A stretch of 64,000 nucleotides of DNA, from contig OX597816.1 of assembly GCA_951406725.2 (NCBI GenBank), forward strand, positions 54,746,001-54,810,000, read 5' to 3'. This DNA is from Octopus vulgaris (lineage: Eukaryota). A program made the translations under genes and the position numbers. A model generated the notes under the pieces. The model had not been told where the DNA came from, searched no databases, and saw only the letters and a list, made by a program, of their open reading frames with translations. Positions 1 to 64,000 of the stretch are shown here, in pieces. Position 1 is the stretch's first letter. Each line of letters begins with the position of its first letter.

Positions 1-478
1 TTACACAAGTAATTCTCTTTTCCTTGATGACAAAATAATCTCTATTCAAAGACGTTATTTAGTCCAAATTTCTTCTTGATGGTCATCTATGAGATTCATA
101 TACGTAAAGAACTTTTTGTTCTTTCTCGTACAGAATATTTGTTCCATTTAAAAAGAACCAATCAAAAAGATTAGCAAGATTAGCAAGATTAGTTTGTTAA
201 TTGTTCATCAAATTCATTAATATCGAGCACATTATGCCCAAAGTTGGTCTTCATAGATTACAGTGAGGGAACATTTCTGAAACAAAATTGCGTTGCTTTT
301 TACAACTAGCCTTGCCTAGTGAGTTCAGAAATGCCCACATAATTTTTTCTATCACGTCAAATATTTTGTTTCTAAGGAATTCATTATTTCCATAAAAATG
401 TCGCGTTTGTCATTAAATACAATACTGAAATAAGAAACTAAAACGCAAATCAAATAGTATTTTTTATTGTTTAAAAAT

Positions 479-765
479 TATAGGACAAGAGATGTACCTG
501 CATAGCAAGTGATTTGATCTGAGATCGTGTGCTGAAACGAAAACAATTGCAGCATGGAAGGTATTTGTAAGCTATTTAAGAAACACACAAAAGCCGTTCG
601 ATTCACTTCAACATTTAAATTTAATTTGTCAAAATATTTTGGTCACTGACAGTGAACAGGTCGCGGTCTTAAAGCGACCAAAATATTTTGACAAATTAAA
701 CTTAAATGTTGAAGTGAATCGAACGGCTTTTGTGTGTTTCTTAAATGGCTTACAAACACCTTCCA
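479..765. repeat. Fold-back repeat (90-bp inverted arms 555-644 / 676-765), probable PLE pseudo-LTR remnant
   Basis: TGGAAGGTATTTGTAAGC...AAAATATTTTGGTC is mirrored by GACCAAAATATTTT...TACAAACACCTTCCA with few mismatches; the spacer contains a hammerhead-like stem GGTCGC/GCGACC. Confidence 0.75.
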
Positions 766-831
766 ATTATATGACACAAAATTATTAATTACACAACTTA
801 GATATTTCTGTCAAACTGGAGTTTCAGCTAC

Positions 832-2410
832 TCAAAGGATGAACGTTCTCTTTGTTGCTGTGTGTGAATAATTTGCACTACGACACTTTCTTTGCAGAGA
901 GCAGCAGTAGTCACCCATCATGTTTGTGTTCTGCCTGCGTTGATACCTAGTCTCCATGCTTTTGATATCTTGATGAAATCCTTCATGTTGCTCAACTCTC
1001 ATTGTTCCAAGATTTTCAGAAATATAGTCGAGATGACAGTGCAGGACATTGACTTTTATACGCATGATGCAACGCAATGCTCGAAATTTGGTTGAGTCTG
1101 TACAAATTCAGCGTAATTTGACTTCTTGTTTCCTAAGAAATCAGATACAACGGTAGCAGAAACATTCCATGTTTCTTCTTCAGTGCGAGATATGGTCTCC
1201 AAGATCTGCAACAACCACCTAACCTGTGGCCCGTCAAACACACCAACCTTAATTTTCTCACAAGGCAAGACCGGAAACTTTCTGCTTAGGAACTTAAAGC
1301 AGTCACCATCCTAGTCGAAGACTGATATGCAATGGGGGAAGCAAAAGCTTCCTGGGATCAACCAGCTTCCTGGGATCAACCAGCTTCCTGGGATCAACCA
1401 GCTTCCTGGGATCAACCAGCTTCCTGGGATCAACCAGCTTCCTGTCTAAAACATTTTCTCTCCAGTTTTGAATCCCCTTCTGTCTGGTCATATTTTTCTT
1501 ATCCCTGGGTCACTTCTTGTTCGACTATCCCAATGACACAGAAACCAATGACTCGTAGTAAAACCATATTGTAAACTAAGAAGCAATCCAATGATTTTCA
1601 AGTCTCCACATATCGTCCATTTGTGCTTCTCCTACCTCATCTTTTCAAGCACTATTTTCATGCAACAGACGTTTTTATTTAGCATCACTAAGGAAGCAAA
1701 CACATTGCCGTTAAGTAGATTTTCAACTGTTTTATGAGAAGCCTTCAGTCTTCTGAATAGTATTCACATTCCATGGCAGCCACCAGTCCAGTCCGTTAAC
1801 ATCATTGCAATAAACAAATTCCTCATTTATGCTGAAGAACCATTCTTTTGATGCCTATAAAAGGTGAACTTGGTTCCCGGTGCAAACGGGTTCTTTTCTT
1901 TTTAAACGTGATCCAATCTTGATCACGGACTAAATCATTTAACTTTGCCTGTGTAGAAACGTTTTGGCAGGGCCTCCTGTCCCGCAGTTCCAGGTTACCA
2001 TATTCCATCTCTTCATTTTCATTTTTTCTATCATAAAAAAACGACATGGCGCATGGTAGCGACAAATCATTCGAGTGTGGCACAGGTTGAATAGTGGATG
2101 CCAGATTTTGATAACCGATGTGGCACTTAGTAGCAGTTATCATGATAATTTTGTGGGTCCCCCTACACCATGAGAATGCCAAAGATTAGGTGATTTCCAA
2201 TGACCCTTTGTGCGCTGCCTCAGCGTTTCAACACATATTTTTCATATTATATAGGGTGACTAGGATTTGTCTTAATCACTCAGTTTCCTGCTAAAGCTTT
2301 CTTCGTAAAATCTGTGATTTTGTTTCCTACCTATTTGAAGTGAAATATTCACAAAAATGTCAGAAAACTTCCGAGCCGTTTTGCATATTTTTCTTTTAAA
2401 CTGGCCACAT
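832..2410 (-). mobile_element. Degenerate DNA transposon transposase, CMC superfamily (Chapaev3-like)
   Basis: Fragmented motifs LLLPPLHISL, KIKVGVFDGPQVR, HCHLDYISENLG...HEGFHQDIKSMETRYQ...MMGDYC, QPVPHSNDL and a GDQDKSWAPH-like remnant near 2250-2285; many stops and frameshifts. Confidence 0.7.
1346..1444. repeat. 18-bp minisatellite (AGCTTCCTGGGATCAACC) x5.5
   Basis: Perfect tandem copies; translates as (RKLVDP)n in the transposase frame. Confidence 0.95.
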
Positions 2411-5199
2411 TTCTGAAATGCAAAATATATATTCAAGCCAGTTGCAATCTGGCTAGAGCATTCTTGAATTTGTCAACAAAGTAAATAAATACAGGTTTGT
2501 GGTGACCAAAATCCATAAAGAGCATACATAACATGAAGTTCTTTGACCTTGCTTAACAAAACAAAAAAGACCTTAACTGATTTAATATCAGATTTGCAAC
2601 ATTCAGAGCGCATTCAAAATACCAGTTTTCATATGAAATAGTTAAAGGTTCAACAAAACAGATTTCATCTGATTTGCAATGATAGTTATACTAAATTAAG
2701 CACAGTATGTGCTCATCTGCGGATAAATAAAGCAAATTCCACAAATATGAGACATACATGATGTCAAGGACTGCCAAAATGTGCTGTTTATTGATATCTA
2801 ATTGTATAAAGGGTACTTCTGTCACCATTATGGCATTTAAATCTGGTTAGATTGAAAATAGTGAAAGTTGCTCAAGTTTGATACGTTGCTTAAATCATGA
2901 CGTTTGATTTCCCTTCTGTCGTTGAATTTACTGTAAATGACATTGAATAACTATGTTTTCAAAGTTAAGTCAAGCTCCATACATGGATCTGCATTTACTG
3001 AAGCCAAAATCTAGTCTTAGAAATGGTAACTACCAGAAATGTTGAGGAATGGACATTTGAGTTTGTAACGTGATAGAGCAAACTGAATTTCATTCTTGAA
3101 GCCATCACCCCCACATTACTAGGAAACATGTCTCCAACACCAAAAAACAAAATCCATGTTCCCTAGTGTTATTTGAACAGAAAATCACAAAATAATTGTG
3201 AACATCACAATGGAAATATCTCTATTTTGTTAATAAACTGTTGCTGGGATTCCTGTTTGAAGAATTAATTATTTCACACTCAATCAGAGAATCTCTATTC
3301 TGTGGAACTATCTTAATTTGTTGACTTGGGCTTAACTAGACACTAACCACAAAATCAATCCAAATTGATCCTAAGCTTCAGTCGGACTTCCTGTAGATAT
3401 CTAACAGGAATTCTAAATTTCCTCTAGTTAGCAATATGAGAAACCGTGAAAGTACTAAGCGAAATCGAAACTAGTTCAGGTACTAGATTCACGGTCATGT
3501 GTCTTGTCAGTTCGATTCCTGACAAGTTCGATTCAGACTGGGCGGTGCGTTGTTTTATTGAACAACTTCTTCATTTCATGTGTCTTCAGTTGAAAATGAA
3601 TACAAACTTAATTGCTTGTGCATGTGTATTTCCCTTCAGCTATCGCATTCGGATGTTCCGTTGAGTGAAAACTTGGAGGGTTGATAGAATGCATCAATAA
3701 CTGTTCGCGGCTAAATGGCACCGGAAATAATTTGCAAAAGAATGATGCATGCTGTAATACCATTCTTGCTTGAGCACCACCGCTATGCTTGGTTTGATTT
3801 TGTTTTCTTCTTTTTATATCAGCCATAAGTACATTTCATCCTTATTAGCTCTGAATAACGACCATAAAGGTATTATGGTCCATAGCACTAAGTGGAAACT
3901 ATACTGAAATGTCACGAGTCTTTCGTTAGTTTGTAAAGCTAAGTTAAACTTTCTTGTGTGAAACATTGCCTTTTTTAGTTGTTGGATCTGAAATCAACTC
4001 GTCTTTACAGTATGGCAAATATGAATGACATTAAAACTTGTGTTTATGTCACATACACAAGAATATCTTTGAAAGCTGGAGTTAAATTATAAATAATGTT
4101 TTCTAATAAAACGTTTTTGTAATTGAGTTTCTAATTATGAGAAATTTACTGCAAGATACTTCTCTAATTAATCATGACATAAAAAGTTCATGAGGATATG
4201 TTAGCCAAATCGAAAAACAAGTTTTTACACTTGAAAGAGTTTAATTTGGAAATAACCATTAAGTTCACGTAATCAAGAAAATAACAATTCTGTGGAATGT
4301 CCATTAATACTTGATGATATTTCCTGATGTCAAATATATGATACATGTTATACGCTATAAAAATATGTGTTGTCAAAACATTAGTAAATCAATGATGAAA
4401 ATGATGCCATAGAATATGTGGATGTTTTCTTCTAAAACGATAACAGAATGATGACCATCATGAAAGTCCCATGGAACTCTTCTGCTTGACACTCATATTA
4501 TGGTAATCATTTCAGATATTACCACTCTTTGTAAGTAACAGGTTTATGCAGCGATTGAACCACTTTGTGGTCATTAGATTTGCTAGAAATAACACACAAA
4601 TTACCATCAAATGATTTGCTACAATATTGTAGCAAAGAAATGATTGGTACAATTGGCACGGCGTAATATCATTATTGTTATTCATCCGATTTCCCCGTGT
4701 TTAGATCATGAATACTATTAAAGGCATTTCTGACATTTTAATTACTATTAATCGTGCACTTAGTTACCGAAATAGCCACTTGTTCAAGATTAGAACTGAG
4801 GTAGTTAGTCAAGCATCCCAGTGTTCAAATTATTATTAGTATAATGCTGTAGCTGTATATGCACGCACCGATGTGTATCAATATGAGAATGTATATCCAA
4901 GAGTATATGTATGAATGAAGGAACTGAAGGAAAAAAAACTCTGGTGGTGACCATGAACGAATTTCCATGTGATATTTGATTTGTACTAAATTATAAACAT
5001 TCCTTTATACTCGCGCCGTTGGAAGTACAATGACGGATTGATAAGTCCGTTGGAGAATTGCAACGTATTCAGCAATTGTACGTCAGTTGCGATAGAAAAT
5101 AATTTACAGGAAGAACTGTAATAAATTAAAACGTTGTTTAAGTAATGTGATTCTTCGCAGGTTTGACACGAGGTATTTTTGCTTAACAGAACTTCTATA

Positions 5200-5722
5200 C
5201 GAGATCTGATCAAAAAGTATCAGGACTGGTGCTGTAAAAAGAAAACTACAACACAACAATTTGGCATTGAATCTCCTTCGAAGTAATCTCCTTCTGAAGT
5301 CTCACACTTCATGCAGCATCGTTTCCATCGATAGAAGCATTCCCGGAACTCCTCTTCTTTGGGATGGCCAGCAGCTGCCTCATCGCATTCCCTTGGATTT
5401 CCCTGACGTCTTGAAATCTTGTTCCTTTCAAAAGGGTTTCCTTTCAAGTCTTTGTTTTGGGGTCATAGACGCAGACCTACGATTCATCACTTGTTATGAT
5501 CGTTTTCAAACCGATGTCTTCATCAACACAATCAAGGAGATCCTGCGCAGCTGAAATCCGATCTCCTTTTTAAGACGATCACACTCTACACACTTTATTT
5601 CCAAGCAAGCATGTCATAGTTTATTGTGCCACAGAGTTGAAGGTCAATCTGTGTGGCTTCAGTCTGCGTACTTTAGCTCTGTTAGCATAACGACTGTCCT
5701 GGTACTTTTTGATCAGACCTCG
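5200..5722 (-). mobile_element. Internally deleted mariner element
   Basis: TIRs CGAGATCTGATCAAAAAGTATCAGGAC / GTCCTGGTACTTTTTGATCAGACCTCG flanked by TA; transposase C-terminus ...ECFYRWKRCCMKCETSEGDYFEGD. Confidence 0.85.
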
Positions 5723-6825
5723 TACATCCCAGTAGCTAGCCAAGTTCATAATGTAAATGTATACCAATCAAATTTTGAATTCATCGATACGGTTGGTCAT
5801 TCTTCTTGCCAAATTAATGGAACGATTCTTCGCCCCCCTCCCCACCAATAACATTCTTTCCAGCAGACTTTATGACGATCTAATCACTACCGCTAGCAAA
5901 CAATTCTAACACACGCTTCACGTGTACACCTTTTATGTATACGCACTTCTACACATATATGAATACGTGTGTTAATATACATGTGTAAATACATACATAT
6001 TCATATTGGTTTAATATTTCTATGCAATGCGTATGTATATCGTAGACGATAAAACGCTGCGATGATGTAAATCTTGCTCGACAATTTTATTTACAATAGC
6101 TTGTAAGTGAGAAGAAATAATAATATTGTACCTTATTAGTAAACACAGCGTGAAAGTTAATTCTCGAATCTATGTATTAGTTACTGGACTGTTGCATACA
6201 ATCTACAAGTAAAATCAGGTTGAGATTGAAAACTTTGTGGAGCCATAGCTAAAATAATTGTGAGTCAGCGTTAAAAAGATATGGAAGAATAACTTCGAAT
6301 AGATAACATCTGTACAGACAGAATTGATGTTAAAATGGTATTAGGTGTGTCTGGCTAAAAGACAAACTGAAGAATATATCACAATTCTGTTCTGTATGGC
6401 TGATCAATATTCCTTTAACACGCAGTGAAAATGCTGCCTATGCTAGACAATTAACGGAGCTAGTCAAGACTTGTAGCCCTAAATGTAAATTTGTAATTCT
6501 GGGTCAAGTGAATAATTCTGATTGAGGGGCTGTTAATGATAGGTTATCGCGAATACTTTAGTTTTCGCATTAACATCATACATTTTAAACAAATAATTTG
6601 GATGGAAAAGAAAAAAGAGACAATAAAATAACTGAATGTATATACGATTCAAGTTGTTGGCCACAGGTGATGAACACCTGCGCTTTTACACGAAATCACA
6701 TCTTTATTAAGAGAAGACCACATCTATGCGATATTATTCCTGAAGTTGACTCTATTTTGTTCTCGAATTTTATAAATCTATGTATTTTATAAAACTGCCA
6801 GGAACTGAAAGAGATACTGGAAACG

Positions 6826-7022
6826 TTGGTTTCAAATTTTGGCACAAGACCAGCAATATCAGGGGGCAGGAATAAGTCGATTATATCGACCCTAGTACTC
6901 AACTGGTACCAAACGACTCCGAAAGCATGAAAGGCAGAGGATGAAATCAGAACGCAAAGACGGATGAAATATCGCTAAGTATTTTGCCCTGCGTACTAAA
7001 CATTCATTCATCTCACCGCCTT
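6826..7022 (-). mobile_element. tRNA-derived SINE fragment (Meta-domain-like)
   Basis: Reverse complement has GCCTTTCATGCTTTCGGAGTCG...GTACCAGTTGAGTACTAGGGTCGAT; homologous to 21511-21718. Confidence 0.7.
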
Positions 7023-7039
7023 AAAATACTGGATATATT

Positions 7040-7252
7040 GATTTCAAACGTTTGCCACAAGGCCAGCAGTTTTGTGGGGAGGGGCCGAATCGATTGCATC
7101 GATCCCATTGCCCAACTGGAACTTATTTTATCGCTTTCGAAAGGATGAAAGGCAAAGTCATCATCGGTGGAATTTGAACCAGAACATAAAGACGGACGAA
7201 ATGTTGCTAAGCATTTTCTCGGCGTGCTAACCGCTCTGCCAGCTCACTTCCT
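7040..7252 (-). mobile_element. tRNA-derived SINE (Meta-domain-like)
   Basis: Reverse complement GAGCTGGCAGAGCGGTTAGCACG...GGTTCAAATTCC (A/B boxes) then TTTGCCTTTCATCCTTTCG. Confidence 0.75.
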
Positions 7253-7429
7253 TAAGATACTGAAAATATTACAAATATTGATTGAGAAAGTAATTGGAAA
7301 AGAGAAGATGGCGTGTTTACCAGAAAAGATTTGTAAAATTGTGTTTTAAGGCTATTAATCTTATATTCTTATTCTTTTATCCTTTTAAGGATTACGACGA
7401 TGCTGGTTCACTACCTTAATTCCTTTTAA

Positions 7430-7843
7430 TCTTTACTCTTTTACTCTTATACTTGTTTCAGTCATTTGACTGCGGCCATGCTGGAGCACCGCCTTTAGTC
7501 GAGCAACTCGACACCGGGACTTATTCTTTTTGTAAGCCCAGTACTTATTCTATCGGTCTCTTTTTGCCGAACCGCTAAGTGACGGGGACGTAAACACACC
7601 AGCATCGGTTGTCAAGCAATGCTAGGGGAACAAACACAGACACACAAACACACACACATACATATATATATACATATATACGACAGGCTTCTTTCAGTTT
7701 CCGTCTACCAAATCCACTCACAAGGCATTGGTCAGCCCGGGGCTATAGCAGAAGACACTTGCCCAAGATGCCACGCAGTGGGACTGAACCCGGAACCATG
7801 AGGTAGGTTAGCAAGCTACTTACCACACAGCCACTCCTGCGCC
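7430..7843 (-). mobile_element. Full-length tRNA-derived SINE with CORE-like centre and LINE-derived tail
   Basis: Head GGCGCAGGAGTGGCTGTGTGGTAAG...GGTTCAGTCCC; CTTGGGCAAGTGTCTT; tail GGTGCTCCAGCATGGCCGCAGTC...GAAACAAG plus (AAGAGTA)n. Confidence 0.85.
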
Positions 7844-8104
7844 ACTCCTTTTCTTCAGTTTTGCTGTCGTTTTATGGGTGGCGGTTGATTTATGTGTTTA
7901 TAGAAACTGATCTTCCCAAGAGTGTATCTATCAATGGTTAGTTAGTCTGGTATCATCATTAAGAGTTTATCCAAACGTTCATTTTTATAGTTCAGAAAAA
8001 GGCGCCTTTTATATTTCTGATTTCTTTAGGTAGGCAGCAGGTGAACTGTTGAAGACCTCTAATTAAAATACTGGTACGATAGAGTACTTTTGCCCGTAAT
8101 TTCG

Positions 8105-8900
8105 AAGGTATCCGGTCAGTTTCTCGATGGCAATTTGTCGTCGTTTAATCTGTCCCCAGTCAATTCGTCGTTAGTCAATTTACCCCCCTGGTCAATTCGT
8201 CGTCCGTCATTTCGTCGAGACAATAGGAAAATGAAAGGACAAATATCTGAATTTTAAAAATCGTTTATTTTAAGCTTTGCTGTTTTACATATTTATTTTT
8301 TCTTAAAATTTAGAAAAATAATTTTTTGGCTTGGATCATATTTTTCCATGGCACTTTTTATACGCAGGTTCATATCGCTGTATTTTTTATTTTGGTTTCG
8401 TTCTTCTCCCTATATAAACGTTTGCAATTTGATACTAGCAAACCTTTCCTTACATTAAATCACATCAAAAAGTTTCCAAATATATGGATGAGTCATATTC
8501 ACTGTATTTTTCAGCGCGTTGTGTTAGGCTTCTAAACTATTTGTAGTACGAGCAATCCCCGTCATACATCGATCCCAAACATTCCATATGTAATGGAAAT
8601 GGAGGTCCAAGGCGTCGCCCTCTCTGTCCTCTTCCTCTAGGTAGTCCTATATAATTATTTTCAAAATAGGATACAATTGACTGTGGAATATCATCATATA
8701 CAAGTTGTTCATATCCATCTTAAGCTGCGCCCATCTCATCTCTTTGTCATGTCATATTCAGAAATAACTTATCCGACATTTTCTGTAAAATTTGAAGCCA
8801 ATTTGGCTGATATTTTTAAATGCAGTATGATCGCCTAGGAGCTCCTTCATTGATTCCTGTAAATTTCGTTCCTTAATAGAGGCATCTTCTGGGGAGTTTG
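8105..8900 (-). mobile_element. Mutator/MULE transposon 3' relic
   Basis: Minus strand translates YFENNYIG...PPFPLH.WNV...RTTNSLEA*HN...HPYIWKL; terminal region 8105-8220 has about 15-bp subrepeats (GTCAATTCGTCG). Confidence 0.7.
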
Positions 8901-9699
8901 TTGTTTTTTATTAAAGCGTATATTATTTGGCTGAATATCTTATATCTGTATTTTACTTCTAACGGCGCCAAAGTTTGATTTTCATTCCTTCAGGGCTTAT
9001 ACAACACGTGCCAGATACACAACTATAGAAATATGAGATTCGTATCCGGTCAGGAAAAGTTAATTTTCTCAACAGATTTGATGTAGAAAATGATTACCAT
9101 ATTGCTAAGAGCATTCTATGAAATATTGGGTTCCTTCTTAAAATGCTGTCCGCGACATAATCTCTAATTTCTAAGGAACAAAGAAAACAAATCCAAAATT
9201 CTGTTTTCGGTTCATAGATAACGTTTCAAGAGATTCAGAAAATATATGCTTAGAAGAATAAGAAATCTGTTAACCTATAAAAATTCAGTTTCCTTTGGCA
9301 CCAGTTTTCCCCCTCCCCCAAATAATCTTACAGGTTGCTTATAAAATTATTATTAACTCCATACATTCTTTTTTTATTTTGTCCTGATATTGTAGTTCAT
9401 AGATTTCTATGCCACTGTGGTGTTTTATACTGAAATTTTCTTCTCATAACTTAATTGACGTCTATGCAAAGCACGAATATTTTATCGAAGTCTAGTGTAT
9501 TTTTCTTGGTTAAATGTTATGTTTATGCATTTGTGTTGCAAGACTATAAGCAAACAAGTACGACTGGTGTCTATTTTAGCCTTGTACACAAGAAAAACAT
9601 ACGTACGCATCACACGTGTTAAATTCACTCTTTTGTATTAATGTCTATTTATTTTAAATCTATAAATATCTGTTATTATACACACTTGAACACACGAGC

Positions 9700-9725
9700 A
9701 CACACGCACGCGCGCACACACACAC

Positions 9726-9766
<41 letters not shown>

Positions 9767-9858
9767 CGTATTCAGAGAAATAAACCCGTACACATTCACA
9801 CATACATATATACATGCCTACGTACATACGAACATGCATTACACATATACATACATGT

Positions 9859-9910
<52 letters not shown>

Positions 9911-9983
9911 TATATTTATATATAATCACACATATATATATATGATTCACACACATATATATAATCACATATATATATGTGTG
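9700..9983. repeat. (CA)n/(TA)n compound microsatellite
   Basis: Direct reading. Confidence 0.95.
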
Positions 9984-9984
9984 A

Positions 9985-10170
9985 TTCGCCATGATAGATC
10001 ACTTGCCACTACACATTCTCCATGTTTCTTTCTGTGTTCCTTTCTGTTGAAGAGCGTAGGTTCGAAACGTTAAAGACGTTTTCACTTCCCGAGCGTTATA
10101 CTAATACATCTATTTGTTGTCTACACCACCTGTCTTCGTATTTTGATTTTTTTACGAATTGTCCCCCTAT
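9985..10170 (+). mobile_element. PLE pseudo-LTR-like fragment with degenerate minimal hammerhead (10040-10075)
   Basis: Between TA repeats; cttt CTGTTGA A GAGC-gtag-GTTC GAAAC GTT aaag; homologous copy at 62160-62357. Confidence 0.6.
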
Positions 10171-10707
10171 ATATATTTGATTTGATCTAGCTTCATCTCA
10201 TGAGCTGTGGTCATGCTGGAGCACTGCCATTTTGTGTTGCTATGTAATTTTACTTCACTAATGCGTTTTAGAAATTGACATTTGGTGCATGAGGGAGTTT
10301 GTGTATATGTGCATATATATATATATACGTAAAGCGAAAAAATACAAGCTTCTTGGTGTTACAAGAAACATGGATATAACTGGAGTTGGGTATAAGCTAC
10401 ACTTTTCAGGCAAGGAAGTTACTTGATGCCCTGATGTGATATGAACTACGGATTGTGATACTGAAACAACATCTGCAGCAGAGAAAATAAACCAGTAACT
10501 ATCTTGTTCAAATTTGTGACCACGAGGAGAGCTAATGAACTTGAGTAGAGGTATGAAATAAAAATTGAAACAGATCTCTCCCCATGGAGCATTGTAAAAT
10601 CTATGAAACAGAACAACAGGAAAAATGGGCCAGTACACGTGGGTTCTTGGCACATATAACCAAAGCCATAGAAGGGTTTAATTCTATTAAATTATGGGCA
10701 TGAAGTA

Positions 10708-11997
10708 CGAGGGGCGTTCAATAAGTAATGCCCCTGATCCACTTGAAGTAGTTCGATCTAGCTGAACTTTTGCATGTGCAATTACTGATATCTCTATAGA
10801 TTACGTGGCAAATTACAGCTCTAAACTAATTGTGGTTTCTGATTTACAGGTGTTTGAACTGAGTCAAGTGTGAAATGGAGTCTGTTGAATGTCGAGCAGT
10901 GATCCGGTTTTGTATTTGAAAGGACGCACACCACGGGAGACTTTTGATGAAATGAAAGTAACTTATTGTGATAATGCCCCATCATATGACCTTGTAAAAC
11001 GCTGGCATCGTGAATTCAAACATGGTTGGAACTCTGTGGAAACAGCTCCCAGGTCTGGTCGCCCCCTTCTGCCATTGATGAGGCATCTGTCCGTCAAGTT
11101 GAGGCTGCTATTTTGGAAGATCGACGCATAACTATTCGCGAAATAGCCCATGAGGTCAAGATTAGTACCGGGTCTGAAGAAACTATCATTCATGACCATT
11201 TGCATTTGCAAAAGGTGTCTGCCAGATGGATTCCCAGGTTGCTCACGTCTTTCCAGAAGCAAGAAAGTGTCGATTGCTCGCGGATGAATTTGGAGATGTG
11301 CCAAGAATATGAGTCAAAATTTTTCAAAAGACTGATTACACAGGATGAAACCTGGGTCCATCACTATGATCCAGAGACCAAAGCCCAGTCAATGCAGTGG
11401 AAGCACCGTGACTCCCCTCCTCCAAAGAAGGCAAGGGTGCAGCCCTCCGCTGGCAAGGTCATGCTCACAGTCTTCTGGGACCAGGTCGGAGTAGTGATGA
11501 CAGATTTCCTGGCAAATGGTGCCACAATTACAGGAGCCTATTATGCTTCACTTTTGAGGAAATTAAGAGAAGCTATCAAAATCAAGAGGCGGGGCAAGAT
11601 CAGCAAAGGCATCCTCTTCCTGCAGGACAACGCTCCGGTCCACAACTCGCGTGTCGCCAGATCAGAAGCACAGGCGTGCGGCTATGAACTCCACTCCCAT
11701 CCCCCTACTCTTCTGACTTTGCACCTTCTGATTTTCACCTCTTCCCAATCATGAAGTTGTTTTTGAAAGGAAAGCGTTTCCCAGATGATGCAGCCTTGAT
11801 TTCTGAAGTCACGTCGTGGCTGGAGGACCAAGCTGGTGTCTTCTACAGAAACGGTCTTCAGAGCTGCATCAAACGATGGGAGAAATGCGTAACTCTGGGT
11901 GGTACCTATGTAGAAAAAGACTAATAACTGTGCCAAGTTTCGTTGCTCTACTGCTATGGGAAGTGGGTCAGGGGCATTACTTATTGAACGCCCCTCG
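10708..11997 (+). mobile_element. Full-length mariner transposon (1290 bp)
   Basis: 37-bp TIRs CGAGGGGCGTTCAATAAGTAATGCCCCTGA(T/C)CCACTT with 1 mismatch; TA duplication at 10706-7 and 11998-9. Confidence 0.97.
10875..11924 (+). pseudogene. Mariner D,D34D transposase with frameshifts
   Basis: MESVECRAVIRF.., PRSGRP, WIPRLL, TQDETWVHHYDPETK, FLQDNAP, HPP(Y)S.D.APSDFHLF, RWEKCVTLGGTYVEKD*; about 3 frameshifts. Confidence 0.93.
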
Positions 11998-13589
11998 TAC
12001 CAATAAGTTTATGGCATCTCACTTTGAAGGCTACCTCCATGCAGTCCAAGAATGAGAGATCACCACCAACCTATTTAGCATTAAAAGCAGAATACGTTGA
12101 CAGACAAAAAATGTAGGGTTTGCAAGACCAAAATGCATCAATCATATTATTGCCAACTGTGAGAGAATGTTTTCCAGATATTATCTTCGTATGAGGTGAT
12201 CAAACGATCTGGAAAAAGTTGACATAAAAGAAAATACTTACATGCGAAGTTATCGATATATGGGTCAACGAAATATTGGTGGAACTTAAAGCTACCACCA
12301 AGTTAAAACTAAACCGGTTAGATATCGTTGTGTGGGGCCACAAAGAAATTATGTTTTTTGAGGAAATCGGCTCCTCTTTGGACACAGAAGTGGTGAGGAA
12401 AATACAAGAGAAAGAGGACATCTATCGACCATTGATAAAGAATTTGCAAATCTCCTAATCATGATACCCTTTCAGTTTCATACGGATTATTACTGGGACA
12501 TCAGCAGGGTGCATACCAACGCGTCTGGAGCAAAGAATGGTTGAACGTGGGATCCTGGGAAGAGAATGCAAATCTTGAATTCATATGCTACAAACGATCA
12601 TGATATTTGGGACTAAAACATCTGCAAGGCCTTAGAATTTAAAGGAGGTTGGCTAAAAGAAGATACTTTTGTTCATAACATCGATACGAAGTAGATGGCA
12701 GGTCAAAATTTACACAAAAAATCAGAAGTGTAAGTGAACTGGCTGTTTCAGGTTACTAACCTTTAACCCCAGGCAGATCTTTCACCAGCTACTTTATGGT
12801 GCAGCGCTGCAGCTTATACATTACTAGCAGTAGTAACATGGAACAGCCACTTTGCTGTGGAGATAACTTTATTTGTTTAGTATAGTTACGACTCTATTCT
12901 CTTCTTGAGATTTTACAACTAGCTATTTTCCATACACACACACACGCAAACACACAAATATACACACATGCATGCATAAATAAAAAAAACATTGTGTGCA
13001 TATATGCGCACGCGTATGGAGAGTTTGTTAGCCAATACGAACAGGGTCCCGTTATTAACTTCCTGTGGAAGATTTATTTGTATTCTGCTATGTCTATATT
13101 ACCTGAGTTAAAATAGCAATGTTGTTCGGTTGGGTATATCAGAACTGTTCCTCACTTGACCCCAACACCTTCATTACATACCCCAGTTGTGTCTTCTGTT
13201 GAACACCCCTTCTCCAGTCATTAATTAAATGCGTGAAGTGAAAATAAAATCTCTCAATTTCTTTAACTAAAACGTTATTTAATTCAATTTAGAAATGTGA
13301 AAGGTTTCCTCGATATCAATTTAAATTGCAAAATCCTATATTGATATTTTAGCAGAACATTAAGTGAATCGAGAGATTGATTCATTGTGGAGAGAGAAGC
13401 TGAAAGTTTTGATGGAAGAGATGCCAGGGGGAAAACGAGCGAGAAATTTAATTAGCTAAAGAAATTGCATTAAAATTTTTACATATTTATTGAATCGTAT
13501 TATAATATCAATGAGAGCGTAACAAGCAACTGTCGGCGGCGCACTCGTTACTGTTATTGTGTTGTTGTTCTTATCATCATCCCGCCCCC

Positions 13590-13605
13590 ATCATCATCAT
13601 CACCC

Positions 13606-13657
<52 letters not shown>
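13590..13657. repeat. (CAT)n microsatellite
   Basis: Direct reading. Confidence 0.95.
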
Positions 13658-13679
13658 TCAGTAGTCTTATTTTTTGTTA

Positions 13680-14640
13680 GTCTTCTCGGCACAGCTAAGC
13701 GCATCTCTGTATATTTTGAGTACGTGCAGTGCAGTGTCTTCTTTCAGCCAGATCCGTGTGTATATTTTGCTCTTTGCTTTCTGTATTTCTATTCTTGTGT
13801 CACAACATTCTCAAATTACAATTACAATAGGGATTTTTGTTTCTGTTTTCAGTTTCCTTATTCTGGTTATCCCTATTTCACCGTCTGTTACAATAGGATT
13901 TTTTTACATTTCTTTCAGAGGTTCCTTATCATTTTTGGAACTATATTAACGAGGAGGCATTACTTTTCCTGGTTGTCTTTGACAACAATATCTAGTTTGT
14001 TCGTCTTCTTCTCCCTAACAGTATCTATTAACATATCCTACAGTATGTTTGCTTTGCCGTTCACGTATATCTTTCCCGGTGTATGTCTCAACAATCTCTT
14101 TTCTGTGGTTATTTAATAGCGTTGGCTCAACTTGTGAATGTAATTTCGAACTGTATCATGTCTATGGATGTATTCTTTCTTTGTTAAGGTTGAGAAACTA
14201 GAGGCATGTTTATTGTTTCTGCTTCATTTCCATATATCATTCTGTAGTTATTATAGCCTGGGTGGGGGAAGGATTTATTCCTGTGCGGCAATCAGCAATC
14301 ATTCAGTCTGCTTTGAGTCCTGCACCACTCAGGCAGTGTTGAAGATTTTTCCAAGTTTAATACCATTGTGTTCAGCTGTTCCCATTATATACCGGGCAGA
14401 GGCTTTTCTGGTCATTGTTTTATGAAGCTCTGTCGTCGAAATTTGAATTTGCATTTCATCTGTTTCATAATTTCACTATAGCTTGTTTATACTTATTGGC
14501 TTACTTGAAAACAGAAATTAGATTGTTTTTATTTTGTTCAGCTATTTCTATTGATTTCCCTGTGATTCTGTATCGGATATTTTTGTTATCCTACTGTGGT
14601 TATTCTGTAATACATCTTTTAATTGCATAAACTTCGTTCT
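13680..14640 (-). mobile_element. R4/Dong-type LINE 3' fragment (REL domain)
   Basis: Minus strand remnants GLKA.TE..LIAAQ, RHDT, NKLDIVV, KTETKIPIVI. Confidence 0.6.
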
Positions 14641-14699
14641 TCTTCATACGGCAGGAAACACTGACCCCATTATTTTATAGAAGTTCTCAATTTCGTGCT

Positions 14700-15650
14700 A
14701 TGTTTCCCTAGCAATAACATCAATGTAGTTGAGTGGTCTTCGTACTAGATTAAGGTACAGAAATCGCTAAAATATGACACCAGGTATGGCGCATCCTAAA
14801 GCATGATAGCAGTGGCAAACAAATTCTGTTGAACAATGAGTAACAATTATAGAGTGGGATTGTTATATCCATAACCCCTCTCTTGCCTTGTGCTCATGTC
14901 ATGAGGTAGTTTGTGCCTTCACAAGAAGCCTGGTTTGTCTACCCTAATAGCGAACTTGCAGATTCTTGTTAGTTCAAGTTGCGGATCAACAGAGAAGCAT
15001 GCTCTCTACACATACGTTAAAAGAGACCAGTTTCGTCGACTTTTGAATTGATCGTTAGATATTTTAGATGTTGTTACAAGTACCCCAACCTTGTCCCTTG
15101 CTTGTCGAAAAATCTTTCTAAATGCTAAAAATGTGGGACACAAAGTGCTTGAAGTCATTGACTTCTTTTTAAGTTGGAACATATTGCGAGGTGACTTTCA
15201 TCTCGTTGATGGTTACATAGCTTTCCTTGCATTCAGAGAGAGACCGATTGAGGTCACAGTATTCACAAGATATATTAGCAAGTCTTGATGAGCTGTGATA
15301 GTAAAACCATAAGTCTAGCCAAGGTCAGCGATATCCAGGTTCTGTCGACATCTTGACTACTTTCGCCTGATTGTGAGAGGTTTTTTTTTCACTGCCGAAG
15401 TATGAAATCCATTCTAATCACAATGAGGAAAGAAGAAAAGGCTGACTTCTTGGAGGATACCTGTTGTTATTGGACCATCTGTGCTTTGCACAGCACTTGA
15501 TGCGTTTTCGTACATAGTGGTCATGTCATTGATATCCTCACTTTGGACACTATGGTTTAACAGGATATATAACATGTCCTTCTCTCCAAATAGATTGGAG
15601 AAAGCACAATTACAATTTGGAGCTTCTAAGATCTATGATTAATCAAACGG
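14700..15650 (-). mobile_element. RTE-like LINE reverse transcriptase relic
   Basis: Minus strand remnants MYENASSAVQSTDG, FLIV..MDFIL, IGLSLNARK; heavily decayed. Confidence 0.45.
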
Positions 15651-17879
15651 CAATGAACTTTCATAATGTCGATTTACCTTTGCAGGAGCAATTTTGGTTT
15701 CGTTGCAGGATGGGGTCAAAGTGAAAAGTTCTATTAAGGAGCCTAGAGTTATAGATTGCTGTAGGCTAAAGATGAGCGTGCCATTCGCCTGTAATTCTCA
15801 CAAATGAAGATAACCTTTCTGGAAGATTAACGATAACCACAAAATACGCACGTTTATAGCTAAGCAAAGTTGAGCCATAAATAAAACAGTCAACCCTTCT
15901 ATTGATGATGCAGCTTCCAATGAAAAAAATCTAAACATGAATTATCTGGTAAAGGATAAGTCTTCCTAACAAGTATACGTGACTATGGCAAGTGCACACA
16001 TATATCAGTCAGTTATGAAAAAGCATTGGGAAACCTGTACCTCGAAAGACATAAGCACTTTTCTCAAGTACTTTAAAGAGAAATTAGAAGTAACCTTGAT
16101 CTGAAACAATATTTCAAAACCTTAAACATTGAAGAATGATGAATAAATAAAAAAGAAATCCGGCTGACTTGATGTGTTACATATTTGCTCTCGGAGGCTC
16201 GTCGCACAATATTTGCTGCTGCCTACCACGTAGGTTACGGTTAAGTACCCTAGCAACGATGTTGTCAACATTTTGTGGTATAGTGGTATAGTAAAAGCAA
16301 TTGACAGACATTGAGGTAAGCATTGAGGAGACATATGGAATCAGATGTGTTATACCATAACAATTGAGCTACACGATAACACCATAAAGGATCCTCCATA
16401 CGATAACTGAACGTGCTACGAGATGCACCAGAAGATAATGCAGACTACGATTCACTGTATGGCGTCGTAGAAGTACGAGAATTGGTAACCGAGCGGCTGA
16501 AGGTAAATGGGCTGATGGTCTCTAAGAAAAACCCCGTATATCCAAACGCACATTATCCTAGATGCTGGCTTTGCTAGGTGGAGGTGCTTATCTCCACTTT
16601 GAAAACATAAGGACACAGGAAATGTCTCAAGTCCAACAGGAAACGGTGTTTCCTAGGGCTAAATAACAGTAGCATATGGGACTGTCACATTAAGAAAACA
16701 ACTTCATGTGACAGTCCCATTGCATAAATCTCTCTGAGAGATTTAGAAATATATTATTTCAACGTGGTTGCTATAATGAAACATCCAACTAAAGCACGCA
16801 ACAGAAATATCGGTGTGGAAGCCTGTGCATGGCTTCTTGTTAGACAATGCTAAGTATTAACTCCACCATTCAGTCTGATCGCCAGCCATCTTAATCCTGT
16901 CTTATCACTTGTCCTAGGTGATTTGGAATATGACAGACGGAAAATAGATTGCATGATCCAGTATTGCTAATACAGTCCTTCACTAGTGAGGTTTAATAAG
17001 GGAGAAACCTGTTCGGATTTGCCTATGAATCATCAAAATTCAGACATTCAGACCCACCAACCTCTTCATGCTTATATTTTATTTCCAATAATTTATATTT
17101 TGTTGTTGTTTTCTTCTTATTTCTTAACCAGAATTTATAATTAAGCTGATGATTTTCTCTTTCGTAAAGGCGTAATTATAATTATTATAATTAAAGTTCA
17201 CGAAGTTATCTTATCCGAAGCTTTAGTATTTCTTTTCCTGCATAGCATGGCACTGGGTATGGCATTCATTCAATCAAATATAATATAGTTCTATTGAGAT
17301 AACGTAATGTTGAGAAATATCACAAAGGAGATATCTGGTGGAGCAAAGATGTCTGCAGTTACGAGTGATTGGTCACAGCGAAATATAACAAATGATAACA
17401 ACAGTAATAACAACAACGACGACGACGGCGGCGGCGGCAGAGGAAGAGGAGGAGGAGGAGGAGAAAACAATAACAACAACAACAAATGTATCAATCTAGT
17501 TGAGCATAACTTTTGAAATATTATTGATGGAAACCAATAAAAGCTATAAAAATATTAGAAATATATCAAGGAATCAGTCCGGCTGAAAGTCTGGGAATTA
17601 ATTGACATTTATAGAAATCGAAAGATGTGAAATATAGAATTGGTTCTGCAAGATTGGAATTTAATTTCTACATGACGAATGTTTATAAAGTAAATCGCTA
17701 AACAGATTATCTGGAACAGTATAAAAGAGACCTGGTTTCCCGATGTCAGTTCGTAGCAATTCTTTTAGCAGTGTTTGATACTGATGAGGAGACAACTGCG
17801 CAAAAATGCATGCATTCACCAGTCTGGATAGAGGGCGCTTGGAGTTGCATTGCTGTTTTTACATAGATAGAAATAACTA

Positions 17880-18920
17880 CAAAACACGAACAAAACAAAA
17901 GAGTTTCAGGAAGCTGACAAATGTAAAAAAGAAGTCACAGTGCCTAACAACTATGAAGAAACAACAAAAGCTGTAAAACAATCCAAATCCACACTAAAAC
18001 TGGAACAGCAACGGATCATGATAAAACGATGGAAAGAAAAGCCCCTTCGTGGCACACACTGGATTAAACTAAACAAAACTACATAGACACAGCAAAATCT
18101 GAACAATGGTTGAGCAGCTCAGTACTCAAAGCAGAGACTGAATGATTTTTATTTGCAGCGCAAGATCAAAGCCTCCTCACCAGAAATCCCCTCAAAAATA
18201 CGTAATGAAAAGAAATACAAGTAATGTAGAATACGTGGTGATGGAGAAGAAACAATAAATCTTATTATCTTTGGCTTCCCAATCCTGGCTAAGAAGGAAT
18301 ATATTCACAGACACGACAGAGTTGGGACCTATATACACTGGAGGCTATGCTAACACTATGGAATGACAACAGAAAATAAGATGGTAAAAGCACACTCCAG
18401 AAAAGTTCACAGAAAATTAGAAAGTAACCATACTCTGGGATATTCCAATACACATAGATAGAGAAATTAAGGCTATAAAAATATTAGTTGTCTGAGATAT
18501 AGTTGTCTGAGATTACCAAGGAAAAAAATGCTTTCTAATCGATGTATCAATACCAATAGATGACAATGTTTTTATAAAATAAACAGAGAAACTTTCGAAA
18601 TACAAAGATCTGGAAATAGAGGTAACCCGAATGTGGAGGCTAAAAACAGAAACAATTCCTGTCATTGTAGGTGCATTAGCTGCCATAAAAAAAAACATTC
18701 AGACAAATACATAACAAAAATAACCGTATAGAAGTATATATGACGTACAGAAAATAGAACCAGTAGGCACAGCACATATTCTACGTAAAACACTTTCAAT
18801 ACAATAAAAATAAGAGCACTGCGACAAACCACAGTACATACTCAAGACACACAGGACTTCACGCGGTACTGCAGTGAAAGGACGTGATAAAATACGATTA
18901 CTGAATAATAATAATAACAA
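17880..18920 (+). mobile_element. R4/Dong-type LINE 3' part
   Basis: RWKEKPLRG, WLSSSVLKAETE*FLFAAQDQSL, LAKKEYIHRHDRVG..IHWRLC, ILWDIPIH, CFLIDVSIP, EKLSKYKDLEIEVTRMW, IPVIVGAL; ends in (AAT)n. Confidence 0.85.
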
Positions 18921-19913
18921 CACCAACTAGAACAAAACAACTTTGAAATAGACTGACACAAAGAAATTTAAGTTAATCAAAATATGAATTGTACAATATG
19001 TTGAAGGAGAAAGAATAATATACATTAAAGACAATGTTATGTTATGGCACCCCACCATTATATGGACGGGTACCATATAATATCGTATAATACCATAAAG
19101 TACCATACGGTATCGCGTAATACTAATTATTCCATGGCATATAAATATCAGTCTACCTTGCACTTTCGTATAGACGATGTAATCTTTTATAATATTGCAT
19201 TTTTATACTCTATTTATATAATATGGCGCAATACTCGCCAAATTATACTGTAGTGTATAGGTATTACCATGCAGAGTAAGTTTGGCAGCATCGTGTATTA
19301 CATATTGTATGATATCACTCTGTAGTAAATATACGGTTGTGTAGAAATACAACGACTGCAATACAATTCCTCTTGAACTGGTCTCGGCAAACACAACAAA
19401 GGAAATATGTTCCGTGTTTTATAAATGCGAAGACGTCATAAGTATAGCGTTCTTAACAGCAAGAAATAAACTAATTGTTAGGGCTGCTGCGTGTCCGGTA
19501 TCTAATCGATTTTCACCGTAGAACCACTGAAAATCTTATATAAATAAACTGGAGTTATATTGGAACTAAATAGCAAATAAACACAATGGTCCTTTTCTAG
19601 CTGTAATAGTAAAAGTTCGTTTGTTAGAAGTAAACTTCTCAGAAGTAACGCAGTTTCCCAAATAGACATTTACAATACAGCGTAGAAATAAAGAACTTAA
19701 TGTTACTACAAGACTGATTAACATCTTCAGGCGAAAAGGAAGGATTCAACATAAATTCATTACTCTCTACACTTAGATGAACACTTGCCAAATATTATAG
19801 ATTCCCTGTAACCATGAATAATAATGATGATGATGATGATGATGATAATAATAATAATAATAATAATGATAATAATAATAAATACAGCAACAACAACAGC
19901 AGCAACAACAAGT

Positions 19914-20283
19914 GGAGGTGCAATGGCCCAATGGTTAGGGCAGCGGACTCGCGGTCGGAGGATCGCGGTTTCGATTCCCAAGTCGGGCGTTGTGTGTGTT
20001 TATTGAGCGAAAACACCTAAAGCCCCACGATGCTCCGAAAAGGAGGGTGGGGGTGGCGACGCCTGTTGTACTCTTTCGCTGCAACTTTCTCTCACTCTTT
20101 CTTCCTGTTTCTTGTCCCCGACTTCCTACGCAACCGCTGAGACTGGATGCGCATTCATCCATCTGTCGATGCTCTCTGTGTTGGGGGTTGACCTGCTTTC
20201 TCTTCTGCGGGTCTTACGAATAGCAAAGGACCACGTTTCGGACTTCTCCCATCTTGCGAGCTCTGGGACGAAGACCGTTTGCT
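19914..20283 (+). mobile_element. tRNA-derived SINE (octopus OR-like head), tail type 1
   Basis: GGAGGTGCAATGGCCCAATGGTTAGGGCAGCGGACTCGCGGTC...GTTTCGATTCCC (A/B boxes); (CAA/CAG)n tail. Confidence 0.85.
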
Positions 20284-20339
20284 CAACAGCAACAGCACAG
20301 CAGCAGTAGCAACAACAACAACAACAATAATAATGATAA

Positions 20340-21260
20340 TGATATTGAGGGGTAAAGGTGGATGTTGGCTGATTGGTGTACGGAATTGCATCAACAGTGA
20401 AAGAAGAAACATGACAGAATATTTGGTAAACAGCAAAGAAGACCTGATACAGTATGCTGCTAGTGCAGAAGTAGTTAACAAAAATGGACTTGAGAGTGCT
20501 CATGAACTCCAATCAAGAACACCCAACGCTACACTACATAGAATTACATGGTCAGTTCCACTGTGAAATCAACAAATTAAAAGACCAGGAAACACTATGG
20601 AGGTGGTATAACAAGGATGACCTAAAAAAGAATACTGGTTAATTTAGAAAAACCTGGACCTGCCACATGATAAAAACAGGTGAGAACACAAACCAATGAA
20701 AATGATTTGAAACTGATCACATCTTACTCCTCTGGAACTTCATCTCTAAAACTAACAGAAAGATAGAAGGGAATAGGCCAGACATCATATTGAAAGACTT
20801 CAGACAAAAATCATGCCTCCTCATTGATATGATTGTCCCAATCGAGATAAATTTATCTGTCAAGTCTTACCAAAAACTGAGCAGGTATAAAGATCTTGAA
20901 ATAGAAATTGGCAAAATGTGAAACCTCAAGACTAAAACAATGCATGCTGTCATAGGTGCCCTAGGAACTATAGCAAAAGGGGATACCTCCTACCTAGCTC
21001 AGATACCAGGAAACCCCATAATGGCAGAAATTCAAAAGATAATATCATAAGAACTGCCCATATTCTACGTAAAATACTGTCTATGTAATCTCAAATTATA
21101 AATCAAACTCATAATTTTCTTGTTTTCTTAAACATTCTCTAGAACAGTACTATGTGCAAAACCAAATATATGACACCCTATGACACCAACATGAACTTCT
21201 AACTTGTTGTCTCTTTAGGTCTCTGGGTGAGACTTGGAGTCAACTTGTACAAATATAAAT
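20340..21260 (+). mobile_element. R4/Dong-type LINE fragment
   Basis: GGCWLIGV..CINSE, LHGQF, GNRPDIILKD...CLLIDMIVP, QKLSRYKDLEIEI, AVIGALG. Confidence 0.75.
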
Positions 21261-21510
21261 CAAAAGTCAATTATATTACATATTTTCCACTTAAATTTAT
21301 CATAGTTGTTCAGTTTTTCTTCTTTCTATTCTATCTTGTTACCAGTAGCACATCCTTTGTCGATTATCATGTCTTATCTTTTCTGTTTACCACAACAATG
21401 TCAGGTTTCCGATGTCTGCTCTGTTAGTCTGCTCAGTCGAATAGATTGTCTCCGGTGCTCAACTGGTATTTATTCTATCAAAGCATTCTGCCAAAATTTC
21501 GAACCAAGAG

Positions 21511-21718
21511 GGCGAGCTGGCAGAATAGTTACTGCGCCTGCGGAAAAGCAAAGCTTTGTGGCATTTCGTCCGTCTTTATGTTCTGAGTTCAAATTCTGCC
21601 GAGGATGACTTTCCTTTTCATCCTTTCGGGGTCGATAAACTAACAGTTAAGCACTAGGGTTGATGTAATCGACTTAATCTTTCCCTGAAATTGCTGGCCT
21701 TATGTCAAAATTTGAAGC
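21511..21718 (+). mobile_element. tRNA-derived SINE (Meta-domain-like)
   Basis: GGCGAGCTGGCAGAATAGTT...GAGTTCAAATTCTGCCGAGG...TTTCATCCTTTCGGGGTCGATAAA. Confidence 0.8.
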
Positions 21719-22869
21719 CGGTATTTTATTGGGAATTAAATTATCATCAGTAATGATTTTAATTAAAGAACGCTGTCATATTTAAGGAGACTGTAGCACT
21801 TGATATTAACAATGTAATACATAGGAACATGTGTTATTTTGAGAATCACTCGGCAATTAGAGAGACAGAAGTATTGTGTTTCTGAGAATAACATTTTTTG
21901 GAACGCACAGGGGAGTCAACTGTTGTCCATCCTGTGTACGTGTCCCAACCAATATATGTTCCTATGAATGAGAATATCCATCATAAGAGACAGACCAGCA
22001 AGCCGGGGGAACTGTCGATCCGTGATCATGTCAAAATGATAATCATAATGTTCCGCAGCTCTCACATGATATATACATGTAATTTGTCTATTTCAGCTTT
22101 ATAGACTATAAAAGCGGAAAAGAAACCATGGAAGAACTAGTCTGAAACTGGAAATAAGCTGAAAGAAGGAACATGGCCTTAATAAATGGCAAACTCACTC
22201 GAACAACCGATCAGTATGAAGACAGCTCACCAGGCCATGCCAAAGCCACGAACAGTCATATCACGACGAGTGATTGTTAATTATGTTGGTGATACTGCTG
22301 TCGTCACTAAACTGATTTCAGACTGTGTGGCGCAGGATGTGAAGCAACTGTATTGTGCAACAATCATTTTAACCCTTTAATTATACAACAGAGCTGTACA
22401 CATTAAATGAAGTTAATTTCCACAGGTATTTCACTGATTTGTTATTTGACAACAGCTAGAATAGCTTTCCCACCATGTGAATAAGGATGTTTCATAAAAG
22501 AGGGTAAACACACATACACACTCATACACACACATGCACGCACACACACACACACACACCACCACCACCACCACCACCACCACCACCACCACCACCACGC
22601 CACACACGATATCTTTCCATGTTTAAATGTAGATGCTTCGAGAAATAAGCAGGAAAAAAAGGCACTGAACAGCGAATGTTGTAGTGGCTACTTGCTACAA
22701 GTCATATTATTGGATTAATGACGCTTTGAGCGGAGAAAAAGCCGAATGGTACCAACAGAACTGGAACCACACATCTCTTGTATCCATCGTTTAGTCGTTA
22801 TAAGGCTATGGCGGAACTCATAAAAATGAGCTTTATGAGTGGTTATGGAAATAGAATATCATCAAAGAT

Positions 22870-22888
22870 ATATGCGTGTGTATCCTTA

Positions 22889-22934
<46 letters not shown>

Positions 22935-23106
22935 CACACATGCACACATAAATATGTATATGTATGTATATAAATATATATATATATATGCATATATATA
23001 TATACACACAGACACACACATGAATATATAGTGTGTGTGTGTAATATATGTACGATACACACACACACACTACAGATGATACATACATACATATATACAT
23101 ACATAT

Positions 23107-23149
<43 letters not shown>

Positions 23150-23190
23150 CATATCATGTATAATGTGTAGGATATAACATATATGTATGA
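22870..23190. repeat. (TA)n/(CA)n compound microsatellite
   Basis: Direct reading. Confidence 0.95.
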
Positions 23191-24354
23191 CGTCAGAACG
23201 AAATAAACTAAATTACCTCTAACCTATAAAAGAAAGCTATGTGTGGAAAAGAGTAAAACAACATTTATACCATAAAATCGATACACCATGCTCCATCTAA
23301 TAGGTTTCCGTGTGATACTTCATCATCAAAGAGTAAATTTCTATTATAAATTTTGTAGCAATTATAGCCGCTTTTGAATTGGTCATTTATTCCTTCTACA
23401 AGATAAACAGTTGCAATATAAACGTAAGATTTTAATGCTTCATGTAGCAAAACTTACTGATTCATAGATTAAATAAGTTATTGGGTTTTTGCTTTTAAAT
23501 ATAGGAATGGACGTCATATCTGTCGGAGAAAATGTCAACAGTGTTACCGTCAACGTAAAGGTGAACAATATCACATTTACTGGAATTGAAAGTAATAATG
23601 AAACATTTGATACGTTAATTTTATGTCAGAAATACTGTGAAACAACTCATAGTCAACGTCCCAATAATGATTGATCTGTCAATCATTGAAGTGAATAATG
23701 ATTGATCTCGCACATATCTAGATGAATGCCTTTCCCTACTGACAAATTGCTGAGATAAATACACCATTTCTATTTAACGCCGACTTTAATTCGCTGATTT
23801 TAGTAAAGCAAAATTTTTACATTATGACCTAGCATCTCCGAAAATATGAGATTTTATACATTATCTAAAGCAGCCATGGGAATCTTACTCATGGCCCGCA
23901 AGAGACATAGCTCCCCATCAAGCGGGATGTGCTCTTAAAGAAGTAAAGGTACATTTGCATTAGGTGTGCCGCAGATTGCACATGACTGATCTAAAGCAAT
24001 ACGCTTGCTATTTCTCAGTGAATGGGGATGCAATTGGTTACAAGCGACAGAATAGGTGTGACACAATATTTACTTTTATCGGTATATTCGGAGTTGAAAT
24101 TGATTAGAGGTTAGTTTTGCATTTTATTCGTTCAGAGTTCATAGAATACATGCGAGAAATTTTTTTTAAGAATGATTGCACCAAATATATTCCCCTCCAT
24201 TGCCCACCGTAGTGACATAGACAATAAAAAGGAAACAACTCTAACAAACTTCCTCACGGAAAGGGTAGGTCGAAACGCTAGAAAGAGAAGTATCAACATT
24301 AGTTGGGTTATCAGAAATGAAATGGAAACAGAGAAAATGTTTAGAACAGAAGAG

Positions 24355-24662
24355 ACTTGGGCCGATCAAAGCTTTTTAAATAGATTTGGCAGACGGAAAC
24401 TGAAAAAAGCCTGTTGTATATGTATATATATGTGTTTATGTGCGTGTGTCTTTGTGTCTATATTTGTTCCTCCGGCATAACTTGACAACCGATGTAGGCG
24501 TGTTTACGCCCGCATAACTTGGCTGTTCAGCAAAAGAGTGCAATAGAATAAGTACTATTATAGAGAATTAGTCCTGAGGTGTGTTGCTTTGACTAGAGAC
24601 ACTTTAAGGCGGTACTCGAACATGGCTGCAGTGAAAATAACTGAAACAAAAGAATACAAGAA

Positions 24663-24665
<3 letters not shown>
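24355..24665 (+). mobile_element. 5'-truncated SINE of the 7430-7843 family
   Basis: GATTTGGCAGACGGAAACTGAAAAAAGCCTG...AAGGCGGTACTCGAACATGGCTGCAG...CTGAAACA. Confidence 0.75.
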
Positions 24666-24697
<32 letters not shown>

Positions 24698-24793
24698 ATA
24701 AAACGGTAAGATAACAAAAGAAAGAAAGAGACCTCAATATTATGTAAATAGAGGAAATTTATCTATACAATATGTTACATTACTCGGTAGTCA

Positions 24794-24856
24794 AGATAAA
24801 ACTCTGAGTTTCAGATGCCGAAGTGGAAATCCACAACACCATCTCTTCGGTTATCT
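24794..24856 (-). ncRNA. Minimal type I hammerhead ribozyme in PLE pLTR
   Basis: AGATAA CCGAAGA GATG..CATC T GAAAC TCAGA GTT TTATCT. Confidence 0.7.
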
Positions 24857-25050
24857 GGCTATTTGAAAACGTTATGAAAAAATACCGTTAAAAATGAAGG
24901 GAAATTACTCTGTTATAACTCTGCTTTGCCTGCGTACTTATACATCGCTCGCATTTTTCGTCATAAAAATTATATAAAAATACATAAAAATATATAAAAA
25001 TATATAAAAATATATAAAATCTTCTTGGGACATAACACAGAAAGCATGTT

Positions 25051-25992
25051 CTATCCGTTTTCTTTAGGGGACCAAAAACGTAACAGAAATTTAGTCACAT
25101 GTGGGCATGATCCGAAAAGTTCTGTCCTTGTATTTAGACATGTGGTAGGGTCTAAGCTGCTTTTCCAGATAAGCCATCTCTCCATGTCGCATAAACCGCA
25201 CCTTCCGCTGCCGTTAGTATAGGGCTTACATCTGGCCAAAATCTTCCATTGTATGTTATAATCGACACCTTTATCTCTTAAAGACCAAATATGATTGGAT
25301 AATTGTGTCGCTTTTCTTTTGTTCCAGTGCCTAAAGCTCAAAGTGTGGTTATTGAACCTGGCCTTGAAATTACCCTCTGTCAGGCCCACGTATTTCTTCG
25401 TCAAAACGGTGTCTTTAGTGGTTATAGAGTTTACGGTAGCTTCATATATGATGGTCTTGGACATGCAAGCTCCATTTAGCGGGCACAATTCTTTATTCCT
25501 GCATGAACAGCTGTTTTCTTCTTGTGTTTTTTGTATGTTATGATTGATTATGTTTTTAAAATTGGTAGTTGAACTAAAACTAATTTTTAAATTGTGTCTA
25601 TTGAAGAGTTTCCTATAAGCATGGTTAACTGGAAAATGTCTATCTATCAGTGCTAGGAAATATTTACCTATATTGAAGGCCACCTCGGGTGAGTAAGGGG
25701 GCGTAAACCAGATGACCTTCCTATTTCTATTATTCCTTTTCCTTATTGTTGGGCTGGTGATAGGTGTATATTTTATTTTTTCGCTAAAACCACTATCTTT
25801 TAAAGCTTTATTATAAACTGGGGCAACGCTATTGAAGATGTCCTCATTAGATGAGAGGCTAGAAATCCTCTTACTAATATTTTTAACTAAATTTTTGAAT
25901 ACTATAGGGGGATGGCATGAACCTACATTAATATAACTTAGTCTATCATTGGGCTTCCTATAAGGCTTATAAATATTATTATTAAGATCTAA
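25051..25992 (-). CDS. PLE polyprotein C-terminal part: RT thumb, linker and GIY-YIG endonuclease (5'-truncated, no start codon)
   Basis: Open frame LDLNNNIYKPYRKPNDRLSYINVGSCHPP...ALKDSGF...WFTPPYS...NIGKYFL...CSCRNKELCPLNGAC..IIYEATV..YVGLTEGNFKARFNNH..CGLCDME..LNTRTEL..CPH. Confidence 0.9.
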   Translation of the reverse strand, partial: LDLNNNIYKPYRKPNDRLSYINVGSCHPPIVFKNLVKNISKRISSLSSNEDIFNSVAPVYNKALKDSGFSEKIKYTPITSPTIRKRNNRNRKVIWFTPPYSPEVAFNIGKYFLALIDRHFPVNHAYRKLFNRHNLKISFSSTTNFKNIINHNIQKTQEENSCSCRNKELCPLNGACMSKTIIYEATVNSITTKDTVLTKKYVGLTEGNFKARFNNHTLSFRHWNKRKATQLSNHIWSLRDKGVDYNIQWKILARCKPYTNGSGRCGLCDMERWLIWKSSLDPTTCLNTRTELFGSCPHVTKFLLRFWSPKENG

Positions 25993-26142
25993 GGAATATT
26001 TTTATATATTTTTATGTATTTTTATATAATTTTTATGACGAAAAATGCGAGCGATGTATAAGTACGCAGGCAAAGCAGAGTTATAACAGAGTAATTTCCC
26101 TTCATTTTTAACGGTATTTTTTCATAACGTTTTCAAATAGCC

Positions 26143-26205
26143 AGATAACCGAAGAGATGGTGTTGTGGATTTCCACTTCGGCATCTGAAACTCAGAGTTT
26201 TATCT
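26143..26205 (+). ncRNA. Minimal type I hammerhead ribozyme in inverted PLE pLTR
   Basis: Stem I AGATAA/TTATCT, core CCGAAGA, stem II GATG/CATC, GAAAC, near-palindromic stem III ACTC-A-GAGT. Confidence 0.7.
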
Positions 26206-26234
26206 TGACTACCGAGTAATGTAACATATTGTAT

Positions 26235-26268
<34 letters not shown>

Positions 26269-26847
26269 CTTTCTCTTGCCCCTTTTTTCTTTGCCTCTTT
26301 GCTCCCACATGACTTCAGGCCATTTCTCTCACCTCAGTCTTTTCTGGACTTGACGTCCGTCTAGCTGGACGTCATTTCTCTCGCCTTCCGACATTTTTTT
26401 CAATTCTACTATTTTCTTATCTTCTATTTATTCTATATCCTGTCAAAATTACTCCCAGGCGTTGCCCATTGCAATGTGTCATGGCCTAACGGCCCTTAAT
26501 CTTCGTCTACGTCAATTTTTTACTCCGTACGTCCACTTTATCATAGATTGTTCGTTTGAAACACTAACTCAGCACAAATTTTATATTTTAAAAATTTCTG
26601 AATGCTGCTGTTTTATGAAAGTTTCCTATCATGCCGTTGAAAACTCAAAATAGGAAGTAATTAACAGTCGACAAATGAAGAGGGAGTTAGTCTTCTTTTG
26701 ATATTTTCTCCAGTACTTGTATCTCGTAATGCGTTTCTGCATTTTTCACTCGTTGGTGATGTCCTGTACTTTTTGTATATATTTTAGTATTTTGTCCTAT
26801 ATTTATCTATCGTGGGTTTACGTATTTGGTAATGTCCTGTACTTGAG

Positions 26848-26901
<54 letters not shown>

Positions 26902-26905
<4 letters not shown>

Positions 26906-27156
26906 TAATTCAAACAAGAAAGCAAAAAAAAAACACAACAACGCGAGGACGTGGAACAAATATAGTATTATTGGACGTTTCGAGCGGAGCTCTTCGTCGG
27001 AAACATAGGAGAAGGAAAGATCCAGAGAGGGAAAGACAGAGGAAAAAAATCGCCAACGGTACACACGCGGTCACATTTTGAATGACCGGAAGGAAATAGG
27101 TGAAGAAAAGTTCTTTCAAAAACAGGAGAGTGCAAGAGAAGGTATGTGTGTGGGAT

Positions 27157-27160
<4 letters not shown>
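26902..27160 (-). mobile_element. PLE pLTR-like fragment between (TA)n tracts with degenerate hammerhead
   Basis: Minus strand CCGACGA A GAGC-tcc-GCTC GAAAC GTC at about 26973-27000; related fragment at 55735-55800. Confidence 0.55.
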
Positions 27161-27229
<69 letters not shown>

Positions 27230-27231
<2 letters not shown>

Positions 27232-27395
27232 CGGACGGCTTTCCATTTTCGTCATACAAATCCACTCCCGAGGTTTAGGTTGACCAGAGGCTAAAATGGA
27301 AGAGAAATCGCCAAGACGCCACGTAGTGGGACAAAATGCAGAGCTATGTTTTGAGAAATAAACGTCATACACCAAAGTCAGGGCATACATACATA
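27230..27395 (-). mobile_element. 5' half of SINE (7430-7843 family)
   Basis: CAAATCCACTCCCGAGGTTTAGGTTGACCAGAGGCT...CCAAGACGCCACGTAGTGGGAC matches 7709-7784. Confidence 0.65.
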
Positions 27396-27399
27396 CACG

Positions 27400-28295
27400 G
27401 GGCTGATAACATCATAAGACTTGGTAGGTAGCTCCTTGAGCAACACTCTTTATCTGATAACCTAGAATACATGTCCAAAGAAGTTGCACGACTCCACCGC
27501 AAGATATCATCAGATGAAAGGATGAGACTATATGAGGAGAAGACTATGCATCGATATTTTAGTAGAAGGCTCGGTGATGATAGTAACATCGACCATCAAA
27601 GCAGTTTATCATGGACCAATAGCAGGAAATATCAACTAAATATCTGACGCACAAAAGGAACAGAAATGCAGGAAAATCCATAAAATGTGACAACCGATGC
27701 AGACTTTATGGAGTTCACACTGAAGATATCACCCACATCATAAGCAGTTGTCCGAAAATGTCATTATGGTATTATCTACCGATATGACTTGACGTTGTGG
27801 CTAGGACACTCAATAATGAAATCCGTCAGAAGTATAATCCCGAAGACAAAGAAATAAGAGCCCACAATATAGTAGAAGCCATAGCCACTCATAATATAAA
27901 ATGTAAGCACAACTGACCTGATATAATGATTTGTAGAAATTAGCTGTCCAGCGGATGTTAACATAAAGCTGAAGATCAGTGAAAAAGAGAATATCTATGC
28001 TGGACTATTGAGAAATCTGCAGCTACTCTAGCCAGATTACAAGTTCGGGTTTATACTTGTAATTATTGGGGCCCTGGAACGTGTAACACACTGCCTAAAT
28101 ACCAATCTCGAGAAATTAAGCTGCCCAAAACCAGAAAGGAGAAAGCTAATTCGAAGTCTACAGATCCAATCCATCACTGGAACTGCAGATATCTGTAAAA
28201 CTTTCCAGAAGTTTATCATTTAAATATATATGAGCATGTGTAGATATGCAACTATTTGCATGAGAATACATACATAGAACATACAAATCTGCACA

Positions 28296-28327
<32 letters not shown>

Positions 28328-28550
28328 CATACATACATAATACATGCATAATACATACATACATACATACATACATACATACATAATACATACATACATA
28401 CATACATACATACATACATACATACATACATACATACATACTACATACATACAAATTACCCTGTTGTTGATGTTGAAATTCCAATGAAGAAGCCTTTGAT
28501 CTTGGTTAGAAACCGGTTCTTTCTGTATTGGCAAGAAGTCTTGAACAATC
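27400..28550 (+). mobile_element. REL-endonuclease non-LTR retrotransposon 3' part (R2/R4 group) with (TACA)n in the 3' UTR
   Basis: QEISTKYL, DNRCRL.G...EDITHIISSCPKMS..YYLP, VEISCPADVNI, EKENIYAGLLRNLQLL, IIGAL, LQIQSITGTADICKTFQKFII*. Confidence 0.8.
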
Positions 28551-28659
28551 ACATTCATTCTTGAATAATGACATTCATTTATACAGAGATAGAGATATTG
28601 CTGGTACTAGTTATTTTAGACTTATAAAACAATAAATCAACATATCCCATGGCTCTGAA

Positions 28660-28855
28660 ATTTTGACGCAAGGTCAGCAATTTTGGGTGAATGGCTTAAA
28701 TCTATTAGATCGACAACACGACTTAGCTGATATTTAATCTATGGACCCGAAAAGATGAATAGCAAAAGTTCACCTCTGCTGAATTTGAACTCAGAATTTA
28801 AAGTCGGACGAAAGTGCAGTATGTCTTTTGCGTGGTATGCTAGCGATTCTACCAG
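28660..28855 (-). mobile_element. tRNA-derived SINE (Meta-domain-like), decayed
   Basis: Reverse complement CTGGTAGAATCGCTAGCA...GAGTTCAAATTCAGCAGAGG...TTCATCTTTTCGGGTCC. Confidence 0.65.
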
Positions 28856-29982
28856 TAAATACTAAATGTAGGCTAAAACGTATTGCAACTCAAGTTTTTG
28901 CAATATGTTAAACCATTGCCACACTTGAGTGATCAGGTTTTTGTGCATACTGCCTGTGAGATGTTTTGAACGCACCTCTTCAAGTTTATCTTATTATGCA
29001 GTAGTGCCCAATGTCTCTAAATAATTTTACTCGGTATATGTGATTTCGACAGCAACAGAGCGTCGCTAAAGCTAAATCCACAATTTTCCATTTATTTAAA
29101 GGCTACTACTTAACTCACTTTTAAAATGCTGGAAACGCTATTGGAAGAAAAATCTTTCTGTTTCATGTAGTTTCGTCCAAAAGTGTCCGAGTCAGAAATT
29201 ATAATAAATCGAGTAAAAATACAATATTTCTGAATAACAGAGATAAACTATATTGATTACATTTTATTACAAAAGTAATAAATATAGTTACTTTGATCTT
29301 ATTGCTAAATGATGCACTTTTTTCGGTTTTTTTCCTGCATACAATTGCATTTCATGCTTGTAATTGTGTCTGTATTTAATTACTTTTTTGAAATTGTTGT
29401 TTAAAAATATAGTTTTCAAAAGATGAAAAGTAGATTAGAGCAGATTAAATATTGTGTTGTTTATCTGTTTTATTTCAAGTCAATAAAGTTATAAATCAGA
29501 GTAAAAACGAACCAAATTTTCGAAGATGAATGAAAGAAAGAGAGAATTTAATTTTCAAGCAAATTAATTAAAAAAAATTGTGGAAAATATTTTTAAACTA
29601 GAAGAACGGGAAGAGCTTTAAGTATAGTTTTGTTGTTGTGGTTGACTCGTCGTTGTGTGGTAGGTGGTGGTCGAGAGTGCAGCAAATATTCTGTTTAATT
29701 GATTGGAAGTCTGATAAATGACTTGATGTATCTTCCAAACTGAATATTCATCTCAAAGTCCGATCAATCTAAATCAAAAATGTTCTCATTGGGAAATAAA
29801 TTTGAAAAGCGAAATGCTCTTTACGAGGGAAATGAAATGAAATTCGTATTTAATGCCAAGATAGATATCGTCTCATAATTTTAAAAATATAAATCATTTT
29901 GTGTATGTTATTCTGAATATATTTGCTAAATAATAGACACATAAACTGACTCTTATATATGAATAGCGAGACTGCTACCGTG

Positions 29983-30020
<38 letters not shown>

Positions 30021-30200
30021 AACACATATATACATGCATGCTTGCATGCATACATACATACATACACCCTGATGCCTATTATTTCTAGGGTTGTGAATTG
30101 ATATATATAAATGTATATATGTATATATATATATATATATATATACCACCAAACGGTATACACAGGTGCTTATAATTATCAAGTACTCACCCCGAATTTC

Positions 30201-30232
<32 letters not shown>

Positions 30233-30275
30233 GATATGTATATATGTATGTATATGTATATATATATATATTTAT

Positions 30276-30577
30276 ATCCCCGTGACCGACCAGGCTATCA
30301 GATGTTGCTACACATCGCTGGTCACAATGCGCTTCGCATTGTTTTAGCCTTCAAATTATGCCACCCCGCTGGCTGAGTGAGCAGGTCAACAGAAGAAAGA
30401 GTGCGAGAAAGTTGTGGCGAAGGAGTACAGCAGGGACCGCCACCACCCCCTGCCGGAGCCTCGTTGAGCTTAAGGTGTTTTCGCTCAATAAACACTCATA
30501 ACGCCCGGTTTGGGAATCGAAACCGCGAACCTACGACCGCAAGTCCGCTGCTCTAATCACTGGGCCATTGCGCCTCC
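30276..30577 (-). mobile_element. tRNA-derived SINE (OR-like head), tail type 2
   Basis: Reverse complement GGAGGCGCAATGGCCCAGTGATTAGAGCAGCGGACTTGCGGTC...GTTTCGATTCCC. Confidence 0.85.
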
Positions 30578-30579
30578 AA

Positions 30580-30634
<55 letters not shown>

Positions 30635-30635
<1 letters not shown>

Positions 30636-33571
30636 CGCATCTTGAACCCGATATAGGTGATGCAGAAATACACATGCCACAATATGCAGTCATACGCACA
30701 GATAGAAAAGGGAGGAGCCATGGTGGAGTTGCAATGTACATCCGAGATGACCTCACGCCCCAGGTCCTGCTGTCATATTCAAACTCAGTATGTGAAACTC
30801 AAATTGTACACATAAGACAACTGAATATCGTCATATGCACTACATATCGCCCACCAGACGCCCCAAAACACTCAGGCATGTTTGAAGACTGCCTAACAAA
30901 AATAGAGAAGTCCTCACCAACCTTGAACAGCACAACAGTGTATTCTTCATGGGTGACTTTAACCTCCCCAATGTGGAATGGCCTGGGGGGCAGATGCTCC
31001 CAGGGATGACACACCATCAGCAGGCACAGGTGGAGTCCCTGCTCCATCTCACAAATACCTCTTTCATGGAAGCAAATAGTTCTGCAACCAACAAGGGCAG
31101 ATAATATACTGGATCTCTGCTTCACAAACAATATGGATATTATCCATAATGTTAATGTGATGCCGACAATGATCTCGGATCACAACATAATAGAGCTGTC
31201 TATGTATGGAACAAAAGCCCCCGCAGACACACAGCCTATACGAAGCACCTACCATCTCTCCAACTTAAACTTTCATAAAGCCAACTGGAAGTCGATTGAG
31301 AAAGAGATCCTCAAACAGGATTGGCCTGAATGTCTCTCCACACCGGACATAAACATGAAACACAAACACTTCATGTCCATAATACAAGCCATATGTGACA
31401 AATATGTCCCAATGTGCAGGGCCAGCACACACAAGAACAAAAACAGGATCCCTAGAGAAAGGAGGATTCTTATGAGACGACGGACAAGGATTGCAAACCG
31501 CCTGAGCAAGCACACCAAAAGTGGTGAGAAGTCTCGGCTCGAAAGAATGCTAATGGAAACTGAGAAAAGTCTACATCAGTTCCATGAAAAGGAGAGAGCA
31601 GATAAAGAAGCTTGGGTAATAGAAAATATAAAATCAAACCCTAAAGCTTTCTTTAAGTTTGCCAAAGAGACAGCCACAGTGCACCAGAGAATAGGACCTC
31701 TCTTCCAAACAGATGGCTCTCTCACAGGAAATCCCACGAGGATAAGTGAAATACTGAACGAACAGTTCCAAAGTGTGTTCACTACACCTCTAGGACACAG
31801 GCAAGTAAACAACCCAGAAGAATTCTTTGCCACTTTACCAGCGGCCAAAGAGACAAAAATTGAGTACATCAACATCGAAGAAGATGATATCACACTAGCC
31901 ATTGATGAGATTGACACAAACTCAGCTGCTGGACCTGATGGATTCCCAGCGATCCTTCTCAAATCGTGCAAACGAGCCCTTGCAAAACCGCTACAGCTTC
32001 TTTTTCAGAGCTTTCTTGCAAGTGGTAAGCTCCCAGTCAAACTGAAAGAGGGGGTAATATGCCCTATCCATAAGAGAGGTAGCAGAGCAGATGCTAAAAA
32101 TTATAGGCCTATCTCTCTGACCTCACACATCAGCAAAGTCATGGAACGAATAGTCCGTAAGAAACTAATCATGTTCCTTGAAGAAAATGACTTACTGTCT
32201 GACACCCAGCATGGATTTCGACCAGGTAGAGGCTGCCTAACACAGCTCCTGCAACACTATGACTGGGTGTTGAAACAGCTACTAAATGGCTCAAATGTGG
32301 ATGTAATATATCTTGACTTTGCAAAAGCCTTTGATAAAGTCGACCATGGTATGATCTGTCACAAACTGCGTGGTCTCGGCATAGGCGGGAAACTTGGAGA
32401 GTGGCTGCACAACTTCCTAAAAGACAGAAAACAGGCAGTTGTGAGCAATGGAGCCACCTCCAGGGAAACGCAAATAACAAGCGGTGTCCCACAGGGCACT
32501 GTCTTGGGGCCACTGATGTTCATGGTGGCCCTTTCAGACATGCCTTCAGTTGCTACGATGACCACCCTTGCTAGCTATGCAGATGACACAAAAGTCTCCC
32601 ACGCAATACAAAACCCTGAAAATATTGCGCATCTGCAACATGAGCTGGACACAATATACAGGTGGGCTGAGGACAACAACATGCAGTTTAATGCAGGTAA
32701 GTTCCAGGCCCTGCGCTACTGGCACACAAAGGTAAATGACGTGAAGACTGGATACACTGGCCCAGGAAGAATTGCAATCCCTGAGTCAAAATCAGTGCGT
32801 GACCTGGGCATTGACATGAGCAATGATGCATCTTTCCAAATGCATATTGCTAATCTGGTGATAAAATGCAGACGGCTGGCTGGATGGATTCTCCGAACTT
32901 TCAGAACAAGAGAGAAGGAGACACTGATGGTCCTATGGAAAACATTCGTCCTCAGCCGCTTGGACTACTGCTCCCAACTTTGGTCACCACACAATATAAA
33001 ACAAACAGCAGAACTCGAAGCAACTCAGAGAAGCTACACAAAGAAAATCGTCTCAATGCAAAATGTCAGCTACTGGGAAAGACTGAAGGTATTAAACCTC
33101 TTCTCCCTGGAGCGGAGGCGGGAGAGATATGCAGTGATATACATCTGGAAAATCCTGGAGGGTCTTGTCCCAAACTTTGGCATTCAAAGTTACTCCAACC
33201 GCAGAACGGGGCGCCGCTGCGTGGTGCCAAGGATTCCAACATCACCATCAAAATACAGGTCCAGATACTGCAACAGCTTGGGTTTCAGAGGACCACAGCT
33301 CTTTAACATCCTCCCTAAATGCCTGAGAGACTTACATGGTGTGGATGTGGGTTTCTTTAAAACTAAACTGGATCTCTTCTTGTTGGGAGTCCCAGATGAA
33401 CCTACCTCACGACAGGAGACACGGATGCGGGCAGCAGCATCGAACTCCCTTGTTGATCAAGTGCCACGTATCAGAGGTGGATTCACAAACTAGTGTAGCT
33501 CATTCAGCGGTGGTGCCCCAGCATGGCCGCGGCCTTCGGGCTAGAACATTTTTAAGGATTTAAGGATTTAA

Positions 33572-33574
<3 letters not shown>
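30635..33574 (+). mobile_element. CR1/L2-group LINE, 5'-truncated, in (TA)n
   Basis: APE motifs (THL, RTDR..GGVAMY, YRPP, MGDFN, LDLCF, SDHN) followed by RT; 3' hairpin and (TTTAAGGA)3 tail. Confidence 0.95.
31133..33493 (+). CDS. LINE ORF2 (end of APE plus reverse transcriptase), 786 aa open; upstream APE frameshifted
   Basis: AAGPDG, NYRPISLTS, QHGFR, YLDFAKAFDKVDH, SGVPQGTVLGP, YADD, RDLGI, LDYCSQLWSP. Confidence 0.93.
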   Translation: MDIIHNVNVMPTMISDHNIIELSMYGTKAPADTQPIRSTYHLSNLNFHKANWKSIEKEILKQDWPECLSTPDINMKHKHFMSIIQAICDKYVPMCRASTHKNKNRIPRERRILMRRRTRIANRLSKHTKSGEKSRLERMLMETEKSLHQFHEKERADKEAWVIENIKSNPKAFFKFAKETATVHQRIGPLFQTDGSLTGNPTRISEILNEQFQSVFTTPLGHRQVNNPEEFFATLPAAKETKIEYINIEEDDITLAIDEIDTNSAAGPDGFPAILLKSCKRALAKPLQLLFQSFLASGKLPVKLKEGVICPIHKRGSRADAKNYRPISLTSHISKVMERIVRKKLIMFLEENDLLSDTQHGFRPGRGCLTQLLQHYDWVLKQLLNGSNVDVIYLDFAKAFDKVDHGMICHKLRGLGIGGKLGEWLHNFLKDRKQAVVSNGATSRETQITSGVPQGTVLGPLMFMVALSDMPSVATMTTLASYADDTKVSHAIQNPENIAHLQHELDTIYRWAEDNNMQFNAGKFQALRYWHTKVNDVKTGYTGPGRIAIPESKSVRDLGIDMSNDASFQMHIANLVIKCRRLAGWILRTFRTREKETLMVLWKTFVLSRLDYCSQLWSPHNIKQTAELEATQRSYTKKIVSMQNVSYWERLKVLNLFSLERRRERYAVIYIWKILEGLVPNFGIQSYSNRRTGRRCVVPRIPTSPSKYRSRYCNSLGFRGPQLFNILPKCLRDLHGVDVGFFKTKLDLFLLGVPDEPTSRQETRMRAAASNSLVDQVPRIRGGFTN

Positions 33575-33610
<36 letters not shown>

Positions 33611-33729
33611 AATCAAGGAATGGCCATAATAGGCCATTCACCCACTAGAAATAACAGCCAAAGCTTCAACCGCAAAATAACATTAATTCCGCAAACCAGG
33701 AGAAAATTAAAAAAGCATTTACCCTGTAA

Positions 33730-33834
33730 TTTCTTATACGATGCACCGTTTCATCTATTGTTTAATGGTAAACTAACCTGATTAAATTAAATCAAGCCAA
33801 TCTTCCATAGGCCGATAGATTCGTCAGTAAGAAA
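33730..33834 (-). ncRNA. Type I hammerhead ribozyme (cassette A, copy 1)
   Basis: TTTCTTA CTGACGA ATCTAT..ATAGAT GAAAC GGTGCATC GTA TAAGAAA. Confidence 0.88.
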
Positions 33835-34212
33835 TAGCCAGATCCGAGCAGATATTATCACGAGGCACCTCTATCCCTGCCTCGGCAATATCTGACCTAA
33901 AATTTTCAAATCATCGCACTCGCGCCAAATTTATCGGCAGCAAATATAAGCCGCCGATTCCATTACGGAATTAACCAGAAAATTCATAATTAATCAATAT
34001 AGGGTGGCAAAAAATTCGTAGAATTTATTTGCCACCAGCGGCCTAATGGGAAAAAATTAAATAGTCATAGACCATTTATAAGTTCAACATCACAATCAAG
34101 GAATGGCCATAATAGGCCATTCACCCATTAGAAATAACAGCCAAAGCTTCAACCGCAAAATAACATTAATTCCGCAAACCAGGAGAAAATTAAAAAAACA
34201 TTTACCCTGTAA

Positions 34213-34317
34213 TTTCTTATACGATGCACCGTTTCATCTATTGTTTAAGGGTAAACTAACCTGATTAAATTAAATCAAGCCAATCTTCTATAGGCCGATA
34301 GATTCGTCAGTAAGAAA
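34213..34317 (-). ncRNA. Type I hammerhead ribozyme (cassette A, copy 2)
   Basis: Same motif, 483 bp from copy 1. Confidence 0.88.
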
Positions 34318-34761
34318 CAGCCAGATCCGAGCAGATATTACCACGAGGCACCTCTATCCCTGCCTCGGCAATATCTGACCTAAAATTTTCAAATCATCGC
34401 ACTCGCGCCAAATTTATCGGCAGCAAATATAAGCCGCCGATTCCATTACGGAATTAACCAGAAAATTCATAATTAATCAATATAGGGTGGCAAAAAATTT
34501 CGTAGAATTTATTTGCCACCAGCGGCCTAGTGGGAAAAAATTAAATAGTCATAGACCATTTATAAGTTCAACATCACAATCAAGGAATGGCCATAATATT
34601 GATTAATTATGAATTTTCTGGTTAATTCCGTAATGGAATCGGCGGCTTATATTTGCTGCCGATAAATTTGGTGCGAGTGCGATGATTTGAAAATTTTAGG
34701 TCAGATATTGCCGAGGCAGGGATAGAGGTGCCTCGTGATAATATCTGCTCGGATCTGGCTG

Positions 34762-34866
34762 TTTCTTACTGACGAATCTATCGGCCTATGGAAGATTGGC
34801 TTGATTTAATTTAATCAGGTTAGTTTACCATTAAACAATAGATGAAACGGTGCATCGTATAAGAAA
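34762..34866 (+). ncRNA. Type I hammerhead ribozyme (cassette A, inverted copy)
   Basis: Stem I TTTCTTA/TAAGAAA, CTGACGA, stem II ATCTAT/ATAGAT, GAAAC, GTA cleavage triplet. Confidence 0.88.
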
Positions 34867-35086
34867 TTACAGGGTAAATGTTTTTTTAATTTTCTCCTGG
34901 TTTGCGGAATTAATGTTATTTTGCGGTTGAAGCTTTGGCTGTTATTTCTAGTGGGTGAATGGCCTATTATGGCCATTCCTTGATTGTGATGTTGAACTTA
35001 TAAATGGTCTATGACTATTTCATTTTTTCCCACTAGGCCGCTGGTGGCAAATAAATTCTACGAAACTTTTTGCCACCCTATATTGA

Positions 35087-35122
<36 letters not shown>

Positions 35123-35287
35123 GTTGTATACTGTCAATCTAACAAGAACGTGACAGTAGGGGGTACACCACCGCTGTATAGCCCTAGGAAGCATCGAACG
35201 CCTCCTGATAGCTTTCACACATTTTCCCCTGTGTCCTTATATAGATATACGAAGGGGAGACAAACACCCCCGGGTGCCGGAACTGCA

Positions 35288-35333
35288 TCTAGGGACACCG
35301 TGTTTCAGGATCGTTGTCCTTCATCGGCCTAGA
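35288..35333 (-). ncRNA. Type I hammerhead ribozyme (cassette B, copy 1)
   Basis: TCTAGG CCGATGA AGGA-caacga-TCCT GAAAC ACGGT GTC CCTAGA. Confidence 0.88.
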
Positions 35334-35650
35334 GTAGCAGACACCGGTCAGCTGGTGATATTTGCCTCGGCTTCGTAATTCTATATATCTATATTCAGTG
35401 AAGTTTATTCACTGATTATCAAAATAAGAAATATTGAATTTCTAAATCTCTCGTAGAGACATGTACGGTGGTGGTGCGATAGAATGGTTGTATACTGTCA
35501 ATCTAACAAGAACGTGACAGTAGGGGTACACCACCGCTGTATAGCCCTAGGAAGCATCGAACGCCTCCTGATAGCTTTGAAACATTTTTCCCTGTGTCCT
35601 TATATAGATATACGAAGGGGAGACAAACACCCCCGGCTGCCGGAACTGCC

Positions 35651-35696
35651 TCTAGGGACACCGTGTTTCAGGATCGTTGTCCTTCATCGGCCTAGA
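35651..35696 (-). ncRNA. Type I hammerhead ribozyme (cassette B, copy 2)
   Basis: Identical motif 363 bp from copy 1. Confidence 0.88.
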
Positions 35697-35832
35697 GTAG
35701 CACATGTCTCTACGAGAGATTTAGAAATTCAATATTTCTTATTTTGATAATCAGTGAATAAACTTCACTGAATATAGATATATAGAATTACGAAGCCGAG
35801 GCAAATATCACCAGCTGATCGGTGTCTGCTAC

Positions 35833-35878
35833 TCTAGGCCGATGAAGGACAACGATCCTGAAACACGGTGTCCCTAGA
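35833..35878 (+). ncRNA. Type I hammerhead ribozyme (cassette B, inverted copy)
   Basis: Identical motif on the + strand. Confidence 0.88.
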
Positions 35879-36104
35879 TGCAGTTCCGGCAGCCGGGGGT
35901 GTTTGTCTCCCCTTCGTATATCTATATAAGGACACAGGGAAAAATGTGTGAAAGCTATCAGGAGGCGTTCGATGCTTCCTAGGGCTATACAGCGGTGGTG
36001 TACCCCCTACTGTCACGTTCTTGTTAGATTGACAGTATACAACCATTCTATCGCCCCACCACCGTACATGTCTCTACGAGAGATTTAGAAATTCAATATT
36101 TCTT

Positions 36105-36168
<64 letters not shown>

Positions 36169-36189
36169 TATATATATAAATAAATATAT

Positions 36190-37291
36190 ATATCTTTTAT
36201 CTGTTACTGCTCTCAGCCCAGAGCTGAGATCATGCTGGTGCACCACCTGTAGTTACGCGGTTTTGTTTCCTGTATTGTTTTTGGTGAAATAGAGATTTGG
36301 ACGGAGCTCCTCCTCTTTGCATCTCCTGGCGCGATGTGAGTTCATCTGGTATCTCAGACGTTCCTCCACTTCAACACCATGTAGATCTCTAAGGCTGCCT
36401 GGCAGGATGTTGAACAATTGTTGAAATCCACGCTATTGTTTTACTGTGTCCTTCTTCTAAATGGGAAGACGGGATCTTTGGTATGGTGCAGTGCCGTCCA
36501 GTTCCAGGATTGGTATTGCAGTCAATTCCAAAATCGGAATCTAAACCCTTCAAGATCCTCATATCTCTCTCGCCTTCTCTCCGGGGAGTTGATATTCAGC
36601 TCCTTTCGCCTCTCCCAGTAACCCATCTTTTGCATCGAGTCAATCTTCATTGGTCATTGTCGCTGGATTGCTTCAAGTTCTACTGTGTGTTTCACAATCT
36701 CTGAGGATTATAACTGGGAACTGTAGTCGAAGCGGCTGAGAACGAAAGTCCTCCACAAGAGTAGCAGGGTCTTCCTTCTCCTGGTTCTGAATCCATGCAG
36801 TCTCCCACCTGCACAGTGTTTCATTCTTGGTATTATGCATATGGAATGTTGCATCATTGCTCATATGAAACTCCATATCACGCATCCACTCTGAATCTGG
36901 GATCGTATTACCTTCTGGTCCAGTGTATTCCGATTTTAGCCTAGTGTTAGGCTGATAATGGAGTACCTGAAATTTCATATCGTTGAACTGCATGCTATTT
37001 TTGTTAGCCTATTTGTATATTTCATTCAGGTCTTTCTGCAGTTTTATGATTTCCTGTAGGTTCCTAAATTACTGAGGTACTTTTGTGTTATCCGCGTAAC
37101 TGGTCAGGTTGGCTGACTGTACCACGGAAGATATATCTGAGAGAACCACTACGAATAGTAGTGGCCATAGGACAGTTCCCTCTTGGACTCTGTTGATAAT
37201 TGGTGCCTCTGCAGAGTGAGCATCATTAGCTACAACTGTCTGCCTCCTACTCTTCAGAAAGTCACGCAGCTGCTCTCCCAGTTTCCCGGTG
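36190..37291 (-). mobile_element. Older CR1/L2-group LINE 3' fragment
   Basis: [49 protein letters not shown]; 3' tail GGTGGTGCACCAGCATG. Confidence 0.85.
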
Positions 37292-37386
37292 ATACATACA
37301 TACATACATACATACATACATTCATACATACATACGTACATACATATATATATGTGTGTGTGTGTATGTATGTGTGTGCGTGCGTG

Positions 37387-37444
<58 letters not shown>

Positions 37445-37485
37445 AATGTATATATGTATATATGTATATATACATATACATATAC

Positions 37486-37542
<57 letters not shown>

Positions 37543-38010
37543 TTAAAATAACTAAGTCTCTCTAAAAGAGAACGCGGCAGCGTTCCCGGAAAATAATAGT
37601 TATCGCCATACTAATATGGCATTCTTATAAAAATAAGAAAAAGCTGTCCGCTTATTAGCTCCATGAGGCCATCGCCTTAAGTTAGCTATTTGATACACAA
37701 ACTGTATCCATATAACCTGACCTCCCTTGTTCGAAGGTTATATGGATACAGTTTGTGTATCAAATAGCTAACTTAAGGCGATGGTCATGGAGCTAATAAG
37801 CGGACAGCTTTTTTCTTATTTTTATAAGAATGCCATATTAGTATGGCGATAACTATTATTTTCCGGGAACGCTGCCGCTGTTCTCTTTTAGAGAGACTTA
37901 GTTATTTTAATATTTCTATTATTGAAAACAAGTGGATGTATTCCACCGAAACTAGGTAAATAAAACCATCGAACAGAGATTGTCGGAAGCGACACCTACT
38001 GGCTGGCTAC

Positions 38011-38052
38011 GCTGCATTGAAAAGGGGCAATACCCTGAAACGCGTCTGTAGC
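38011..38052 (+). ncRNA. Variant minimal hammerhead (U3-A8 core), cassette C copy 1
   Basis: GCTGCA TTGAAAA GGGG-caata-CCCT GAAAC GC GTC TGTAGC. Confidence 0.75.
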
Positions 38053-38372
38053 TGCCGGTCAAGTAGTGTGGAGCGACTGACCTCCCTTGTTCGAAGGTTA
38101 TATGGATACAGTTTGTGTATCAAATAGCTAACTTAAGGCGATGGCCTCATGGAGCTAATAAGCGGACAGCTTTTTTCTTATTTTTATAAGAATGCCATAT
38201 TAGTATGGCGATAACTATTATTTTCCGGGAACGCTGCCGCTGTTCTCTTTTAGAGAGACTTAGTTATTTTAATATTTCTATTATTGAAAACAAGTGGATG
38301 TATTCCACCGAAACTAGGTAAATAATACCATCGAACAGAGATTGTCGGAAGCGACACCTACTGGCTGGCTAC

Positions 38373-38414
38373 GCTGCATTGAAAAGGGGCAATACCCTGA
38401 AACGCGTCTGTAGC
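38373..38414 (+). ncRNA. Variant minimal hammerhead (U3-A8 core), cassette C copy 2
   Basis: Identical motif 362 bp downstream. Confidence 0.75.
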
Positions 38415-38577
38415 TGCCGGTCAAGTAGTGTGGAGCGACTGACCTCCCTTGTTCGAAGGTTATATGGATACAGTTTGTGTATCAAATAGCTAACTTAAGG
38501 CGATGGCCTCATGGAGCTAATAAGCGGACAGCTTTTTTCTTATTTTTATAAGAATGCCATATTAGTATGGCGATAAC

Positions 38578-38618
<41 letters not shown>

Positions 38619-38620
<2 letters not shown>

Positions 38621-41530
38621 ACTTAGAATAACTTAGAAAGGTTTTTGGCCAGTATTGGCCCAGGCCATGTCTAACTTAATAGCACCACCTGGCGAAGTCT
38701 TTCAGTTCAGGATTTGGGCACCAAGGCCCATTCGAGCAGAGAGTTATTGGTTGCGGAGACATATCCGGGTGTGGGTGGTTTGTCCGGTACTGTTTGAAGG
38801 AATTTGTCCAAAGACTTCTTGAATTTTGTGTGGTCAGTTTCTTTTTTGACGTGTCCTGGTGTAATGTTGAAGAGAGCGGGTCCAATTGAGGTGAAATAGT
38901 TGTGCCGTATTGTCGTTATGTGATGTGATTTAGATTTTTGTTGTGGACGGATGGCACGTGGTCCAAGCCTTGGATGCATTTTGAAGGTGATGCCAGTATC
39001 ATTCGGACAGTGCTGATGGAATATTTTCCACATCATACAGATAATGTAGCGTTCACGGCGTCGTTGGAGTGAATACAATTGCAGCTTCTCTAGTCTACCC
39101 CAGTAGTCAAGGTCTGACATGCCATCTATCTTTTTTGTGATTGACCTTTGGGGAGCTTCAATTCTCATAATATTTTGTTTTGTGTAGGGAGACCACAGTG
39201 GACAGCAGTATTCAAGGTGGGGTCGGGCAAAAGTGGAGAAGAGAAGGATAATAGCGTGGGAATCTCTCGACTGGAAGGTTCTGAGAATCCAGGAACACAT
39301 TCTGCGGGCCATGTCAACTTTGCTGCTTATATGTGTAGCCCAGCTTATGTTGTTGTCCACTGTTACTCCCAGGTCTCTGATGTTGTTGGATGCCATGAGA
39401 ATTTCTCCAGAAGGAAGAGAGTATGGGAGTTTCAGAGCGTCCTCCCTTCCAAAGTGGATCAGTTCGAATTTGTCTTCATTTAGCAACATGTTATTCTTTT
39501 CCGCCCATTGGACAACAGCCAGTAGGTCTCACTGAAGGTTTATTCGGTCATCCACGCCATTGATGACCTTCTGGAGCTTGGGATCATCAGCGAAGGTTCT
39601 GATGTTACTGTGTTTGATGGTGTCAGTAATATCATTTATGTAGATGATGAAGAGAAGTGGGCCCAACACGGTGCCTTGTGGGACACCACTGCTGACTTTG
39701 GCTGGGCTGGATTTGACTCCTTCGACTACAACAAGTTGGGTTCTGTTAGACAGGAAGCACTTGATCCATTGCAGCAGCTTTCCAGTGACACCAATATTGG
39801 ACAGCTTTCTCAGAAGGATCTTATGATCAACCCTGTCAAAGGCCTTGCTGAAATCAAGGTAGATGACATCAGTGTTGGAACCCTCTCCCAAGGCTCTCAA
39901 AATGTCATCAAAATGATGCAGTAGCTGCGTCAGGCAATCTCTCCCATTACGGAATCCATGCTGGTTGGGGTTCAGCATATTATGACTCTCAAGGAAGTGA
40001 GTCATACGCGATCTCAGCACCCTCTCAAATACCTTGATGATATGAGAGGTGAGTGAGATTGGACGGTAATTCACGGCAAGCGATTTGTTTCCTTTTTTGA
40101 AAACTGGGACAACAGACTGGGATAGAAGGTCTTCTGGTATATATCCAGCATCCAGTGAGTTCCGCCACAGATTGGCTAGAGGGGGTGCAAGTTGGTTTTG
40201 ACACATCTTCAAGACACAAGCAGGGAACCTATCGGGACCTACTGCTGAATTATGCTTCATTTCCTTTATTGCTGCTAAGACATCAGGAGCGCCAAATGTT
40301 ATGTCCGATAAAGTGTATTGGGGAGTAACATCACTGATACAGTCATATCAGGATTGCTGAAAACAGAGCAATATTGTTTCTGCAATATCTCTCCCATGGT
40401 TTTGGCATTGTCTTGAAGAGTACCATTTTCATCAATCAGAGGGCCAACAGTAGAACCAGTGACTGTGTTTTTTTGCAAATGAAAAGAACACTTTGGGATT
40501 GAGTTTGATCTTCTCAATGGCCCAGGCCTCTTCAGCTCTTCGCTGACTATTGATGATAGACATCATGTTGTTTTGGAGTTTATGTTTTTTAATCTCTAGC
40601 GACGAGATGGCAGTCAGGTTGGTGTGTTGCTGTTGACAGTATTTCTGCATGTTGATCTTTTTGTTGATTCTTTTAATTTTCCTTATGAGAGATTTTCTAT
40701 TTCTAGGGATTCGACACTTAGATTTGTTTGCAGATCTTAATGGGGTGTGTCTTGCACATATGTTCGTGATGGTGTCTACAAGTGACTGCCAGGACTTTTT
40801 GATGTTAGTGGGTGTGTATGTGTGCGTGAAGGACCAATCGACTTGTGCAAGATCATTATTGATGGCTTCCCAGTTTGCATTGTGGAAATCCATAGTGTCA
40901 AATGGATGAACAGGAGGGATGACATTTGTTTTGCATTTTGGCCAGTGAAATCTCAGATCACAGAGAACCATGTCATGGTCGGAGAGTAGGGTTTTCTCCA
41001 CTGCAATATTGTGGATAGTATCAGTGTGATTGCTGAAAATTAAGTCTAAGACGTTTTTGTGACATCTCGTTGGTTCGAGTACCAGTTGGGACAAGAAGAA
41101 GTCATCCATGAAGTCAAGAAGCGATTCCACTGCCTCCCTGTCAGGGGTTGAGAGAGAAGAACCTGGCGGCAGACTGTTTGTAGACCAGTCAACCCCGGGA
41201 AGGTTGAAGTCTCCCATCATTAAAATGTTGTCAGGTTGACACTGCTGAATGAAACACTTTATGCTGTTGAGGCATTCCTTGAAGCATGGTAGGGGCGTTT
41301 GGGGTGGTCTGTAGAGCCCAACTACTGTTAAGTTGTTGGTTTGACTGAATACAGCGACTGCTTCGCAGTATCCATTGGAAAATATGTTCATGGCTTCTGT
41401 TGAGAATGAATCATGGACATAAATGGCAGTCCCACCCTTTCTTCTGCCAGCACGATCAGCACGAATGGTTTTGAAATGTTTAACTTTCACCTCGGCTTCC
41501 AAGTGGAGGTCACTAAGATGGGTTTCAGTG
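38619..41530 (-). mobile_element. CR1/L2-group LINE (second family), 5'-truncated, frameshifted ORF2, in (TA)n
   Basis: APE (TETHL, RADR..GGTAIYV, LYRPP, MGDFN, LDLIF, SDHD) in 40432-41502; RT (NYRPISLTS, LDFSKAFD, GVPQGTVLGP, FADD) in 39529-40260; C-terminus 38707-39489; (TTCTAAGTTA)2 tail. Confidence 0.95.
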
Positions 41531-41542
41531 TATATACATATG

Positions 41543-41608
<66 letters not shown>

Positions 41609-41638
41609 TATATACATATATATATATATGTATATACA

Positions 41639-41678
<40 letters not shown>

Positions 41679-41870
41679 CATATATATGTATATATGTATA
41701 TACATATATATGTATATATGTATATACATATATATGTATATATGTATATGTATACATATATACATATATACATATATACATATATATCTATACATATATA
41801 TACATATATATGTATATGCATACATGTATATATATATACATATATGCATACATGTATACTTATGTATATT
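41531..41870. repeat. Long (TA)n/(TATACA)n microsatellite
   Basis: Direct reading. Confidence 0.95.
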
Positions 41871-43892
41871 GAATCGGAAAATGCTATTCAATTGTTAGGT
41901 GGATTTATTACAAAACAGATGTTTAATAGTTCAATGTATCGAGCACAGTATTTTCATATTGGCCGATGTCCGTGAGATGACAAACGCTAGAAGGACCATT
42001 GCCTATTTCAGTTCTCCAATATCATTCTCAGTGGAAGAAATGGAATAGCTGGTTCAAGGAAGTTTTTAGTTTTGTTACGATGCTCATAGATTTCAATGAC
42101 GAGTGTTTATAGCATCGTACCTTTATATAAGATACAATAAAGTATTTAAGTTGAAAGAAATCGCAAGAATATTGGTTGAACAATGAATGCGATATTATTG
42201 TTTAAATGGATCGAAGCAATCGTAAAAGAACAAAGTTGCATTTACTAATTGTAGAATAAACGAATGACGATGCAGTTCACCATTCAAAGTGAAGTCGATA
42301 TTTGTCACAGAATATTGCGCAATATTTCTGACAAACACTCATTTTCGTATCGTTCAACTTGATAAGCAGCATTTCAGTAAGTTTGTGGTTAAAAGGAGTG
42401 ACTGACACTATTCACCAAGATTTATTTTAGGAACAATATATGATTTTATACCAATGTATCAAGTTTCTATTCATTGAAATAAGTCTTTCTTCTGATCTTC
42501 AATGTTGTCATCCAGTATGTGATAATATAAGAATTATTAACAAAATGAAACAGGTTTGTACAGGTTTTCAATATTTTGTATATATTCCTATATATCCTGT
42601 GTGAGTCTCAGAAACAAATCGGTCGACTGCAGATAATAAAATATTTAAGGTTCTGCTCAAGACATTTCATAGTTGACTGCAAATAAATTGTAATCAATTG
42701 TCATTTAAAAATTGTACAACCTTTGGTTTGAGGCAGCATTATAACTTACCTGCATTCTTGATAAAAACATACAGAAATATTGATTTCACAATGAAACACA
42801 TCAAGAAAGAACACGAAGAAAAACAAATAGTTGAAAATGAATTTGGCTTCTTCTATTTGATTTTTACGTTGGCTGAAATTATGTATTGTTTTGTAAGTCT
42901 TCGATGAAGAATCTGAGAGAAAACTGTCAACGTCTACAGTTGTTGATTCGTTATCTAAGAGAGAAATCTGTGATTATCACTCGTATAAAGGAGTGGACTA
43001 TTTATAGAACTGCATTGCTCCACTGAGGTAGATGTTTATCATAAACGGTTGTCAACGGTTTTCTAACACTTACGATCGATATATTGGTAAAAATATTACT
43101 GAAATGGTAAAACAGCAGGCAGTATTTTTTGGAATGATGGTAACGTTATTTCAAAGATATTTTTTCGCCAAGATATTTCTTTGCGAGCAGCGGCGCCTAT
43201 ATACGTGCTAAAGGAGAAAAGTCTGTTTATCGAAGAATCGTTTCTTGTTCTGAAATTCTACTCTTTACAATAGGAATGGATTGTGAAATGATCAGCTGGA
43301 AGGTGTGTTTGTGCAAGCATTCTTGAGATGGCAGACAACCAAACCTAACTTGCTTTCATCATTATTGGCAAGAGGATCTTTCAGAGTCTTTAACTGAAGA
43401 ATCGATACTTGAACAACAACTCAAGAATTTCACAGACATTGTGTGTTTCAATAATCAAATTAGCTGATCAAATATCTTTCCTAACTTAAAAGCATTTCCC
43501 GATCATCGATATCGCTGCTACCAAATACATTCCCTACCACTTCCACCAGACAGAACAGCCGAAAGAATTTATTATATTTGACGATATCTTCTCCCATCAA
43601 TAAAATGAATAATTTGTCATGCTTCAATAAAGACAAAACAGGTAAGTGCTGGTATGAACTGCTGCTAGAAATAGCAGCCAAATGTTACTTAACCTTATCG
43701 TCTTACAAAACGGAAGGACATATTGGTGAATGACGTCCGAGATACACAGCATGAGAATAGAAGATAGAATTGTCATGGCTGGAACGCTTTCCGTCAGAGC
43801 ACTGCTCCATTCAAACTGAGTTTGGAGTTAAATAGCAGTAGCAGCAGCAGGGCGCCGAAGGCAGTAGTAGGGGTAGTTGTTGTAGCAGCAGC

Positions 43893-43926
<34 letters not shown>

Positions 43927-44264
43927 GCAACAACAACAATAGCAGCAGCAGCAACTGCAACAACAATTGGTCAGTGGGTTGACGTACTTTGTCTGAAGCC
44001 AATTTTTTTACTTCTGAACCTATCAGATGTGAGTTACAAACATTTGTTTTTAATAAAAACAATGAAGAAATCAGAAAAACATATTCATGACAGAAACTTA
44101 TTGTTATAAGTTTTCTCTATAAGAAACCCCTGGGTGTTTAGAGCTAGGGTTACTGGTCCCCTCTCAGAAACAGTGATTTCCTGCAGAAAACCACTGACCA
44201 ACCCACTTTTCAGCTCCTAAGTCCAACGACTCTTTTTATCATTAATGTTTATAATAAAGGAATG

Positions 44265-44316
<52 letters not shown>

Positions 44317-45501
44317 CTTTGAAACTAGTTTCAGGATTGATCCTGAGTAGATATCGTCTGCTACAGGTTCATGTCGACTATAAATATCTGAGTGAAATTT
44401 AATCGATGAAACTAACTCCTGTTTAGTGGTTGTTTCCTTTCTGTTGCAAGAATTTCCTCTAAAAGTCCGTTCTGAGGATAATATCCTCCTTTCCTCGCAG
44501 CAGACCTGAAGACGTTAAGTAAGATAATCGATATTTTCACTTCAAGTCAAAAGTTACGTTACTGTATTTCTGGTTTTTTTTTTTTTTTTTTTTTTTTTGC
44601 AACCGCAATATTGCCGAGAATTAATGGAATTATTCCCGAATGGTAATAAACATTATTTCAAAAACTCATTACCCTAGCATTTTCATACCAATATTTGACA
44701 TATTATTGCCGAGGTGGAAGTTTAATAGTTGTGAAAAGAAAGTTGTGATTGATTTTAAATCAATTCTATTAATTATCTAAGTGACTTTGGTGGTTTAAGG
44801 TGAATTACTAAAATTTACTATCAGATGCTACATACATTAACACAGCTCATCTGGAGCGACTACTTACTTTGTAGACCAAATAATGAATAAAAGAACAGAA
44901 TTATAAAAGAGACCTTCAAATGTAGTTATCCATAGATAGACTATACTAAATCGAATTTCAGATGTTTTCTGATACCATTTTCCAAATTCCTCCTTAGAAT
45001 TATATTTTCAACGTTTTCAAAGTTAAAATAACTAAAAGTTGAAGCAATTTTTTTATTGCATTATTTCAATTTAAATCATTTTTAGAAAATATTATCTGAA
45101 CAAGAAGACTACATAATTTTTTACAATTAAGATATTTTTCTTCTAAAAACTTCAGCTTGTTTTGGTTTTTTGCTGTTTTCTGCACAACATCTATTTAGAT
45201 CAGATACGATGTGTATGAATGTTTTAATATTCAATACTCGTTCTACCAAACTTAATCCTCCAGGATATATACGAAATAAAAAGTGGTTTGAAATCGAATT
45301 TGGTGTATCAGTGTGTCAACATACAATACTCTGTTATTATAGATTCTCAAATGGAATTCTATGTTTCCATCTCAACAGTCGTATTTCAGCCTCTACCTAC
45401 TATTCATAGCATTCTAAATAGATTTCCATTTCTATTCCATACAAAATATATCAACAGATACAATATCAACATTAACATTGTTAGTAACGAAAATCTTTAA
45501 T

Positions 45502-45557
<56 letters not shown>

Positions 45558-45763
45558 CAGAGACAGACATACACACATGCAATCACACACACACACATAT
45601 ACATATTTTTCTCAAATCAATGATGTAGATATTATGCACCAAGACTGTAATAAAAATGAATTAGAGAAACATTACTGGTGACGTCATATATTTTTCATAG
45701 ATTTACTTTAATAGTAACTCTGGATGGAAATGATATATTTCACGGTATCTATAAAAATCGCTA

Positions 45764-45823
<60 letters not shown>

Positions 45824-45970
45824 CGCCGTTTCTGTTGAATGTGTTTTATAGTACTGAGAGAAGCTTCTGTAACAAAATATCGAGTCATCAAGCAATAGCT
45901 CAATAGCAAATCAGAGAATAAGTGTCTTATTGCTGATTTAGGTTTTGGTCTTTAAAGGCATTGAGAGATG

Positions 45971-45972
<2 letters not shown>

Positions 45973-46047
<75 letters not shown>

Positions 46048-46440
46048 GCATGAGATGAGAGAAGTGAAGAAGCTGAACGATAGATAGAAATATAGATAAA
46101 GAGATAGTAGGTACATAGGTAAGTAGATAGATAAATAGATAGAAAGGTAGGTAGGTAGGTAGATAGGTATGTAGGTAGATATATTGATAGATAGACCGGT
46201 AGATAGATAGGTAGGTAGGTAGGTAGGTAGGTAGGTAGGTAGGTAGGTAGGTAGGAAGGTAGGCAGGTAGGTAGGTAGATAGATCGATAGATAGACCGGT
46301 AGACCAGGTAGATAGATAGATTGATACATAGATAAAGAGATGCATAGACAAATAGATGGATAGATAGGTAGGTAGTCAGGTAGGTAGTCAGGTAGGTAGA
46401 TAGGTAGATAGATAGATAGAGACAGACAGACAGACAGAAG
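45973..46440. repeat. (GT)n(GA)n(GATA)n(GGTA)n compound microsatellite
   Basis: Direct reading. Confidence 0.95.
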
Positions 46441-46949
46441 AAAAGCAGATAATAAAATGGTCGGGTAGATTGATTGTAAAATGCATTGACAATTATCTGG
46501 ATGGATGGGTGGATGGCTAGCTAGACATACAGTTGAATAGGCTGGTAGCTTGATTGATCGATTAATAGAGAGATAAGAGGTTAGTTGCGCAGACGGAATG
46601 AAATACAGAGTATCTAACTAGCGACAACCTAATTACCGGAACCCGGAACATTGCTATAAAACCGAATCATCCAGTGTCAGTGCGGTTTTGTATGTTGGCG
46701 ACATTACAAATACGTATATATGTATATTGTTTGTTATCTATGAGTTTGTGCGAGCAAAGCGGACTACAGCATTATAATATCTGCGTTTTAAATGTTGTTG
46801 CAGCTTATTCAGACGAGGTTTGTAGTTTTTACTAATAAAAACGTTTTCTGTAATTTGTTTGTATGTGATTGGAGTTATAACGAAATAAAGACAAAGACAG
46901 AAAACCAGGAACATTGGTGGCGCATTTGCTTGCGCCTGTGTTGAATTTG

Positions 46950-47170
46950 AGAACATTGAGAAATATCAGGGCTTATCCAGAGAGATGAGGAGATTGCGAA
47001 AGACTAAGCTGATAACTATTTCTGTTGTGATTGGTGCACTCAGCACAGCAGGCAAATTGCTACCTAAAGATTGAAAGAAATTGAAACTGAAACTCTCATT
47101 GTCGACCTTAAGAAAAGTACCATCTTGTATTCTGCAAAAATCCCAAGGAAGATTATTGATATTCGAAGAA
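46950..47170 (+). mobile_element. R4/Dong-type LINE extreme 3' fragment
   Basis: IEKYQGL..E, ISVVIGAL, LKKSTILYSAKI. Confidence 0.55.
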
Positions 47171-47268
47171 ACTTGGTGTCAGATATTCTTGCTAATTAAA
47201 TCAGCATTTACCTGTTTTGGAATGATAATGGTAATAATGGCTCAGCGATAATACAAGGGAAAGCATGT

Positions 47269-47575
47269 GGAGGCACATGGCCTAGTGGTTAGAACAGCGG
47301 ACTCGCGGTCGAGGGATCGCGGGTTCGAATTGCAGACTGGGCGATGTGTGTGTTTATGAGCGAAAACACCTAAGCTCCACGCGGCTCCGGCAGAAGATAA
47401 TGGCGAACTTCTGCTGACTCTTTCGCCACAACTTTCTCTGACTCTTTCGTCCTGCATCTTGCAGCTCACCTGCGATGGACCGGCGTCCCGTCCAGGTGGA
47501 GAACCTATACGCCAAGAAACCGGGAAACCGGCCCTTATGAGTCAGGCATGGCTCGAGAAGGAACAAACAACAACA
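47269..47575 (+). mobile_element. tRNA-derived SINE (OR-like head), tail type 3
   Basis: GGAGGCACATGGCCTAGTGGTTAGAACAGCGGACTCGCGGTC...GGTTCGAAT; body CTGCGATGGACCGGCGTCCCGTCCAGG; (CAA)n tail. Confidence 0.85.
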
Positions 47576-47584
47576 AAAAAAAAA

Positions 47585-47900
47585 AGGGGAAAGCATGGCA
47601 ATGTTGCCAAAGTGGTCTACTTGGAAGTATGTAACACGTCTGGAATGGAAAAGGAGAGAACGTTGTATGAATATGAGCGGAAAGGTGTGTAAGAAAATGA
47701 CAGAGGAAAAATACTTTGTGCGATCAATATCCATTGTGACCCTGGAATCCAGCATCGAAAACCCGATATTGTGCAGGTAGACAAGGGAAAAAATCGTGCC
47801 TGTTCATAGACATAGCATACACTGTAGACAATAGAATCGCCAGAAAAAAGAGGCACAAAAACTTGTGCGGTATGAAGTTCTGAAGAGATAAATGGAAAAG
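47585..47900 (+). mobile_element. R4/Dong-type REL fragment
   Basis: HGNVAKVVY, NIHCD..IQHRKPDIVQVDK, CLFIDIA. Confidence 0.6.
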
Positions 47901-48162
47901 ATATGGTCAGTGAAAAAGGTACATGCTGTGGCAATAATCTTTTGGTCCTTAAGTACAGTGAACCAAATAAGTCGATCGGAAAAAAAAAAGAATTTGACGT
48001 AAAAATGAAATTGAGCATATCCAGACAGCCGAATTACGTGACAGGTCATCGAAGCTCTACAAAGTCGTTGAGACTTGCAAAGAATACAATGGCTTTCGTT
48101 TTCGGGGAGTGAACAGCTGGTACGTTAATGACACCACGTGCAACAAGCTGAGTATGCCAGAT

Positions 48163-48199
48163 ATAATAATAATAATGATGATGATGATGATGATAAATG

Positions 48200-48297
<98 letters not shown>

Positions 48298-48312
48298 AAG
48301 AAGAATAATAAT
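48163..48312. repeat. (AAT)n(GAT)n(AAG)n compound microsatellite
   Basis: Direct reading. Confidence 0.95.
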
Positions 48313-49320
48313 TTGACTGTGCAACATCTGTAACAGAGTAGACGAAACCATTGCCCATATCACGAACGAATGAACTAGACTTTCCCAAGGCCATTACAAG
48401 TTGTGGCGACATGATAAGTATCGAAAGTGCTACATTGGACACTGTGCGGAAAGTGGGGCTTAGAGAGAGGCAAGACGTGGTATGAGCACAAACCACAGAG
48501 AGTGGCAGAGTCGGAGACTTGCAAACTGTGTGCTGCAAATGATAAACAACTGGAAACATCACTACAGACAGGGCATGGATATGCCAAAAAAAAAAATAAG
48601 CATGAAATTCGGCTTAGAAAGAACATATCAAAGCAACTCTGAACAAAGAAAAACTAATTAAGAGAAACAACACATTAGATAAATAAAATGAAATAAAAAA
48701 AAAAAATTGACCAGACCCAGACATACAAATAGTTAGGAACCAATGAGCCAAATACGGTACAAGACACACAAATGAAAGAGAAGATAAGAAAGAAATACGA
48801 TTGACGAGTTAGATTAATACGTTAGACAAAGTCCAATATGAAAAACATGATAATAAGTATGAGCACAGTAGCTGTCCCAGTCATATGTTACAGTTACAAT
48901 ATTCTTAACTGGACTCTAAATGAGCTAATCAAACTAGACAGGAAAACAAGAAAAATGTTAGCAGAATTTAGGCTGCACTCCCCACTTGAAGGTGTAGAAG
49001 GCTTATACGACTAGAAAACGGCTATAAAACAACCAGCATAGGGCTACAGAAATGCCTAATTCAAAAGCAAGAAATACCGGTACAAATGGCCACAAAATAT
49101 GAGTAAAACAAAAAAAACTGGGGGTATACAAGAAAGGGGTCAAAATACCTGACAACTATGAAGTAAAAGAGGAAACAGCAAAAACTGTGGAACAACTGAA
49201 ATGCAAACTATAACTAGAACAATACCATGATAACGGGATGGCAAGAAATGACCTTTCATGGCAAATCCTGGGATAAGCTAAACAGAAAAGAAATAGACAA
49301 AGTAAATTCCCACAAGGAAA
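48313..49320 (+). mobile_element. R4/Dong-type LINE fragments (zinc knuckle, then RT C-terminal region)
   Basis: C.NRVDETIAHI, RHDK..VLHWTLCGKWGL...WYEHKPQRVAES; AVPVICYSYNILNWTLNELIKLDRKTRK. Confidence 0.65.
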
Positions 49321-49896
49321 ATAATAAAAAACATCAGGAAAGTGGGTGTAAATAGAATGCGTATATGAAGTATATTTAAAGATCAATGAAAATGCTGCTT
49401 TAGAAGAAACAATTATGTTCTTGATTTACTGTTCGAAGAATACTGTTGAATAAAGGTAAGTACCCTTTGGATAGAAGTAAGCTGCCAGAAGTCAGAACGA
49501 CCATGATCTAGTTCCGAGTCTTGGTTGAAAACACAGAGAATTTGAAGCCGAGAAGAATTAAAACGAAAATTTCTGAATTTATTTGTATATTAACATATAA
49601 CAATATATTTATGTTTCGGTGCTATGACTATTTACCAGATGTTAATTACCGAAAATTTGAGAACAAGACTATACTAGTTCGACCTTTAATTGAACAAAGC
49701 CAATATATTTACCCTCGACAGCAGGTAATTAAAAACACCCATAGAAAATCAAACAAAAGCCTAAGGAGCGAAGTGGAAGGTTATATTAAAACAGTGAATT
49801 TTTAAGGAAAGAGAAAACACGAGCAGAGAAAGAAAACTCATGTTTGGCGGTTTAAACAGGAAAATGATTGGCGTTGTGAAACTTGTGTATACGTGG

Positions 49897-50040
49897 GGAG
49901 GGAGGGAGAGAGAGAGAGAAAAAGGAAGAGAGAGAGAGAGAGAGAGAGAGAGTGAGGAGAGAGAGAGAGTGAGGAGAGAGAGAGAGTGAGGAGAGAGAGA
50001 GAGTGAGGAGAGAGAGAGAGTGAGTGAGAGAGAGAAGTGA
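49897..50040. repeat. (GA)n-derived purine tract
   Basis: Direct reading. Confidence 0.9.
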
Positions 50041-52590
50041 GCAGTAATGGTGCGAAGTGTGGTTATTTAACGAAGCAGAAAACACAGCTTGATCAACCAA
50101 GACTTCTGCCAGCATTTCACCTCATTTCACTTCAAAGGTTCCATAAAATAAAAAATAGTTTGTCGACAGCAACAGCCATAACATCGATGACAACAATAAT
50201 GTAAAGAAGAAGAAGAACAGCAATAACAGCAACAGCAATAGCAAGGATGAACAAAAGCAGGACGACGACTATGATGACAATGACAATATCTTACAAGAGC
50301 AACTGGAATAGCGACATCAACAACGGCTACAAGAATATCAATAGAAACAAAAAAAAAAACAATAAATGCAAGAACAACGGTAAAAAATTTAATTGTAAAA
50401 AAAGAAGAAAACAAAAACAACTTTAATTTAAACAGCAACAACAACTGCAACACTGAAACTGATCTATAACAACAATATTGGACAAAAATTCTTCTTTATA
50501 ATGTTGATGGTGATTATTGTGGTGGTGGCGGCTGGTGGTGATGATGGTAGTGGTGGCGATCTACACTGCAACGAAAAACAAATTAGATGCCAGTAAGAAG
50601 CAGCAGTTGATGAGTGAAGATGCAGTGAAAGAAGTGGAAGTAGGAGAGATGTAGGGAGGTGTATTGCAAGAAAGATCATTTTGATTGTTTTGTTTTTTGT
50701 CTAAGAAATTAATGAAATATGAAATAAAAAGATTCTATTTTCCTATGAGCAGAGCAGGTGTGATTTGAGTGCGGTGAGACCTTTGGCATTAAGGCATTTG
50801 ACCTCTTGGCCACAGGTCATTTCGTCTAAAATGTGATGTATTGCGGTCTCATTACTCATGTATTCATATTTGCACATCCGGCAACCCCGATCGCTTACCG
50901 TAAAATATAAAAAGAACTATTTTTTTAAGCTTATCGTAGTTTGATACGAAAAACATCCACAATCTTTCGTCTCAGTAAATCACTATTGTCCCTGAAAGTT
51001 TTTTTTTTATATATTTACTATTGATTTCTTAAAGCTAGCTTTCTCCACACACTTCAATCCTTGGATTTGATATATATATATATATAGTTAATACACAACT
51101 AGACTCAACACTACCAAAAGTATATGAATATCCGAACATGTTATGTGACACTCACTCCATCTAGTCTTCTGTCACAATATAATATTCTTCTGATGTATTA
51201 TTGTTCAAGTTATTTTCTGTAATTGTTTTGTCTCTTGTTTTTGTGCTTCCTTTCAAATTCTACAATTTGCATTCAGCAGCAGAATTTTCAAAAGAGGATT
51301 CTATATTAAGAATCGAACCATTTCTTGTTAAATATGATTGTACTTTCAGTTAGATTTGACCCATTTTATGGTGCCACTAAAGTCATCTTTCACTGATCTA
51401 TCTTCTCCCAGATTAAATCCGTGCATCAATTAATCGTAGATTATAAGAACGAAATAGGAACTATCTCGATAAAACAGGTTTATATATCCAGTTGTTGATT
51501 TTACAGATTCTTTGGTATAATTAAGTTTATCTCACTCACAGACTTTACATTCCGGCGGCTCTAAATCTCGTTAATTTTATTCAACGACTTTATTTGGTCG
51601 GGCCTTGAAGCGTGATAATACATTTAAGTAAGTGTTTAGTTAGTTCTGAAAAATTCCTATCCGTGGACATGAATAATAACTTATCGTTAACATTTGATAT
51701 ATTTAACGAATTGCTCTCAGCGTGGTCTAGTTTTGTCATCATGAATATAAAATTTTGTTTCTTCAACAAGAACAAAAAATTGTTGATCACAACTCGCCGC
51801 TGAAATATTTTTAGCAAGTTTGGATTCATGTGGATACCAATATCGTGAGGCTGTTGATTGAAGATATTGTATCTCTCAGGAGTTTATACTGTTTGTCAAG
51901 TCACAGCAAGGACCTCACAAAAAGAACCACAAACAAGGTCTTCAGACACTGGGGTACAATTATACAAAGCCATTTGATAAATAATAAATTTATCAAGAGT
52001 AAACATGCTAGCCACTTGATAGAATCATTAAATAGTTTTATCCTTCATTAATTAATTAATTATATATATATAAATAAATATGTATAATTTATTCCTGATC
52101 AATTTGATATTTACCGCGGTATTTATTTTGATCGAAAAAGCACGTGGTTTGTTGTAATGAAATTGGATTTGGAAAAATCCATACATGTGGATGTATTTAT
52201 ATGTTCGTATGGATACTAGTTTGTTCATATGGTATGTATAGACATCAAAATATATATTTTTTGGCGTACCATACTAATGACAGCACGGGGAATTTGCTTC
52301 CCTTAGCCAGAAATCGATCATCGATCTATGGGTAACCTTTCTTTTGATATATTATTGATTCACTTGCCCGCTTTCAACCTGTACTAACAGAATAAAATAA
52401 TAAGTGGTTTATAGAGCTTTTAATGTCTATTTCAAGCGTGTTCGTGCGTGTCTACGCATAGCCTTGTGCTAGAATTATATCTTATATAATTATATTTCAG
52501 CATAAATATTTTCCTAAATGGAGTTGACATGCTAACCACTTGATAGAATCATTTAGTAGTTTTTACCTTTATTAATTAATTGATTAATTT

Positions 52591-52668
<78 letters not shown>

Positions 52669-52699
52669 TATATATATGTATATATATACACATACACAC

Positions 52700-54900
52700 G
52701 TAGATTTACTTCGGTGCTATGAAAAAGCCAGAGATGACCCTTCAATGGGATATAAGAAGCAGTTAAAATAATACTCGGACAAAGCTACAAGTCCAATCTG
52801 TGGGCGGAACAGTAAAAATATGCAAGACTTTTCTCAATTTCCAAATGTGAATTTGTCTGTGTTAACTACATTCTAAAGATGGAGCCTTGTATCCTTGTTG
52901 GCAACTGTAGTTTTTAAGTTCTGCTCTGCTTCCTCCTTTATGGATGGGGCATATTATTCTTTCATTTAGTGTGTCCGTGAGCTTATTATTTGCATCGAAG
53001 CACTGAAAAAGTGGCTGCAATGGTTTTACAAGGACTCGTTTGCTTGACTTGAGGAGGATTGCTGGAAATCAGTCAGGTCCAGCAGCTGAACATGCATCTA
53101 TATCATCTATTTCCAGCATTACATCCTTTTCTTCGATGTTAATGTAATCAGTTGTTACTACATCCCGTTCAACTCCTGTGGCGGTAAAGAACTCTTCAAG
53201 TTTGCTAATTTGCATGCGCCGCAGGGGTTGGGGCGAATACATTTTTGAGCTGTCTACTCAGTATTTCACTCATACTCACTGGGTTGCTCGTAAAGGAGCC
53301 ATCTCTTTGGAGGAGTGACCCTTACCCTGCAATGCGCAGAAACAGTCTCCTTGACTTACCCAAAGAAGGTTTCAAGGTCTGATCTTATATTTCTTATGAC
53401 CCAGTCTTCTCTGTCTGATCTTTCCTTCTCATGGGAGTGCTTCAGCTATTTCTCTGTCTCCAGCAGTGCTGTTTCCAGGCAGGGTTTCTCACAGCCGTTG
53501 AGTTCTCTGTTGAGGTAGCTTGCAATATCTTTTTACGCCGTCTCACAAGAACTTTTCTCTCCCTGAAAATCTTCTTTTTTTTATGTGCAGTGGCCCTTCT
53601 CTCTGGGACAAAATTGTAGCATATGGCTTGTATTACGGATATGAATGTTTTCAATTTCATGTCTATGTCAGGTGTAGAGAGACAGTGGAACAAGTTCCGT
53701 TAAGTGATCTCTTTCTCAACTGTCTTCCAGTCTGCTTTGTGGTAGTTCAGACTGGATAGGTTTTGGATGCTTCTCATAGTCTGCAAGTCTGCGGGTTCCT
53801 TTGATCCATACATGGTCATCTCTATTATGTTATGATCCGAGATTAGTGTCGGTGTCACTTTCACATTATGGATGAGATCCACACTGTTTGTGAAGCAGAT
53901 ATCTAGTATACTGTTTGCCATGGTTTATTGGAGTATTATTTGCTTCATGTATAACTTGGTGAGGTTGAGCAAGGATTCCATCTGACTTTGCTCACATCAC
54001 GTCATTCCTGGAAAGAAAAGGCCATCAGGCCATTCCACATTAGGCAGGTTGAAGTCGCCCCGGAAAAGTACATGGGTGTACTCTTCTAGACTGGTTAAGA
54101 CTTCTTTTATTCTTGCAAGGCAGTCTTCGAATTGGCTCGTGTGATTTGGGTTATCTGGTGGGCGATATGTAGTACATATAACTATGCCAAGTTGTCTTAT
54201 ATGTACAATTCGTGTGTCATACACTGAGTTTGAGTATCACAAAAGGATCTGGGACGTGAGATCTCCATGAATGTACACTGCAACTCCGCCATGGCCTTTG
54301 TCTACACCAAACAACATTCTTTGGTATGTGTATTTCGAGTTTTAGGTGAGTTTCAGTGTGTGTTATGCATAGAGCTTGATTGCATACTGTTAGGTCTCTC
54401 AGGGGGCTAATTTTAGTTCTGTTGCTGAATTGTAACAGTCCTCTTACGTTTATGAAGTATACCGGTGGCAGGGCCATCAGTCTTGGTGTCTTCTTCCTTC
54501 GCAGGTCTTTTAATTCCAGCTTTTGTTTCACATGTGTTCCTCGTGGATCAGTTGGTCCCGGGGAAGATCTGTCACTCACATCAGGGTCTCCATCCTTGAC
54601 AACCTTTATGAGTTCTTGTGCAAAGATGGTGTCAAGTGTGTTAATGATAGGTTTGATGAGGGCATAGGATCGGATGAACTCTTGTTTTTTCCGCTTTATC
54701 TCAGCTGTGGTTCTTATGTAGCCATTGCCTTTAGAGCTATCGTTACATTATTTGGATTGTCTCCTTCTGCTATTTGCACCTTCTCAGTAAGCGATTCAGT
54801 TCAGTACTGAATAAGTCCCGAGACATCTTTAGGCTGCTGTTTCCTTCTGTATATATTTAGAAAAATATTGAGATAGAGAGATAGAAAGAGAGGTGTAAGT
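52700..54900 (-). mobile_element. Decayed CR1/L2-group LINE (same family as 30635-33574) including the ORF1/ORF2 junction
   Basis: FINVRGL, ITHTETHL, IVHIRQLGIVICTTYRPPD, GDFNLPNVEW, ILDICFTN, ISDHNIIE, AAGPD. Confidence 0.88.
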
Positions 54901-55082
54901 TGTATTGATCTATACGTGCGCAGGTGGGAGGGGTTTAAGCTGGAATAAGGTAGGGAGATCTGTGTGGCTTTGAGTACATATCTATAATAATTTTGTAGAC
55001 ATATTCTCATATACACACGTTCTACAAGTAGCTATACAAGGAAAGAGAGAGGAGCGAGAGAGAGACGAAGTGAGAAAGTGCA

Positions 55083-55114
<32 letters not shown>

Positions 55115-55190
55115 TGTATATATATGTGTGCGCGCGTGCTAGAGAAAGAGTGTGAGGGGTGCTACAGGGAGGGAGACAGTATATATATAT

Positions 55191-55440
55191 AATATCAGAG
55201 TATTAAAACATTTTAGAAATGTTTTACTACCAGTGGCCTAGCGTGTAAAAAGGTTGTCAATAGACTATATATTATTCATATAAATACAGTGTAGATTTAA
55301 ACACATAAGAGGTATCTGTCATGGGATTCCTTACACGCTAGAAGGAACAGCTAAAAAATCCAAACCATTATTAGTGATAAACTTCGAAGGGAATGAAAAA
55401 TAAAAACATTTTTCATCTATCTCCTAGACCATGGTTTCCG
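55191..55440. repeat. Structured non-coding fragment related to cassette A, next to (TA)n
   Basis: Shares CCAGYGGCCTAG-stem...GTCA(A)TAGAC...stem-CTAGAA..AACAGCYAAA layout with cassette A. Confidence 0.55.
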
Positions 55441-55454
55441 ACTTTTTTAGCAAA

Positions 55455-55631
55455 TAAAATAATTTGCTAGGCGAAGTTGATTTTAAAACACCTACATCCA
55501 CTTTGTGTAGGTCCCTCAGGCTCTTTGGGAGAATATTAAAAACTGTGGGCCCCTAAAATTCAGACAGTTGTAGTAACTGGTCCTGAAGCGCGATGGCATT
55601 GCTGGGATCTTTGACACTGTGCAGTGTCTAG

Positions 55632-55632
<1 letters not shown>
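55455..55632 (-). mobile_element. CR1/L2-group LINE 3' fragment
   Basis: TRHCTVSKIPAMPSRFRTSYYNCLNFRGPQF, homologous to the C-terminus of the 31133-33493 ORF. Confidence 0.8.
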
Positions 55633-55667
<35 letters not shown>

Positions 55668-57059
55668 CTAGACAGAATATATATATATATATAATTAATG
55701 CCCCCCCCCCCACCGGAAAAAACAAAGAAGAAAAACAAAACAAGAAAAACAACATCGCGAGGACGTGGTAGGTGCAAAGTATTAAAAGACGCTCCAGAAA
55801 CTTCGAAAGCAACCGCGACTACTTCAGCAACAATAGCAACAGCAGCAAGCATGATCAAGGTCTTTTGAATTGAATATGAAGAAATTTGAACAAAGATGAA
55901 CTTCACTACCAAATAACTGTTCATGATTATTACATAAAACAGGCCACACCGACCAGATCTATTGATACGAACAAAGTGAACGATACAAAACTCATTTATT
56001 GACAACGGCAATGGTCAAATGAGATGAGACATTTATTATGAAGATATCGGTCGCATAAGGTAGAACATTTCGAATACATTGGCAAGAAGTACTGGTCAAA
56101 AAAGGTAGAAGTCTACAAGCACGTTTATGGACAATGAAAATAGTAGAAAGAATAAAAAAACCCTCCAAATGTACTGACAAGGCCGATGTTCAGATGAAAT
56201 TGATCTTCCCGGTAACTTGTATTGGTTCGGACATTGTGTGGTGAAAGAGACAAATCTTCGAACAATGTTCATTTGTGATACAGCACTTGTAACAGGATGA
56301 GGACAGAATTTAAATAAGATTCAATGATTTGGGTACATTTATTGACAATGATGAAATAGTTGACTAGTAATACGTTGAACAAGTGAGCATAAACTTGATT
56401 AGTCCAATAATGTGAGGTAGAATTTCCCATAAAAAGGTATGTCAAGCATAATGAAGCTATAATGAAGGACGGAGAAATTATTCGAAACTATCAATTATAG
56501 AATACGTTACACAGCGATACTTTAGCCTCAACTCCAAAGCCACTGAAATAAAAATGGTGAAATCTTTCCATACTGTGTGGCACTACTCTATTAAAATCAC
56601 TATAAATAATAAATTACAGGGCCACCTATATATTAATTAAAGTATAGATTACACTTTATAGGTATAATTAAACAAGACTATAGCTAATTCGGTGATGGAG
56701 TCGGTTATGAGAGACAGACGAAATAAAGCCAAAAGAAGAAAAATAAATATATCTCCCAGAAGAAACAGGAAATTGATTAGTAACAGTTAGGCTGGTTGGT
56801 GGTGAAGGTGCGCTGATATATAATAACTGTCGTCTGTTGGTGCTGTAGATATTTCATCTTTTTTTTTATGATGAAAGACATGACGTGTATATATTTATGT
56901 AGATATGATCACCCTTATGTGTATATATGCATAATACATCGCCATACTGATACTACGTTTATATCAATATGGATATAAGCTAAGTATATGTGTCTATGTT
57001 TCTAACGTTCGTTTCAAAGTGTACACACACACACACACACGTACGCACGCACGCACATC

Positions 57060-57345
57060 GCTTGGGCTAGTAGTTAGAGTGCTGCATTCACGATCGTGAG
57101 ATCATCGGTTCAATTCCTAGACCGGATGGTGCGTTCTGTTCTTGGGCAAAACACTTCATCTCACGTTGCTCTGCGATCCCTTCGACACCTGACGCATGGC
57201 ACACCGTAACACCTGTTCAGATAACGTCGAGTTGATGAAGGGACAGGTGAGCTAATATAGAGTACATTCTTTTGATCACTATAAACAAATCATTTTTGCA
57301 GGTCGTTTGGCAAAAGCTGAACACTCATGCGTCCTCTCCAACTGG
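57060..57345 (+). mobile_element. tRNA-derived SINE (CORE-like)
   Basis: GGCTAGTAGTTAGAGTGC...CGGTTCAATTCC...TTCTTGGGCAAAACACTTCATCTCAC. Confidence 0.7.
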
Positions 57346-57348
57346 ATA

Positions 57349-57443
<95 letters not shown>

Positions 57444-57456
57444 AACCTATCTATCT

Positions 57457-59253
57457 AAACTGGTCGACAAGGCGCAAACATGCGCCGTGCCGGGCCGGAC
57501 CATCCATGACAACCTCCACCTGATGCGCTACATCATAGACAGGGTAGTTAACGAACCTGGCATGGGTGGGGCGCTGATCAATTTGGATCAATCGAAAGCT
57601 TTCGATAGGGTAGACCATCGATACTTGGAGGCGGTCCTCAGAGCGGCTGGCTTCGGTCCCGTCTTCCGCGGCTGGATAGCCGCTTTGTACAGAGGCATCC
57701 GTTCGGTAATTCGCGTGAATGGACATCTATCGAGACCCTTCGACATCGCACGTTCAGTCCGTCAGGGATGCCCCCTCTCATCGCTTCTATACGTATTGAC
57801 TCTCGAGCCATTATTGCGGAAGCTGGCAACTTTGAGGGGCACCCCGCGAGAACTGGGATGCGGGACAAGCGTGTCTGCATACGCGGACGACGTCACCGTC
57901 ATAGTGTCTAGCCACGAGCACATCGAGACACTGAAAAACTACGAAGCGGTGACAGGAGCGAAAATCAACCGGGAAAAGTCAGTGGGCTTGCGACTAGGCA
58001 CCTGGAGAAGCAAGCCCATGCCGTCCACCAGCGCCTCCGTCGTGGGACGCTGGACCGACGGCCCGGTTGAGTTGCTCGGGGTCTGGTTTGGTCCGGACCT
58101 CCAAGTGGAGAAGAACTGGAACGAGATAACGAGTAGGGTGGTCACTCTCGCCCGGCAATGGGCTTAGAGGAAACTGTCCCTAAAAGGTCGGGCGGAGGTA
58201 GCGAACACGTACATCGCGTCCGTCATCTACTACCGCCTGACCGTCGTACCTTGTCCCGACCCTACCATCACCAAACTACAACGCATTCTCTTTCGCTTCT
58301 TCTGGAAAGGATGCGTCCCGATGGTCAGGCGATCCATTTGCTGTCAACACCCGTTAAAAGGAGGGCTGGGCATGCCGTGGTTGATTATGCGCAGACACGC
58401 GCTGAGACTGCGACATCTCAGGCTCTTCGTAGACGACGGTGAACAGGTGTGGTCGCCGTTTGTGAGGCACGCTTTCCCGCAGCTCGTCTCCATGACCGAA
58501 CTGCAGTCGTGGATCAAAAAGAGGCCGAGGAAGGGCGAATGGCACCGCGAGTGTCGCGTTGCTCTCAAGCAACTCTGCCGTCCTGGGTCGACCTTGAGTG
58601 ACTTCAGCACAACCAAAGCATTCTATAGGGGATTAGTGGAGGGGAGGCACGACGACGAGCTCGGGGCGAACCTGGACGTTGACGAGGAGTACCTGACCCG
58701 CCTGTTCAGGACGACTTTCGGGCCAGGGCCCATGGACAACTTCCAGAGATCCCTTGCCTGGCAATGCTACCGAGAAGCGCTACCCGTTCGGGATAAGCTC
58801 TACAGACACGGCTCGAGAAACACGGGGCCGACCTGCCCGAGATGCGGTCAGAGCGACGAAACCGTTCTGCACGCACTCGTGCAGTGTCCAACAATTTCCG
58901 ATCTGTGGGCTTATGTCGAACGACTGCTGTCACGTGTGGGACGTGTCGGTTTATCAGCTGAGTCTATCGTCAATATTGTCACGCCTCCTTCCTTCAAACG
59001 GGAAGGAAGAGCTATTTTCATCATCCTTGTGGCTATGGCGAAAGAATGTATCTGGTGGACGCGTCTGAAAGGATTGGAGACAAACACTTTCCTCTCTGGT
59101 CAATCTCTCATCAACTTCTTCAAGTACCACTTGAAAAGGAAAGTGAGAGTAGAGAGGCAAGTTTTTTCTAGCGAATGTTTTAAAAAAAGATGGGTGAATG
59201 TAGCAAGGATGGCACGTATGAATGACGAAGCCACCTTGAGCATAATCCTATGA
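57457..59253 (+). pseudogene. Tx1/L1 ORF2 RT plus zinc knuckle, single in-frame stop at 58165-58167
   Basis: LDQSKAFDRVDH, SVRQGCPLS, AYADDV, KLSLKGR, GGLGMP, CPRCGQSDETVLHALVQC; both ORF halves are in the same frame. Confidence 0.92.
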
Positions 59254-59709
59254 ACCCAGAAATTGAAAACAGAGGGTTACCCACTTGCAAACAAATGTGG
59301 TAACATATAACAAAATTGACCAAGGTTACCGTGGTCTTTTTCGTAGGCTTTTCTTTCCACGGATAAACCTTACTTGCTTTCCCCTTTACACCATATATCA
59401 TAACACTGTGATACACGATCCCTATTGATCGTTTTTTTTTCCTCTTCCCCTTTGTTTCCCCTTTTTTCTTCTTTTTTCTTTTCTCTTTTCTTTTGTTCCT
59501 TTTCCTTTTCTTTTTTCTTTTTCTTTTTTTCTTTTTTTAATTTTTTTTTGTTCTTTTCTTCCCTTTTACGATCCCTCTTGATCGAAAACCTACGCCACCC
59601 CCCTTTTTTGTTTCTTTTGTTTTTTTGTTTTTTTCATCCCCCAAAAGAAAAGCTCTACCTTGTAACTTGTCCCATCTGTGTGCAGCCCTGTGTGGCCAAT
59701 AAAGAAACT
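57457..59709 (+). mobile_element. L1/Tx1-type LINE, 5'-truncated, in (TCTA)n
   Basis: Flanked by (TCTA)n at 57348-57456 and 59710-59793; T-rich 3' UTR ending AATAAAGAAACT. Confidence 0.92.
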
Positions 59710-59720
59710 TATCTATCTAC

Positions 59721-59790
<70 letters not shown>

Positions 59791-59953
59791 CTATCTCCCT
59801 CCCCCTATATATATATGTGTATATGAATGTATGTTTTTGTACATACACAAACATATGTTTCAGTACTATCTTTAAAATTTTGAGCATTTATTCTCTCCCC
59901 CGCCTCACACACTTTCTGTCTCTTTCTTTCTCACACTCCTCCCCACTCTCTCC

Positions 59954-59985
<32 letters not shown>

Positions 59986-59991
59986 CCTCTC

Positions 59992-60025
<34 letters not shown>

Positions 60026-60410
60026 CCTCTGTATTTTTATGTATAATAACACGCATATACACGTTCACACATACACATATAAAAATAGGACAACAGTATT
60101 GTATTTCGATGTCTATTATGCATGTATGTATGCATATATGTAAGTATGCATATTTGCATATATGCATATGTGTGTATGTGTGTAGTATGTGTGCACAAAC
60201 ACATTTCTCAACACGATCGCTTAAGACGATTAGTTATTTTATTAATGTACGCAACCATTTAAAATAGAAATTTCTTTTTCTCAAAGTTGTTAGCCTTTAT
60301 AACTTAACGAAATGTTTTTACCGATCGTATTGAGATATTCGTGTTTATCTGTCTACATATATGTCCATAGACAGACACAATTCTCATGTTCTTGAGAATT
60401 TAACTATGTG

Positions 60411-60529
<119 letters not shown>

Positions 60530-60677
60530 GGCAGGGGATGAGAGGGAGAGAGGAGGAGAGAAAGAGAGGCTGAACAGAAAGAAAGCATGAAGATTCATGT
60601 TTTTTTCTTCTAATGTAATAAGCTACTTCGTTTAAAAGAGCTAGCTATATAATTTACCTACGTGTTTGTCTATTTAT

Positions 60678-60838
60678 TTCTTTTCTTCCCTTTTACGATC
60701 CCTCTTGATCGAAAACCTACGCCACCCCTTTTTTTTCTGTTTCTTTTGTTTTTTGTTTTTTTCATCCCCCAAAAGATAAGCTCTACCTTGTAATTTGTCC
60801 CATCTGTGTGCAGCCCTGTGTGGCCAATAAAGAAACTT
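60678..60838 (+). mobile_element. Second, very short 3'-end copy of the Tx1-type LINE
   Basis: Near-identical to 59551-59709; again followed by (TATC)n. Confidence 0.9.
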
Positions 60839-61376
60839 ATCTATCTATCAATCTATCTATCTATCTATCAATCTATCTATCTATCTATCTACCTTATCTA
60901 CAACTCCAGAAAATGGAGAAAAGAAGGAAAATCTTACATGCCAGTCGTAAGAAGCTAATGGATTGAGGCGTTGGTATCATTTATTTGATAAAATAGACGG
61001 GATAGCCTAATGCGTTAGCCTGCGTGTCGTGGAGACATCTGAAGAAGTAAAGAATGACAGATAATGACAATAAAAGTGAAATAAAATATTAGAAAGTACG
61101 ATAGGGTGAGTGTTAGCATAGTCAGTAAAAACAAAGATGTGTTCTTTCATATCTATTAAGTTACGGGATCTAAGTTCAGGGAATTGACAATCTTTATGGT
61201 TAACAACAAAGAGCAGAAAAATGTTCTGTGCTTATCTCTGTGTGTTTACGTACTTTTCACTCGTTGGTGATATCCTGTACTTAATGGATTTTTTAAATTA
61301 TATATATATATGTTTTTAGTTTTGTTTATATTGTTACCATAAATAAACAATTGGAAGTAAATAACTATGTACATAA

Positions 61377-61444
<68 letters not shown>

Positions 61445-61848
61445 GTAGGTGTAAACGCATGAACAAAATAAAAATAAACAAAAACAAAAGCAAATTACAC
61501 GAACGTAAATAAACAGCAGATACAAGTATTACAGGCACTTCCCCACTACACACATACACTAACTAAACATAGACACACACACATAGAGGTATACGCATGC
61601 TCAAATGAAGACACATACAATAGGAATACAAAATACAAAATGGCTGACCGTTAGTAAGGAGAGACACACAAATAAGAAAGAAGAAAGCAAAGGACCACTG
61701 ATGAGGTTAAAGAAGAGTGACGAAATAACTCTAGCCGAAATAAGATTGAAATTAATGTAAAAAATAAATAACGCTGAAGCAAAGTAACACCAAATATATA
61801 GTGTGTGTGTTTTTATTGGCTAAACTGGCAAAATGACCATTCCTAAAT

Positions 61849-61898
<50 letters not shown>

Positions 61899-61903
<5 letters not shown>

Positions 61904-61994
61904 AAAGTATAGAAGCCATCTTAACATGGCTAATCATATAGGGGAGGTGCCCTATGTGGTTAGCCATGTTAAGATGGCTTCTATACTTTACATT
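61899..61994. repeat. 45-bp-arm hairpin adjacent to (TA)n
   Basis: Arms 61899-61943 and 61950-61994, 2 mismatches, 6-nt loop. Confidence 0.92.
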
Positions 61995-62038
61995 GTCGAG
62001 CGATTACTGTTTCAATCTCATTCTGAGATTTAATAATG

Positions 62039-62107
<69 letters not shown>

Positions 62108-62159
62108 CTACTTTATTGTCTCACCTTCTTAGCTCTCCTGTGTGACTTCTCTGTCCGGC

Positions 62160-62353
62160 ATTCGCCATGATAAATCGCTAGCCACTACACATTCTTTATT
62201 TTCCCTCCTTGCTTCTTTCTGTGTTCCTTTCTGTGGAAGAGCGTAGGCTCGAAAGCTTAAAGACTTTTTCACTTCCCCAGCGTTAAACTAATACATCTGT
62301 TTGTTGTCTACACCACCTGTCTTCATCTTTTGTTTTGTTTTTTTGTAAATTCT

Positions 62354-62357
<4 letters not shown>
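62160..62357 (+). mobile_element. PLE pLTR-like fragment (family of 9985-10170), degenerate hammerhead at 62227-62262
   Basis: cttt CTGTGGA A GAGC-gtag-GCTC GAAAG CTT aaag; ends in (TA)n. Confidence 0.6.
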
Positions 62358-62440
<83 letters not shown>

Positions 62441-62444
<4 letters not shown>

Positions 62445-62968
62445 ATATAATATGTGACAATTTTTCGGTTGCCGTAATAAGACTCTGAATTTCGGATGTC
62501 GGGGCGTAAATCTGCTCCGTCATCTCGTCAGTTATCGAGGCAAGTAAATTACTTTGTAAATGACCGTTATTAAGACAAAAGAGCTATTAGAATGACTGTT
62601 AAATACGGGGAAAAACCGAAGGGGAGAAGGTAAAAGGTGAAGAAGTAAAAATTCTCATAGCGATCGCGTATGCGCCCATAGACATACACATGCGCGCACG
62701 CACACCCATGTACATGTGCCTATATGCATATGCTCACTCACACTCACGTGAAACACTCGCTTCTACACCCACATATATGCAACCATACACATTTACATAT
62801 ACATGTACATATGCACACACACAGACGGGCACAAAAATTCATATATACGTCTATATACTCACATGCACAAGAAAAATGCAGGATGAAAGGTAAAATACAG
62901 AAAAATGTGTAAAAATACATAAAGCAAAAAATATAAAAATATATCTATAAATATATAAAAAATATGTA

Positions 62969-62970
<2 letters not shown>
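62441..62970 (-). mobile_element. Solo pLTR related to the PLE at 24695-26239, hammerhead at 62476-62536
   Basis: Colinear similarity (AATATGTGACA..TCGGT..AAGACTCTGAATTTCGGATG..CATCTCGTCAGTTATC); minus strand GATAA CTGACGA GATG..CATC C GAAAT TCAGA GTC TTATT; (TA)n on both sides. Confidence 0.72.
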
Positions 62971-63000
<30 letters not shown>

Positions 63001-63003
<3 letters not shown>

Positions 63004-63166
63004 TTCAGCAAAATTTAGATTCAAATGAATATGGTACTTAAGTTAGATGCACCAGAATTTTGTATGGTGTTATCGATATAAATCCATGGGGTGATTATAA
63101 TCAAAATAAGCAACAAGAATAACTTCGGTAATTTAGAAGTTACTCTTGTTGCTTATTTTGATTATA
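63001..63166. repeat. Small fold-back insert in (TA)n (31-bp arms 63096-63126 / 63136-63166)
   Basis: TATAATCAAAATAAGCAACAAGAATAACTTC mirrored by GAAGTTACTCTTGTTGCTTATTTTGATTATA. Confidence 0.85.
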
Positions 63167-63174
63167 TATATATA

Positions 63175-63262
<88 letters not shown>

Positions 63263-63922
63263 ATAAAGAGATAAAAAGCTTGTACGTGGACACAATATAC
63301 GATTCAGGTTCTATCTGGGAACTTGGTGGGTGGGCAAAAACGTAAGAAATATTTAGCCATATATATATATAGGAAAAAAGTCAAGGTAGAAAAGGTTAAA
63401 ATAATTTTATAAAAAAAATTTCAGCACCGATTTCGCTCATTGAAACTTTTTCAATTCTAAGTATGGAAAACAATTAAATTTTCGAAAAATTAAATGAAAA
63501 GTTTTTTAAAAGAATATTTGCATAGTATTCAAATACAATGGGTAATTTCCTTGTTTCTGCCTATCTCTGTCTCTCTTGTTTACTCTTGTCGTATATATGT
63601 ACGTATGTATGTATGTATGTATGTATGTATGTATGTATGTATGTATGTATGTATGTATGTATGTATGTATCTATCTATCTATCTATCTATCTCCACTGTC
63701 CTGGAATCTCACCCCCAAAAACAGCAACATAAAAACGATGTTCTGCTCTTCCAAACAAAACAAAAATATACCTCACCTATATAAATAAGCTAACTGTTTG
63801 CATATTCACAAATCTATTTCATAAGTTCGAAGACGAACGGAATCGTTAATAGTAATAATAATGACTAAATAAAAAATTATTTTTCCAAAATAATTCTGGT
63901 GACGTCCACTTCTATCTCTTTC

Positions 63923-64000
<78 letters not shown>

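Follow-up and report, generated by a model that had tools for sequence, protein, structure and literature searches.

We analyzed three non-coding tandem-repeat cassettes, A, B and C, in a 64,000-nucleotide stretch of the Octopus vulgaris genome (the window), together with their copies elsewhere in the genome. The data make it very probable that the cassettes are non-autonomous retroelements that depend on a Penelope-like element (PLE). They are best explained as two retrozyme-type lineages, A and B/C, copied by the reverse transcriptase (RT)/GIY-YIG endonuclease protein of a PLE, a fuller reading that we hold with moderate confidence. A and B/C are new families of non-LTR retrozymes, a class already known.

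Organization of the Cassettes

Every cassette consists of two arms, the second one inverted; the first-pass annotation had not mentioned this second arm. Its unit lengths (483, 363 and 362 nt for A, B and C) and monomer coordinates were reproduced, as was a same-strand hammerhead pair exactly one unit apart in A (minus strand), B (minus) and C (plus). The TA borders claimed for all three cassettes correspond to five (TA)n runs, one of them common to A and B. The units are indeed non-coding, with longest stop-free stretches of 60, 94 and 55 codons in circularized A, B and C, and a tRNA search found none in the units. The elements contain no LTR-flanked interior. Unit positions below are numbered from the hammerhead cut.

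Cassette A (locus L013) lies to the right of a (TA)17 target run (33574–33607), which is preceded by a LINE with a (TTTAAGGA)3 tail. Its left arm (33606–34598, minus strand, 993 nt, ∼2 units) has its 3′ end at site 1 (unit position 131) and is 5′-truncated at position 106. This arm includes hammerhead 1 (33729–33835, minus; predicted cut after 33737) and hammerhead 2 (34212–34318, minus; predicted cut after 34220), and the predicted monomer spans 33737–34219 (minus, 483 nt, GC 37%). The inverted right arm (34596–35094, plus, 499 nt) runs from unit position 220 to site 2 (position 234), overlaps the left arm by 3 nt at their junction, and carries a third hammerhead (plus; core at 34769, predicted cut after 34859).

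A (TA)13 run (35092–35117) joins A to cassette B (locus L025), whose left arm (35115–35702, minus, 588 nt) has its 3′ end at site 1 (position 178) and two hammerheads with the core CCGAUGA (minus; predicted cuts after 35657 and 35294) that delimit a predicted monomer at 35294–35656 (minus, 363 nt, GC 44%). The inverted right arm of B (35702–36106, plus, 405 nt) extends from unit position 193 to site 2 (position 233), with a third hammerhead predicted to cut after 35872 (plus), and abuts a (TA)n run at 36104–36193. A LINE remnant unrelated to the cassettes (∼36560–37290) follows, inside the span of 33606–38583 that the first-pass annotation had assigned to the whole system. Cassette C (locus L001) begins after a (TA)n run at 37391–37536. 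Here the left arm is the inverted one (37534–37718, minus, 185 nt); it is without a hammerhead, its 3′ end lies at site 2 (position 235) and its 5′ end at position 49. The right arm (37717–38583, plus, 867 nt, 2.4 units) runs from position 31 to site 1 (position 175) and holds two hammerheads (plus; predicted cuts after 38046 and 38408) with the core UUGAAAA and stem III AC-GC-GU; the predicted monomer is 38047–38408 (plus, 362 nt, GC 41%). On its right, a (TA)20 run (38581–38620) adjoins the 3′ end of a minus-strand LINE. Contigs from 4 of the 24 runs listed, whose RNA origin is a guess, cover 28–29 of the 30 bins of the A-plus-B stretch, a coverage from which strand, ends, level and circles are unreadable.

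Relationship and Copy Number

The three families had been described as unrelated. We found instead that B and C are homologous across nearly the whole unit, which reduces the three to two lineages. Their collinear alignment covers ∼310 nt with a local score of 67, against 22.5 ± 3.0 for shuffled sequences (0 of 200 as high), and they also align over the entire unit (alignment A1). B and C keep one fold, with 19 of 44 predicted pairs compensatory. The same shuffle test revealed no relationship of A to B or C (67 of 200 and 44 of 200 shuffles scored as high). The distance from the cut to site 2 is ∼234–238 nt in both A and B/C, which may be a coincidence, there being only two independent lineages.

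Thousands of units are spread over many contigs of the genome: the A site-2 motif has 2811 exact matches and a motif common to B and C has 4548, with none for the reversed-pattern control of either. The top genomic matches reach 99–100% identity for C and A. The novelty implied by the first-pass annotation holds for the families and not for the class, which has been described (PMC7229834) and for which a PLE origin has been argued (preprint 10.64898/2026.07.22.740005). Our literature search, whose scope was outside Repbase, Dfam, subscription journals and supplements, any of which may hold one, returned no description of these families, and none within the same scope of head-to-head two-site retrozyme insertions.

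Insertion Footprint

The sample of copies combines the best matches with the motif matches that come first on contig 1, chosen via site 2, and it includes a few loci that duplicate one another. The insertions are head-to-head, with both 3′ ends pointing outward into (TA)n, and these ends are fixed at site 1 and site 2 (unit positions 131 and 234 in A, 178 and 233 in B, and 175 and 235–238 in C). Site 2 thus lies 55–103 nt beyond site 1, leaving tails of 55, 63 and 103 nt. Among 126 non-truncated elements (119 merged regions), 83 have at least two arms and 43 have a single arm; the polarity is minus-then-plus, 3′ ends outward, in 83 of 83 multi-arm elements. Both ends could be assigned to a site in 71 copies, 70 of which pair site 1 with site 2 and one of which uses site 2 twice (70/71; binomial against 2/3, p = 2e-11). 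At 40 further loci, the 1+2 pairing was present in 30 of 33 two-arm copies and same-site pairing in none, so that 100 of 101 scorable two-arm copies in the pooled set have one end of each kind.

TA-rich DNA adjoins 158 of 194 site ends, and all six sites terminate in AT. Target duplications are unreadable inside (TA)n and were therefore scored on non-microsatellite flanks, where at least 6 of 30 copies carry duplications of 7–15 nt that include G or C, a count with no chance control. The 5′ ends of the arms are spread across the whole unit, only 4 of 214 lying within 5 nt of the hammerhead cut, and arms cross up to 10 hammerhead sites in arrays of up to ∼10 precise units. Junction overlaps of 1–10 nt occur at 46 of 64 young arm junctions. 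Two RT start sites that bound a tail are a signature of PLEs (PMC11167929), and the two fixed start sites and tail of the cassettes thus indicate insertion of the PLE type. Together with head-to-head 5′-truncated arms, target duplications, the dispersal of thousands of young copies and the co-occurrence of active PLEs that target TA, they bear out the proposal that a PLE moves these elements.

Hammerhead Motifs

A relaxed hammerhead descriptor found eight motifs in the 64-kb window, all eight within the cassettes, and matched 1 of 500 dinucleotide-shuffled A units and 0 of 500 each for B and C. Scanned against Rfam at E ≤ 1, the window gave 112 matches, nearly all of them microRNA models on microsatellites, and none to a hammerhead family. 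The hammerheads of the first-pass annotation are thus recovered by the descriptor and unlisted by Rfam. In A, hammerhead 1 has the core CUGACGA, a stem II that closes a 68-nt insert, then GAAAC-GGUGCAUC-GUA, and an 8-bp stem I; across 98 A motifs N7 varies freely and the core is kept. The cores of the other two are non-canonical: CCGAUGA in B has a U4C change, and UUGAAAA in C has a U3-A8 swap, a variant known from Schistosoma Cercyon (PMC4209133), with a stem III of 2 bp. Between B and C, 7 of 12 helix pairs are changed on both sides, and 97% of cells are able to pair, against 28–53% in slid controls, although these cells score a few subfamily splits many times over. These data suggest that the type I hammerhead fold is held by selection, and cleavage activity is predicted from it.

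The silence of the Rfam hammerhead models, and the proneness of tandem and inverted repeats in TA tracts to recombination, would also fit repeats formed at the DNA level as satellites or fold-backs, or fold-backs of the assembly, with the hammerhead-like motifs being incidental. We regard this explanation as highly improbable in view of the fixed asymmetric ends (100/101), the single polarity (83/83), the variable 5′ ends, the target duplications, the dispersal over many contigs, the shuffle controls and the covariation.

Template for Reverse Transcription

Given PLE dependence, we consider a circular monomer likely to be the main template. Units within a locus diverge by 0.6–2.4%, far less than the between-locus median of 4–12%, and the arrays here look as if they were made at insertion, with units near-identical at that time. 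Both arms carry the subfamily changes in all of their units, a fixation that requires a monomer bottleneck. Read-through of the cut sites and unit homogeneity fit a circular template without proving one.

An uncut linear multimeric transcript could serve the same PLE-dependent elements, the hammerhead being slow, assisted by protein or used only to trim RNA; long arrays would then stem from sources that were already long, from jumps between templates or from unequal crossover at a later time. The reconstituted PLE Poseidon PAc uses unprocessed RNA, and its hammerhead is dispensable, hammerhead mutants inserting normally (PMC11167929); 8 of 9 Xenopus retrozyme dimers remained uncleaved (10.64898/2026.07.22.740005); and read-through of cut sites is equally compatible with uncut RNA. 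Many potential source arrays are internally 0.5–4% divergent, yet the arms in the 64 of 92 site 1 + site 2 copies with at least two offsets showed no pooled in-register advantage (divergence of 1.00% in register versus 0.86% out of register). By locus, the register test had a non-significant lean toward heterogeneity being inherited, divergence being lower in 37 loci and higher in 22 (p = 0.067 by sign test, p = 0.45 by Wilcoxon test). The outcome expected from a multimer that is homogeneous and very young is no different from that of a circle. Columns of shared variants had hinted at in-register inheritance between arms, which direct arm-versus-arm alignment in the 64 copies did not support; the hint is ascribed mostly to gap placement against the reference unit. 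A few long arrays have period-3 or mixed shared variants, for which a monomer circle is insufficient without later recombination. Because the linear template must also contend with the fixed subfamily changes and with hammerhead helices kept by compensatory change, we judge it unlikely, though better placed than the other rivals considered here.

Coding PLEs

The genome contains several intact coding PLE families that are active and TA-targeting, with members 98–99% identical. They pair two start sites in the same way, as seen in the P1 copies L072 and L086 and the P4 copy L058, and have tails of ∼40 nt in P1 and P4. Close opposite-strand P4 matches are arranged minus-then-plus in 12 of 12 pairs, which were drawn from 64 of 131 places and partly picked as neighbors. 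The P4 copies covered individually were L058 and L052.

Of 6136 GIY-YIG candidates, 150 were scored in the search for coding PLEs, which makes that survey a partial one. When the units were compared with 50 PLE loci by blastn, the only matches were a 53-nt piece of A (L039) and a copy of a C subfamily (L055), both lying beside PLEs. Shuffle-calibrated alignments of A, B and C to the ends of P1, P4, P7 and four other PLE families were not significant, the best of the 18 tests, which involved AT-rich DNA, being equaled by 1 of 100 and 3 of 100 shuffles. No PLE ORF was flanked by a unit in 159 regions that total 493 kb, and matches there to PLE protein or to P1, P2, P3 or P7 DNA lay beside units across TA, the exceptions being two chimeras and a single insertion into the remnant of a PLE. 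One of the chimeras, L196, had at first been taken for a unit running into its own ORF and is joined to a 5′-truncated P7 copy. Candidate partners are thus P4- or P1-type elements by geometry and hammerhead core and P7 by the two chimeras, none of them matched by sequence. The view of the units as parasites of a PLE therefore stands as to non-autonomy, (TA)n targeting and movement by a PLE, as judged from the genomic footprint.

The first-pass annotation had itself named the ordinary pLTR of a coding PLE as the alternative identity of a unit, and the 159 regions, within the partial survey, contained no such case. In that alternative, the copies would be heavily 5′-truncated remnants (solo pseudo-LTR tandems) of an undetected coding PLE, never amplified independently. 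Their architecture is fully PLE-like, partial tandems are standard in PLEs in the accessible part of PMC8557442, and the GIY-YIG candidates scored were 150 of 6136; against this stand the lack of a unit-flanked ORF in those regions, the arrays of up to ∼10 precise units, and the collinearity of B and C round the whole unit with one fold, as expected of a long-lived non-coding lineage. We consider truncated PLE copies improbable.

Comparison with Known Retrozymes and PLEs

In the accessible part of the account of animal non-LTR retrozymes (Cervera and de la Pena 2020, PMC7229834), PLEs are the proposed mobilizers and a circle the proposed RT template. Those retrozymes, like A, B and C, are short, low-GC (<50%), non-coding tandem units with a type I hammerhead each; their target duplications exceed 4 bp, compared with 7–15 nt here. 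Unit A, at 483 nt, is longer than their 150–450 bp, the cores of B and C are non-canonical unlike theirs, and cleavage and circles are predicted here from sequence. All multi-arm copies here have their arms head-to-head, the two 3′ ends being fixed and facing (TA)n, whereas the accessible text does not use the words "inverted" or "microsatellite."

Of the 57 retrozyme families of Xenopus, 24 had a match among known TEs; these TEs numbered 22, of which 21 were PLEs, and 1 of 9 dimers was cleaved in vitro (10.64898/2026.07.22.740005). The units in that preprint (51–972 bp) are, like ours, non-autonomous PLE derivatives with a hammerhead per tandem unit and co-occurring active PLEs. There the link to PLEs is pLTR sequence homology, whereas for A, B and C it is the insertion footprint; its text does not mention "tail," "target site" or "head-to-head," features that were read in our copies; and it discusses local amplification by unequal crossover, whereas the arrays here look insertion-made.

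The architecture of A, B and C matches that of endonuclease-bearing PLEs as given in the accessible parts of the reports on Poseidon PAc (PMC11167929), Adineta Penelope (PMC3846280) and Neptune/Naiad (PMC8557442): a tail usually at one end only, partial tandems, an inverted 5′-truncated head-to-head arm, 8–10-bp duplications, AT-rich or microsatellite targets and a pLTR hammerhead. Relative to these PLEs, A, B and C have no ORF, precise multi-unit arrays, tails of 55–103 rather than 30–40 nt, and a one-of-each pairing that has been counted (100/101). Chlamys elements such as MRC1 are likewise non-autonomous PLEs with multicopy head-to-tail insertions. In the accessible part of PMC8557442, however, MRC1-type elements have 3′ sequence in common with an autonomous partner, none being detected for A, B and C, and most Chlamys lack canonical hammerheads.

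Proposed Cycle

In the cycle that we propose, a tandem arm would be transcribed, and, by analogy with the class, type I hammerheads would excise a monomer that a host ligase closes into a circle; given their short, self-complementary stem III, they probably act as dimers. A PLE protein, the presumed enzyme, would nick (TA)n or AT-rich DNA on both strands. From one of the resulting 3′ ends, reverse transcription would start at site 1 of the RNA, and from the other at site 2, as the end positions indicate. Each RT would proceed 5′-ward across 0–10 hammerhead junctions, the range seen in the arms, and stop at a variable point. Judging from the products, the two cDNAs would then be joined head-to-head, in most cases over a microhomology of 1–7 nt, and the target would end up with a short duplication. 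The two-strand priming step, as formulated, does not account for the 43 single-arm copies. Further points weigh against this explanation: A, B and C share no alignable sequence with the PLE ends examined, unlike the Xenopus retrozymes, and the tails are longer than the 30–40 nt of PLEs and the B and C cores non-canonical.

More tentatively, and with less than an even chance in our estimate, one PLE protein dimer on a single RNA circle might prime both nicked strands at two staggered sites, so that rolling-circle reverse transcription makes the tandem-plus-inverted array in one event, B/C being a circular-RNA lineage of great age and conserved structure, without any sequence in common with its host element, whose shape alone recruits the PLE protein. 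If so, the strict one-of-each pairing would record in the genome that the PLE integration complex is asymmetric.

The mechanism by which animal retrozymes return to the genome is, according to the preprint, still to be elucidated (10.64898/2026.07.22.740005); in this genome a PLE insertion footprint, unusually informative for the class, can be counted across thousands of young copies. The one-of-each pairing makes more precise an earlier, qualitative observation, namely that PLEs usually have their tail at one end only. With RNAs and start sites that are defined, and with candidate enzymes from the same genome, the elements lend themselves to reconstitution, and the pairing predicts that, in the existing in vitro PLE system, a doubly extended target uses both start sites, one per strand.

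Two lineages of hammerhead cassettes

The three non-coding, (TA)n-bounded cassettes claimed by the first-pass annotation, A, B and C (units of 483, 363 and 362 nt counted from the predicted hammerhead cut), are present in the window, and their units are indeed non-coding. Each is two-armed rather than a mere tandem, with arms head-to-head at 33606–34598 (−) and 34596–35094 (+) for A, 35115–35702 (−) and 35702–36106 (+) for B, and 37534–37718 (−) and 37717–38583 (+) for C; the 3' ends point outward, and both of them in each cassette enter (TA)n.

The same annotation had regarded the three families as unrelated, and this must be revised to two lineages, since B and C are homologous and only A stands apart. 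A collinear alignment of B with C scored 67, compared with 22.5 ± 3.0 for shuffles (0 of 200 reached 67), and A gave no alignment to B or C. Alignment A1 (19 units of B and several C subfamilies) covers the entire unit with two-sided changes in 19 of 44 predicted pairs, and the B/C hammerhead helices show them in 7 of 12 pairs with 97% of cells paired (28–53% in a control with slid partners), a few subfamily splits being counted repeatedly among these cells.

A relaxed type I descriptor script run over the whole 64 kb found 8 hammerhead motifs, all within the cassettes; they comprise those at the cut sites predicted earlier and one more on the inverted arm of each of A and B. In 500 shuffles per unit, the descriptor was matched once for A and never for B or C. 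An Rfam scan of the window listed no hammerhead family. Circular folding of the units gave z-scores of −6.3, −8.6 and −7.4 against 40 shuffles. The A core is canonical, with a 68-nt insert in stem II, the B core carries U4C, and the C core has a U3-A8 swap and a self-complementary stem III of 2 bp. Among the 98 A motifs, each of the four letters occurs at N7 with the core kept, and the stem III loop alternates between the palindromes UGCA and UAUA; that of C alternates between ACGCGU and ACAUGU. This palindromic loop switching is compatible with the dimeric hammerheads described for metazoan and Penelope-like element (PLE) motifs (PMC4209133).

Another short repeat adjoining TA runs (loci L041:190–245 and L268) carries a hammerhead-like motif with core CCGACGA (U4C) and, in L041, a 15-bp stem I; it is possibly a further family, by eye unrelated to A, B and C. 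The core of the PLE P2 (L077) likewise has U4C.

The cassettes are flanked by LINEs that have an RT and in some cases an APE endonuclease. The 3' tail (TTTAAGGA)3 of a near-complete LINE copy with RT at 31010–33573 abuts the TA run taken by A/B, and the AACTTAGAAT repeat tail of a near-complete copy with RT and APE endonuclease at 38620–41607 abuts that of C; these TA runs are landing pads for several element types. A broken minus-strand LINE remnant at 36560–37288 (66% identity to the LINE at 32386–33131) falls within the span first annotated yet is unrelated to the cassettes. Short PLE-end remnants resembling the coding family P7 and a weak PLE protein match lie elsewhere in the window (10027–10153, 62162–62335 and 25645–25938). 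In a run labelled as a second organism, contigs covered 29 of the 30 bins of 34620–35470 (A and B) at 90% or more, and A and B are therefore probably present in related species. In some runs summed contig depth, which cannot rank expression, was far greater on A than on B.

Insertion footprint across the genome

The proposed copy-number check, run on 2.8 Gb in 227 contigs, returned 2811 (A) and 4548 (B/C) exact motif matches, a tally of units and not loci, and 0 for controls. The mapped sample, 128 elements from 119 regions after merging, combines best hits with the motif matches that come first on contig 1 and includes a few duplicated loci; 2 elements cut by a region edge were excluded, leaving 126. 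The DNA of these copies shows two fixed 3' ends, each used once per pair of arms, outward polarity, read-through and variable truncation, together with microhomology joins, target duplication, TA preference and a conserved hammerhead fold.

At least two arms were present in 83 of the 126 elements, always in minus-then-plus order (83/83), and 43 were single-armed. The 3' ends fall at two positions per family, sites 1 and 2, at 131 and 234 nt past the hammerhead cut in A, 178 and 233 in B, and 175 and 235–238 in C; site 2 thus lies at 233–238 in both unrelated lineages, whereas site 1 differs (131 versus 175–178). If two independent complexes each picked a site at random, many same-site pairs would result; 1 of 101 pairs was of this kind: both sites were paired in 70 of 71 two-arm copies having both ends at a site (p=2e-11 against a null of 2/3, which allows for sampling through site 2), with 12 further two-arm copies having an end off both sites, and in 40 additional loci 30 of 33 two-arm copies paired site 1 with site 2, none used one site twice, and 3 had an end off both sites.

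TA-rich DNA adjoined 158 of 194 site ends. The 5' ends were spread across the whole unit, just 4 of 214 lying near the hammerhead cut, and 80, 70, 40, 13, 5, 2, 2 and 1 arms crossed 0 to 7 cut sites, respectively, with one crossing 10 (n=214). Young junctions (n=64) had overlaps of 1–10 nt in 46 cases, blunt joins in 5 and extra letters in 13; direct duplications of 7–15 nt occurred in at least 6 of 30 copies with non-microsatellite flanks.

Frangieh et al. (PMC11167929) showed that a PLE protein nicks both DNA strands and extends them, initiating at two positions within the RNA that delimit the genomic "tail"; it favours AT-rich DNA, and its dimerisation is predicted. PLE insertions comprise partial tandems with an inverted head-to-head arm, a tail of 30–40 bp often at one end only, target duplications of 8–10 bp and a microsatellite bias (Craig et al., PMC8557442; Adineta study, PMC3846280). 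The insertion pattern of A, B and C matches this PLE footprint. We propose that element RNA would be transcribed, cleaved by the hammerhead and then ligated, that the circular RNA would serve as template, and that a PLE enzyme would carry out insertion, one asymmetric complex serving both nicks.

The animal non-LTR retrozyme class has been described (PMC7229834), and a 2026 preprint (10.64898/2026.07.22.740005) argues that it arose from PLEs. Our literature search, with Repbase, Dfam and supplements outside its scope, found no description of the A or B/C families, nor of head-to-head two-site insertions for retrozymes. A and B/C are new families within this known class, and through their countable footprint both the mobilisation of retrozymes and the two-site mechanism of PLEs can be tested directly.

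Coding PLEs and the proposed mobilising partner

The genome contains active coding PLEs. P1 (L070, C6:133343000–133350000), an active, TA-targeting family, has a 781-aa RT plus GIY-YIG ORF and, upstream, a 479-aa ORF with no clear Pfam family; canonical PLEs are single-ORF, and such a separate upstream ORF is unusual. P1 has TA flanks, a pseudo-LTR of 504 bp and a hairpin-containing tail of 40 nt, and its hammerhead core is degenerate and shows the U3-A8 swap; 2 of 16 copies are two-armed, both pairing the two sites. P4 has 784-aa frames 99% identical, copy L058 has two arms and both sites, and close opposite-strand match pairs are minus-plus in 12 of 12 (64 of 131 places). By geometry, P4 is the best partner match. 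P4 is often inserted as two long head-to-head arms, and its hammerhead-like motif has GCAA where GAAA is expected. P1, P4 and relatives, which we take to be of the Neptune clade by a zinc-finger linker criterion and not by tree, resemble family C in their UUGAUAA core and palindromic 2-bp stem III. L081 (reverse strand, ~556–1335) and L107 contain pieces of a PLE type that is more distant and differs in its RT motif region.

P7 (L253, C8:57973300–57981000) is very active and GC-rich, with TA flanks, intact frames of 1100–1200 codons and a single 3' end preceded by ~100 nt by a minimal hammerhead-like motif; 18 long-ORF copies, all single-orientation with one end, had no tail or inverted arm. 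In two chimeric insertions (L196/L269 and L190/L270) a B or C arm directly adjoins a P7 copy that is 5'-truncated and lies in the sense orientation, with few-nt microhomology and no TA between, and the opposite arm ends at site 1. This hints that P7 machinery is able to meet B/C RNAs (n=2; the usual geometry of P7 differs). The earlier proposal of a (TA)n-targeting PLE as mobiliser agrees with the PLE-like footprint and found no counterpart in sequence, the A, B and C units giving no alignment above shuffles to the PLE ends examined.

Circular or linear template

Of 214 arms, 134 run across one or more cut sites, and 5' ends are not piled up there; this excludes a linear monomer with both ends cut as the main template. 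Units within a locus, from both arms, are far closer to one another than to the median other locus. Had both arms copied an already heterogeneous multimer, a better in-register match would be expected; pooled differences between arms were 241/24063 in register and 375/43741 out of register. This lack of an in-register advantage indicates that units were near-identical at insertion, and a per-locus comparison leaned, without significance, towards a better in-register match (37 versus 22 loci, p=0.067). Given PLE mobilisation, read-through and this near-identity make a monomer circle the probable main template. A very young, homogeneous source multimer would give near-identical units at insertion just as a monomer circle does. 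The hammerhead is dispensable in the sole reconstituted PLE (PMC11167929), and 8 of 9 frog retrozyme dimers were without cleavage (10.64898/2026.07.22.740005). Period-3 or mixed shared variants occurred in a few arrays.

Follow-up and report, generated by a model that had tools for sequence, protein, structure and literature searches.

Penelope-like elements (PLEs) of the endonuclease-bearing type (EN+; Penelope/Poseidon-type, with a C-terminal GIY-YIG) are the closest described relatives of the insertions reported here. As they are presented in the literature (PMC8557442, PMC3846280, PMC11167929, PMC4209133), they share with our insertions a single ORF for reverse transcriptase (RT) and endonuclease (both putative in ours), pseudo-LTRs with a type I hammerhead and a palindromic stem III, partial tandems, and an inverted 5'-truncated copy with a tail at one end, placed in AT-rich or (TA)n targets with a target duplication; in both, two internal RT start sites bound the tail. 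The two-armed architecture, the inverted 5' copy and the one-sided tail are already known for PLEs, and the preliminary description of the DNA analysed here had overlooked the inverted 5' copy with a one-sided tail as a published PLE hallmark (PMC8557442, PMC3846280). PMC8557442 names the origin of tandem and inverted PLE insertions, and of the one-sided tail, as unresolved, and PMC3846280, where insertions laid out in this way have 8-10-bp duplications, puts forward self-priming. According to PMC11167929, a PLE protein in vitro cuts and extends both strands, and two adjacent internal starts on the RNA bound the genomic tail. The protein is predicted to be a dimer, ribozyme cleavage is dispensable, unprocessed RNA is the main substrate, and priming occurs without homology. 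No top/bottom strand difference in start site is reported there, so that the work does not in itself show the pairing of sites that we describe below.

The non-LTR retrozymes of metazoans (PMC7229834; bioRxiv 10.64898/2026.07.22.740005) resemble the other repeats at this locus. In these sources they are non-coding tandem units of a few hundred nucleotides, each with a type I hammerhead, with low GC, many dispersed copies and a proposed dependence on PLEs, and the 2026 preprint links them to PLE pseudo-LTRs. They are described there as head-to-tail tandems derived from circles, whereas 87 of the 119 insertions sampled here are two-armed, with fixed ends of the PLE type. The word "inverted" is absent from the main text of PMC7229834 and, in the accessible portion of the preprint, occurs only within a reference.

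A further point of comparison is LINE-1 (L1), for which PMC2837659 defines twin and dual priming. In that source both target strands prime, as is likely here, and, as in our data, inverted cDNAs lie inside a target duplication and the junction shows microhomology. The L1 primers sit on the poly(A) tail and at an arbitrary internal site, and the L1 pieces do not overlap. Our elements, by contrast, lack poly(A) and use two fixed sites that are next to each other, and their arms do overlap. Two-armed insertions are the majority outcome in our sample, and twin priming is a minority outcome of L1 insertion. No paper that our search covered states a strict rule of one end at each of two sites, describes two-armed retrozymes or reports that PLEs use twin priming; subscription papers (such as the 2005-2006 PLE reviews) and supplements lay outside that search and may describe them.

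The window, by which we mean the whole 64,000-nt stretch of the Octopus vulgaris contig OX597816.1 that was analysed, contains three repeat families (A, B and C) and one PLE. In self-alignment each of the four has its left arm on the minus strand and its right arm on the plus strand, between (TA)n tracts. This geometry had been given in the preliminary description, and it is borne out in the strands of the arms, the arm lengths, the exact junction overlaps, the outer ends (all of which run into (TA)n) and the placement of the ends away from the ribozyme cut sites. The left arm of A (33606..34598, minus strand) comprises 2.05 of its 483-nt units, and its RNA-sense 3' end lies at a site that we call S1, at +131 from the ribozyme cut, where unit numbering starts. 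The right arm (34596..35094, plus strand; 1.03 units) overlaps the left by ATA (34596-34598) and has its 3' end at a second site, S2 (+234), so that the 104-nt stretch from S1 to S2, the tail, is present at the right-arm end only (34991..35094, plus strand). A type I hammerhead with a long stem II and a palindromic stem III occupies 34760..34868 of this arm (plus strand, cut after 34859), and further hammerheads on the minus strand are cut after 34220 and 33737. Family B, with a 363-nt unit, has a left arm of 1.62 units (35115..35702, minus strand; 3' end at S1, +178) and a right arm of 1.11 units (35702..36106, plus strand; 3' end at S2, +233) that meet in a 1-nt overlap (A). Its 55-nt tail is in the right arm (36052-36106, plus strand), and its type I hammerheads are at 35833..35878 on the plus strand (cut after 35872) and on the minus strand with cuts after 35657 and 35294. 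In family C, with a 362-nt unit, the left arm (37534..37718, minus strand; 0.52 unit) ends at S2 (+235) and carries the 59-nt tail (37534-37592, minus strand), and the right arm (37717..38583, plus strand; 2.40 units) ends at S1 (+175), overlaps the left by CT (37717-37718) and contains plus-strand hammerheads with a U3-A8 core variant, cut after 38046 and 38408. The (TA)n flanks are at 33574..33607 to the left of A, 36104..36193 to the right of B, 37391..37536 to the left of C and 38581..38620 to the right of C; a single (TA)13 tract (35092..35117) is common to the right end of A and the left end of B, which are neighbouring or nested insertions.

All eight type I hammerhead cores scanned inside the A-C arms are intact, with a short palindromic stem III, and the arms read through their cut sites, as had been claimed. 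These ribozymes were called by pattern and fold, and an Rfam search of the window at the gathering score gave 0 matches. No ORF of at least 120 aa lies inside the A-C arms, local GC is 0.37-0.44 (below 50%), and a first look at the genome gave 1642, 2024 and 1174 candidates for A, B and C, which are dispersed multicopy families. The unit of A is slightly above the reported retrozyme range of 150-450 bp, and the target duplications, 12-13 bp here, exceed the 4 bp that retrozyme duplications are expected to exceed. A, B and C are non-autonomous, non-coding, multicopy hammerhead tandem units, and thus non-LTR retrozymes as PMC7229834 uses the term. B and C have in common a 72-nt stretch around S2 that is 71% identical, and a search for the autonomous partner of A-C in P and Q, the two PLE families described next, found no sequence similarity.

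The PLE in the window, a member of family P, is 5'-truncated. Its long arm (24696..26001, minus strand) carries a 3' portion of the ORF, including the endonuclease region (25051-26001), and a pseudo-LTR hammerhead cut after 24800, and ends at S2 with the tail (24696-24756, minus strand). The short inverted arm (26001..26242, plus strand) is pseudo-LTR only, with a hammerhead cut after 26199 and its 3' end at S1 (about +39). Each arm has one intact hammerhead core, two in all, and the (TA)n flanks are at 24666..24695 on the left and 26232-26266 on the right. Family P is a young PLE with a 2590-nt unit, an intact 708-aa ORF in a locus outside the window (L195) and cut-to-cut tandems of 2585-2590 nt (L175, L183, L187, L194 and L195), and 42 of its 50 complete loci are divergent, with an inverted 5'-truncated copy and the tail at one end. 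By eye, the 708-aa ORF contains what we take to be RT and GIY-YIG motifs. The same ORF matched no Pfam family, and a sequence search of the PDB with the PLE ORF returned nothing significant; among its 1011 unnamed homologues, one (P0022) has a C-terminal GIY-YIG match in Pfam below threshold (E = 0.006). Family Q, a second PLE family with a 3359-nt unit, was found with a homologue as query.

We mapped 119 retrozyme insertions across the genome (40 A, 40 B and 39 C), of which 30 are single-armed and 2 are of another kind, the rest being divergent. The sample consists of the best 40 of 1174-2024 candidates per family and is biased to long, young copies of one genome; the family P sample consists of loci found with the ORF as query and is not an unbiased sample of PLEs. 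Eleven duplicate A loci, the incomplete L157, L180 and L187, and L034 and L093, which have another layout, were dropped before counting; L102 was left out of the haplotype and junction counts and multi-piece insertions out of the containment and junction counts. Within this sample, each retrozyme family has two narrow sites, 55-104 nt apart, that together account for 195 of 204 3' ends (A, 62/64; B, 65/70; C, 68/70); the intervals counted cover 7-9% of the unit and were drawn after inspection of the data. Measured from the ribozyme cut, S1 and S2 lie at about 131 and 234 in A, 178 and 233 in B, and 175 and 238 in C, with the PLE sites at about +39 and +106 in P and about +40 and +110 in Q. The six A-C ends in the window are at S1 and S2 sites. 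A unit contains 14-18 TAT and 30-59 AT motifs, and the ends had been described as circularly permuted among assorted motifs of this kind, with fixed termini across copies named as the contrary observation; the 3' termini are fixed, and the description fails for them.

The end positions shift by a few nucleotides with the target sequence, and 259 of 285 S1 or S2 ends adjoin TA-like sequence. Families A, B, C and P have eight sites between them, and RNA pairing predictions place five of these in mostly unpaired sequence just 3' of a hairpin, with S2 of C intermediate and S2 of B and S1 of P not mostly unpaired. Eleven divergent insertions (9 retrozyme, 2 PLE) have one end at neither site, and since 9 of these 11 ends are without a TA flank, the pattern suggests later truncation.

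Two-armed insertions combine the two sites almost without exception. One end is at S1 and the other at S2 in 134 of the 137 two-armed insertions, from five families, that have both ends at a site, and the tail is therefore near-obligate on exactly one arm, whereas the published EN+ PLE tail is "optional" or "often at one end" and 30-40 nt long, against 55-104 nt here. The S1/S2 combination is found in 77/78 divergent retrozyme insertions (P = 3e-22 against 1:1), 38/40 divergent insertions of family P (53 loci, with 3 incomplete ones left out) and 19/19 of family Q, five of which were seen whole. For family Q, 17 ends were predicted before sequence retrieval and 13 of them were read (L199, L209, L210 and L223 stand outside the count); all 13 were correct, and one further pair is also S1/S2. 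In the window, A and B have S1 on the left and S2 on the right, and C and the PLE have the reverse. L102 and L191, two of the three exceptions, are inverted duplications reaching into the flank, with at least 375 of 400 flank bases copied, and the third, L176 (S2/S2), shows just a weak resemblance between its inverted flanks and is left without an explanation. Similar inverted flanks also occur in L183, which is S1/S2, so that the flank criterion is not a clean one.

At targets other than pure TA, the target duplications are 12 bp (L059, L061, L070 and L100) or 13 bp (L072), with an exact 9 bp in L101; 79 of 166 insertions are bordered by pure TA left and right, where a duplication is unreadable. 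In L070 the element end matches both tips of the duplication over 4 nt. The two arms overlap by at least 2 nt at 34 of 52 non-gapped central junctions, compared with 16.6% for random joins, and 22 of the 74 junctions scored (113 tried) have 1-32 inserted bases, several of which are by eye copies of the element. The arms of an insertion also share a source: minor alleles are common to both arms in 83/88 comparisons in A and 48/76 in B, against 12% and 10% between insertions, and at least 10 A haplotypes coexist. Similar results were obtained at site 352 of C (a CpG), where the arms are concordant in 15/16, and in family P, where 14 of 16 family-shared variants are present in both arms. Discordant arm pairs are L097 and L120, together with 1858T in L165 and L185. 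Arm mismatch is 0.72% in the 3'-terminal register and 0.61% in other registers, and because the former is no lower, an origin of both arms from the same RNA molecule is not established. Only five insertions were informative on whether the arms start on the same RNA unit (3 in the terminal register, including L127, which is also junction-symmetric, and 2 in other registers). In L092 and in the window's B a variant is common to both arms in the 3'-terminal unit only, L011 and L116 have a variant shared in the junction-symmetric register, and L164 and L171 have an identical junction with different variants.

The arms also differ in extent. Each arm extends beyond the other in 25 of 100 insertions, so that neither contains its partner (14/67 retrozyme, 11/33 PLE), and in 13 of 33 PLE insertions the S1 arm reaches further 5' than the S2 arm. 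The 5' ends and arm lengths are variable and near-continuous, from 0.07 to 9.2 units. The lengths of the two arms are negatively correlated (rho = -0.45), a correlation that probably stems from sampling and on which we place no weight. Among single-armed insertions, the 5' flank is TA-like in 16/38, which is consistent with loss of an unprimed second end.

Both S1 and S2 are downstream of the ribozyme cut, and RNA used as template must therefore have kept this site uncleaved or had it re-ligated. Without such a site no arm could exceed 39-238 nt, and a fully cut P monomer would give only about 39 nt from S1. The preliminary description had called for a circular or uncleaved multimeric template, and this read-through agrees with it. 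Among arms longer than one unit, 5' ends accumulate in the first 50 nt after the cut in A (11/43, 4.5 expected, P = 0.004) and C (12/48, 6.6 expected, P = 0.03), with no excess in B (5/36), in an interval chosen after inspection of the data. In five insertions unlike units have a variant common across the arms, most units elsewhere being too alike to be informative. The pile-up and the unlike units lean towards a linear, partly uncleaved multimer. Circles have been proposed in PMC4209133 and PMC7229834, and unit variants that repeat with a period of 4 (L031), 3 (L042) or 2 (L100) could reflect multimeric circles; the period in L031 breaks at the ninth unit, which fits a later duplication. A circular template with fixed S1 and S2 seems to us a rather doubtful alternative, and of the circular forms the monomeric one, which the earlier description would have allowed, is mildly disfavoured. 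As a separate observation, a 379-nt contig in run X10 returns over 360 nt, which fits a tandem or a circle, and its status as RNA is a guess.

Taken together, the fixed sites, the one-of-each rule, the 12-13-bp duplications, the microhomology, the shared haplotypes and the non-contained arms favour a model in which the two ends of a staggered break both prime, and each does so at a fixed RNA site of its own. The insertions A-C and the PLE are a real feature of a known element class, and double priming gains good support. The genomic evidence on mechanism consists of end products, and from these we infer the priming itself, a dimer, the use of a single RNA molecule and the order of events. We consider it fairly probable that a cut is made with a stagger, that one overhang is primed at S1 and the other at S2, and that the two cDNAs complete each other. 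The retrozymes A-C would be moved by a Penelope-like RT/GIY-YIG protein and would share their integration route with this genome's autonomous PLEs. The protein would bind an RNA that continues across an uncleaved ribozyme and contains both S1 and S2, which are spaced by 55-104 nt and lie on the downstream side of the cut, 39-238 nt from it. As the target duplications suggest, AT-rich DNA, mostly (TA)n, would be cut on both strands about 12 bp apart, which would leave two 3' overhangs. The S1/S2 pattern may then arise as the two overhangs prime at different sites, one each at S1 and S2, with pairing over 0-5 nt tuning the exact priming base. Both cDNAs would extend towards the 5' end of the RNA, with variable stops that are often just downstream of the ribozyme, and their 3' ends would anneal through 1-4 nt or a short templated patch, each templating the other. 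The expected outcome is a back-to-back insertion with the tail on one side, and where the second end failed to prime, a single arm would result, often with loss of the far (TA)n end.

An alternative is that a cDNA or an antisense RNA copies itself into a fold-back hairpin, whose strands the endonuclease cuts at S1 and S2 before the hairpin, now open, is inserted. Two published ideas are joined here, self-priming (PMC3846280) and "EN-mediated resolution" (PMC8557442). Such a fold-back would give one S1 and one S2 end by construction, as well as shared haplotypes, and it draws support from the 5' ends of family P, which are no more than 150 nt apart in 8 of 19 long-arm pairs (3.4 expected, P = 0.008), from the identical junction with different variants in L164 and L171, and from the junction-symmetric variant of L011 and L116. 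In its simple target-primed form, however, the S1 arm must lie inside the S2 arm, and the non-contained arms, together with the further reach of the S1 arm in those 13 PLE insertions, rule out such a self-fold-back. Only a free-hairpin form survives, which needs a cut staggered by 55-104 nt that varies by family; PMC11167929 maps both sites as RT starts on RNA primed by cut target DNA, and the end positions move with the target sequence. We regard the fold-back as unlikely. The two arms could also be copied from two RNAs of one source locus, as in the dual priming proposed for L1 (PMC2837659), with each subunit of a dimer holding an RNA and an asymmetric complex setting S1 and S2. Overlapping arms are simplest with two templates, and the occasional discordant arms (L097 and L120) and the absence of a register preference point the same way, but the agreement of A arms despite the many coexisting haplotypes would need strong cis preference or burst expression, and the variant confined to the 3'-terminal units of both arms in L092 and in the window's B argues against it. 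Two RNAs appear to us still less likely than a fold-back.

The reading of the preliminary description, in which a circular RNA is primed from both sides of a break at arbitrary AU motifs and the ends come out permuted, survives in part. Double priming followed by joining of the cDNAs is supported by the duplications, junction overlaps, shared haplotypes and non-contained arms; priming at arbitrary motifs gives way to two fixed sites, one per end, and is refuted for the 3' ends. Arms that cross intact cut sites and reach 9.2 units, the retrozyme circles present in other animals (PMC7229834) and the periodic unit variants would suit a circle, but the 5' pile-up after the cut in A and C (not B) is unexpected for cDNA that has wrapped around one, and the insertions with unlike units and a common variant, as well as the period break in L031, also speak against it. 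As a whole we hold that reading to be very improbable. Least probable, and practically negligible, is that the inversions are assembly artefacts. L102 and L191, with their inverted duplications of flank, could be artefacts or later rearrangements, and the window's own junction is not seen bridged in the contig pieces listed, but the two arms stop at different fixed sites and private changes set them apart, and some insertions carry target duplications. In family C, moreover, contigs of runs X1-X3 contain 11 different minus-to-plus joints and one opposite-strand joint, among 15 listed of 18, and two of these joints were seen in two runs.

Asymmetric priming of both ends of a staggered break may be the default route of endonuclease-bearing PLEs. 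One RNP, probably a dimer, would cut both strands about 12 bp apart and pair each of the two ends with a different site, S1 or S2, on a single RNA, the cDNAs would prime each other with no separate second-strand step, and animal retrozymes would be minimal parasites that keep the ribozyme and the two-site cassette; to this combined reading we give an even chance. The near-exceptionless one-of-each rule, which was measured in five young families and borne out by ends predicted in advance, limits how PLEs can insert, and it is directly testable in the existing in vitro system (PMC11167929). It also speaks, on structural grounds and without recourse to sequence homology, for mobilization of animal retrozymes by PLE machinery that starts at fixed sites and not at arbitrary points on a circle.

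The window holds several other mobile-element sequences besides the hammerhead retrozymes. A LINE-type RT ORF of 827 aa occupies 31010-33575 and ends in an 8-nt repeat present three times, and the retrozyme of family A is located in (TA)n immediately past this ORF. Fragments of related LINEs are found at 36200-37290, 38620-41600 and 52900-54750, and a second, GC-rich LINE-type RT, with a zinc-finger-like region at its C-terminus and interrupted by one stop, is found at 57256-59253. Inspection by eye identified a mariner-like transposase fragment at 11014-11754, whose inverted termini lie close to 10705 and 12000.

The two Penelope-like element (PLE) families, P and Q, have pseudo-LTRs that are unlike apart from an identical palindromic stem III in their hammerheads and a nearly equal distance from the hammerhead cut to the two fixed RNA-sense 3' end sites, S1 and S2. 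In the retrozymes, a U3-A8 covariant replaces C3-G8 in the family C hammerhead at 38017-38023, and core position 4 of the family B hammerhead is C. The 5' stops of P recur at unit positions 804-814 and 684-698 (insertions L164, L171; L177, L178, L198, L155, L168), and L164 and L171 share an identical junction while lying on separate contigs and differing in their variants.

Long retrozyme arrays can carry periodic unit variants, with a period of 4 in L031, 3 in L042 and 2 in L100, and a mixed pattern in L018. Five family C insertions (L096, L112, L114, L118 and L122) carry clustered small deletions or templated insertions that are confined to single units, with the arrays being 99-100% identical outside the altered units, and this suggests that reverse transcription or repair was error-prone over some stretches.

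In L104, L069, L063 and L035 just one 3' junction bears short repeats other than TA, namely (CT)n, (CAT)n or AAT; they extend the final bases of the element and have no matching duplication on the opposite side, and these one-sided repeats possibly reflect reiterative slippage at initiation. Distinct retrozyme and PLE families frequently adjoin within a single (TA)n tract, as in L010, L216 and the window at 35092-35117, which implies that the flanks of older insertions are used as targets.
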